NCBI GenBank assembly: GCA_951406725.2
Contig: OX597838.1
Span: 20,832,001-20,896,000, forward strand
Reading direction: 5' to 3'
DNA from: Octopus vulgaris
Lineage: Eukaryota
Length of the DNA: 64,000 nucleotides
Shown here: positions 1-64,000 of the stretch, piece after piece
How positions within the stretch are numbered: the first letter of the stretch is position 1
Layout of the letters: every line of letters starts with the position of its first letter
The notes under the pieces: generated by a model
Database searches by the model: none
Told to the model about the DNA's origin: nothing
Seen by the model: only the letters and a program-made list of their open reading frames with translations
Position numbers and translations under genes: made by a program

Positions 1-639
1 TCATATAGGCTTTTGGTGCAAAATGTATGTTTGTGCATAATGCACACTTGACGGACTTCTAGTTAAGTTATCATTTTGTTGGTGTCCTAGGTTATGATGT
101 TGCTTTTGTGTAGTAGTTAGCTCATCTGTACTTTTAGCAACAAATGCAATATTTCCTGTAACATTGTCTGTTGAATCCAAGTTTCAACTTGTCATCTCTC
201 TCTCTCTCTCTCTTTCTATATATATATATATATATTATAGAGGGCATATATAGGTGGATTTTTTTCTCTTATAATATAAATAAATATATTTAAGTGAAAA
301 AATTGGTGGATTTTTTCTCTTATGAGGTTTTTCATGCTAACTACTTGATAAATTCTTATGAAGATTTTATCCTATTTTTAAATTGTAATATATATATATA
401 TGTATGATGGACTCTCCTATCATTAGATGACTTATTAGGGTTTCGACAATTTCTTACCGAACGACCACACAGATGATTTGTTTACACTGATCAAATGTTT
501 GTGTAGACATAAGCTCACTCCCTCCATCACTTCGACATTACCTGTACAGGTGCAAAAGGTGCCATATGCTAGATGTCGAAATGATTGCAGAGCAATGTGA
601 AATGAAGTGCTTTGCTCAAGAACACAATGTAAAAAACAC

Positions 640-985
640 CATTCGAGCATGATTGTTACCAGTGGCACTTGTGCCAGTGGCACATTGAAAACAACATTCG
701 AGCGAGGTCACTGCCAATGCCGCTGGACTGGCTCCTGTGCAGGTGGCACATAAAAGATACCATTTGAGTGTGGCTGTTGCCAGTACCGCCTGACTGGTCC
801 TCGTGCCGGTGGCACGTAAAAGCACCCACTACACTCTCAGAGTGGTTGGCATTAGGAAGGGCATCCAGCTGTAGGAACTCTGTCAGATCAGATTGGAGCC
901 TGTTGCAGCCATCTGGTTCGCCAGTCCTCAGTCAAACCGTCCGACCCATGACAGCATGGAAAGCGGACGTTAAATGACGATGAGG
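640..985 (+). mobile_element. SINE-like retroposon family C (ggcacgtaaaagcacc repeats; 3' tail ...gcatggaaagcggacgttaaacgatgat)
   Basis: Near-identical copies at about 2655-3132 (+), 23300-23780 (+) and 43105-43460 (-); diverged copies at about 5600-6040, 9215-9790 and 46930-47090. (GAT)n tail. Confidence 0.8.
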
Positions 986-1295
986 ATGTATGTAGTATTC
1001 TGTTCAGATTCATATGTCAGTATATGAAATATAATTTTATACTTATAAGAAATTAACCGTGAGTTATTGGCAGTTTTTTTGCAGCCCTTCAAAGCTATTA
1101 TCCTCATTTATTTAACTTGTCTAGCTGAGTCTGTTTTACCTTGCTACCCAACATACCTATCAGGAGTAGCTATAACTACTTCAACATTTCCGAAACTCAG
1201 TGATGTGTATGTGTAGTCAGCTCTGTAATATTGCAATTATTTTGACTATGTTATGAATTTATAATTGTTTTGTTCTTTTCCACTGTATTCCACAG

Positions 1296-1354
1296 CTGGT
1301 GAAGCTTTGTTCCAGTATGATTGAGACAGGAAAAGCATTTCATACTGCAAGCAA
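1296..1354 (+). CDS. ACAP: ACAP/centaurin-beta ArfGAP, BAR-domain coding exon (first visible; upstream exons lie outside the window)
   Basis: Pyrimidine tract + CAG acceptor, 59 nt, GTAAGT donor. Translates LVKLCSSMIETGKAFHTAS(N), matching the ACAP2-type segment LVKLCIAMIDTGKAF. Ends in phase 2. Confidence 0.93.
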
Positions 1355-1399
1355 GTAAGTTGCTTTTGATATTCTCTTTTTCATCTTTTCCATCCATAC

Positions 1400-1880
1400 A
1401 CCCATCTACACCACCCACTATTCCTAGGAGGGTTGTAGGGGTAGATTCCCCAGGCTACTCCTACTCCATAGGATCCTATCAGAAGCTTTCATATTTATGC
1501 TTTTGGGCTGGATTTCCAAGCACGATCAACTGAGACTGTGGATATTATCCAACCATCTGGTTCTTGGTCTACTCTCAGGACCAGTGTCATGGTCTTTTGT
1601 AGTGCTAATTCTCTTCCCTGCTTTGCAACACTTGGCAGTGAACTCATTCAATGCATGCTGGAAATCACTTTCTGATGAGCTTAGTAGCACCATGTCATTA
1701 TCATCAGATATCATCTGACTGGTTCTACACTCATCAATTATGATACCACTTTCAGAGTGGCTGCACAAGCCAATCCAATCCAATCCAGTTCATAAAAAAT
1801 TATGAAAAGGAAAGGTGACAATATGTACCCCTGCTGCAGTTCAGCACCCATGTTGAACAGTTTCTACTCAACACCATTTC
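1400..1880 (-). mobile_element. Degenerate RTE-like LINE reverse-transcriptase fragment
   Basis: Minus strand reads QGYILSPFLF...NWI and DDMVLLSSSESDFQHALNEFTAKCCKAGKRISTTK, i.e. the RT QG..LSP and (F)ADD..L regions, with disruptions. A related 3' fragment lies at about 8830-9200 (-). Confidence 0.7.
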
Positions 1881-1919
1881 TGCAAGGACAAACATCTGGG
1901 CATTCATATTTTTGTTTTT

Positions 1920-2447
1920 GGTGGAATTCTGGTTTAAGCATTTTCAGAAAATTTTTGCAAATTTGTGTTGTACACATGAGAGTTCATATGATTATGAAAA
2001 AAAAAAAAAATAAAAAACCCCAACTGTTTTTGTGTGTGATTTAAGGGAATTTAGCTGTTGTTTTTAGCACATCTCACAACCACCTGATACCATCCTTGTT
2101 TCTTTGTCACTCTGACATGTATTGATGTTTTTCAATATTTTTCTCCCCATAAACACATTTAATGGAATAACGATACACCCAAGGGTGGTCCATTCATGTG
2201 ATTTAACCAAAAATTTCAAATTGTTCATATTTTAAACTCTGATTAAAAAAGAATGCATTCAAAAACGAGCAAAGCTTTTAGAATTTAAGGAGGGTGTTGG
2301 AGTTCAAAAGATTTTAAAAAAATTTTTGTTTTTCATAATTGAATAAATTCCTGTGTGTAGAGCACAAATTTGTAACACTTTTCTGAAAATTCCAAACGAC
2401 TAAAAGTTATGTGGGGTTATAAGGGGTGCTTAAACCAGAATTCCACC
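1920..2447. mobile_element. Non-autonomous TIR DNA transposon, unclassified
   Basis: Perfect 21-bp terminal inverted repeats GGTGGAATTCTGGTTTAAGCA ... TGCTTAAACCAGAATTCCACC, flanked by T runs. Confidence 0.75.
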
Positions 2448-2601
2448 TTTTTTTTTTCTTCTAAAATGAAGCTGCATTTTCAGTTAGATATTTCTATCGA
2501 TTGATGCTGTATTGTATCCATTTTGTCATGGTTCATTGAATTTTATTCCATTAGAGAATATTATACTTTTGTGTTCTTGTAACATATCAACTACTGCCCT
2601 T

Positions 2602-2658
<57 letters not shown>

Positions 2659-3778
2659 CGAAATTGAACCAAATTCGATGACTGGCATCCGTGTAGAGCG
2701 CTAATAGCTCCATCTGAGCAGGATCACTGCCAGAGCAGTTGTCTGGCTTCCATGCCAGTGGCACATAAAAAGCACCATTTGAGCGTGATCGTTACCAGCG
2801 TCACCTTACTGGCACTTGTGCCAGTGGCTCGTGAACAAAACATTCGAGCAACGTTGCCAGTGCTGTGGGACTGACTCCTGTGCAGGTGGCACGTAAAAAA
2901 AAACACCATTTGAGCATGGCCGTTGCCAGTACTGCCAGACTGGCCCTCGTGCCGGTGGCACGTAAAAGCACCCACTACACTCTCGGAGTGGTTGGCATTA
3001 GGAAGGGCATCCAGCTGTAGAAACTCTGCCAGATCAGATTGGAGTCTGGTGCAGCCATCTGGTTCGCCAGTCCTCAGTCAAATCGTCCAACCCATGCTGG
3101 TATGGAAAGCGGACGTTAAACGATGATGATGATAGGTGTGAAATTGTAAGGACTTTTGAGATGATAATTGATGAGGAATGAGCATGTCCATATCTTTCTG
3201 TGTGTGTGTGTGTGTGTGTTTTGTTCCTGTGTTGTACTTCTGTTTAATTTTTGAAACTATTTATAACATGTGTATGTATGTATGTATATATGTACAGATA
3301 GACGGAGAGACATCTCCAAAGTAAATAGTCATCATTTTTGAAAGATTTATTTCGAGAATCAAAATGATGTCCTTTGACACTTTTCAATACTTAATCCTTT
3401 ATTTAGTAGACATGCCTTGTGCAGAATACATTGACACCGTTTGAAGCATCAGGCACTGTCCACACAGATAAAGTGGTACAAAGAGAGGTGTCTATTTATT
3501 TTACAGATATGTATGTATGTGTATGTGTAGATATTAAAATTTGTATTGACTGTAACTTAGAATTTTGCTGCTTAACAGTGTATTTAATGGTTTACTTGAA
3601 TAAACAATGAGGTGAAATTTTAGGTTCCAGTCAAATCGAATTTTGCAATATATTTGCCTCAACTCTCAATACAATTACTCACTCTATAAGTAAATGTTCC
3701 ATCGTTATTTCTTAACTAGCTTTAAGACAATTAAGAAATATATATATATATATGTGTGTATATATATATGTATATATA

Positions 3779-3960
3779 GGCGTAGAAGTGGCTGTGTGGT
3801 AAGTAGCTTGCTTACGAACCACATGGTTCCAGGTTCAGTCTCACTGCGTGGCATCTTGGGCAAGTGTCTTCTATAGCCTTGGGCCGACCAAAGCCTTGTG
3901 AGTGGATTTGGTAGACGGAAACTGAAAGAAGCCCATCGTATGTGTGTGTGTTTGTGTGTC
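3779..3960 (+). mobile_element. SINE family A, head-only copy just upstream of an exon
   Basis: ggcgtagaagtggctgtgtggtaag...ggttcagtc tRNA-like A/B boxes; ends at the internal microsatellite. Confidence 0.85.
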
Positions 3961-4014
3961 AAAAGTAAATCTGCTTCCAACTCAGTATATATATATATAT
4001 CACTCTCTCTTTCT

Positions 4015-4096
<82 letters not shown>

Positions 4097-4139
4097 CCAT
4101 ATAATAATGTTTTATTTCATTTTCTCTTTATTATCTTAG

Positions 4140-4200
4140 TGGCTTTGTTGGAGGTGTGCGGGACCTCGGCCAGTATTTCAAGGACGATGATTTGGCCTCT
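4140..4200 (+). CDS. ACAP: ACAP BAR-domain coding exon
   Basis: TAG acceptor after a T-rich tract, 61 nt, GTAAGT donor. Completes the AAT codon, then GFVGGVRDLGQYFKDDDLAS (compare ACAP2 QFMNGIRDLAQYSSNDAVVE). Ends in phase 0. Confidence 0.92.
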
Positions 4201-4835
4201 GTAAGTATAATTTTAATTAGTCAATCATTATCATATTCTGATTTACATCAAATTATTTTTCTTATTTTTATTCCTTTCTGTTTTTGGTATTGATCCCTTC
4301 ATTTTCTCGAGTCCTCCCTCTCGTGCACCTCTGAAGCATAAAGCAGCAATGTTTATACTTCGAACATATAGATTAGTCTGTCAGATGCAATGCTTATATA
4401 TTCACCTTGATTTGAATTAATCCAATTGTCTCATAGCTTTGAGATTTCAATGATGTGATTGTTTATTTATAGAATGATATCGTAATGTAAGTGCGAAAGG
4501 CTGGATCTAGCCAGTTTGAACAAAACAAAGTAGAATATTTGGGCCAAATATGGCCCATTTAAATGCTAAAGGTTTAGTAATGGCATAACTGAACAAGCGA
4601 CTGAATTATTCTGTCATTAGAAATACTAATTAGCTACATATTATACTAATAATGGTTTCTTTTTATTTATTAATATGCTGTACAATGTATTATACATTGT
4701 AAATGCTTATATATTGCTACCTCTACTCACCCATATTGGCTCTACACTTACTGCTCCTCCTTCTCTCTATCATCAAAGCTGTTTCCTTTGAGCAAACAGC
4801 TGCATTGTTAAGTAACGAGGACTCTCATCAGAATG

Positions 4836-6080
4836 CTTTAGCATTTAAACGAGTCATATCTAGCTCAAATAGTCTACTTATCCAGCTTCTCACACATACT
4901 CTACCATGTCATTCTAAAAGCAATCAGTTCCGTCATTGAAGTCTCAAAACTACAAGTTAATGCATGATTAACTCAATACAATGTGAGTATATAATATATT
5001 GGGTTGTCCGGAAAGTTTGTGCCGATTTTTAAAGGAAAGGAAAAAGGTCAATAAATACTTGCCATATAATTTTTAATCAACCAAATATGAACCATTTTGT
5101 TGCACAGTGCGTCTCCATCTTTCCTTTAACTTGAAAATACCCTCTTCCCAGAATTGATGTGGTTTCACGGCAAAGAATTCACCAAGGTATCTTTGTACGT
5201 CATCCAAGGAATTGAAATTTTTACCATTAAGACTATTCTGCAAAAACCTGAATAAGTGGAAATCTGAAGGAGCAATATCTGGTGAATATGGAGGGTGGGG
5301 TAACACATCCCAGCCGAGCTGCAGCAATTTTTGTCTGGTTCCCAAAGCATCAAGTGCCGAAAATGAACTTTCTTATCTTCCATTTTAAAGGGTTACAAGT
5401 TTAATACAGGTTATAGGAACATAAACCTTCTTCCATGAAAAGATAGCTTAAACTGTGCTCTAAATGGAGGTGTAGTCAAATCCTATTTTATGGACTCAAC
5501 CATATTCTAAAATAAGTCGAAAAGTAAGCTACTACAAATTGGCATGAACTTTCCGGACAACCCAATATTTATAGATAAGATATGTAGCACATTGCTGTAC
5601 TCAAGAAGATCCACCCACCATAACAGAACTGAGATTCTAAAACCAAGGTGCCATATAAAAAGCATTGGTGTGGGTGCTGGTGCCACATGAGAAGCATTAG
5701 TGATGGTGCCACATAAAAAGTACGCTGTGTAAAGTGGTTGGCATTATCCCTAATGAGAGAACTGAGATATGCAGTGCACTGCTATGCTCAAGAAGACCAG
5801 CCCACCACAACAGAGTTGAGATCCTAAAACCAAAGTGTCACATAAAAAGCACTGGTGATGGTACCATGTAAAAAGCACCTGGTACACTCTGGAGTGTGGT
5901 TGGCATTAGGAGGGACATCCAGCTGTAGAAACCAAGCCAAAACTAACCGTGGAACGTGGTGCAGCCCCTGGCTTTATCAGTTCCTGTGAAACCATCTAAC
6001 TCATGCCAGCATGGAAAATGGATGTTAAATGATGGTGATGAGCATTAAATTTGACAGTCATCTAAATGTTAAAGGGTTAA
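4836..6080. mobile_element. piggyBac-like MITE (cctttagcattt...aaatgctaaaggg ttaa family) split by a mariner and a SINE
   Basis: Left part is the reverse complement of family copies at about 4370-4575 and 31635-32085. The right terminus ctaaatgttaaagggttaa resumes after the insertions. Confidence 0.55.
4999..5565 (-). mobile_element. Internally deleted mariner element
   Basis: TIRs TTGGGTTGTCCGGAAAGTT.../...AACTTTCCGGACAACCCAA with TA on both sides. Transposase N-terminus MEDKKVHFRHLML joined directly to the C-terminus GWDVLPHPPYSPDIAPSDFHLF (YSPDLAP motif). Confidence 0.95.
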
Positions 6081-7960
6081 GGGATATAAGGCAACTTCAC
6101 CAGTCCTGGTATCCTGATAAAATACAGCCATTACTCTTTGTAGAGTGTTTGGCAAATGAGTGGCAACAAAGTAGGGTTGAGCAGACCCTTTATTCCTGTC
6201 AAAGACATGACAACTTTTCTCCTACTGGTACTACAAGTAAATGCATGCAGTATATTTTTTAGTGCTTGATGAATTAGTGGAAACAATGTCAGGTTAAAGG
6301 GACCATATTTCTTGTCCAAGAACATAACCTCTTCACTGCTTGAGGTACAATGAAATGCACTCAATACTCTTTGAAAAGAGGTTGTGGGATAGTGTGCTCA
6401 TCCAACTGTAGAAACCGAGCCAAAAATAAAATGTAAGGGCAAGATGTGATCCTCCAACTTGTCTAGGAGGGTCTGTAATGCTAAATAAAAATTGACTTGG
6501 ACTGTACTAATCTGCAGGGTCTGTCAGCATTGACAAAAATGATAAAGTGGTGGAGGTTGATTTGTGTTTTCACACAAAAGAAAATAAAATAATAAATTCT
6601 GCAATAGAATTTTTTTTAATAAACTTTTAGGGGAATGTAAGATAATGTTTTTGGAACTGTGAATCTTGAAGCACATAACGGTATAAACAATGATGGTACT
6701 CTGTCAATTACAACAGCAAAGGTTCCAGTTCATCTGATCAATGGAATAGCTTGTTCATGAAATTACGGTGCAAGTGACTAAGCACTCCACGGGGACATTC
6801 AGGGTGACACAGAATGTGACAAGGCTGGCCCTTTGAATTGTAGGTACTACTCACTTTTGAGAACTGAGTAGACTGGAGCAGTTTGGAATAAAAAGTCTTG
6901 CTCAAGAACACAAGGTGCTGCTGGCAATCAAAACAGACACATCTGGCTTAAAGTAAATCTCAGAAAGAGTATGATTATCAGCTGAGTGGACTGGAGCAAT
7001 ATGAAATAAAGTGTCTTGTTCAAGGACGCAATCTGCAGCTGGGAATTGAAATTTTGACCTGATGACTATGAGCTGAATACCCTAACTACTACATCACACA
7101 GCTTCACTATAAACAATAGGGTTGAAAACCCTGTTTGGACAGATGTGATTTGATTTTACTGTTCCTAAACACTAATTTTACATTTCTTTTTTTATTGAGT
7201 AATTCATCATTATATTCTGTGGCAAGGATAACAAAAGCATTGTTGTGAAAAACAGCTGGTGATATCCATTGCTTCAACCACTCTACTTAACCGGATTCCT
7301 TTTTCAGGCATAATGGCTTCCTTCCAGTTTGACGGAGGGCTGTCGGTTTGAAGATTTAGGACACCGAAGATCTCAATAGTGACAGAACTGTACTAACAAC
7401 TTATGTTTAGTCATCTTCTGTTCTTCTGCACTGTATGTGACTGGGTTGACATTGGAGAACATATCACGTGTGAGTGACCCGATTAAACAACTTATCCCTC
7501 TTGAAACAGGAAAAAGTGTTTACCCATCAAGATAATCTGTGTTTGGTGTTGTTGAGGTCAGTAAGCTTTAGCTGTGACCAGAAACATACAGCATTGAGGC
7601 TCCTTTTCAGTGTAGCTTGGCAAAGGAGGTATCTCATACTGTAATGACCAGAGGTACCCATTTGCAGAGCTTCAAAGCAAATACCACAAGGTATTCTATT
7701 CGCTACTCTAATGACCATGCCAGTTTTCCATCTTCAAAATGCATTTGTGTATGCGTGTGTGTGTGTGTGTGTATGAGAGAAAGAGAGAGACAGACAGACA
7801 TGTATATGCTTGTGTGCGTATGTATGTATACACACACACACATATAAATTTAAAATAATAAGGATGAAAAATTGAATATTAATTTGATTAATATCAATTT
7901 AATACCAGTGGTCTAACATATTGAAAAATCTGAAGATTCAGAAAAAATTTATATTACATA

Positions 7961-8106
7961 CATATAAGTGAGATGACCACTAAGTGGACATCCATTACGC
8001 TAAAAGTAGACCCCCTTTGGTCTTACCAGCTTTCTTAGTGGTAAGACCAAAGGGGATCTACTTCTAGCATAATAAATGTCCACTTAGTGGTCATCCCTCT
8101 TATATG
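7961..8106. repeat. Fold-back inverted repeat (about 65-70-bp arms)
   Basis: catataagtgagatgaccactaagtggaca...ctttggtcttacca versus tggtaagaccaaagggg...tgtccacttagtggtcatccctcttatatg, with a short loop. Confidence 0.85.
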
Positions 8107-8122
8107 TGTGTGTGTGTGTGTG

Positions 8123-8165
<43 letters not shown>

Positions 8166-10033
8166 CACAGGCACACACACATTTATATGTACATTCATAT
8201 GTTTTGGATTTTGTTGAACCATTCAGCCCATGTCAGCATAGAAGATGGATGTTATGCTATGATGTGTGTAGGTGGGAGGTGTAATCCATATATGACCAGT
8301 CCTGTGGAAACATTGCATTCCTGAAAATGTTTGTAGAATTCCAATATGTGCTACCTTTTTTCCTCGTGACTTCCATCCAACATGGAAGTTAATGGGAAAT
8401 TGATTCCCTGTTATGGAATTTCACATTACGCCAAATTTTCAAGAACACAACGTTTCTGTCATGTAGGGACACCTGCATATGTAGTATGTTGTAGATGTAT
8501 ATAGTGTTGTTACTTGTTCCTGATACCCAGGTTGGCACTGATTCACCATACTTATGATCAAAGTTGTTCCAGCTTTGGAGAATCTTTTTTTGAGTCCTAA
8601 TGTACCTTGGACTACACTATCCAGTCTAACTTTCCTGTAGTTGCAAGTATTTTAAAATCAATCAGAAGTTTTGAACGCAAAATTGAATAACATTATTTCT
8701 GTCACTCTACCAATTTTGTCACTGGTCCCTGCTGCTGAAATGCCAGAGATCTATAACCATTTTGATACTAACCTGCTTGGTACCATCTTAATTTTTATGG
8801 TAGAAAGCTCTGTATTTTAAAGTTCCATTCATCTTCTCCACTCATTGTTACTAGGAAGGTTGCGTGGATAGTGTTGACCTCAGGCACCTCATCCATAAGC
8901 TTCTGTCAGAAGAAGCTGTCTTTAGATTTTCTGGCTGAATTCCCAAGCATGACGAATTGAGACTATGGATATTATCTAATCATCTTGTTCTTGGCCTTTC
9001 CCTTGGTCTCCTGTCAGTTGGCTCAGCTTGAAGAATTCATCTTGCGATTTTTTTTTCCACAACGTTCTTACTACTTGTCCATAGTATTGGAGCTGTGACC
9101 TCTCAGAACAGAGTAGTAGTGGATTGACCTTGAAAGATTCAGTGATCTCTAAGCCACACTCTCTTGAGTAACATTGCTCCATTTCAGTTGTTAGTATTTG
9201 AGATTGTACTCTTGTGGTGCCAGTACCACATAAAAAGCACTTGTGGAAATGACATGTAATAAGCACTTGTCGTAGTTCTATGTAAAAAGCACTTGTGGTG
9301 ACACCATATAAAAAGCACTTGTGGTGGTGCCATGTAAAAAGCACTCATGCCAGCACTGCATTCAGGGCACTCGTGCCAGTGTCACATTAGGAGCACTCAT
9401 GCCAGCACCAGGCAAGAAGCATTGCTGCCATGACCATACAAGAGGCACTCATGCCAGCACCACATAGGGAGTACTCATGCTGACACCATGTGAGGAGCAC
9501 TGGTGCCAGTGTCATATATACAGTGCCGGTGCCGTGTAGGAATCACTTGTGTTGGCACCGCATAAAAAACACTAATGCTGACACCATTTAGAAACACCTG
9601 TACCAGTGCCATATAAAAGGCACCCAGTACACTTTGTAAAGTGTTTGTCGCTAAGAAGGGCATCGATCGGTAGAAACTATGCCGAATCAAACAAATGGAA
9701 TCTGGGCATTTCTCCAGCTAGCCATCTCGTGTCAAACTGCCCAACCCATGCTAGCATGGAAAATAGATGTTAAATGATGATGATGATGATGCAGTCAACA
9801 CCCAACATTCACAACCACATTTAAATTACGACCTACCATGAATTTATGTAGGAAGTTATGTTCGAAACACTGGCTTGAGAAAGGAAAAAAGTTATTTTAT
9901 CAAATCCCTCCGAGTTTATAAATATTTTCAAAGGTAATTAAAACATCTAGATTTGTGTATTTCTTTAGAAATAAATAAGGTCGTGAAAGATCTTTGGAAA
10001 AAAAAAAAAAAAAACCAAAAAACAAACAAAATA

Positions 10034-10174
10034 TAAGGTTGTCCCAAAAGTTCGTAGAAAGTCTTGGAAAATAATGGTCTTAATTTTGAGGAATAATTTT
10101 TGTTGTTTTTGTTAGTACTTGGCGAGTAAAAATTCAATTTTCGCAAGTGTTTACGAACTTTTGGGACAACCTAA
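10034..10174. mobile_element. 141-bp mariner-type MITE
   Basis: TIRs (T)AAGGTTGTCCCAAAAGTTCGTA / TACGAACTTTTGGGACAACCTAA, TA-flanked; TIR resembles the mariner at 4999. Confidence 0.85.
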
Positions 10175-10484
10175 TATATTCCCTTGTTGAACTGTGTCAA
10201 AAATGAATTGTATGCCTGGCAGGAATATCCCTCACCTTTGTACATTCTTTACATAGCTTCTCTCCAGCAGGAATTCCTGCTGATTAAAATTCTATTACAT
10301 AAAAAAAAAAAAAATTATTCAAAAAATGCTGAGCTGATTTTATGCACAGAATATTATTTATAAGTCTGTAATCTTGGAAACGATCTCGCTTTCCATTTTA
10401 ACAGGATTGTAGATTACAGATGCCATGGAAATCACTTTCTCTCTTTCTTTCCCTTTGTCTCTCTCTCTGTCTTTCACTTTTACC

Positions 10485-10517
<33 letters not shown>

Positions 10518-11378
10518 CGTTTCTCTGTCTGTCTGTCTCTCCCCCTCCTTTCTTTTTGTATGTTATCTTATTTTAAGGTTCTGTGGTTTTCTGCTGAGTT
10601 TATCTACAGTTTTTGATAACTCGGTGTATTTGTGTTTCTGTTCTTTTTTTTCACTTGTTTTTTTTTCATTGTGCGTATGGGTGGGTGTGTGTGCTTGTGG
10701 GTAGGTAGGTGTATGGCATATAAAGAGAGAGAGAGAGAGAGAAGTAATGTAGGTACCTTTTTTCCTTCTTTTCAACACTTTCTTAAATGCCTGAACTTGA
10801 AACTTTTGCTTTAGATTTTTGTCTTGCCAAATTGTTTCCAGTTCTTCAAATACGTTCTTAAAGCGGAATTGGTTCCAATGTACTTGTAAATAGAACATTA
10901 TGGTAACTGTGTTAAGCTGGAACCTGGTATCATTAGATTCTAAAACTTCTGGTTATTATTGTTTCACAGACTGCCTCTATCTTACTGCTAGTGTGCCCGT
11001 ATGTAGTCATTCACCCCGCTAGAAATGGCAGCTGAAAATCTCAAATCATACCCATGTGCTTTAAAAAAAAAAGCCCCATTGGATGCAGTATACTAGATAT
11101 ATTTACAACAAGCTTAAAAGCTGCACTCTGGCTTTTCATCTGTTACCATACAACAAATCCTCATCCAGACCTGATTCCAATGCTGGATGTTCAAAAACCA
11201 AATGAAGGGCAGATTTTCAATCTTGGGATCATCCTGATTCCAAAAAGGTATAACTTATCTATGTAGAGTAAATGTAGACTGAGATAGAGGGGTCCCGGAC
11301 AGACAGAATTTCACATTTGTTATTATAGATTTAGTTCACCCTCAGCTTTCTTGGTGCTACTAGATTTTCAATAGCATA

Positions 11379-11799
11379 GGCGTAGGAGTGGCTGTGTGGT
11401 AAGTAGCTTGCTTACCAACCTCATGGTTCTGCGTGGTACCTTGGGCAAGTGTCTTCTACTATAGCCTCGGGCCGACCAAAGCCTTGTGAGTGGATTTGGT
11501 AGACGGAAACTGAAAGAAGCTTGTTGTATATGTGTGTGTGTATGTGTGTGTATGTATATATATATATATATGTGTGCGTGTGTATATGTTTGTGTTTCTG
11601 TGTTTGTCCCCCCCAACATCGCTCGACAACCGATGCTGGTGTGTTTACGTCTCCGTAACTTAGTGGTTCGGCAAAAGAAACCAATAGAATAAGTACTAGG
11701 CTTACAAAGAATAAGTCCTGAGGTCGATTTGCTCGACTAAAGGCGGTGCTCCAGCATGGCCACACTCACATGACTGAAAAAAGTAAAAGAGTAAAAGAG
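11379..11799 (+). mobile_element. SINE family A, full length (tRNA-derived head, internal TA/TG microsatellite, (agtaaaag)n tail)
   Basis: Further copies at about 11850-12090(-), 13425-13840(+), 24081-24360(+), 25150-25515(+), 25598-26000(+), 37311-37715(-), 38840-39228(-), 43846-44343(+), 54320-54705(-), 55930-56270(-), 59038-59380(+), 59710-60170(+) and 60721-60870(+). Confidence 0.92.
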
Positions 11800-11917
11800 C
11801 TTATTTTATTGATCTCTTCTGCTGATCTGCTAAATTAAGGGGACATAAAAAAAAACACTTGTCAAATAGTAGTGGAGGGCTCTCTTTCTTTCTTTCATTT
11901 TTTCTTCCTTCCTTCCT

Positions 11918-11981
<64 letters not shown>

Positions 11982-12254
11982 ATTTAAGTACAACAGGCTT
12001 CTTTTCAGTTTCTGTCTACCAAACCCATTCACAAGGCTTTGGTCGGGTCAGGACTGTACTGGGACTGAACCTGAAACCATGTGGTTAGGAACCATTCACC
12101 CATACCTGGATAATTTCATTCAATCAAAGTATTCCATGTTCGCTACATTACACATGCGGCATCCTACAGATCGGTGCAACCCTACAATTTTTTTTTTTTT
12201 TATTTGTTCAGTTAAGCAGCCTGGTGTGAAAACTTGTGGGGTTTATTTGGGTTT

Positions 12255-12640
12255 GGATGGAAGCACTCCGTCGGTTACGACGACGAGAGTTCCGGTTGAT
12301 CCAATCAACGGAACAGCCTGCTCGTGAAATTAACGTGTAAGTGGCTGAGCATTCCACAGACACGTGTACCCTTAACGTAGTTCTCGGGGATATTCAGGGT
12401 GACACAGAGAGTGACAAGGCCGGCCCTTTGAAATACAGGTACAACAGAAACAGGAAGTAAGAGTGTGAGAAAGTTGTGGTGAAAGAGTACAGCAGGGATC
12501 ACCACCATCCCTGCCGGAGCCTGATGGAGCTTTAGGTGTTTTCGCTCAATAAACACTCACAACGCCCGGTCTGGGAATCGAAACCGCGATCCTACAACCA
12601 TGAGTCCGCTGCCCTAACCACTGGGCCATTGCGTCTCCAC
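12255..12640 (-). mobile_element. tRNA-derived SINE family D (tggaggcgcaatggcccagtggttagggcagcggactc...)
   Basis: A/B-box head. The same head occurs at about 32655-32952(-), 40151-40450(+) and 41679-41985(+) with different 3' tails. Confidence 0.85.
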
Positions 12641-13889
12641 ATTTGGGTTTACACTCCAGTGGCTGTGGTTAGATTTGAACTTGTGGACTATGGAGGAGAA
12701 TCGTAACATTGAATCAGCTCTTCTTAACCGATTACTCATGTAATCCTTGTTGTCCTTGTTGTTCTTAACCAATTACTCATGTGGCCCATGTAGTGCGTTT
12801 GTTTTGTGGAATTCCCTGAAAGTGTCCATGGAAACCGTTCAACATGTGTTGGGATTGAAAGAAAAGGCGAGGTGGTGGTGGTGGGGGGATAAAAAAAAAT
12901 AAATAGGATATCTGTGAAAAAGAAATTAACGAGAAAAGAAAGGAAATAAGTTATGCATTAATGGTCGTAGATAGATTCCAGATTTTGCTGAGATTCCTTA
13001 AAGAACACTCATCATCCAGAAGGGACGGGACATGCGGGTGTAGGGGGGGTGAGTGAAGGGTTTTTATTTTCCTGTTGCTTGGCTTCTGGGCTACTGCTGA
13101 TTATGACAAATGAACAGGTGAGGGGAGAGGGTTTTTAAAAAAAAAAAAAAAAAAAAACTAATGATTTATCTCGTGTTAATTAGTAACGTAGCCTTCAATA
13201 CAATAGGGAAGAAAATTTAGTAAGCTAAAAAAAAAAAGAAAATAGATGATTGCTAGGAAGCAACTTCCATGTTGTTTCTATTACTAAATTAAGTCAGGAC
13301 TTGCTGTTTGCTGTTGACATTGTCCTTGTTCCTCCTCTTCCTCCTCCTCCTGATCACAAAGCAAGTTAGCTATCTACTTGGTGTTTGTAAGAATGGGCAG
13401 GTTAAAAGTAAACTTAAGTCATCCAGACGCAGGAGTGGCTGTGTGGTAAGTAGCTTGTTTACCAACCACATGGTTCTGGGTTCACTCCCACTGCGTGGCA
13501 CCTTGGGCAAGTGTCTTCTACTATAGCCTCGGGCCGACCAAAGCCTTGTAAGTGGATTTGGTAGACGGAAACTGAAAGAAGCCCGTCGTATATGTGTATA
13601 TATATATATATATATACATATATATGCGTGTGTGTGTTTGTGTGTCTGTGTTCGTCCCACTAGCATTGCTTGACAACCGATGCTGGTGTGTTTATGTCCC
13701 CGTTACTTAGCGGTTTGGCAAAAGAGACTGATGAAATTAGTACTGGGCTTACAAAAGAATAAGTCAAGTTGCTCGATTAAAGGCGGTGCTCCAGCATGGC
13801 CGCAGTCAAATGACTGAAACAAGTAAAAGAGTGAAAAGAGTATACCTTAAAGTAAATTAAATTAAGGGTTACCCAAAATTCATTCCCAC

Positions 13890-14353
13890 TGCACTGTGTG
13901 AAAGTACATTTACATGCGTGTAGGCATCTCGAGAGTCATTCAGAAATTCCATTAATAATCTTCTTGTTAGTCCACAGAATAGACAGGGATTCCTCGGAGC
14001 AGAGACGGCATCTCCTGGAAATTATATTGTATGGTTTCGTGTACCTTACTATGGACCAATTAATGCTGTACTTCATTTTATCCTCCTTCAATTGCCATAC
14101 ATGTTGAATGTCTCTTATTGATTGTCTTAAAGCTGGCAATATGGTTATGATAATGATTCTTAAATGAATCAGCCGTCTGCCCAGTGTAAACATAGAGCCT
14201 GCCCCTTGTGTGGACAGTACATTTATATACAAGATTTGTACTCATACAGAGGTTCATGAAAGGACATTTCGATTTTTCTCTGCATGAGCTTTTATCATAT
14301 TTATTTGTATATAAGGCAGTCCCAACTCCATTTACTGGAGTTAGCTGTATCAT
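13890..14353 (-). mobile_element. Penelope-like retroelement remnant: GIY-YIG endonuclease
   Basis: Frameshifted ORFs give SCREKSKCPFMNLCMSTNLVYKCTV...YTGQTADSFKNHYHNHIASF...HST and QHVWQLKE...INWSI...CRLCSEE...IN..SE. These are the Cys-rich linker and GIY-YIG motifs typical of Penelope-like elements. Confidence 0.85.
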
Positions 14354-14470
14354 CTACTGAAAATTGGTTGTTGTTGGTGTTTATCATTGCGGTTTACTTC
14401 TACTTGGTTGGTATTTAGATGGAAATGTTCACAAGATCCAGTAGGTGGTTTATTTAATATTTACCGCATT

Positions 14471-14600
14471 TTGCTAGTTAAGAATATCTCTACAAGAATC
14501 TTAATATTATCAGCTAATAATAAAACTTTTGAATCACATGCAACTTATAATGCAGCTCTAGCTAGGGCTGGGTACCGTGAAAAAATGTAATATATACAAG
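14471..14600 (+). mobile_element. Penelope-like RT C-terminal (thumb) fragment, inverted relative to the adjacent endonuclease
   Basis: LVKNISTRILILSANNKTFESHATYNAALARAGY resembles the PLE motif (I..RLS..S.....F......Y..AL...GY). Confidence 0.6.
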
Positions 14601-14755
14601 AAGCAAGCATACACAACACTGGTAATTCCTCCAACTGTGATACACATTGTATACCACCACAACGTCACGGTTTGAGAACTCATTCAGAGAAAGAATACAA
14701 TTGTCGTGATTAATAATAAATTCTCGTATATTCCATCTTCCATCATTCATTTGCC

Positions 14756-15092
14756 ATGTGTGTGTGTGTATGTCTGTATGTGTGTGCATGTATATGTGTG
14801 TGTATATATGTATGCATATGTGTGTGTATATATGTATATGTGTGTTTATATATGTATGTATGTGTGTCTATATGTGTGTGTGTATATGTATGTATATATG
14901 TGTGTGTCTATGTATGTATATATATGTGTGTGTGTATATATATATGTGTGTGTGTGTGTGTATATATATATATGTATGTGTGTGTGTATGTGTATATGTG
15001 TGTGTGTATGTGTATATGTGTGTGTGTGTGTATATATATATGTATGTGTGTGTGTGTACATATATTTATGTGTGTGAGCGTATGTGTGTGTA

Positions 15093-15126
<34 letters not shown>

Positions 15127-15186
15127 TATATATAAGTATATATGTGTGAGCATATGTGTGTGTATGCATATATATATGTATATATA
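14756..15186. repeat. Compound (TG)n/(TA)n microsatellite
   Basis: Direct inspection. Similar tracts at 45130-45390, 45855-46100 and 47110-47322 generate most of the spurious ORFs. Confidence 0.97.
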
Positions 15187-15756
15187 GTCCAACCCATGCT
15201 AGCATGGAAAGCGGACGTTAAACGATATGTGTGAGTGTATATATGTATGTGTGTGTGTACATATGTATATATGTGTAATTATGTATATATGTACACACAC
15301 ACAGGGAATTGCATAATTGTACTTCTGAAGTGAAGCCACACCAACAACAACAACACCGATAACGAACAGTTGACCTAATAAACGAAGCTTAGGTATGATA
15401 GGGAAATTAGCCAAATGCTTTTTATAATTAATATCTACTTATCACTAAGTCTTTTTATTTTGATTAGTGTCTGTACCAGGATACTCTCTGAGTCATGTGC
15501 CATTCTAAGAAATCTGGTGAGCTAGCAGAAGCGTTAGTGTGTCTTAGACAAAAATGCTTAGTAGGATTCCTTTCAACTCTACATTTTGAGTTCAAATCCT
15601 GTTGAAGTCAAGTTTATCATTTATCCTTTTTGTGGGTTGATAAAGCACCAGTCAAGCTCTGAGGTTGATGTAATCAACTAACCCCATCACCCTCTAAAAT
15701 TGCTGGCCTTGTTCCAAAATTTGGAATCTGTATTATTATTATTATTATTATTATTA

Positions 15757-16092
15757 TCCTCACCTCTTCATTAGCGAAGGCATTGTTTTCAGTCATGTTT
15801 GTATGTTTGTTTGTCTGTGGACAAGATATCTCAAGAACCGCTGGATGGATTCGGATGAAACTTTCAGGGATGTTTGGCCTCGTGACTGGCATGAACTGAT
15901 TAGATTTTCGGATCAATCCAGTACCGGACAAGAATTCTGGATTATTTTTCCTGTTTCTTTTACTTAATTTTTGAGAGCGGTGGGGTTCATTTTTAGTATT
16001 CTCATTTGTGAGAGCAATTGAGTTTATGTCAGATATTCTCATTTTAAAAATCATCTCTGGCTAATTGTTGAGAGGATGTTGGTGTTGCTGTT
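15757..16092 (+). mobile_element. Helentron/DINE-1-like non-autonomous element
   Basis: 5' hairpin cctc...gaagg, (tgtt/tgtc)n tract and the gatatctcaagaaccgctggatggatt..gatgaaactt core. A second, inverted copy lies at about 18780-19115. Confidence 0.6.
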
Positions 16093-16205
16093 ATTATTAT
16101 TTCACTTCTCAGAGCTCTTGATTTCAGTTTCTCCTGTTAATTCTGTAAGAGAGGACAACAACCTATTTCCAAGGATCTCTCAGGGTGTCTTTCCATGATA
16201 CTTAA

Positions 16206-16713
16206 CCCCTTGACGCCAGTATTACTCGAAGCATGCAAGACACTGCTCCGGGTTTTTTTATTTAATGAGGCCACACAAGTGCCAACGAGCTCGCGTCTGT
16301 TCACTGTTACAGTAACATAGCGTTGTCCATTTACGTCTACCGGTTTATGAAAATGTACTTTGTGAAGCTATTTATCATAATATGATATGCACAAGTTATT
16401 CTGCTCAAGTTCAGAAAATAGCTTGCGTGTGGTACAACTCAAAACACGTTATTATGCATGTAAAGTATCCGCATGTCATTGGTCTACTGCTAGTCTCATG
16501 ACTTGACGTAAACCTAAAATAGCTAAGATAATGCATGGGACGGCGAGTGTGCGCACCTAAAGAGATAAAGTACACGATAGCGAACGTAAACATACGTCAG
16601 CCGCTAAAACGTCCATGATAGATCTAGGGCAATTCTACATCGTATATTTATGTTATCCGTGGGTAGGCAAGCAAAAATGTGATCGCATATTTGCGTCAAC
16701 TGTTGTCAAGGGG
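16206..16713. mobile_element. piggyBac-type non-autonomous element
   Basis: TTAA|CCCCTTGAC(gccagt) ... (actgtt)GTCAAGGGG|TTAA; CpG-rich interior. Confidence 0.85.
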
Positions 16714-16717
16714 TTAA

Positions 16718-17800
16718 CACCCAAGTACCAATCTCAAAATCTTCACTGCCCTCAGTAAAGCAGTTTTCTGAGCATGTTCTACCTTCACGTCAATCTCAGC
16801 TTCTCCAACAAATTCCTCAAGCCTGATTGTTAACGCATCCAGTGCCCCTAAAAACCACTGGTTTGACAGTTACTCTTTTCATTGCCCACGTTTGCACAAT
16901 TTCACCTTTTAGTAAGTCTTACTTTTCAGTCTTTTCCAGCTCTTTGTCCCCCCCACTCAGGCATCCCCAGGTATGGCAATATCTGTGAGCTCGGCGAGCT
17001 GGCAGAATATCTGTGAGGCGGCGAGCTGGCAGAAACGTTAGCACACCGGGCGAAATTCTTAGCGGTATTTCGTCTGCCGCTACGTTCTGAGTTCAAATTC
17101 CGCCGAGGTCGACTTTGCCTTTCATCTTTTCGGGGTCGATTAAATAAGTACCAGTTACTGGGGTCGATATAATCAACTTAATCCGTTTGTCTGTTCTTGT
17201 TTGTCCCCTCTGTGTTTAGCCCCTTGTGGGCAATAAAGAATTAAATATCTGTGAGCTCGGTTTCCTTCCTTCTATCCACCACAACAATGTCTGGTCTCTG
17301 AGCATCAATCACAGAGTCACACTCGATTGTAAAACCCCTTAAGATCTTATACTCATTATTCTCAGTAATGCCTTCTGCTTTCTGCTCATACCATTTCCGT
17401 GTTCTTCAAGACCGTACTTCTCGCACAATCTCTAGTGAACAAACTTAGCTACATTATCACGCTTCCTTTTGTATTCCTTTTGGGCCAGTCTGCTACACTC
17501 ACTCACAAAAAAAAATGTGATGTTGTTTTGTTTTTGCTGCCACACACCCTACAAAGGGCCAATTCACTGCTCATCTATTTGGAACCTGGTGTAATTAGTC
17601 CTCAGAGCTAGTTCCCGGGCACTGCATATCCAATGCCTCAGTGCATCCTTTCAGATCAATTTTCCTTAGCCACCTCCTGTTGTTGGTCTTGTCTTTTCCT
17701 TCCATTTCTCTGAGGTATTTCCCCATGTATAGTTTTCATTTCCCTGTTGTTTAATCTTTCTTCTCCATCTTGCTTCTCAAATGTTTTTGGGTGTGTCACA
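16718..17800 (-). mobile_element. Degenerate restriction-like-endonuclease non-LTR retrotransposon 3' fragment (R4/Dong-like)
   Basis: Minus strand reads KWYE...ENNEYKIL...D..IDAQRPDIVVVDRRK...DIAIPGD...KELEKTEK (RPD..D..K-type RLE motif); interrupted by a SINE. A related fragment lies at about 36950-37160 (VPIKIGALGT). Confidence 0.75.
17018..17240 (+). mobile_element. SINE family B (ggcgagctggcagaa head; gcctttcatcctttcggggtcga Nin/Deu-like central domain)
   Basis: 17-bp target-site duplication aatatctgtgagctcgg (16978-16994 and 17244-17260). Other copies at about 18085-18735 (three, -), 35231-35648, 36095-36290, 42424-42650(-), 42830-43062(-), 46667-46895, 48045-48228(-) and 60530-60672(-). 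Confidence 0.9.
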
Positions 17801-17866
17801 TTTTCACAAGGTATCGTATTGCTATTTCTAACAGTAAAAAGCAAAAAGTTCAGCTGTTTGACGTAC

Positions 17867-17917
<51 letters not shown>

Positions 17918-18734
17918 GTTGCTAACAGCTTTGCCATTCATCCTTTCGGGGTCACTGAAATAAGTACCAGTTCAGCATCAAGGTCAATGTAATTAACTAA
18001 CTCCCTCCTCCAAAATTTCAGGCTTTGTGTCTGTAGAAAGAATAATAATAATAATAATGATAGATAATAATAATAATAATAATAATCCTTTCTACTATAG
18101 GCATGAGACCAGAAATTTTGTGGGAGGGGACCAGTTGATTATATTGACCCCACTATTTCACTGGTACTTAATTTATCAACCCCATAAGGATGAAGGGCAA
18201 AGTTGACATTGGCGAAATTTGAACTCAGAACACACAGGTGAATGAAATGCCACTAAGCATTTTTGTCTGACATGCTCATGATTCTGCCAACTTGCTTTCT
18301 TATAATAATAATAGTAATAATAATGATTTCAAATTTTGACACAGGGGCAGTAACTTTATGGGAGGGAATGAGTTGATTACATCGACCCCAGTGTTCAACT
18401 GGTATTTATTTTATCGATCCCTGAAGGATGAAAGGTAAAGTCGATCTCAGCAGAATTTGAACTCGGAACATAGTGATGGGTGAAATACCACTAAGCAATT
18501 TGTTCAGTGCATAATAATAATTCTTTCTACTACAGGCACAGAACCTGATATTTTGGGGAAGGGGGCTAGTCGATTAGATTGACCCCCAGATGCAACTGGT
18601 ACTTAATTTATTGGCCCTGAATGGATGAAAGGCAAACTCAACTTCAGCGGGATTTGAACTCAGAAAGTAGCAGCAGATGAAATACTGCTAAGTATTTCGT
18701 CTGGTGTGCTAATGGTTCTGCCAGCTCACCGCCT

Positions 18735-18765
<31 letters not shown>

Positions 18766-19615
18766 CACTCAGAACACACAAACCTCTGCCAAGGCAACAT
18801 CAATGTCCTCTCAATGATTAGTCAGGGATGATTTTTAAAATGAGAATATCTGAAATAAACTTGACTGCTCTCATGAACCCGACTAATCTAAAAATTGAAA
18901 GAAAAAAAAAACAAAAAAAATCATCCAAAATCCTTGTCCAGTACTGGAGTGATCCCAAAATCTAATCAGTTTGTGTCAGTCATGAGGCTAAACATCCCTG
19001 AAAGTTTCATCTGAATCCATCCAGCAGTTCTTGAGATATCTTGTCCACAGACAAACAAAGAAACAAACAAACACTGCTGAAAACAATACCTCCACCTTCA
19101 CTAAGGCAGGGGAAATAATAATAAAGGCAACAGACAGGCAGAACTGTTAGCAGATTGGACAAAAATGCTTAGCAATGCTTCATCTGTGTTTATATTCTGA
19201 GTTCAAATGCTGCTGAATCAACTTCGCTTTTCATCCTTTTGGGGTTGATAAAATTAGTACCAGTTGAGCACTGGGGTTGATGTAACCAGTGTGCGTACGA
19301 TGGGCTTCTTTCATTTTCCATTCACCAAATCCACTCACAAGGCTATCTATCATAGAAGGCAATTGCTCCCCCAAGGCACCCCGCAGTGAGATTGAACCTG
19401 GAATCATGTGGTCGGGAAGCAGACTTCTTACCACACAGCCATGCCTGCACCTATTTCTTCTTGTGAAGTTAGTTTCAACGCTTAATTAATGTGTTGAGCT
19501 AATGTGAAAGCTAATTAGAAATAATTATACAGCGAAAAAAAAGATAAAAATGGTTAATGACTCAGATTATTTTAATTATTAGTAGGAAAAAGCTGCCCGC
19601 TGGATGATTTCTCTG

Positions 19616-20245
19616 TTAGTCATTGTAACAGCTTACATTGTCAAGAAGGCCGAGGGTGTCTTGGCATCACTCAGCAAGACTTTTGTTAGCCGCTCTCCAG
19701 CCATCTATTTAAAACTGTATACAGCTATGGTACGACCACACTTGGAATTCGCATCATCAGTTTGAAACCCCTATCTTGCTCAGAACATTGACCTCCTGGA
19801 ATCTGTTCAGAGACGTGCAACCAAACGCATAGCCTCCATCAGACACCTACCATATTCTGAGCGCCTTGTTTCCCTGGGCATGGATTCACTGAAGCTCCGG
19901 CGTCTGGCGACGGACTTGGTAAACACCCACAAAGTTGTCAACCACCTCACCAATAACAACACTGAACACCTTTTTGATCTCCATGTGTCCAACACACGTG
20001 CACATGCCTATAAAGTCAGAAAACAACACAGCTCCCATGACTTTCGGAAACATTTTTCACGCTCAGAATTGCTGAAGCATGGAATAAACTGCCTGCGTCA
20101 GTTGTTGACTGCCATGACACTGCATCCTTTAAGGCCCTCATGCTTTCCGAAATCCATCGAAACTACACCTGATTATATATACACTTTCGATGAGTTGTAG
20201 TGCACCTGAGCACTGTACACAATGTTTATTATTATTATTATTATC
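19616..20245 (+). mobile_element. 5'-truncated CR1-clade LINE
   Basis: LKLYTAMVRPHLEFASSV*NPY...LLESVQRRATK...LPYSERL...LRR..DL and ...F..RV...WNKLP are CR1 ORF2 C-terminal motifs; (TTA)n tail. Confidence 0.93.
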
Positions 20246-21212
20246 TATGTGGGGCTTCATTTTAGAGTGAATCCCACCCTGTTGTAAGATTCATTCCAGC
20301 TTCTTGCACTCTGGGTTCAAATCCTGCTGAGGTCAACTTTACCTTTCATCTGTCCAGGGTTGATAAGGAGTCTCTTTGGCAGTGGACTGGTGGAATCATT
20401 AGAACATCAGATGTTCTGTCTCTGGATTCTGATTTTAAGTTCCTTGTGTTATAGAAGATATGTCATGCTAAGTGAAATCGTCATTGTGACCTGTGCTGGT
20501 GACTTGTAAACGTCACCCTTGTCGGTGACACATAAAAGGCACCCATGCTGGTAACATGTTAAAGGTTAAAGAATCTACTGGTAACTCTTTTATTAAGTAC
20601 TGAGTACAAAAAAGAAGTACATTATTGATTAAGAAAAAAAGTGAATCACTTTATTGAGAACCTTGTGCCTAGCAGCTACAGTATCATGCCCCACCGCAAT
20701 TCTCCCAGGCCCCACCAGTGGGGTGAATGCCCCACATTGTGGATCACTGGGTTAAATGTTTTCTTTTGTTGATTCTTCCTTCAACTGACTGCCATAAACC
20801 CAGTTGACACACTGGTTCTTCTGGGTGCCTGACACAATGACTGGCAATTCTCATTCTTCTCTGCTGGGTTTTCTGCTGGTAACATTAGCAGCATTGTTAT
20901 TAGATTTTGTCGAGTATGGAAGACAGCGTGAGACACATTTCAAATTTTATTAGATTTACCTACTCAACTGCATTTACCAAATTATGTTTTCTAAAAGTCA
21001 ACAGATGAGTTCACTTCACTGTAATAGGTGTTGCAGGTTGGCATGGTCCATTGTTGCAAAGAGCAGCAAGTAAGTAGCACTGACCACAGATGACCAATTA
21101 GCTTATATGTTTCGATGGTTGCTGTAAGGTCAAGTTGGCACTTGTGCTCAGTCTCACACACACACACACACACATGCTCTCTCTCAAGTGTACACAAAAA
21201 CATCTGCAAACA

Positions 21213-21254
<42 letters not shown>

Positions 21255-21919
21255 ACTTAAAAATGTGTGTGCATGCATTCACACATTGTGGAGATCTGTG
21301 CTAATTTGTCGATGTACGCACAAATATTAGTGCGCATATGCAAATGTGTGCTCACGTGTTCCTCCACACACTCCTACAGACACACATCTACACTTTCACA
21401 CATAACTCTGCTCTCTTATATACTTATCTCTTCACACACACACACACACACAAACACACACACTCTCACTCACTCACTCACTATATCTACTCTAATTTAT
21501 CACATAACCCTACACACACATAACAACTCTCTCATAGAACTCTACTCTCTTTTTCTCTCTCTCTCTCTCTCTCTCATATAGATCTCTACTCTTTCTTTCT
21601 CTCATATAGACCTCTCTCTCATTGACCTCTACTCTCACTTTCTCTCTCTCAGACTTCTATTCTCTCTTTCCTCTCACATATAGTCTACTCTCTCTTTCAG
21701 AATTCTACCCTCTCTTTCTCTCTCTCTCTCTCATATAGACCTCTACTCTCACTCAGACTTTTACTCTTTTTCACACTCAACCATACACAAATTCTACATA
21801 TACACATAACTCTACACTCTCACATATAAACTCCTGATTCCCTCACACATACATCTATATATATACATCTACACTATCACATATACTGCAACACTCTCAT
21901 CAACAGACATATGCATACC

Positions 21920-22340
21920 ATTATGTCCTCATGTGCCCCTGCGCTCTTGTGCACCTTTGCTCTCATGACCCTGCACTCTCATGTGCTCTTGTGCTTTCAA
22001 TTTCCCTGTGCTCTTATGTGCCCCTGCACTCTCTTGCTCCTGCGCTCTCATGTGCCCTTGCACCCTCATGTGCTCTTGTGCTTTCATTTGCTACTGCACT
22101 CTTATTTGCCCCTGTGCACCCTTGCGCTCTCATGTGCCCCTGTGCTCATGCACCCCTGCGATCTCATGTGCCCCTGCACTCATGTCCTTGCATTCTCGTG
22201 CTCTTGCACCCTCATGATCCTGCACTCATGTGCTCTTGTGCCTTCATTTGCCCCTGTGCTTTCATTTGCCCTTGTGCTCTCATAGACCCCTGCACTCGTG
22301 CTCCTGCACTCTCATGTGCCCCTGTACTCTTACATACTCC
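21920..22340. repeat. Degenerate minisatellite (tgcactctcatgtgcccc-like units) grading into CA-rich low complexity
   Basis: Recurrent ctcatgtgccc/ctcttgtgc modules; source of the 275-aa pseudo-ORF. Confidence 0.85.
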
Positions 22341-23794
22341 TGAGCTCACACATGCTCCTGCTTTCACCCAAACTCACCACTACACTTGTGCATACCACCA
22401 CCACACTCACTCTCACATACTGTCACACTCACCACTCATGGACACATATTGTCACACTCACTTATTACTGCACATACACACACTCTTACATATGTACACA
22501 CATGCTCCCACACACATACATGCTCCCACATACACATACTTCTATGCACACTCCTACACACATACACACTCACTCATTCAAGCACACATACACTCGTACA
22601 TACATGCTCATACGTATACTCACACACACATGCTACTGCATGTACTCACACACACACGTTCCTACACACACACACTTGCTTCTACACACACCCACATGCT
22701 CCTACACACACACACACATACATACTCCTACATTCACACACACACATTCTTTCATTAAGTACCTCCCACCCCCATCTATGTGTGTGTTTGCTTTATAATT
22801 CAAAAACAAATCCAAACAGTTGGTTTTTTACAGATCTTCAATCTCTAACACCACCTCATTTTTAATACATTAACAATAATAATTATCACTCTTTCGAAAG
22901 CATCATTTAATTGATATTGCTGAGATGGCAAGATTTTGTCTGGCATTGGCGCCTATCTCTAAATAAGTTCTAAAGCAGAGAAATCTTTTTATTATTTTAA
23001 AAAATTTCTTATCTGTAACAATCTAAAAACAACCCTCACCCCAAATTTAGTTAAAAATCTAATCCTATTGCTTTGGTAGATATTGTGATACCTTGCTCTA
23101 GCGGTGATTATAGTGGGGTTAGGGTAAGTTTCTTATTTTTTTTTTGCTTCGTTTCTCTTTATTTATCTGTAGAAAATTTCCCCTTGACTGAATTGGTTTA
23201 TGATAGTTAAAATTTTAATATCTCCTCTTATATGATTGTGTGTGTGTGTGTGTGTGCTTGTATATCATGATAATCATTTAACAATCAAATTCACTGATGT
23301 GGCCGATGACAGCACCGCATGACAGGCACATGTACCAGTGGAACGTTAAAAGCACCATCCGAGTGTGATCGTTGCCAGGGCTGCTGACTGGCTCCTGTGC
23401 CGGTGGCACATAAAAAGCACCATTTGAGAATGATTGTTACCAGCATCACCTTACTGGCACTTGTGCTGGTGGCACGTGAAAAGCGAAATTCGAGTGAGGT
23501 CGTTGCCAGTGCTGCTGGACTGGCTGCTGTGCAGGTGGCACATAAAAAACACCATTTGAGCGTGGCCGTAGCCAGTACCGCCTGACTGGGCCCTCGTGCC
23601 GGTGGAACGTAAAAGCACCCATTACACTCTCGGAGTGGTTGGTGTTAGGAAGGGCATCAAGCTGTAGAAACTCTGCAAGATCAGATTGGAGCCTGGTGCA
23701 GCCATCTGGCTCGCCAGTCCTCAGTGAAACCATCCAACCCATGCCAGCACGGAAAGCAGATGTTAAACGCTAATGATGATACATATATGTATCT

Positions 23795-23922
23795 TTTATT
23801 CTCAAGCAAGAAGGTTGTTGACAGTGATTTCAAAATTTCGGCCAGCTAAGCCATCATTTGATGATGGCTTAGCTGGCTGAAACTTCAAAGTCACTGTTAA
23901 CAACATTCTTGTTCAAGAATAA
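23795..23922. repeat. Fold-back inverted repeat with a truncated hammerhead-like motif (Penelope pLTR-like)
   Basis: About 60-bp arms around catcat-t-tgatgatg. The + arm reads TGATGA-tggcttagctggct-GAAAC-ttcaaa-GTC. Confidence 0.7.
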
Positions 23923-26900
23923 TAAATTTGTATTCTACAAAAGTGTAGAATAACCCATCAGTTTAATGAAAAATTGTTATTATAACTGAACATCACAACG
24001 AACATTAATACTGATGGTGCTCCAGCATGGCCACAACCTTAGGGCCAAAACATATAAAAGAATATATATATATATATATAGGTGCAGTTGTGGCTGTGTG
24101 GCAAGAAGCTTGTTTCCCAACCACATGGTTCCAGGTTCCGTCCTGCTGTGTGCCACCTTGGGCAAGTGTCTTCTACTATAGCCTTGGGCCAACCAAAGCC
24201 TTGTGAGTGGATTGGTAGATGGAAACTGAAAGAAGCCTGTTATATGTATATGTGTGTGTGTGTATAAATATATATGTATGTGTCTTTGTGTTTGTTCCCC
24301 CCATCACCACTTGACAATCGTTGTTGGTGTGTTTATGTCCATATAACCTAGTGGTTTAGCATGACAAGACTTCTTTCAGTAGAAGGCACAAACCCAAGGT
24401 GCCACACAGTGGGACTGAACTCAGAACCATGTGGTTGTGAAGCAAGCTTCTTACCCAACAGCCACGTTGGTGTTAGTTTTCTTTTCTGAAGATCTTACCT
24501 GGAATATTTGATCCATTGCTAAACTTACCATGATGAAGGTTGAAACGCAGATATTAAATGACGATGATGACGAGAACGATGACGCCGCTGCTTTCCCTGA
24601 AATACTGAATCATTAATTAATAAGCTGAACATCAATTACACCAATTGCACCAGTCTCGAAGTCTGATCTGTGAGGTTCTTGGGTATTACTTCCTTTTCTG
24701 ACCTCACTTACTACAAGTACAGAGAGAGAGAGAGGTGGGGAGGAGAAAAGGAAGTTTATGAATGAGTAGGTAGGAGAATGGGAGGAAGAGACAGATGGGT
24801 GTGGTGGTGGTGGTTCAGTGTTGAGAGACAAAGAAGGAAGGAAAATGCATGAATATATACTTGCACGTGTATATCAGCTGTTTTGAAGATACACATATGC
24901 ACACACAATTCTTATAAACAATTTTCTGTTACCTTGGCAGTGTTTTGCTTTTCTCTTGGCTTTATCATTTCTATCTTCTTTCTGCTTTTTTTTCTTCTTT
25001 GGTTTATAAACATATCCTTTTGTTTCAATTTTGTAATCTTTCTTTCAGTTATTGCTGTTGCGTGGGAGTTGACTGCACTGAGATGAACTCTGTCTGTTAG
25101 CTCCACTATAAACCAGCAACGATCACAATAGATTGGGTTTTTTTAACCTTAGATTGCGTACCAACCACATGGTTCTGGATTCATTCCCACTGCATGGCAT
25201 CTTGGGCAAGTGTCTTCTACTGTAGCCTCGGGCTGACTAAAGCCTTGTGGGTGGATTTGGTAGACGGAAACTGAAAGGAGCCCGTCGTATATATGTATAC
25301 ACATGTATGTGTGTGTATATGTTTGTGTGTCTGTTTGTCCCCCAAACATCGCTTGACAACCGATGCTGGTGTGCTTACGTCCCCGTAACTTAGCGGTTTG
25401 GCTAAAGAGAATAAGTACTAGGCTTACAAAGAATAAGTCCTGGGGTTGATTTGCTCGACTAAAGGCGGTGCTCCAGCATGGCCGCAGTCAAATGACTGAA
25501 ACAAGTAAAAGAGTAACCCTTTGACTGTGTAATTAAATTTCAAGGTCACTCTCTTAATGATGATAATTATCCACTTAAAAAATATTTTCTGCCATAGGCA
25601 TGGCTGTGTGTTAAGAAGCTTGCTTTCCAACCACATGGTTCTGGGTTCAGTCCCATTGTGTGCCAACTTATGCAAGTGTCTTTTACCATAGCCTCGAGCT
25701 GACCAAAGCCTTGTGAATGGATTTGGTAGATGGAAACTGAAAAAAAACCTGTCATCTATGTGTGTGTGTGTGTGTGTGTGTATGTGAATTTCTCTCTGTT
25801 TGTCCTCTACCACTACTTGACAACCAGTGTTGGTATGTTTACATTCCTGTGACTTAGCAGTTCGGCAAAAAAGACCAATAGAATAAGTACCAGGCTTAAA
25901 AGAAAAAACTTAAGTCCTGGGGTTGATTTGTTCAACTAAATCCCTTCAAGGCAGTGCCCCAGCATGGCCACAGTGAAATGACTGAAACAAGTAAAAGATA
26001 AAATACTCTTTCAGTATCTCCTGTGGGTATGGTTTCCATAGCCACCCCTAAAAGTATTTGATTCTTGCTCTGTAAAGGGATATTTGATGAAGTATGTGAA
26101 AAAATTAAGGTAATCCAACAGACTAGACTGTCCCTGGAGGTGTTTCTTTTCTGCCTCTTGAAGCATAATTTTTTTTTTCTTTTGTATATTTCGGTCATTA
26201 GATTGTGTCCATGCAGGGGCTCTTCCTTGAAAAATTGACCCCAAAACTTATTGTTTACTTTTTAAAGCCTGGTACTTACTCTGTTGGTCTTTTCTTTTTT
26301 TTTGCTGAATTACCATATGGAGTTATCTCCCTTCACACAAAAGATTTTTTTTTTTATATATACTGGTTACAGCCGTACGTTGAGGCCATGCCTGTGACAC
26401 TGTCTTTGAAAAGTATACATCGTCTCAATTAAAGATTATTTCTACATATGTATGAAAAGATATTGCTAATTTAATTTTTCACACCAATTCGTATGCCTTC
26501 TGTGCTAAAATCTTTACATACCAAATAGATTTCACCTAGAATCAACAGTACCAAGGCCACTAATGCTATTACATTCCCTACTCCTTGAGCAGGAAGGACA
26601 CCTTGCATAACGTCGTAAATGTCTGAAAATGAGATGAGATTGTCATGGCTAGATTGTCAATGATCTTAGTTCAGCTCAGTTTGGGAAGTCCTGGGGCTAA
26701 ACAGCACTACCACCACCTAAGTGTCGGGTGCCTTTTGCAGGGTTTTACACCGTGGCAAGTATTTGTCCCTACTAAACGCTCACCTTCTACTTGTTCCCTC
26801 CCTACCTGTATTCAGACTGGGCACCAATCCACGTGGATCTCACCACTCTGGAAGACATTGGTCTACACCTGTTCATGTTGGAACTCAGTCACGTCAGTCT

Positions 26901-26939
26901 CAGACCAATCTAGAACTGGGACCTGCAAAGGAACATGTA

Positions 26940-27250
26940 ATAATAATGAAATTATTATGTACAGTGCTCAGGTGCACCACAACTTGTCAAAAGTGCGTAT
27001 AAAGCATATGCAGTAATGTACAAATGTCTGGGAAGCGAACAATGTACGAGTCAAATACATGGTTGCGTGTGTATGGAGCAGAAAAAAATCAGGTGTAGTG
27101 TTGGTGAAACTCAGGAAGCATAGAAGTTTTGAAAGATGCAGTGCTCCAACAACTAACAACTGATGCTGGCAGTTTGTTCCATACTTCAGCAACTCTCAGC
27201 GTGAAAAAATGTTTCCGAAAGTCATGGGAGCTGTGCTGTTTTCTGACTTG
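26940..27250 (-). mobile_element. CR1 3' end (related subfamily)
   Basis: Reverse complement of KVRKQHSSHDFRKHFFTLRVAE..NKLP plus the 3' UTR gtgcacctgagcactgtac. Confidence 0.85.
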
Positions 27251-27939
27251 GTGTGATGCCCTTCCTTTTTATTTATTTATTTTTTTAAACTAAGACTGGT
27301 TTCAAAATTTGGCACAAAGCCAGCAATTTTAGGGGAAGAGGTAAGTCGATTACACTGACCCCAGTGTTTCGCTCAATTGGTACATATTTTATCAGCCTCG
27401 AAAGGATGAAAGGCAAAGTTGACCTTGGCAGAATTCATACTCAAAACATAAATCCAGATGCAATGCTGTTAAATATTGTATCTGGAATGCTAATTATTCT
27501 GTCAGTTCACCGTTTTTTTCTTAACTGAAATGAAAGCTCCACTAATCCCTCCTATACTGGATTCTCCTTCCTTTCATGTTTTTATGGTGCAGCATTGGAA
27601 ATTTTACAAGTTTTACTTTCAGTAGTCTGTTCTGTAACAGTGCAATTCTAAAAAAAACCCTTGGGAGTTTTATCTGCAGCATTCTGCTGTACAGCAGTGG
27701 AACTCCTGGAATTTTTACATACAATATGTTGCTGTGTAGTAGAACTTCATTCAGAAAGCTTTACCTACAGTCATTTTCTGTGGAACACCTGGATTTTTTT
27801 TTTACTGTGTAACACAGTGGGACTTTAGCATGGTTTCACAAGAGCTCCTGATAGTTTTACCTTTCAGTTTTTTTTTATGTATCAGAAGAACAGCTGAGCC
27901 TTTATGTATACCTGTAAAGCTTGTGTGTGTATGTATATA

Positions 27940-28454
27940 CTGTAAATCCCTGAGTATAATCTGCATTTTTTCCCCAAAATTTAAAGGTCAAAATCCCTAG
28001 TGCGTACAATATACAAGGTTAAAAATGAAAAGATATTTCCTAAGCAATGTCCGAGTCTCTATTTGCTGTCTGGCAATATTTATTCAGACGCATTTTGTGA
28101 TGTCGGGCGCGAAAATACCTTAAGTTAAGTCTGAAAGCAATGAAGTCATAAAAGAATCATCCATAACTTGCAATAAGCAACATTTATTAAACGTTATTAC
28201 TGTTATTTCTTTATTTTCTGCAAACAAAATGCACAAAAAAGCTACACGTTTGCATTATGTTATATATATACAATAATAATAAAGGACGTTCCCGTATACA
28301 TTTTTACAAACTAAGGACGTTATATAGCCCTCCTTGACTCAAGTTAGAGAAGGGGTGCGTATTATACACAAGGTTTAGGTTTTTCAGAAGTACAGCCCTC
28401 TAAAAATCCCTTGCGTATTATACTCAAGGGCAGACTATACTCGAGGATTTACAC
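27940..28454. mobile_element. pogo/Tigger-like (Tc1/mariner superfamily) MITE
   Basis: TA|CTGTAAATCCCTGAGTATA ... TATACTCGAGGATTTACAC|TA with subterminal gcgtattatac repeats. Second copy at 33649-34173. Confidence 0.85.
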
Positions 28455-28519
28455 TACATATATATATATATATTCAATTATGAATTAAAAGCAGTGCAAG
28501 TGTTGTAAACATTATCAGC

Positions 28520-28722
28520 TGCACATACTCAATGTATGTGTTTTGTTTGTTTGCTGGTTCACTGCTTATGGTGCTTGGAAGGCAACTCCTTCATAACAGT
28601 GAGTGTTAAAACACCCAGGAATTATAAGTGTTTTAACACCCAGCATTATGCGGGAGTCGTCTCCCAAGTGTTATATCGCAACAAACTGGTGAACAAATGA
28701 AGCACATACATTGAATATGAGT
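28520..28722. repeat. Older degenerate fold-back inverted repeat
   Basis: catactcaatgtatgtg...gtgttaaaacac versus gtgttttaacac...cacatacattgaatatg. Confidence 0.7.
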
Positions 28723-28913
28723 GGTCAATAATAAATAGATAAATATATATATATACATATACCGGAGTAAACACATAAATGTGAAACAAGGTGGAAAAAA
28801 GAGTACTCAAATACCAGTGGTAGAGTAATATGCTTTATTTAAAACAGCAGAAAATTCAACAAAACCTGTTACTCTGAGTTTCCCATTGCCGCTCATCGGA
28901 CAGTTTTTGCTAT

Positions 28914-30063
28914 ATTATAGCAAAAACTGTCCGATGAACGGCAACAGGAAACTCAGAATATAGCAAAAACTGTCCGATGAACGGCAACGGGAAACTCAGA
29001 ATATAGCAAAAACTGTCCGATGAACGGCAACAGGAAACTCAGAATATAGCAAAAACTGTCCGATGAACGGCAACAGGAAACTCAGAATATAGCAAAAACT
29101 GTCCGATGAACGGCAACGGGAAACTCAGAATATAGCAAAAACTGTCCGATGAACGGCAACGGGAAACTCAGAATATAGCAAAAACTGTTCGATGAACGGC
29201 AACGGAAACTCAGAATATAGCAAAAACTGTCCGATGAACGGCAACGGGAAACTCAGAATATAGCAAAAACTGTCCGATGAACGGCACGGGAAACTCAGAA
29301 TATAGCAAAAACTGTCCGATGAACGGCAACGGGAAACTCAGAATATAGCAAAAACTGTCCGATGAACGGCAACGGGAAACTCAGAATATAGCAAAAACTG
29401 TCCGATGAACGGCAACAGGAAACTCAGAATATAGCAAAAACTGTCCGATGAACGGCATCAGAATATAGCAAAAACTGTCCGATGAACGGCAACGGGAAAC
29501 TCAGAATATAGCAAAAACTGTCCGATGAACGGCAACGGGAAACTCAGAATATAGCAAAAACTGTCCGATGAACGGCAACGGGAAACTCAGAATATAGCAA
29601 AAACTGTCCGATGAACGGCAACGGGAAACTCAGAATATAGCAAAAACTGTCCGATGAACGGCAACGGGAAACTCAGAATATAGCAAAAACTGTCCGATGA
29701 ACGGCAACGGGAAACTCAGAATATAGCAAAAACTGTCCGATGAACGGCAACGGGAAACTCAGAATATAGCAAAAACTGTCCGATGAACGGCAACGGGAAA
29801 CTCAGAATATAGCAAAAACTGTCCGATGAACGGCAACGGGAAACTCAGAATATAGCAAAAACTGTCCGATGAACGGCAACGGGAAACTCAGAATATAGCA
29901 AAAACTGTCCGATGAACGGCAACGGGAAACTCAGAATATAGCAAAAACTGTCCGATGAACGGCAACGGGAAACTCAGAATATAGCAAAAACTGTCCGATG
30001 AACGGCAACGGGAAACTCAGAATATAGCAAAAACTGTCCGATGAACGGCAACGGGAAACTCAG
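28914..30063 (+). repeat. Tandem array, 27 copies of 43-bp unit aatatagcaaaaactgtccgatgaacggcaacgggaaactcag
   Basis: Counted by eye; highly homogeneous with a few 1-nt variants and one 9-nt deletion. Sits inside an inverted repeat (left arm about 28829-28916, right arm to about 30108). Confidence 0.97.
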
Positions 30064-30076
30064 AGTAACAGGTTTT
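30031..30076 (+). ncRNA. Putative variant minimal type I hammerhead ribozyme (terminal unit); antisense twin at about 28861-28906 (-)
   Basis: CUGU-CCGAUGA-aCG(GCAA)CGg-GAAA-CUC(A)GAG-UA^ACAG: stem I CUGU/ACAG, GNRA-capped short stem II, near-palindromic stem III, GUA triplet. The core has U4C and a 10.1-11.1 mismatch, so activity is unproven. Confidence 0.55.
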
Positions 30077-30104
30077 GTTGAATTTTCTGCTGCTTTAAAT
30101 AAAG

Positions 30105-30136
<32 letters not shown>

Positions 30137-31634
30137 ATAATGAAAAAAACAATGATAATTTTTGTGTATATGAATGTGGGTGTGTATGTATGTTGCTGTA
30201 CATGATTTACTTTTTGGTGTATATATGATTTGCTTATTGTGCGAGTATGCAAATAATTGTGCATTTTGTGTGTGATTTTGCTCTGTGTTTGTGCATACGT
30301 GCATGATTTTGTTTGGTGTGTAGGTGTGTGTATATGGTTGGGTTTGTGTGTGTGTGTGGTTGTGCTTCTGTGTGTGAAATATATAAATCTAACCATTTTT
30401 TCTGAAGAATTGTTGCTAAAGTGAAAGTCTTTTAATATTTATTGGTAGGAAGATGCTAAAGTCGCTGTAAGTATCAAAGCATGTTTTTCTTTTCTGTATA
30501 CATATGTGTATATATATATATTTATATAGACTTGTTTCTCATTTTTTTACCATTGCCTTCTCTCCCATCCCTCCGCAACTTCCCTTCAACCGTAGATTGC
30601 TAGCCTCAGTTCTTTTACTATCACCGCCATGTACCATTTCCTTTTTTTTTTAGTCTCTCTCCAGCTTGATGTATTTTTATCTGTATATTTAGTTTTTATT
30701 GTTGTCTTGTTGGCACCATCAATACAGCATCAGACTAAATGCCTTGTGGCATTTAGTTACACCCCTTCAGATTCCAAATTCAAATCTTGTCCAGAATTGT
30801 TTTGCCTTTGATCTCTCCGGGGTGGTGGAAGTTAGATAACACAATTATCAGTAGTATACTAGGGTCAGTTTTTAAGCAATCCTGCCCCAAATATGCTGCC
30901 TTGTGACTAAATTAGAAAAAAAAAAAAAGTATTTTGCAAGCTTTTAGTATTTTTTAATTTTGTTTATTTTAGTGATTTTATTATTTTTGTACTTCTGTAT
31001 ATTTTGTTTTTACTCTTCACGTTGTGTCTCACAAATAGTTTCACTAAAAGATAATTTTTTTTTTTGTTTTCCGTTTTGGTTTTGTCACATGGTCTTGCTT
31101 TACCTTCTTTGTAGTTTCCTGTTTTTGGCTGTTATTTCTTTGTTCATCTGTTCTGTAACCCGCACTGACCGACCTCCCCTCAGACATGCTTTCACTACAA
31201 CTGCTTCTATTATCACTATAATAATTAACTATTACAGTGATAATTAGTTTTTAGTATTGTGTTGTTGTTACTGTTGTTGTATCCACTCATCTAAAAATCA
31301 TGTTTTTTTGTTGATTTTTCTCTTCAATTTTTTTTTTCTCCATTGTTACAATTGCTTTATTAGTAATTCTAACAAATTGAAAATTTAAAGATTCTAGCAG
31401 ACATTTTGTGACCCACTTTCAAATTTTGTATGTTGTTTGTATCCCAACCTTTTTAAAGTAATGCATGATTATTAAAGTAAATTTCCAGTTCTTTTGTCTT
31501 GGAGTGAAAACAAATAACCTGTCTATAAATCCAAGAAAGAAGGAATTATAGCCATTAAGTTTTGATTTGGTGTTTCCTGTCTCCAGGCCCGAATCAATGG
31601 AATAAATGCCACTTATCTCTTGGAATCATTTTAA

Positions 31635-32085
31635 CCTTTTAGAATTTAGATTACTCTTTCATGTGTAATGTTTATTTATTCACATTTTTAAAAATTAGTC
31701 ATTTATCTCATAGTTTTGAGATTTCAATGATGTGGTTATTTATTTCTAGAATGAACATTGTAGGGTAGGTGTGCAAAGTCTGATCTGACCAGTTTGAACA
31801 TAATACACATAATACAGGTAGGATATTTGGGTCAGATACAGCAGGTTTAACCCTTTCGTTACCAACCCAGCTGAAACCGCCTCTGGCTCTGTAGTACAAA
31901 TGTCTTGTTTTCATAAGTTTTGAATTAAAACTTTCCACCAAACCTTAGTCACAACTTATGTTCCTAACACTAGCTTGATGACAACTAAGTTATTTTACTA
32001 GATTCTTTGTTATATTTAGAATTAATTGAAAGAAACACAGCATCTCAAAATAAATACAGTAACAAAAAGGTTAAATGCTAAAGGG
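31635..32085. mobile_element. piggyBac-like MITE with a second piggyBac-like MITE (31851-32070) nested in it
   Basis: Inner element TTAA|CCCTTTCGTTAC...GTAACAAAAAGG|TTAA; outer element TTAA|CCTTTTAG(A)ATTT...AAATGCTAAAGGG. The inner family also occurs at about 48711-48842. Confidence 0.8.
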
Positions 32086-32204
32086 TTCGTTAGCTATGTC
32101 TGGTAACAAACAGAATTGGCTTCATTTATAGGAATAAAGAAAATATCATTATCATGGACAGTAATGATGTGTGCATTTGTCCCTCTATTGGAAATCATTA
32201 GTAT

Positions 32205-32360
32205 CAGGGGCAGACTGAGCCATCGGTCAATCAGGCACTGCTCGAGGGCCTGCAGCTCTGAGGGGCCCGTACTCTACATGTTAACTCCACTGATATCAAT
32301 GCTAAGGGACCCGGTAGACAGTTATGCCCGAGGGCTCTTAATACTCTCAGTCCGCCCCTG
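32205..32360. mobile_element. hAT-like MITE
   Basis: TIRs CAGGGGCAGACTGAG / CTCAGTCCGCCCCTG; imperfect 8-bp target duplication attagtat / attgatat. Confidence 0.7.
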
Positions 32361-33648
32361 ATTGATATTATAAATATTGGTCTTGTTCCAATGTCAGTTT
32401 TCCAACCCTATGCATAAATGTATATTGCTGCATTATACATGCCATTATTCTTCATGTGTAGCCTTGGCATTTGTAGCATATAAGCATCATGTAGACAGTG
32501 AGATATTTTGTGTAACACTGGTAATGTGTATGTAATGACACAAGATCAATGTCTGTCTTGTAAAAATATGTAGATACACACACATGCATACAAGTATTCA
32601 TTCATATGGACAGATGTGTATGTATATGTGTGTGTGTGTGTATATATATATCACCTTGACCGACCAGGCTATCAGGTGTTGCTACACATCGCTGGTCACA
32701 ATGTGCTTCGCATTGTTTTAGCCTTCAAATGATGCCACCCTGCAGACTAAGCTAGTAGGCCAATAGAAGAAAGAGTGAAAGAAAGTTGTGGCGAAAGAGT
32801 ACAGCAGGGATCGCCACCACCCCTTGCCGGAGCCTCGTGGAGCTTTAGGCGTTTTTACTCAATAAACACTCACAACGCCTGGTCCGGGAATCGAAACTGC
32901 GATCCTACAACCGCGAGTCCGCTGCCCTAACCACTGGGCCATTGCGCCTCCACATATATAGTATTGCTGTGGGTGCCACATAAAAAGCACTGATGGTGAT
33001 GGTGCTACATAAAAAGCACCCTGTACACCCTGTGGAGTGGTTGGTGTTAAGGAGGGCATTCGCCAAAACAGACTACGGAACCTGATGTGGTCCCTGGTTT
33101 TGTCAGTTCCTGTCAAGCCGTACAACCCATACCAGCTAAGTGGACTGGAGCAACGTGAAATGTAGTGTTTTGCTCAAGAACACAACATGTTGCCTGGTCC
33201 AGGAATTGAAACCACAACCTTACAATCATGGGTCCAACACGCTAACCACTAAGCCCTATATAGATATATATGGTAGATGGTGAACAATAAACTGTCCAGC
33301 CACATATTGATGAAGTGACAAAGATTGTAAAGGGAAAAGGTAAGTGACACATGGTGCTAAATGTTAAGATCTATCTTTGAGAGGTACCCAGCTAGAGAGA
33401 AGAGAAAAACCAGTGGGTAATGACATGTGACCATTATAAAGCTATGGATGCATGGTTCAGTGGTTAAGTGGGCAGGTTACTTGGAATAAAATAGCAGCAC
33501 AGGTGTCAGTAAAATATATAATAGAAATACTAGTGTTAAAAGTGAATTGAGAAGAAACAGTACTAGGGTCATTGAAATTTAGTAGTCGTTCTGGATTTTG
33601 TTTAATAAAGTCAACAAAGTACAAATTGCAGAGTAACTATAATAAGTA

Positions 33649-34173
33649 CCATAAATCCTCTAGTATAATCCGCACTTTTTTCCCAAAATTTAAAGGTCAA
33701 AATCCCTAGTGCATACTATATACGAGGTTAAAAATGAAAAAAAATATTTTCTAAGTAATGTCCGAGTCTCTATTTGCTGTCCGGCAATGTTTATTCAGAC
33801 GCATTTTGTGATGTCGGGCGCGAAAATACCTTAAGCTAAGCCTGAAAGCAATGAAGTCATAAAAGAATCATCCATAACTTGCAGTAAGCAACATTTATTA
33901 AAATAAAAGTATTCAGAACACAGAATAACATGTAACAAAAACAATTTGCAAACATATTTGCATTCCCATATAACAGTTAAGAACATCACCATTATTGTAT
34001 TACGCATGCACGGAAGTGTTTGTTCGACTAGGTGCTTCTGGCTTAATTATGCACCACTCAAGTTAGAGAAGGGGTGCGTATTATACACAAGGTTTAGGTT
34101 TTTCAGAGGTACAGCCCCCTAAAAATCCCCTGCGTATTATACTCAAGGGCGGACTATACTCAAAGATTTACGG
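33649..34173. mobile_element. pogo/Tigger-like MITE, second copy
   Basis: TA|CCATAAATCCTC...GATTTACGG|TA; shares both ends with 27940-28454 but has a different middle. Confidence 0.85.
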
Positions 34174-34734
34174 TACTAGTTGTGGGTAACTAAAATAAAA
34201 TGCTAAAATGAAGCATTTTTCTTGCAATCATTAAAATATAGTACCAATACTGAGCTTGGTTTTTCTAAGATGTGTCGTCATGTGTCTCTGTTCTAAATCT
34301 CTTTTTTTTTTTTGCTGATTTTGCTGATTCTCATGACACTCTGTCACCATCCACTTCCATTATTATGAATATGAATTGGGAATTAAGTCATTAATCTTTC
34401 ATTAGCTGATTACAAAACTATGGTCGCCACCTCTATGAATGTGTTACAGTTATTCCCTTGATACAGCTTGGTGATCTTGACCATTGATCTTTGAGGATTC
34501 CTCCTCTCAGCATCCAATATAAGAAGCACCATTGGCTCAGTTGAGTTCTTTTGCTGCTTTTCACAGTCTGCCATGCTACAGTCTCAGGAATCAGCTATTT
34601 CCCTGGCAGGGTGGTTGAACGGGTGCTATGCCTTGCCAAGGGCGACCTGTAACTATGCAGGGCACAATCGTCCCTCTGTGGGGGGTATTTTCAAATACCC
34701 ACATACCGATATTAGTAATATTTGCTAAATGGAC

Positions 34735-35230
34735 GGTGGACTGACAGAGATAGTTGGGTGGTGGTTAAGTTAAGTGGAGTGACAGGGAGTGGAGGGTAAG
34801 ATAGTTGACTGGTGGTTAGAGTGGGTGGAGGGACAGATTGTCGAGGGAGGTTAAGGTGAATGGTGTGACAGATTGTTGAATGGTGGTTAAGGAGAGTGGA
34901 GTGGCAGATGATTGAGTAGTGGTTAATGTGAGTGGAGTGGCAGAGATGGTTGAGTGATAGTTAGAATGAATGGAGTTGCAGAGATGGTTGAGTGATGGTT
35001 AGAATGAGTGTAGTAGAAGAGATGGTTGAGGTGAGAGGTGTGACAGATTGTTAAGTGGTGGTTAAAGTGAGTGAAGTAACAGAGATAATTGAGTGATAGT
35101 TAGGATGAGTGGAGTGGCAGTTAAGGTGAGTGGAGTGGCATAGATAGTTGAGTGATGGCTAAGATGAGTGGGGGGGCAGGATTGGTTAAATGATAGTTGA
35201 AGTGAGTGGAGTGGCAGAAATGACTGAGTA
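34735..35230. repeat. Degenerate purine-rich minisatellite, about 33-bp units (gagtggagtggcagagatggttgagtgatggtta)
   Basis: Recurrent motif visible about 14 times. Confidence 0.75.
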
Positions 35231-36861
35231 GGCAGTGAGCTGGCAGAAACATTTGCACGTCGGGCGAAATGCTTAGCGGTATTTTGTCTGCCGCTACGTT
35301 CTGAATTCAGATTCTGCCAAGGTCGATTTTGCCTTTCATCCTTTCGGGGTCGATTAAATAAGTACCAGTTAAGCACTGGGGTCGATATAATCGACTTAAT
35401 ACCTATGTCTGTCCATGTTTGTCTCCTCTATGTTTAGCCCCTTGTGGGTAATAAAGAAATAGGTATTTTGTCTGTCGCTACATTCTGAATTCAAATTCTG
35501 CTGAGGTCGACTTTGCCTTTCATCCTTTCGGGGTCGATTAAATAAGTACCAGTTATGCACTGGGGTCAATATAATCAACTTAATCCATTTGTCTGTCCTT
35601 GTTTGTCCCCTCTTTGTGTAGCCTCTAGTGGGCAGTAAATAAATAAGAAATGACCTAGTAGAGATTAAGTGGCATGGTAGAGATGGTAGTGCACTTGAGT
35701 AAATGACTTACTATTTACTTTACATATCTTTACAGTCTAAGTTCAAATGCTGTTAGAGTCTAAATTTGTCTTTCATTTCTGGGCTTAATGCTGAAAGTTA
35801 TTATTAACCAGACTACGTCTCTGATCTGAAATTTGTCGTCTTGTATTAATATTTAATTATTCATGCTGATGTTGCCAATTTTAATTGTCTTAATGGTATT
35901 GCTGTTGTTGTTGCTGTTGTTGCTGCTGAATATTTATCTCTCTCTCTCATTAATATTCAGTTGATTACATCATTAGCCTTGGAGACTATTCATCTTATTA
36001 AATTGCTGATATTTAGCAATGTCACTACTGTTGTGTTTATAGCAATGTATGTATTATAAATATTGGCACTACTAGTACTGCTACTACTACTGGCTAGCTG
36101 GCAGAATCGTTAGCACACTGGCTGAAATGCTTAGCTGTATTTCACCTGTCTCTAGGTTCAAATTCCGCCGAGATTGACTTTGCCTTTCATCCTTTCGTTA
36201 AATTAAATATCAGTGAAACACTGGGGTCAGTGTAATAGACTAGTCCCCTCCCCCCAAATTTTAGGCCTTGAGCCCATAGTAGAAAGGATTATTATTATTA
36301 TTATTATTGTGTGAGAGCAGTGCATGCCATAAAAGTGACACTGGGGTACAAATACATGAAGCCCAATATACCCATCATGGCTACCTGTCTAATACGGGTA
36401 CACCAGGTATGTGCATCGCAACCATGTATGCACAACATAGTGATTTCATGTCAAGATAAACAACACGCGACCTTGCAGGTAGGGCACAGTTAGAATTTTC
36501 TTCAGGTCGAGTGGCCCATCCCACTCAAAAGGTCCTTGAATAAGGGTTGTTTGAAGATGATGAATGAAACACCCGTGTTTCTGGAGGTGAATTCTTCAAA
36601 CCTCAAGGAATTTCTCTCAATACATGGCTATGATGCTCTCCCACTAGTTCTGCTCGTGATCAGAGATGCACATATTGTCAGCCACTAAGGGACATGCTCA
36701 ACTGGTTAAGCTCAAACAACTGACAAGCAAATCTGTGGTTTTGAGCAGAATGTTTGCTGTAGCCCATCTTTTATACCAAGACAAAACAATGTACATGATA
36801 ACACTTCCAATCAGTTAAGATCAGAAGCCATGAGAGCCACTGCCTGGTACTTCATCAGGGC

Positions 36862-36894
<33 letters not shown>

Positions 36895-37265
36895 CATCAT
36901 CATCATCATCATTGATTTGACTCAGGTTCATTCTTATTCGTGGTAGAATTTATGTGGGTAACGGGTTACTACCTGTTACCTTAGAAGTATCCATAATCTT
37001 TTAAGAGATCCTGATAACCTTTCCTCTCCCTAAGAGGCAAACGTTTTGTAGAAGCTCTACAGGCATTCTATTCCAGTCTCTTTCGACCAGTTATCTATAT
37101 CTTTGCTTCAGTTCCCAATGCACCAATTTTTATAGGCACAACCCTTACAATTTTCATATTTCAAATTTTAAGGGAATGTGTTTTTTTTGTCTTTCTTTAC
37201 AATCCTGAAATCAAATGGACATGATGGATCAATTAGTTAAGATATTATTATTATTATTATTATCA

Positions 37266-37310
<45 letters not shown>

Positions 37311-37727
37311 TACTCTTTTACTCTTTCACTTGTTTCAGTCATTTGACTGTGGCCATGCTGGAGCACCACCTTTAGTTGAGCAAATCAACTCCAGGACTTA
37401 TTCTTTGTAAGCCTAGTACCTACTCTATCGGTCTCTTTTGCCGAACCGCTAAGTCACGTGAAAGTAAACACACCACCATCGGTTGTCAAGCGATGTTGGG
37501 GGGGGGGGACAAACACACACACACACACACACATATATATACATATATACGACGGGCTTCTTTCAGTTTCTGTCTACCAAATCCACTCACAAGGCTTTGG
37601 TTGGCCCGAGGCTATAGTAGAAGACACTTGCCCGAGGTGCCACGCAACGGGACTGAACCCAGAACCATGTGATTGGTAAGCAAGTCACTTACCACACAGC
37701 CACTCCTGCTCCTATAAACGATAAGCG

Positions 37728-37792
37728 TTTCCATGCCGGGAATCGAACCCGGGCCGCCTGGGCGAAAGCCAGGAATCCTAACCACTAGACTA
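37728..37792 (-). pseudogene. tRNA-Glu(TTC) pseudogene lacking the 5' acceptor strand
   Basis: Minus strand tagtctagtggttaggattcctggct-TTC-gcccaggcggcccgggttcgattcccggcatggaaa: D, anticodon and T arms are intact and match eukaryotic tRNA-Glu; the first 7 nt are replaced by AT-rich flank. Confidence 0.85.
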
Positions 37793-38611
37793 TTATTCTA
37801 ATAATAATAAATTGATTTCTGTATTTTTAATCATTTGAGAGAAAGCATTGTTTTCTAATGACATTGGTTAATAGTAACTTTATGATTATCTTTTACTTGA
37901 TAAAGTAATATTTTTTTCTTTTCTTATTTTTCTTTGTTTTGGTGTTGTTGTTGTTGTTATTCCATGTAACTGTGTGATAATGAATGATTTATCAGAAAGA
38001 AGAATCTCAGTCAAAGTTAACTCTCTTCAAAGATTATTTTTTATTCTCCTTTTCTTTTGCTTCTCTTGCTTGTGGTAGTAGTAGCAGCAACAATTCTTTT
38101 TCGTTTTGCTTTTTGCATGCATCTGTCTTTTTTTTTTCTTTTTTTTTTGTCACATGTTCATTCATTCATTCATTCAATCATTCACTCATTTATTCATTCA
38201 TTCCTCTCTGCTGTCTGACATCAGCTGAGACAAGGACAAACAATACTCATAAACATAATAAAAACAGACAACTGTTTCACAATGAGCCAACCAGCCAGCC
38301 AGCTAGGCAACACAGAGTGGAGCTGGAAGAGATATCAAATGGATGGGTGACTTGAAGGCTTTCAGCATTTTTAATGAGGAGGAAAATTTAGTGTTGATGG
38401 GGGGAGATTTAAAGGGCAGTGAAAAATGATGCTTCTGTTTGTAAGCTAATTGTTATTCAGAAGGATGCAAACTTTTACATACACGCATCAATGTACATAT
38501 ATACATCTTATTCTTTCTCCCCTTATCTCACACATACAAACACTTTCTCTTTCTCTGTTTTTCTCTCACACATACATGTATACACAAATACATGCACACA
38601 CATAATTACAT

Positions 38612-38832
38612 TCAGTGGGGTGCTGAAAAGTTCCTGGCTTTAAGGGTATTGTGAAAGGCCTGGATGGTGGCCCAACTTTCCAAGTTCTTTCAGAGGGCTT
38701 AGAAAAACTGAAGGACCTCTGCAATATGTGTGTGAATCTGAGAGAGGAACATCTCAAATAAAATCATAATTAACTGATCCTCTTGTATTTTTGTTTTTTG
38801 CCCAAGGCCAGGAACTTTTCAACACTCCCTCA
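38612..38832. mobile_element. mariner-type MITE
   Basis: Inverted termini ggggtgctgaaaagttcctggc / gccaggaacttttcaacactccc; related copies at about 45755-45855 and 46104-46310. Confidence 0.75.
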
Positions 38833-39483
38833 TATACTCTCTACTTGTTTCAGTCATTTGACTGTGGCCATGCTGGAGCACCACCTTTAGTCCAGCAAAT
38901 TGACCCCAGAACTTATTCTTTGTAAGCCTAGTACTTATTCTATCGGTCTCTTTTGCCGAACCGCTAAGTTACAGGGACGTAAACACATCACCATCGGCTG
39001 TCAAGTGATGTTGGGGAGACAAACACAGACACACAAACATATACACACTCATACATACATATATATGTACATATATAAGATGGGCTTCTTCTAGTTTCCG
39101 TCTACCAAATCCACTCACTAAGCTTTGGTTGGCCCGAGGCTATAGTAGAAGACACTTGCCCAAGGTGCCACGCAGTGGGACTGTGGTTGGGGAGCAATCT
39201 TCTTACCAGAGAGCCACTCCTGCACCTATATATGTACAAATATGCTTAGTTTCAGACTTGGTTCTTCTAATTCTTCATTGGAATCATCACCATCATTTAA
39301 TGTCTCTTTTCCATGCTAGCATGAGTCAGATTGCATGACAGGATGATGAGCAAAACAGCTGCATTGGGCCCCATGACAGTTTTGGCATGGTCTCTACAGC
39401 TGGCACAGTGTGTGCCAGTTGCTTTTATGTGCCACCAACACCAATGGGGGTCATGAAGTAACTTTCAAGACAGGAAAGGACAA

Positions 39484-40828
39484 GTGAAGGTAAAAAGGGG
39501 GCAAAGAAGAAGGGCTCTTAACCCATATAACGTTAATAGGGACTCCATTGGAGCTGACTGATATTGGTCCCAATTTTGTTCTTCTTGCAGAGTATTTGAC
39601 TGGTTCTTTGGTCCTTCTTCAGTTGCACCTCTTTCTTTACTGCTTTCTGAGGCCGCCTCTTTGCACTTCACATAGTGGCCCCTTATGCCAGAAGACAGAC
39701 AATGTGTGCTTGTTCGTCCTCTCCTGATGCCTGCAACAGTTTCCTTTAAATATGCTATTCTTGCATTTGTCACTGCTCTGTTATTTCTAATGCTGAAGTT
39801 TGTCTGTTTTGATAACCTTTTTCCCAGCTGACCTATTTGACTGAATTCTGTGAAATTCCAAGTATTACTTCAAAGCTATCAGTTGAAGAAACATCATCCT
39901 GCAACACACATACACACACATACACCTCTCTTTCTCTGTCTCTTTCTTTCCCTCTCTCTCTTTCTTTGACATAGAAACACACACACACACACCTCTTTCT
40001 TTCACTTCTCTCTCTTTGACATAGAAACTGTGTCCTGATATTTCAATCTTTTTGTTTTCCCTACAGTATGCAAAATATTTGAAATTCACAAACTTCATGG
40101 GTGCAAGAATGGCTGCTGTGTAGGAAGATGTTTGCTTCCAAGCTTCATAGTGGAGGCACATGGCCTAGTGGTTAGATCAGCGGTCGAGGGATCGCGGGTT
40201 TGAATCTCAGACCAGGCGATGTGTGTGTTTATGAGCGAAACACCTAAGCTCCATGCGGCTCCAGCAGAAGGTAATGGCAAACTTCTGCTGACTCTTTCGC
40301 CACAACTTTCTCTCACTCTTTCCTCCTGCATCTTGCAGCTCACCTGCGACGGACTGGCGTCCCATCCAGGTGGGAAACCTATACGTCAAGGAAACCGGGA
40401 AACCGGCCCTTATGAGCGAAGCATGGCTTAAGAAGGAACAAACAGCAACAAGCTTCATGGTTCCAGATTTAGTCCCACACTCTTCGACTACAACTCTGGG
40501 TTGACCAAAGCCTTATGACTGGTTGCCCCTCCCTCCCACACACCACCACTTGATAACTAGTGTTGGTTTGTTTACGTTCCTGTAACAGCAGCTCAGCAAA
40601 AGAAGCTGATGGAATAAGTACCAGGCGAAAAATATGTACTGGGGTTGATTTGTTTGACTAAGCACTCCAAGTTTGTGCTGACAGAGTTTGTCACCACTGC
40701 CTATGGGGAACATTGAATTAGTGATATGTAAGGATACATAAGGATAAAATATCCCGGAAACAGACCTTCCCTTTATAAATGTTCTGAAAACGATTCACAG
40801 CCTTGGATTTTTTAATCGCATTCTATTA

Positions 40829-40887
<59 letters not shown>

Positions 40888-42367
40888 TACTCACACACAT
40901 ATATATTTCTTTACTACCCACAAGGGGCTAAACACAGAGGGGACAAACAAGGACAGACAAAGGGATTAAGTCGATTACATCGACCCCAGTGCGTAACTGG
41001 TACTTAATGTGAAGGTAAAAAGGGGGGCAAAGAAGAAGGGCTCTTAACCCATATACCGTTAATAGGGACTCCATTGGAGCTGACTGATATTGGTCCCAAT
41101 TTTGTTCCTCTTGCAGAGTATTTGACTGGTTCTTTGGTCCTTCTTCAGTTGCACCTCTTTCTTTACTGCTTTCTAAGGCCACCTTTTGCACTTCACATAG
41201 TAGCCCCTTGTGCCAAAAGACAGACAATGTGTGCTTGTTCGTCCTCTTCTGATGCCTGCAACAGTTTCCTTTAAACATGCTATTCTTGCATTTGTCACTG
41301 CTCTGTTATTTCTAATGCTGAAGCTTGTCTGTTTTGATAACCTTTTTCCCAGCTGACCTATTTGACTGAATTCTGTGAAATTCTAAGTATTACTTCAAAG
41401 CTATCAGTTGAAGAAACATCATCCTGCAACACACACACACATACATACACCTCTCTTTCTCTGTCTCTTTCTTTCCCTCTCTTTCTCTCTCTCTCTTTGA
41501 CATAGAAACACACACACCTCTTTCTTTCTCTTCTACTCTCTCTTTGACATAGAAACTGTGTCCTGAGATTTCAGTCTTCTTGTTTTCCCTACAGTATGCA
41601 AAATATTTGAAATTCACAAACTTCATGGGTGTAAGAATGGCTGCTGTGTAGCAAGATGTATGCTTCCAAGCTTCATAGTGGAGGCACATGGCCTAGTGGT
41701 GAGAGCAGCGGACTCGCGGTCGAGGGATCGTGGGTTCGAATCTCAGACCGGGCGATGTGTGTGTTTATGAGCGAAACACCTAAGCTCCATGCGGCTCCGG
41801 TAGAAGGTAATGGCAAACTTCTGCTGACTCTTTTGCCACAACTTTCTCTCACTCTTTCCTCCTGCATCTTGCAGCTCACCTGCGACGGACCGGCGTCCCG
41901 TCCTGGTGGGGAACCTATACGCCAAGGAAACCATGAAACCGGCCCTTATGAGCGAAGCATGGCTTAAGAAGAAACAAACAACAACAAGCTTCATGGTTCC
42001 AGATTTAGTCCCACACTCTTCTACTACAACTCTGGGTTGACCAAAGCCTTATGACTGGTTGCCCCTCCCTCCCACACACCACCACTTGATAACTAGTGTT
42101 GGTTTGTTTACGTTCCTGTAACAGTAGCTCAGCAAAAGAAGCTGATGGAATAAGTACCAGGTGAAAAATATGTACTGGGGTTGATTTGTTTGACTAAGCA
42201 CTCCAAGTTTGTGCTGACAGAGTTTGTCACCACTGCCTATGGGAAACATTGAATTAGTGATTTGTAAGGATACATAAGGATAAAATATCCCAGAAACAGA
42301 CCTTCCCTTTATAAATGTTCTGAAAACGATTCACAGCCTTGGATTTTTTAATCGCATTCTGTTAATT

Positions 42368-42405
<38 letters not shown>

Positions 42406-42526
42406 TACTCACACACATATATATTTCTTTACTACCCACAAGGGGCTAAACACAGAGGGGACAAACAAGGACAGACAAAGGGATTAAGTCGATTACATCG
42501 ACCCCAGTGCATAACTGGTACTTAAT
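39484..42526. repeat. Head-to-tail tandem duplication of about 1.52 kb (39484-41008 and 41009-42526)
   Basis: Colinear copies, including their SINEs and microsatellites, differing by scattered substitutions and indels. The junction lies inside a family-B SINE. Confidence 0.95.
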
Positions 42527-45145
42527 TTATTGACCCCGAAAGGATGAAAGGCAAAGTCGACCTCGGCGGAATTTGAACTCGGAACGTAACGACAGACGAA
42601 ATACGGCTACGTAGGTCGCCCGGCGTGCTAATGTTTCTGCCAGCTCACCACATATGTGCTAATGTTTCTGCCATACTCACACACATATATGATGGGCTTC
42701 TTTCAGCTTCTGTTTACCAAATCCACTCACAAGGCTTCAGTTGGCCCGAGGCTATAGTAGAAGGCACTTGCCCAAGGTGCCACGCAGCGGGACTGAACCT
42801 GGAACCGTGTGGTTGGGGAAGCAAGTTTCTTATTTCTTTATTGCCCACATGGAGCCAAACATAGAGGGGGACGACAAGGATAGGTATATGGACTACGTCG
42901 ATTATATCGACCCCAGTGCGTAACTGGTACTTAATTTATCGACCTCGAAAGGATAAAAGGCAAAGTCGATCTCAGCGGAATTTGAACTGAGAATATAACA
43001 GCAGACGAAATACCGCTAAGCATTTCGTCTGGCATGCTAATGTTTCTGCCAGCTCACCACCTTAAAAAGCAAGTTTCTTACCACACAGCCATGCCTATGC
43101 CTAATCATCATCATCATCATCGTTTTACGTCTGTTCTCCATGCTAGCATGGGTTGGACGGTTCGACCGGGGATCTGGGAAGCCAGAAGGCTGCACCAGGC
43201 TCCAGTCTTATCTGGCAATGTTTCTACAGCTGGATGCCCTTCCTAACGCCAACCATTCCGTGAGTGTAGTGGGTGCTTTTTACATGCCACCTGCACAGGT
43301 GCCAGGTGAGGCTGGCAACGGCCATGGTCGGATTGGTGTATTTTATGTGCCACCGGCACGGAAGCCAGTCGAGGCGGTGCTGGCATCGGCCACAAGTCGG
43401 ATAGTGCTTTTTACGTACCACCAGACCAGGGATCCTGGCTGGTTCAATTCGATTTTGCTTTCGCTTTCGCTTGCCCCAAGAATCTTATATGGGTCTGGTT
43501 TACAACCTCTGATCTAACCCATGCTACTATGGAAAAATAGATGTAAAACAGAATGAACAAATGAATATATACTGTTCATTTTTTTGTTGTGGCTGTGTAT
43601 GATTACTCTTAATGAGACTTTGGTTCTATGCACTAATTTGCTTAATGAAGTGAGTTGTGAATGAATGAGTTATGGTTTTCAATTTAATTATGCTAATCTC
43701 TATGATTATCTTATGATTAGGAAATATGAGGGAGATTAAATGGTAGATAATGATTTGAAGCAGTTACGTCAGGTGTAGCAGAATTCAGAGTTTCTTCCTC
43801 TGTGTATCAAGAATAAAAATTACACGATGCATTTATAAATAGGCACAGGTGTGGCTGTGTGGTGTGAGGTTTGGTTCCCAACCATATGATTCTGGGTTCA
43901 ATCCCATGCAGAGTGCTAGCCAAAGCCTTGTGAGTGGATTTTGTTGATAGAAACTGAAATAAAGCCTGTTGTGAATAGGTGTGGTAAGAAACTTGCTTCC
44001 CAACCACATGGTTCTGGGTTCAGTCCCACTGCATGGCACCTTGGGCAAGCGTCTTCTACTGTAGCCTCAGGCTGACCAAAGCCTTGTGAGTAGATTTGGT
44101 AGACGGAAACTGAAAGAAGCCCATCGAGTATATGTATATATATCTATGTGTGTGTGTCCTTGAGTCTGTGTTTGTGCCCCACATCACTGCTTGACAACTG
44201 GTGTTGGCATGTTTATGTCTCTGTAACCTAGCAGTTCAGCATAGGTGACTGATAGAATAAGTATGAGGCTTAAAAAAAAATGCTGGAGTTGATTTGTTTG
44301 ACTAAAATTCTTCATGGCTGCAGTCAAAATGACTGAAACAAGTTGTCTGTAGAGTTGGTGTCTTCCAGTAGAGGGTCTTCAATAGGATCCAAGCCTGGGC
44401 AGTATGATATGGAGAGCAGGGTGTTGCCTATGCAGCATTTCCTCCGCTCTCTACGTCACTGATGGCTCCAAAGAACACCATGGCTATAACAATTAGGCAC
44501 CAGTGTTGTCACAGGAGTCACCAGAATGAGGTTGTCAATAATGAGGACTCCAGCCCTCGATTTTCCCTCAGAATTTACTCTCTAATCCTTTAACAAGGGT
44601 AGGTATGGCCACAAAGCAGCATCATATTAGCATCAGGGTTTTCTTCCCCAAAACTAGTTGCCTGGTCTTCCCAGGCTAACATTTCCCCTCTCTCCTATTG
44701 ACTTGCTGATTAACCCACAGCTGGGATCCTTATGGGTACTACTACTCCAGGTCAGAATAGATCAGAGTTGCTAAGAGGTGGTTCCATACTCTTCAAGACC
44801 ATAGAACTGTAAACCATTTTCCCTCTCCTAAATTCAGTTTAAAGTCATATCCAGAACCTAGATTATACAACCTAGGTAAAGAAGTATTATGGTCTGGCTA
44901 TCGAATCACTGTCCTTCATAAGTGTTATATATTTACATACACACACCAGTTGGTTGACAATCAACGTAGTATATGCAAGTGGGTTAATATCATTCTATAT
45001 ATATGTAGCTGGTGGTACCAGGATATATTGTATCAATGTGTTGTTTATAATCGAATTCACTCATAACGTTGGCATGTGTGTATATATTGATTTGTTCTAT
45101 GTTCAACAATACATCAAAGCATCAGACATACAAACACACATATAT

Positions 45146-45192
<47 letters not shown>

Positions 45193-45313
45193 TACATACA
45201 TACACTCATACATACATACACTCATACATACATACACTCATACATACATGCACTCATACATACATACACACATACAAATACAAATACACACACATATAAA
45301 TACATACATATAG

Positions 45314-45377
<64 letters not shown>

Positions 45378-45889
45378 ACATACATTTATACACACATTGG
45401 TACTCTGTTGTGTGTTCCAAGTTGATCTGATTAACGAGACAGCCTGCTCATGAAATTAAAGTGCAAGTGGTTGAGTGCTTCACAGACATGTGTACTCTTA
45501 ACATAGTTCTTGGGGAGATCCAGCATGACACAATATGAGAAGGTTGACTCTTTGAAATACAGGTACTACTTGTTTTTGCCAGCTGAGTGGACTGAGGTAA
45601 TGTGAAATAAAGTGCTTTGCTCAAGGACAACAATGCACCACCAAGAATCGAACTCACAACGTTATGATTATGATCTGAATACCCCTATCCACTAAGCCAT
45701 ATGCCTTCACATAAACACATGCACACACACACACACACACACACACACGCATATGAGAGGATGTCGAAAGGAGATTATGCTGAATAAAATCATAATTAAC
45801 TGATTCTCCTGTATTTTCTTTTATTCAAAGCCAGAAACTTTTCAACATCCCCTCGTATATATATATACACACACATATACATATATATG

Positions 45890-45943
<54 letters not shown>

Positions 45944-45990
45944 CACGCATATTCATATATATATATATATATATATATACACGCATATTC

Positions 45991-46031
<41 letters not shown>

Positions 46032-49000
46032 CATACAAATACATACATATATATAAATATATATGTATGTATGTATGTATACACACACTCACACACGTAT
46101 ATACGAGAGGGTGCTGATAAGTTCCTGGTTTTAAGGGTATTGTGAGAGGCTTGGTTGGAGGCCCAATCTTCCTAGTCCTTTTACAGGGCTTTGAAAGACT
46201 GCAGGACCGCTGCAATAAGTATGTGAATCTGAGAGGGGAATATGTTGAGTAAAATCATAATTAACTGATCCTCCTGTATTTTCTTTTACTGAAAGCCAGG
46301 AACTTTACACTTTGTATCCCCTTCATATCACTGTCAGATGTTGTTATACACTGCTAACCACTGTGCTTTTTCACATTGTTGTAGTTCTTGAATGATGTCC
46401 CCACCTCCAACTGGCTATGCAAACAGGCCAACATTCCCCTTAAATGGAATGTCAGTGTGTCATAGAGTTACCTGTTTACAGCTGAGTGGACTGAAGCAAC
46501 ATGAAATGAAGTGTTTTGCTCAAAAACACAATGCACAGCTGGTCTGGGAATTGTGGGAATTGAAATCAAGGTCTTGTTATTGAAAGTCACACACACGACA
46601 TACACATCATCACCACCACCACTACCAACATAGCATATGTAACAGATGGATAATACAAGTGTGTAAGGTGGCGAGCTGGCAGAATCGTTAGCACGCCGGA
46701 TGAAATGCTTAGCGGTATTTCGTCTGCCGCTATGTTCTGAGTTCAAATTCCGCCAAGGTTGACTTTACCTTTCATCCTTTTCAGGGTTGATTAAATAAGT
46801 ACCAGTTACGCGCTGGGGTCGATTTAACCGACTTAATCCTTTTGCCTGTCCTTGTTTGTCCTCTCTATGTTTAGCCCTCTGTGGGCAGTAAAGATATAAA
46901 TATCATCAAGTGTGTGTGTATATGTGTATCATCATCATCATCATTTATTATCAGTTTTCCATGCTGGCATGGGTTGGATGGTTTCGCAGGAGCTGGGTAA
47001 TTGAAGAGTTGTCCTGGCTCCCTGTCTGTTTTGTCATGGTTTCTATGGCTGGATTCTCTTTTTAATGCCAACCTCTTTACAGAGGTAGTAAGCTGAGTAG
47101 TAACTAGGTTGTGTGTGTATATATATATGTGTATATATATATATGTGTATATATATATGTATATATATATGTATATGTATATGCATATATATATGTATGT
47201 ATATGTATGTATATATATATGTATATATATATGTGTGTGTGTGTGTATGTATATATATATGTGTGTGTGTGTGTATGTATATATATATGTGTGTGTGTAT
47301 GTATGTATGTATATATATATATAACACAAATGGGCTGAGATTTACTACAGCTGTTTCACGTGTTTTTTATTGATAAACAAATTGCATCATGTAAAAAAAT
47401 AAACGAAAATTTTCTTCAGATGAATAAAAATAAAATTTGACATTTAGGATTTTTCACACAAAGGGGATAGAATGCATATTGACTCACTCGACTCGGTGCC
47501 AGTTGAGAGAGTCTATCGGATCCTGCAAATAATTATTTCACATACACGCGCGTGTATACACACACACACACTCTGGGCTTCTTTCAGTTTCCATCTACCA
47601 AATTCATTTAAAGCTTGAATGCTGCAAATAATTATCTCACATGTGCGCGCGTGCATACACATATACAAAAACTCTGGGCTTCTTTCAGTTTCCATCTACC
47701 AAATCCATTTAAAGCTTGGTCAGTCTAGGGCTATAGAAGACGACACTCACCTGAGATGCTACACAAGCCCATATGATTGGGAAACAAGCTGATATACCTC
47801 ATTTTAAAGTTTATTTCTCAACTGGATTTTCACTGAAACCAGTATTCCAGTATTGTCTTTGGATATTTCATTGATTTTGTAATCTTTACAAGTATACCAT
47901 TAATTTTCCAGAACCTTTGCTTCAAACTCTTTCTAGATTATTGGTTTTTCTGAACCAGGGACAGTCACACTCTAAATTACAGAAATATTTTACAGTGTGG
48001 GCCAAAAGGCATACAGCAAGACATTTGACAGTTTATCTTTATTCTTTTCTACTCTAGGCACAAGGCCTGAAATTTTGGGGGAGGGGGCCAGTCGATTAGA
48101 TTAACCCCAGTATGAAACTGGTACTTAATTTATCAACCCCAAAAGGATGAAAGGGAAAGCCCTACTTGGTGGAATTTGAACTCAGAACGTAAAGACAGAT
48201 GAAATACCGCTGAGCATTTTGCCCGGTGAAATTTTCTCTATATTGTGTTATTATTATTATTCATTTTGTTCATCATGTACAAGTACACGTGTATTTGTCA
48301 TTATTTTATCCATTTCATTCAATTTTTAGAAAAAGTGAAGCATATCTTTGACAATTCCAGAGTGTATCAAATTTATTGGTGCACGACTTTTGACCCACTA
48401 TTTATTCAAGTATTTTACTGTGCAAGTCCAATACATCCACTCAAAATTTTATAAGTCTGAACTGCAGGAAGCAGTTTTATATACATATCTATCTTTTGTC
48501 GAGGGATGTCATCTTTGTAACTATTTTCTGTTGAGATGTGTCAAGTCTGTTGAAGCAACATAATTTGCAGAAAACACCAATTCTGTCTTTTGGTAGATTT
48601 TGACCCTGTTACTGAAATAACCATGAAATTAAATTTTGCAGTGAAAGGGTTAAATAATCAAATGAAATACAAGTACCTGTACATTAGTATAAACAATATA
48701 AGTTGATTAACCCTTCTGTCGCAATTTATGTTCCTAAAACTAGCTTAATGATAAACTAAATTATTTTACTAATTCTTTGTTATATTTAAAATTAATTGAA
48801 AGAAACACAGAGCATCTCAACAGAAATATGGTAACAAAAGGGTTAATACCGTGTTAAATAGTTCAAGATACTAGCCTGTCCAAGGTATCTGTAAAGCTGC
48901 CTGGCAGCCTTGAGAATTCGAAGTTTCTGTTTGTAAATTAGTGTGACTTATAAGAGGTTTTGAATAATCAGTGTCTGGTAAGTCAGTGTTGTGTTTGTAC

Positions 49001-49073
49001 TATTTTGATTTGATTTCAAAACGAAAGGAAAATAACGCACAATATTCAATGATTTGTTTTAATCTTTTACCAG

Positions 49074-49127
49074 AAATCCCTGACCCGTTTTGCTGATGCT
49101 ATGACAGAAGTGATGAAATATTTTTCA
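49074..49127 (+). CDS. ACAP: ACAP BAR-domain coding exon
   Basis: CAG acceptor, 54 nt, GTAAGT donor. KSLTRFADAMTEVMKYFS (compare TSLTKFSDSLQEMINFHT). In frame with the exon 45 kb upstream. Confidence 0.92.
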
Positions 49128-49194
49128 GTAAGTACAAATAAATTACTTTATTTTGGATTGGTTAATTATACATATATAGATTTGTAGTCTTTTA

Positions 49195-49594
49195 TCTTTA
49201 TATATAAAAGTGAAGTTGTGTGTCTGTCTCCTACGATTTAGATTCCTAACTACTCCCACATTTTGCGGTGCAGTTTAACCAAAACCGGGTATCTTATAGT
49301 CGTGATTCATATCGAGTCCTTCTGGGTATTAGCGCGCGTCTACGATGAGTCTACGATTAAAAAAAAAATTTACCATCATTTTTTTCCATTTTAATGCATT
49401 TTTTAGCTATTATATAAGGGAAGTAACTCTCTAAAAATGTCTACGATGAGTCAACGATTTAAAAAAAAATTTACCATCATTTTTTTTCCCCATTTCTAAT
49501 GCATTTTTTTGCTATTTTTTGGCTATAACTCTCTAAAAATGCTTATATAGTTATTTCCCTTACAAACCCGAGCAACGCCGGGCGATACTGCTAG
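49195..49594 (+). mobile_element. Non-autonomous Helitron
   Basis: A|TC 5' end, 3' hairpin cccgagcaacgccggg followed by CTAG|T, no target duplication; internal tandem duplication of about 100 bp. Confidence 0.9.
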
Positions 49595-49789
49595 TTACTT
49601 ATAAATAATTAGCAAAAAAAAAAAAAAGTAACACTATAAGAAATCATTGTAATTATTTCCATTGTAAAAGTATCTTGCAGAAATAGGGGTTTGTGTAGTA
49701 CACTGCTTGGGAGGTTGCCTGTGATGACCCCAAAAAATACCAACAAATGATGGATGCACTTGTTCAGTTCCACTCCTTTAGTATCAGCC

Positions 49790-49982
49790 AGTTGATTAAA
49801 TTAATCGATCATTTGTTTAACGTGTTGGTTAAACAGTCTGTCGTTTGTTTTATTTCCGTTTTTCATGAAAGTCCAATTGAAAAGGTTGCAAATGGCAACC
49901 AAATGCCCAATGAAAAACAAAAACAATATCAAACGGCTGTTTAGCCAACGAGTTAAACAAACGATTGATTAATTTAACCAAT
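49790..49982. repeat. Fold-back element / MITE with long imperfect inverted arms
   Basis: ttgattaaattaatcgatcatttgtttaac...ttggttaaacag versus ctgtttagccaa...gttaaacaaacgattgattaatttaaccaa. Confidence 0.7.
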
Positions 49983-49989
49983 TCACTAA

Positions 49990-50887
49990 TAATAAACAAC
50001 ACTGAACACCTTTTTGATCTCCATATGTCTAACACACGTGGACATGCCTACAAAGTCAGAAAACAACACAGCTCCCATGACTTTTGGAAACATTTTTTCA
50101 CGCTCAGAGTTGCTGAAGCATGGAACCAAACGTGCAACCAAACGCATACCCTCCATCAGACACCTACCATATTCTGAGCGCCTTGTTTCCCTGGGCATGG
50201 ATTCACTGAAGCTCCGGCGTTTGGCGACGGACTTGGTAAACACCCACAAAGTTATCAACCACCTCACCAACAACAACACTGAACACCTTTTTGATCTCCA
50301 TGTGTCTAACACACGTGGACATGCCTACAAAGTCAGAAAACAATACAGCTCCCATGACTTTCGGAAACATTTTTTCACGCTCAGAGTTGCTGAAGCATGG
50401 AATAAACTGCCTGCGTCAGTTGTTGACTGCCATGACACTGCATCTTTTAAGGCCCTCATGCTTTCCGAAATCTGCCGAAACTTCACCTGATTATATATAC
50501 ACTTTAGATGAGTTGTAGTGCACCTGAGCACTGTACACAATTATTATTATTATTATTATTATGGAACAAACTGCCTGCATCAGTTGTTGACTGCCATGAC
50601 ACTGCATCCTTTAAGGCCCTCATGCTTTCCGAAATCCGCCAAAACTACACCTGATTATATATACACTTTAGATGAGTTGTAGTGCACCTGAGCACTGTAC
50701 ACAATTATTATTATTATTATTATTATGGAACAAACTGCCTGCATCAGTTGTTGACTGCCATGACACTGCATCTTTTAAGGCCCTCATGCTTTCCGAAATC
50801 CGCTGAAACTACACCTGATTATATATACACTTTAGATGAGTTGTAGTGCACCTGAGCACTGTACACAATTATTATTATTATTATTAT
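49990..50887 (+). mobile_element. Rearranged CR1 insertion with three tandem 3' ends
   Basis: Same family as 19616-20245. An internal piece (49990-50126) precedes the body, which is followed by two extra units of about 165 bp, each ending in (TTA)n. Confidence 0.92.
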
Positions 50888-52037
50888 TTAAAGGAGTGGT
50901 ATTGAATGAGTGCTTGTGTTATTAATATTGGCGTAATGACCCTCCCTTATCACAAAATTTATTTTAATATAACAGACTTACATGACGAATTTCGCCAACC
51001 AAATACAATAACGTAAAAGTTTGGAGTTATCTTTCTTAGATATGCTTTAACATTAGATAAGCGTTGGGGGTTATCTCCCCTTAAGTATTAGAACTATACG
51101 AAACAAACCTGTAGTAATGGTTCTAATTAGCATCAGAGAATCTTAGTGATTTTGTAAAATGTAATTTAATATTTTGTTGTATTTTGGGAGGACCATCACG
51201 CCAAGAATGATACTCACATATACTCTTTCAATTTCACTTCTTTATTATTTGTCAATCAGTAGCTACTTAACCAACAAACTAATGGATTGCTTGACAAATC
51301 ATTCCGTCAATTAGTTGTGTTTGTCCAAGTCCTTTCATCGCATTCATGGTCTCTTTAGTGACATGCCCTCTCGGGGACAACTAGAATCTTGCAAACCAAA
51401 CACAAAAACGAAAATCCAGACTAATACTTAGTGTCTTGAATAAACTGTCATTCACAATTTTCTTTTACATAAAATATTTTAAAACAAGTTATAAACTATA
51501 GTTTTCTACACATTTCCTACAGCTTTAGCTTTTTGTTAGTGAGGAGGATTGCTAGAAATCCAGCAGGACAAAAATACTTCTTTTGAAAGGATTGATGAAC
51601 TTAATGTAGGGTCAACAAGCAACTTGCAATAGTGTGGGGACTTAGGAATTCCTGGTTGATGCTCATCATGCTCTGAGTGAAGCACCCCTTAGCTTTTGTC
51701 TAGGCATGTCTCTAGGAGAAAGCACTATTTGTCCTTGGCTACATCAGCAATTTATTTAGGTGGGCAGTCTAGGTTTAGCAGCCAGGGAAGGTTAGGAGAA
51801 GGGCATCTTCAACCTTAAGCTCTTACAGTAAATAAGTCTAGCAGGGACCTTTGGGTTCTCTTACCCTATTCTTTCGAAAGACAGCTTAATCAAGCTGATA
51901 GCGATGATGTTAAAAGCTTAGAACGTCATTTATAGCTTTCATTGATCTTTCATCATTAAACATTATTTTATGTCAGTCATTCTGGTTTAGATATTATTCC
52001 TCTTCTTCCTCAAACTCCTCTATTTCTTTATTTTCAG

Positions 52038-52096
52038 ATGTTGATGGACCAAGCAAACAGATCTGTTTGCAAAAATATTAACAATTTTATAAAACA
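52038..52096 (+). CDS. ACAP: ACAP BAR-domain coding exon
   Basis: TTTTCAG acceptor, 59 nt, GTAAGT donor. MLMDQANRSVCKNINNFIK(Q) (compare ILFDQTQRSIKAQLQNFVKE). Ends in phase 2. Confidence 0.93.
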
Positions 52097-52131
52097 GTAA
52101 GTAATTTTGCATTTAGATTTGTGTATGTATT

Positions 52132-52164
<33 letters not shown>

Positions 52165-52627
52165 ATGTGTGTGAGTGCATGTGCACATGGGGTTGTTTCT
52201 ATGTATCTACATGTTTGTATGTTTTAGGAAGATGATGAAATTTGGGGGTTGATACTGATTTTTGAGATGTTTCTAATTTTGTTTTAATATTCAATCCACA
52301 TACCAGTCTATTGCCAAGAAGTGAACCAAGCTTGCTAAACAGACCCAATCACTGATTCTGGCTGTTTCACTATTTAACATTAACCATGGACATCCATGAA
52401 TTCTCTAGACCCTACTTGATGAAGTGTGACTTCAGAATTTTTTGAGAATGATTTTGGGACCAAGTATTCAGCTAAATGTGTTTGAAGTTTTCTTTAGATT
52501 TATCCTCAAAAGAGAGCATAGCTCTAGCAGGGAAGAATGAAATTTCCAGTAACTGATTGTAAATGGGTAGACTTATCATTTTTGCTTGGCTAATTTGTCT
52601 GTTTTTCCATCCCTTATCTTTCTTTAG

Positions 52628-52811
52628 AGATATCAGAAAAGTGAAAGAAGCAAAGAAATATTTTGAGAAAATCAGTGATGAGATGGACAATGCCTTGATA
52701 AAAAACTCTAATGCCCTTCGCAGCAAACCTCAGGAATGTGAGGATGCAACAAATGGATTGATAGCTATGAGTTCTGCTTTTGCACACAATTCTTTGGACT
52801 ATGTGTACCAG
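52628..52811 (+). CDS. ACAP: ACAP BAR-domain coding exon
   Basis: TTTAG acceptor, 184 nt, GTAACT donor. DIRKVKEAKKYFEKISDEMDNALIKNSNALRSKPQECEDATNGLIAMSSAFAHNSLDYVYQ is a clear ACAP BAR signature (KxFEKxSxExxNALxKN...LDYVxQ). Confidence 0.96.
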
Positions 52812-52924
52812 GTAACTACAAATCATCATGCTACTTACAATTGAGTTTTAGCATCACTTCTTCCTTTTTCTCTACTACTCATCTCTTCCATCTCTCTTCA
52901 TCTTTCTCTTCTCTCTTTATCTTC

Positions 52925-53440
52925 CCCTCCTACTTTTCGCGTCTCCTACCTCCTACTTTTCGCGTCTCCTACCTCCTACTTTTCGCGTCTCCTACCTCCT
53001 ACTTTTCGCGTCTCCTACCTCCTCCTTTTCGCGTCTCCTACCTCCTACTTTTCGCGTCTCATACCTCCTACTTTTCGCGTCTCCTACCTCCTACTTTTCG
53101 CGTCTCCTACCTCCTACTTTTCGCGTCTCCTACCTCCTCCTTTTCGCGTCTCCTACCTCCTACTTTTCGCGTCTCCTACCTCCTACATTTCGCGTCTCCT
53201 ACCTCCTACATTTCGCGTCTCCTACCTCCTACTTTTCGCGTCTCCTACCTCCTACTTTCCGCGTCTCCTACCTCCTACTTTCCGCGTCTCCTACCTCCTA
53301 CTTTTCGCGGCTCCAACCTCCTACTTTTCGCGGCTCCAACCCCCTACTTTTCGCGGCTCCTACCCCCTACTTTTCGCGGCTCCTACCCCCTACTTTTCGC
53401 GGCTCCTACCCCCTACTTTTCACGTCTCCTACCTCCTACT
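52925..53440. repeat. 23-bp minisatellite (ctcctacctcctacttttcgcgt), about 22 copies
   Basis: Direct inspection; variants accumulate toward the 3' end. Confidence 0.97.
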
Positions 53441-54875
53441 CACCACTTCTCCCTATCTTTTACCTCTCTCTCATGCTCCTTTCTCCTTTCCCCTCAACTC
53501 TCTCTCTGTCTCTCTCTCTCCCCTCTATTATTTCCTCACATAATCCTTATCTTCCCTATCTTACTCTCTTGTAATTCCAAATGTAGACATTAAGTAATCC
53601 ATATTATTTATTTATTATATTACTGTGGGTTAAACATTCCTGCAAATATTCGTATTTGCATATGTACTTCTACAGGTGTACAAATGACCTTTGTGTAAGT
53701 TTGATGTCTTTTCCTGGCTAATCTCAACCACATATCTGTAAGTGTGACAGAGTGAAGACCTAGGTTTTCTGTCATGTTTCTTGGGACTTTTAACAGATCC
53801 TTTCACTTTCATCGGCAGAGCGAGAAATTAATTTTTTGTAACTAAACACTTCCAAACTTCAGACACTGGTACAATGTGTCATATAAAACATCTTTTACTC
53901 TTAGCGTTGCCGAGAAAAGTTTCTATTTACGAAGTTATTTCATGTTAAAGTTGTCATATTTCGGTAATTTCAACCAATCAATGACGTGTATTCAGCTGAA
54001 TAAAATTACTGTCGTTGTTTGTTTAGTAAAATAATTCGTTATTATCCCTTTAGCTTTCACATTATTCTGTGAAAAGGGTAAAAACCCACTTCAGTTTTGA
54101 ATGACCGTGGAATTGTACCTTAGAAAGTTCCCCTCTGAGGCACAAGTCCAAGCAAGATTGTTTATGGAAGACCAGCAGTCGGTCATGCATACTGGCCTCT
54201 TTTCTCCATGCCACCGAGCTGCTTACCACACAGCTACACCTAGCGTAGTATATTGTGGTGATAATAATTTGAAAGAGTGTGTTTGAGTGTGTGTAACCAT
54301 GGTGGTTTAAACATTCTTTACTTTACTTACTTGTTTCAGTCATTTGACTGCGGCCATGCTGGAGCACTGCCTTTAGCCGAGCAAATCGACCCCAGGACTT
54401 ATTCTTTGTAAGCCTAGTACTTATTCTGTCGGTCTCTTTTGCCGAACTGCTAAGTTACGGGGACGTAAACACACCAGCATCGGTTGTCAAACGATGCTGG
54501 AGGAAAAAACACAGACACACAAACACACACACATATACATACGACGGGCTTCTTTCAGTTTCCGTCTACCAAATGCACTCTCAAGGCTTTGGTCAGCCCA
54601 AAGCTCTAGTAGAAGACACTTGCCCAAGGTGCCACGCAGTGGGAATGAACCCGGAACCATGTGGTTGGTAAGCAAGCTACTTACCACACAGCCACTCCTG
54701 CACCTGTTCATCTTGTGTGATTATTTTCATATTAATTCTTCTCAATGCATTGTGTGAGGTCATTATATATTAATTACTTGCTGTGCATTGCGTCTGGGTA
54801 TTATATCTTGCTTATTAAGCACTCTTTATTGTGTGTAGTATAAATGATGAGCATTTTAATTATTATGTATTCCAG

Positions 54876-54920
54876 ATCAATGTTCTGCGATTGAAGAAAC
54901 GATTTGATGTCTTAGAAACT
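54876..54920 (+). CDS. ACAP: ACAP BAR-domain coding exon
   Basis: TTCCAG acceptor, 45 nt, GTGAGT donor. INVLRLKKRFDVLET (compare INVLQSKRRSEILKS). Confidence 0.94.
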
Positions 54921-55777
54921 GTGAGTATATAAACTATATTGATTGATTTTTATCTGTAATTTGAGTATTGAACTGTGTTTGTGTCAGTATATAGTTTTAT
55001 TTTTTACTTGTCATTGAACTGTGGCCATGCTGGTGCACTGCCTTGAAGGGTATAGTTGAATAAATCAACCTAGTATTTATTTTCTTTTAAGCTTGGTGGT
55101 TATTCCGTCAGTCTCTTTTGCTGAACTGTTAAGTTATGAGGATGTAACCAAACCAATACAGGTTGTCAAGCACACACACACACGACAAGTTTCTTTCATT
55201 TTGCATCTTCCAAATCAGCTCACAAGACTTTGGTGGACCTGAGGCAGTTGTAGAGGACATTTACCCATGGTGTCGTGTCGTGGGACTGAACCCGAAACCA
55301 CATGGTTAGCAAAGTTTCCATGGCGTATATATTCTCCACCTGTGTCTGTGTTTGTACCCACCATCGCTTGACAACTGGTGTTGCTGTGTCTACATCCCCA
55401 TAACTTAGTGGTTCAGCAAAAGAGATCAATAAAATAAGTACTAGGCTTAAGAAAATAAGTCCTGCAGTCGATATATTCAACTAAAAAAACAAAACCTTGA
55501 AGGTGGTGCTCCAGCATGGCCACAGTCAAAGGACTGAAACAAATGAAAGATAATAAAGTAATTTTTTACTTTTTTTACTTGTCTGAATTTTTTTTTTTAA
55601 TCTAGTGTAGCTCTTTTAAAATCATTGAGACTCCTTTTGATTTATTGGTCCCTTTTAAATTTTAAAATGATATTAAATTTGACTCTTTCCAGACAACCCA
55701 ATACTAACGATTGATATGAATATTTCATCAGCCATCACGAATGTTTATCTCTAAACTTTTTGCATTTTTTATTGCAG

Positions 55778-55873
55778 ATGTTATCTTTCATGAATGCTCA
55801 GAATACATACTTTCATCAGGGCCATGACCTTTTCATCGATTTAGACCCTTACGTCAAGAATGTCAGAGACCAG
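55778..55873 (+). CDS. ACAP: ACAP BAR-domain coding exon (last visible; PH, ArfGAP and ankyrin exons not found in the window)
   Basis: TTGCAG acceptor, 96 nt, GTCAGT donor. MLSFMNAQNTYFHQGHDLFIDLDPYVKNVRDQ (compare MLSFMYAHLAFFHQGYDLFSELGPYMKDLGAQ). Confidence 0.95.
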
Positions 55874-57550
55874 GTCAGTTTAAATTTCTGTTACATACCA
55901 ACATATATTTACATTATGTCTTTTTTTATCTTTTTCACTTGTTTCTGTCATTTGACTGCGGCCATGCTGGGGACATCACCTTGAAATTTTAATCAGATGT
56001 ATAGACCCTGGTACTTATTTTTTAAAGCTTGGTACTTACTCTATTGGTCTCTTTTGCCAAACCACTAAGTTATAGGGATGTAAACAGCAACAACAGTTGT
56101 CGAGTTGTGGTGAGTGACAAACACACACACACAAAGAAACATACACACACATATACATATATATGATGAGCTTCTTTTAGTTTCCGTCTATCAAATCCAC
56201 TCACAAGGCTTTGGTCGGCCAGAGGCTATAGTAGAAGACACTTGCCCAAGATGCCATGCAGTGGGACTGAACAATCAATCAATAAATGGAGGCTGTGTTT
56301 CCATCTAAATTCCACTTGCAAAGAATTAGTCATCCTGAGTTTATTGTGGAGGATATTTGCCCTCACTGTGCACTCACTGGAGTAAGTGGCAACTCATTGT
56401 GGGGCCAGTGAATAGCAGGAACAATCTTCAGGGGAAGGACTCTCGTCAAACAAGTGTTTCAGCTCATTAGTTCTTGAGACTCTAAGGGGGTTGGGCCCAC
56501 TTAGATCATGACTCATAAGATGTCCTTCTGCTGTTTTCAAAATGCTACCTTTAGTAGAGATTGAACTCAAAGCCTTTGGGTGATCTTCTTTCCCCTGAAC
56601 TGTTTTATATATCACCTGGCCACAAAGACCATCAAAAGTACCTGCATGGTGCTTCTGTTTCAATCTGGGTTTCCTTCCTACTATTCTCTGTTTAGTAGCC
56701 TGCAGTATTCTTTTCCGGCACTAGCTGTTGTTTCGCTTTTCCCATAGTCATATAGAGATCAGAACCACGTGCTTGCAAATTGAACTCCGTGACCCCACAG
56801 CCATAACCACACACACACAAACACACACATGCACGCACACAATCTTTTATATTTCATAAAGTATACAAGCACTTGATATACAATTGATATGTTTTCATCC
56901 TGGTAACTGCCCCTTTTATCATGAGAAAAAACAGTGGATAACTCTATTGTCATTGCTGCTGCTGCTAATATTGTTAAACACTGTGTCTTCTTTGGTGGTA
57001 GAAGGGTAAAGTTACGGTAGTAGTAGGACAGTGGAGCTATTGTTAACATTACAAAGAGCTGTGTTGTGTGAGTGTAGCTGTGTGAGACATGTGTTTCGCT
57101 GAAAGTGTCATTAAATAAACGAGAAATAATTATACCTTAACTTCACTCTCGTACAACATTTAAATCAGTTCCTATATGTTTGGGACATATTTGATCTGTT
57201 CTAAGACCATAAACATTTGTTTCCTTATAGTAAATCAGTATCAAAACATGAGCTGATTACATACGATGTGAGCCTGGTAGCATGGGGACATGTGCTGTAA
57301 CAGTGCATCACTGCACTGCGTCCATCATCTCTTGGTGATTCCCTACTCCTGGTGGATGACACCTTTGTGCCACTCAGGATATTTATAGCTTTTAATGTGG
57401 AGGATGCCTCAACAGCCTGATTATGTTGTGTGTGTGTGTGAGACAGGCAGGTTTAGAAAGGTTCAGGGGTAAACTGAAAGGATATTTTCGATGGGTATTT
57501 GTCCTCATCTTGTTTGTAGCTAACACAACGTTTCGGCTTATATACCCTCC

Positions 57551-57650
57551 GGGCATATGTTGTAGTGGTTAAGAACACAGGCTACTAACCCCAAGATTCC
57601 GAGTTCGATTCCAAGCAGTGACCTGAACAATAACAATAATAATAATAATA
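57551..57650 (+). mobile_element. Short tRNA-derived element with (AAT)n tail
   Basis: tgtagtggttaag A-box and gagttcgattc B-box with a degenerate cloverleaf; inserted next to a pLTR-like fragment. Confidence 0.6.
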
Positions 57651-59866
57651 ATGAAAGGATATTTATTTTATCTCACAGTTTATGAACAAGTCATTCTCTA
57701 AGGGATAAGATCATGGTAAAAGAGTTCAAGTGATGCTGGCTCAATGGTTAGACCATCGGGCTCACAGTCATGAAGTGGTAAGTTCGATTCTTGGACTGGG
57801 CTGTGTTGTATTCTTGAGCAAGACACTTTATTTTTCCTGTTGCTCCAGTTCACTCAGCTGTAGAAATTAGTTGCAATGTCACTGGTGCCAAGCTGTATCG
57901 GCCCCTTAGCTTTTCCCTTGGATAACATTGGCGGTGCGGAGAAGGGAGGCTGGTATGCATGGGCAACTGCTGGTCTTCCATAAACAACCTTGCCCGGACT
58001 TGTGCCTTGGAGGAGAACTTTCTAGGTGCAATCCCATGGTCAGTCATGACTAAAGGGAATCTTTACCCTTATAGTCTAGTCTCCAGGCTAGGTGGAACTC
58101 TCCAGCCCTGTAAGGCAGTTCGCTTATATGAAGGCCACTCCAATGTAAAACTAACAGCATGCTGGACACTGTTGCCCTTGTGGCCCACTGTGCCACTGTG
58201 GTCAGACTTCCAAGTGGGATTGGAATGAGTGACTGACTCCCATTTTAAAACCATTTAACACTGCCTGGGAGACAAGCCCTGCAGCATCAATGATTAATTT
58301 ACAAAACCACTTGAAGGTGTGGCACTGTTCGTCATGGTCCTTAGACACACAGGAACTGCCATCATCATAGTCTAATCAGCTCAAGAAAAATCTATTTCTC
58401 TGCCAATCCCTTTGGTGTTATGAAAAAGTTACATTCTCACTTCATAGTAGTTGCTGTGGTAGTGACAGCGGCAGAATTGGTTGTGAGTCATCCAATGGCC
58501 ATATCTGATAATCGAAGCATTACTGAAGACCTTGTAGAAGTTCTCATTCGGTTGGTTAACGAGAGGAGTTTTTCCTTTGGTTCTGGATCTATTTCCCTAC
58601 CACCTTCTGCTATTTGTCAGAGTTTAACTCAGTATTTTGTAGCTTAATCAAACATCTTGCTAATGTTTAGAGTCGTTAAGGTGGCGAGCTGGCAGAACTC
58701 TCTATGTATGGAGTTGCTTGTGTGTTGTGTGTCTGTTTGTCTTTTGTTGTTGTGTCACAGAAAAAAAAAATCTGATGTAAAGAAAAATTTGTTGCTCTTC
58801 AAATAATCTTATGATATTTGTTTAGAAAAAAGTTCAGACAGTCTGTCCTGATTATGATTGTCATAAATGTGGTGAAGTAGAAATTTGTTCTTTGGTGACC
58901 CGTAATGATTCATCGTCATTGCCATGCACACTTTTCTTTTCTTGCATGGTTCGGATGGAATTTATTGAGGTAGATTTTCTATGACTGGGTGCTCTTCCTG
59001 TTACCAGCCCTCACCTGTTTCCAAGTGAGCTGATATAGGTGTAGGCATGGCTGTATAGTAAGAAGATTACTTTCCAACTACATGGTTTTGGGTTCAGTCC
59101 CAGTGTGTGGCACCAAGGGCAAGTGTCTTGTACAATAGTCTCGGGCTGACTAAAGTCTTGTGAGTGGATTTCATGGATGGAAACTGAAAGAAGCCCATTG
59201 TGTATATATATATATATATGTATATATTTATGTATGTCTTTGTTTGTCTTCTCACCTTCACTTGACAACCGATGGTGGCATGCTTATGTCCCAGTAAAAG
59301 AGAATAAGTACTTGGCTTAAAAAGAACAAGTCCTGAGGTCGATTTCTTTAAGGCAGCGCTCCAGCATGGCCACAGTCAAATTTCTGTAGTATGTAAATGA
59401 ATATCTCCTTGGCCTAGAATATTGGAAATGAATGACACTGCTTGTATGACAGTGACACTCATTTACATCTATCAAGCAATGTCAAGACAAGTAGATGCAC
59501 ACATGCACGTGTGTGACAGGCCTATTTCAGTTTCCGGCTACCAAATCCACCCACGAAATTTTGGATGGGCTATAATACTAGACAGCCGCCTGAGATCTGA
59601 GATGTCACACAGTGGGACTGAACCCAGGGCCACACAATTGGAAAGCAAACTTCTTACCACACAGCCACTCGTGTACTTCTCCCTTGAAACAAATAAAGAA
59701 GATCTATATATGGCTGTGTGGTAAGTAGTTTGCTTTCCAACTAGATGGTTCCGGGTTCAGTCCCACTGCATGGCACCTTGGGCAAGTGTCTTCTACTATA
59801 GCTTCAGGCCGACCAATGCCTTGTGAGTGGATTTGGTAGATGGAAACTGAAAGAAGCCTGTTGTGT

Positions 59867-59920
<54 letters not shown>

Positions 59921-61710
59921 AAATGTATGTATGTATATGTATGTATGTATGTATGTATGTGTTTGTGTGTCTGTGTTTGACCCCTCACCATCGCTTGACA
60001 ACTTATGTTGGTGTGTTTTATATCCCTGTGACTTAGTGGTTTGGCAAAAGACACCGATAGAATAAGCACTAGACTTACAAAGAATAAATCCAGGGGGGTC
60101 AATTTGTTTGACTAAAAAGACAGTGCTCCAGTATGGCCGCAGTCAAGTGACTGAAACAAGTAATACAATAAAAAAATGAACTGTGGAATGGCCACTGTTA
60201 ACACGTTTCTCATTTATTACAGGTTTTCTGTCCACTTCCTTCTCACCTTTCTTCTTACTCACCTTCATTGTTAACAAAACACCTGAAAGTCAAACTGTTT
60301 GTTAAATCCTGTCACACCATGCCCCTTGTTTCTGCTTTCCAGCTAACCCCTTTCCCCTCTTTTTTTTTTTCTTCCTTTTCCCTACATTTTTCCAGTGCTT
60401 AGATTTTTCTCTCAGCCACACAGTCCCATACCTTACACACACATACACACACACATAGAAAATTACTATTTGTAAATCTCTCAACAAGAGACAGACATTC
60501 AGTAACAGTACTCTAGAGTATGTTTACCTATTTCTTTATTACCCACAAGGGGCTAAACACAGAGAGGACAAACAAGGACAGACAAACGGATGAAGTTGAT
60601 TATATCGACCCCAGTGCATAACTGGTACTTATTTAATCGCCCCCGAAAGGATGAAAGGCAAAGTCGGCCTCGCTGGCAAATAATCTTTACTATATATATA
60701 TATATATATATATATGCATAGGTGCAGGATTGGCTGTGTGGTAAATAGCTTGCTTACCAACCACATGGTTCCGGGTTCAGTCCCACTGCATGGCATCTTG
60801 GACAAGTGTTTTCAGGCCAACCAAAGCCTTGTAAGTGAATTTGGTAGATGGAAACTGAAAGAAGCCCGTCATACCCACAACCTTTACCAGCGACTTACTG
60901 CACACCCACAAATCCATACATACACAAACATAAACAGACATACACATGCAAACATGCATAATACATACACACATACATAAACATATCTATATATACACAC
61001 ACATATACAAACATACACACTCACATGAACACAAACATACATAATACACTTAGGCATACATACATACCTATACATACACTCATGCACACACCACCACTGT
61101 TACAGCTAACTTCACTTGTCCTGCCACCACTATTACTAATACTACCAATAACACTGTCACCACCACCACATCCATCACAACCACCACCACCATCACCAAA
61201 CACATTTATGTCCATCCACCCATAAAATTATTTAACACTATTTTTGTTTCCTTTGCTTGTCAAACATGGATGTATCCACCTGCACCTGTGCTCCACCGCT
61301 CCTACCTTCTTTGCCATCCTCTACCATCCACCCCTTGCCTTCATATTCATGGCCACCCTGTGGACTTCAGGGTGGTAGGTAATGATCTCTTTACTCAAAA
61401 ATTACACCTTGCCACCACCACCACCATCAAGGAAACCAGCCCTTGTTCAACTTGTGTTCATGACACCCTGTGTACTTGAGGAAGAGTGGATTGACAATGG
61501 CTACCCAACCCTCTTCCACCCTTGTCTTCACACTCTTGGCCATGCTGTGTGGAGGCTTGGTTACAGGGATCCATCCCACTCCATACACACTGTACATGAG
61601 ACTACCACCACCACCACCACCATCACCTTTGTCCTCATTCATGGTCACCTCTGTATCTGAGGGCGAAGCGGAGGTGGAGCAGGGGGGGGCAATTCTGATA
61701 CACCTCTGCA

Positions 61711-61743
<33 letters not shown>

Positions 61744-61850
61744 CACCTCCACCCCATCCTCATGGTATTAGCTATCACTGTCAGGAGGTGAAGGAGAAAG
61801 AACTATCAGCTGTTTGCTTTATTGTCTTGGGTGATTCATGTCCTCTTGTT

Positions 61851-61883
<33 letters not shown>

Positions 61884-64000
61884 TGGTGGTAGCAGTCAGT
61901 TCACCTCACCCTCTCTCCTTCTCTCTTCACTGCTCCTTCAACTCCTGTATTGATCTTGCTGTTCCTCTCACCACCACTCAGATGGAAGAGAGTGACATAA
62001 GCTAAAAATTGATTGAAAAAAATTCAACTGAAGGATTAGTGCACACGTGTGTGTGTGTGTGTATGTGTGTGTGTGTATTTCTTTCATTTTTTTCCTTTTC
62101 TCTTACATTATGTATACATATCTGTGTGTATATGTGTTTGTCTGTGTCCATATCTATCTGTGTGTGTATGTGTGTGTGTGTGGCTGCACATGCAGATAAC
62201 TGTGTGTGTGTGTCTGCACTGTGTGTTGGGAGAGAACAAGAGTTTGTATTGTAAGCATAGAATAAATTATTAGTGTGTGTATGTTCAGTTTTGACATGTG
62301 TGGATATGTATGTACATGACACAATATACATATATATATATACACCCTTCTAGATTTACTTACAGCGTTTGTCTATCCTGTGTGTCCACCACAAGCCACC
62401 TGACACTCTGTGTATACACACACACCTCTTTATTCTATTCCGCCTGCTCTGGATGTTCCCTATAGTGTACTTAACTATTGCTTATAACTTGCAGAATGCT
62501 TGCCATGTGCAACAGTCTACAGGCACTTCTCTCTCTCTCTTTCTCTCTCTCCCTATCTATCTCTTTGCCTTCCGGCTGTCTGCGTTGCCCTTGGCAACCA
62601 TTTGCTTCCTTGGCAGTGGAGTGCAGCATGCTACATGTTACTCTGCTGCCGGCTTACGACAACACCACTCGGAGTGGAGCAAGCAGTGTTGTCTCGTTTT
62701 TCTCCCCGTCTCACTCGTTTCATGCTTACTCACCTCGTGCCTCCACAGACCTCCTCACTCCTGCGTAATCCATCGCCTCTTTCAATTACACCGACTGGAG
62801 ATTAGATCGAAGGAGATGTACAGCCTTCTGTATGGATAAACACATGTACACATTCACACATACATATATACGCATGTATGTGCATATGTGCACTTTGGCT
62901 GCAGCCGGGAATGGTAGTACTATTATTAAGAATGCATGTGGATTATTGTGAAGTAGGATCAATCTGATTGAGGTATAGTCTTACCTTAATGAATCTATCT
63001 CACAGACAAATCAGGGGGAGAAAAAATAATAATAAAAGAAAAGAACAATAACAAAAAAAACATAAAAACCCCTCCATCGGCCTACCTACTTCCTCGGTAT
63101 TCTTTTTATTTTTGTATCACTTGTTTTTACATGGATCTTACGAGTTCCTGCTTCGAGGTAAACTAATTAAATCCAGGTGGGTGTTTTTTGAGCTTGTCTT
63201 CGTTTGTGTTTATGTTTTCTTTGCTTAATAGCTCTTTGTTGCTGTTGTCTAATTCAGCCCTGGCAGAAGGGGTTCAAGTTGAGTCTGTTTTCATTTTTGC
63301 CAACAAAGTAACAAAGTCGATAAATACGCCCTGTTTCCATTGTCTTTTTCATAACTTCTGTAATAGTAGATATAGCACTGTTAGTGTCTCGGTGGCTGTT
63401 GTTTAACCCCAGGTAAATTTCTGGTCCCGCAGACCTATGATTCCAGTCATGACCATCCAATCCCATCTTGGATGTATTTCTTGATTTACAATCTTTCTTT
63501 TTTTTGGTTTTTTTTAGACAGTAAGGTGTGATTTATTAAAAATTTGGCTGCTATTTCTCACACGTCAACTAACAAGGACATAAACTAATTATCTCTTGTT
63601 TGTCAAAGTTTTTTTTTTTTTGTATTTCATTATCATAGCAATGAAGCAAAAAGTAAATACAATACCTCTCAATCCACCTGTCATTCTTTCTGTCTACCTA
63701 CCCATCTCTCTATCTACCTACCCTTCTCACTGTCTCTATCTGTCTGTCTGCCTATCCTTCCCTCCCCATCCATTCATTCATTCTCAGGCATGCCTCCATC
63801 CATCCATCCATCCATCCAGTCTCTCTATAATGGTTACATGGAGCATGTGTGAATTAACCACCTTTATTCCGCCTCACCCCACAAATCACAATGCTCATTG
63901 TAAGGGCTACATAGTTCTCTTCTGACCTCTTTAAGTTACTTGCTTTCTTTCTTTCCCTTTATTCTTTATGGTTCATGTGTTTGTGTGTCATCTAAATATA

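Follow-up and report, generated by a model that had tools for sequence, protein, structure and literature searches.

A probable retroelement-derived minisatellite of hammerhead-like half units in an ACAP intron of Octopus vulgaris

Could an intron of Octopus vulgaris carry a battery of ribozyme enzyme strands next to a single substrate? The question is raised by a tandem array of hammerhead-like halves that ends in one complete motif, inside a fold-back, in the window studied here (the whole stretch of 64,000 nucleotides). The sequence-only reading of this DNA had proposed an architecture of 26 trans-format enzymes and one substrate on the ACAP pre-mRNA, with the caveat that the array may be an inactive slippage product. 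In our analysis, the caveat turns out to be a better reading than a working trans architecture. Judging from sequence comparisons, the array is a retroelement-derived minisatellite at a standard inverted insertion of a Penelope-like element (PLE). We consider it likely that a severely 5′-truncated Hydra-clade element inserted head to head, that a junction segment was probably duplicated and later became a minisatellite, and that the product is, by prediction, catalytically silent.

The locus and its host gene

The array is in sense orientation within an ACAP intron, as had been claimed, and ACAP exons were found on both sides of it (an ACAP exon is 97% identical to Octopus proteins). The features, in window coordinates, are the following.

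4140..4200, plus strand: upstream ACAP coding exon, where the host intron starts (tblastn, 95% identity; splice sites)
28743..28761, no strand: left (TA)n-rich target remnant (from the sequence; family copies end in (TA)n)
28762..28911, minus strand: left arm, the 150-nt long 3′ end of an element assigned to the Hydra clade (hammerhead-like motif, 84-nt end, 66-nt tail)
28912..28918, no strand: fold-back junction, a few non-element bases at the symmetry centre (near-identical centre at locus L170)
28917..30023, plus strand: 26 partial units with a period of 43 nt (two units measure 42 nt and one 34 nt; junction unique to the locus), each with the stem I 5′ strand, the CCGAUGA core, a 2-bp stem II with a GCAA loop, GAAA and the stem III 5′ strand
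30026..30105, plus strand: right arm, which is the element's short 3′ end in full (found at 99–100% identity in at least 40 places)
30034..30071, plus strand: sole complete sense-strand hammerhead-like motif (type I, U4C core, near-palindromic stem III)
30105..30133, no strand: right (TA)n target remnant (repeat scan)
30449..30466, plus strand: downstream 18-nt ACAP microexon (EDAKVA), where the host intron ends (AG and GTAAGT borders; frame fits both neighbours)

A scan of the window placed the tandem array at 28916-30064 with a period of 43 nt, 27.0 copies and 97% matches, in agreement with the 27 units of 43 nt first counted. Within the locus, the core motif has 27 plus-strand matches and one minus-strand match, against 3.5 expected over the whole window. 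One and the same sequence had been ascribed to every unit; this holds for 20 of the 27, which are identical and equal to the family sequence, but not for the other seven. Units 1, 3, 4 and 12 carry the same single G>A in stem II, unit 7 combines C3U with a 1-nt loss, unit 9 lacks 1 nt, and unit 13 lacks 9 nt, GAAA among them. Units 14-27 are uniform and form a block of 14 at the right end of the array. Each unit has three CpGs and hence six mutable positions; four changes fall at one of these positions and none at the other five, a pattern with a chance of ~0.005 at equal rates by our own arithmetic. The AGUA^ACAG continuation is confined to the last unit, just as had been noticed, with a putative cut after 30067. 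A search of the genome (2.8 Gb) for the exact array junction gave 25 matches, every one of them at this locus. The length of the array is known from one assembly, GCA_951406725.2; contigs from 4 of 24 sequencing runs were compared with the stretch from the left flank through the left arm to the second unit, where copies of the family from elsewhere dominated and most joints could not be seen.

An arm followed by its reverse complement was likewise confirmed, as an inverted repeat of 89 nt with 96% complementarity (28828-28916 and 30021-30109). The left arm itself had been described as about 85 bp at 28829-28916 and is here corrected to 150 nt on the minus strand at 28762-28911. It differs at 3 of 150 positions from three natural copies (L012, L014 and L026), and its 150 nt are also found just upstream of intact ORFs of the family. 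The right arm shows 0 differences over 79 nt from three natural copies.

The microexon begins 343 nt downstream of the right arm, i.e., of the end of the fold-back. Since its six residues are present in two and absent from three of five alignable homologues, a clam included, the microexon may be a conserved cassette exon. GCATG motifs, which we take to be RBFOX-type, flank it on both sides. An unrelated 23-nt minisatellite (window 52926-53440; 22 copies, 96%) lies in a different ACAP intron, and thus local expansions are not special to the array.

The parent element and its hammerhead-like motif

The part of the element's end that follows the cut site has 8,503 exact matches genome-wide and the whole motif has 5,437, with no match to reversed controls in either case. 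Copies of this family end at 84 or 150 nt and are then followed by (TA)n. Both orientations occur within 1.5 kb at 19 of 30 loci, so that head to head in (TA)n is how the family usually inserts, in keeping with the earlier statement that truncated Penelope insertions often leave inverted pLTRs. Between widely spaced inverted pairs lies a frame for a reverse transcriptase (RT) and an endonuclease (6 of 11 stretches). With the N-terminus of a homologue as query, dozens of 727-residue open frames were found in the genome; eight of ten stretches around such matches belong to this family and the other two to a second one. A direct tandem sets the element unit at 3,430 bp, with the 150-nt piece just upstream of the ORF. 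Intact elements were seen at L151:1233-8176, L152-L156, L159 and L160, one of them in direct tandem with a period of 3,430. The number of 727-residue open frames suggests that the family was recently, or is still, active.

The parent protein is encoded by a single 711-aa ORF, in which an RT with YRDDG precedes a C-terminal endonuclease. The VVY...YTG core of the latter, read by eye, is presumably of the GIY-YIG type. The nuclease core has no internal cysteines. The protein at L153 carries RWK at 37, DKT (replacing DKG) at 113, and the CxCX5C linker, CxxC and CxH at positions 562, 667 and 695; CCHH is absent. Several family copies have F at the second C. Copies with the C4/G core variant of the window are linked to this same ORF, with 86-91% identity (L236, L237, L243, L252 and L253). 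Pfam and PDB sequence searches with a 507-aa part of the parent ORF gave no significant match, and four homologues of the ORF were likewise without a relevant Pfam family.

The Hydra clade has been defined by RWK, DKT, CxCX5C, CxxC, CxH and a nuclease core free of cysteines (Craig et al. 2021, PMC8557442). The octopus family resembles published members (Hydra-2_Amil, Hydra-1_Obim) in RWK, DKT, the CxCX5C linker, CxxC, CxH and the absence of CCHH, and also in (TA)n targets, a 3′ hammerhead, an inverted truncated copy and a tail; (TA)n insertion and the inverted truncated copy with its tail are all present in the family. By these motifs and by likeness to the published alignments, judged by eye, we assign the parent to a young Hydra-clade Penelope-like element. 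Thus, the Penelope-like origin first suggested for the unit, which represents the 5′ half of such an element's hammerhead motif, can now be tied to a clade and to intact parent elements. In contrast to published Hydra elements, which are generally <3 kb, the octopus unit measures ~3.43 kb with a 3′ region of ~1.1 kb; its tail is 66 nt rather than 30-40 nt, its stem II has 2 bp, and it includes a U4C lineage (PMC8557442). Hydra-1_Obim was rejected as the parent, as both the protein start and the hammerhead differ. Inverted insertions are standard for PLEs (PMC8557442), and opposite-strand pairs have been described in PMC4209133 as well.

Other Penelope-like sequences were encountered on the way. 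A second Hydra-type family has 717-residue frames in ~2.59 kb tandems (L157:1631-8945 and L158:967-5140), and no hammerhead clearly belonging to it was found by pattern. A full-length copy is followed, immediately past its 3′ end, by a 482-residue frame of a third Penelope-like type (L152:80-1525). Within the window, 13936-14590 is a decayed endonuclease fragment of another large Penelope-like family (9,646 first-look candidates, 150 scored). It was rejected as a member of the array's family, as 1 of 30 of its loci matches the array's element, at 81%.

Positions in the motif are given in hammerhead numbering. Stems I and III can be paired on paper, and stem II has 2 bp. The core departs from canonical type I (CUGANGA, GAAA, UH) by U4C, while a sister subfamily has the canonical core. 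The sequence-only reading had pointed to U4C and to an A.G apposition at 10.1-11.1 as deviations from consensus. They do deviate, but they are marks of a subfamily and not of local decay: 1,553 of the 5,437 motif matches carry the C4 core of the window. The 10.1-11.1 apposition is AA in 80, AG in 76, AT in 15 and AC in 4 of 178 distinct copies, a set that leaves out the window's own loci. In this young family no compensatory stem change occurs within the 178 copies, which were partly selected for intact stems. The two large classes diverge by 1.0% and 1.3% per site; the most diverged classes (3.7% and 4.9% per site; 16 and 4 copies) also have C4, so U4C is old in the lineage. The two large subfamilies differ at family positions 14 and 29 (window 30039 and 30054), one with U4 and A, the other with C4 and G. 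Both pairs are Watson-Crick compatible and could extend an alternative, inactive helix; the pairing amounts to a single evolutionary event and is broken in older classes.

A search with the Rfam models gave no hammerhead match up to an E of 10, and the sub-threshold matches were mostly to miRNA hairpin models. The monomer fold was no better than shuffles (z 0.29). The motif is very likely a true homologue of Hydra hammerheads, because it shares stem I, both arms of stem III and the cut triplet with Hydra-2_aMil (File S2, PMC8557442). In many Hydra hammerheads of that file, stem II has one more mismatch at its base, and in a table of the same paper the stems vary between Hydra families yet still pair. 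The motif string GATGAACGGCAACG was not found in the supplement of PMC8557442. In File S2, loop 2 of the sea-anemone Penelope-2_NV equals the stem II and loop of the family's older T variant at 10/10 nt, by chance or shared ancestry. Other short hammerhead-like motifs occur at L103:2542, L157:1089 and in the flanks of L014 and L030. Their stem II has 4 bp and their cores are variant, with C4 or an altered A6, which suggests that several repeat families of this genome have relaxed hammerhead cores.

How the array may have formed

The element's 3′ end makes up both arms: one stops at the short end and the other at the long end with the tail, and each lies in (TA)n. From the family anatomy and from in vitro work on PAc (Poseidon of Anolis), we infer that the RT-endonuclease would have nicked each of the two target strands and begun two cDNAs, with uncleaved RNA as the template and a choice of two start sites. 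Both cDNAs would have stopped ~10 nt upstream of stem I and been joined head to head. A template slip at the junction would then have copied the 43-nt head twice, and the DNA would later have expanded step by step to 27 units. The PAc element belongs to a different clade, and its hammerhead overlaps the start codon, whereas that of the octopus element lies upstream of tail and ORF; the two are alike in having two 3′ ends split by the tail, AT-rich targets, and a hammerhead cleavage that is apparently not needed for insertion (PMC11167929).

Tandem heads of two or three copies, and none beyond three, were found at 19 other loci, 18 of them beside an inverted arm; the searches covered exact heads with periods of ~21-82 nt, and degenerate heads or other periods would escape them. 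Their break points vary, some falling within the core and several taking the whole motif into the duplication, and the two-copy heads at L043 and L162 break at nearly the same place as the array. As the other duplications end at many places, the break just before GUA needs no selection. Junction duplication thus appears to be a recurring by-product of fold-back insertion, of which the ‘enzyme half’ would be one chance outcome. Many fold-back junctions (L080-L083 and L161-L171) centre on a CTAG palindrome ~10 nt upstream of stem I, which is likely a hot spot for truncation or joining.

For the growth from two copies to 27, ordinary copying slips are the most likely cause. The G>A shared by four units, with the other five CpG positions unchanged, suggests one mutation that was copied along, and hence stepwise expansion at the DNA level; the uniform right-end block of 14 units, together with the G>A in 4/27, points to the same stepwise copying. 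Minisatellites derived from transposable elements are common (PMC3389668), and the array is like them in that a short segment of a young element has expanded in place. It differs in that its seed is the duplication of a fold-back junction and that the piece happens to be half a hammerhead. Among the loci found, only the array exceeds three copies.

It is unlikely that a single step during insertion produced all the units, with a telomerase-like reverse transcriptase copying the 43 nt again and again. The clustering of head duplications at fold-back junctions (18/19) and the equality of 20/27 units with the family sequence would suit such an event, as would the unit head, whose match to the top strand is slightly poorer, by 1-2 nt, than that to the reverse complement of 28909-28916. 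However, other loci never exceed three copies at periods of ~21-82 nt, and one variant common to four units, along with the polar distribution of variants, fits stepwise DNA copying. If true, the array would be a record of repeat addition by a Penelope enzyme.

That sequencing or assembly beside the palindrome inflated or created the array, with a real allele of a few units, is again quite unlikely. The array does adjoin an almost perfect hairpin, its last 14 units are identical, and its junction is found at one place only; but its units carry ordered, shared variants, and two-copy versions exist elsewhere (L043, L162).

A retrozyme would have a whole hammerhead in at least two consecutive units, a dispersed unit of ~170-400 nt, and linear and circular RNA. 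Animal non-LTR retrozymes (PMC7229834; bioRxiv 10.64898/2026.07.22.740005) are, like the array, tandem and non-coding, and have their origin in the hammerhead region of a PLE or are related to one. However, each of their units holds a whole ribozyme in ~170-400 nt, much longer, as had been said, than the 43 nt seen here, where 26 of 27 units are without a cleavage site. We reject this reading, as a whole hammerhead is present in 1/27 units, the unit is 43 nt, and the array occupies one locus.

Predicted behaviour in RNA and meaning for the family

The left arm is part of the same transcript as the array and is made first. In the predicted fold of 28750-30115, an equilibrium and protein-free calculation like all folding here, the nine bases around the cut site are paired with the left arm (P 0.9986-1.0), and stem I with any unit has P ~1e-11. 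When the left arm was forced onto unit 1 first, 30067-30071 still lay on the rest of the arm (0.996-1.0). Corresponding duplex energies were -57 kcal/mol for arm and substrate and -14.5 for enzyme and substrate, and in the best fold of the latter pair C3, C4 and G5 were mispaired with the 3′ side of stem II. The minus-strand motif is also predicted to be buried. In the pre-mRNA, then, the left arm would pair with the last unit and bury its cleavage site. Because the opposite arm would pair with the sole cutting site, the array is predicted not to cut RNA and is probably inert.

Removal of the left arm changes the prediction: stem I (P 0.99) and stem III (P 0.86) form between a unit and the last strand, with stem II at P 0.02-0.14 per unit (21 units scored). 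The proposed set of 26 trans enzymes with one substrate keeps its stems I and III when the left arm is absent but is unlikely as a working architecture, with the cut site predicted to be buried, stem II weak and the core predicted to mispair.

Genomic copies bear indirectly on cleavage as well. Unbroken sequence across the cut site was found in 7,646 of the 8,503 family copies; none of the first 100 copies begins at the cut site, the nine not crossing it all having been examined. Previously, the PAc hammerhead has been shown to cleave only with its protein, and unprocessed RNA to be the main template for insertion (PMC11167929). The octopus copies that cross the cut site would agree with an unprocessed template.

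It is very unlikely that the array functions in trans as a hammerhead of many enzymes, whether its target is the last unit of the array or other family transcripts. Such activity would find stems I and III ready to form in trans once the arm is gone, a stem I extendable past one mismatch, and a substrate strand in 7,646 genomic copies. Moreover, dimeric action, at low activity, has been reported for PLE hammerheads (PMC4209133), and a viroid hammerhead with U4C is reported to stay sufficiently active in vivo: the change considerably lowers activity in vitro yet allows infectivity (PMC3088659). The evidence for silence is all computed and protein-free, whereas the PAc hammerhead needs protein (PMC11167929). 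In contrast, the predicted burial of the cleavage site, a 2-bp stem II, a U4C core predicted to be mispaired, the 0/100 copies that start at the cut site and the 178 copies, chosen in part for their intact stems, in which no compensatory change was seen all speak against it. The left arm is predicted to cover only one unit, leaving ~25 halves exposed. That these free halves in the intron RNA cut transcripts of the active Hydra family in trans, perhaps with the element protein as chaperone, would be a long shot. If it were true, a natural multivalent trans-acting hammerhead would have arisen from the transposon's own tip and been turned against the transposon, and splicing of the adjoining cassette microexon could also be altered.

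The retroelement-derived minisatellite that we favor gives the array little weight, as one minisatellite among thousands of fold-back insertions. Its form is explained without new biology, although searches of the openly available literature found no report of an array of hammerhead halves. The wider interest may lie in the family. Both 3′ ends, as well as duplications at the junction, can be seen in its insertions, and this has a bearing on the origin of inverted structures in these elements. The U4C lineage, with at least 1,553 matches, and the finding of no copies starting at the cut site agree that hammerhead cleavage would be unneeded for transposition. With its intact ORFs numbering in the dozens, this young Hydra-clade family is a candidate for in vitro transposition work.
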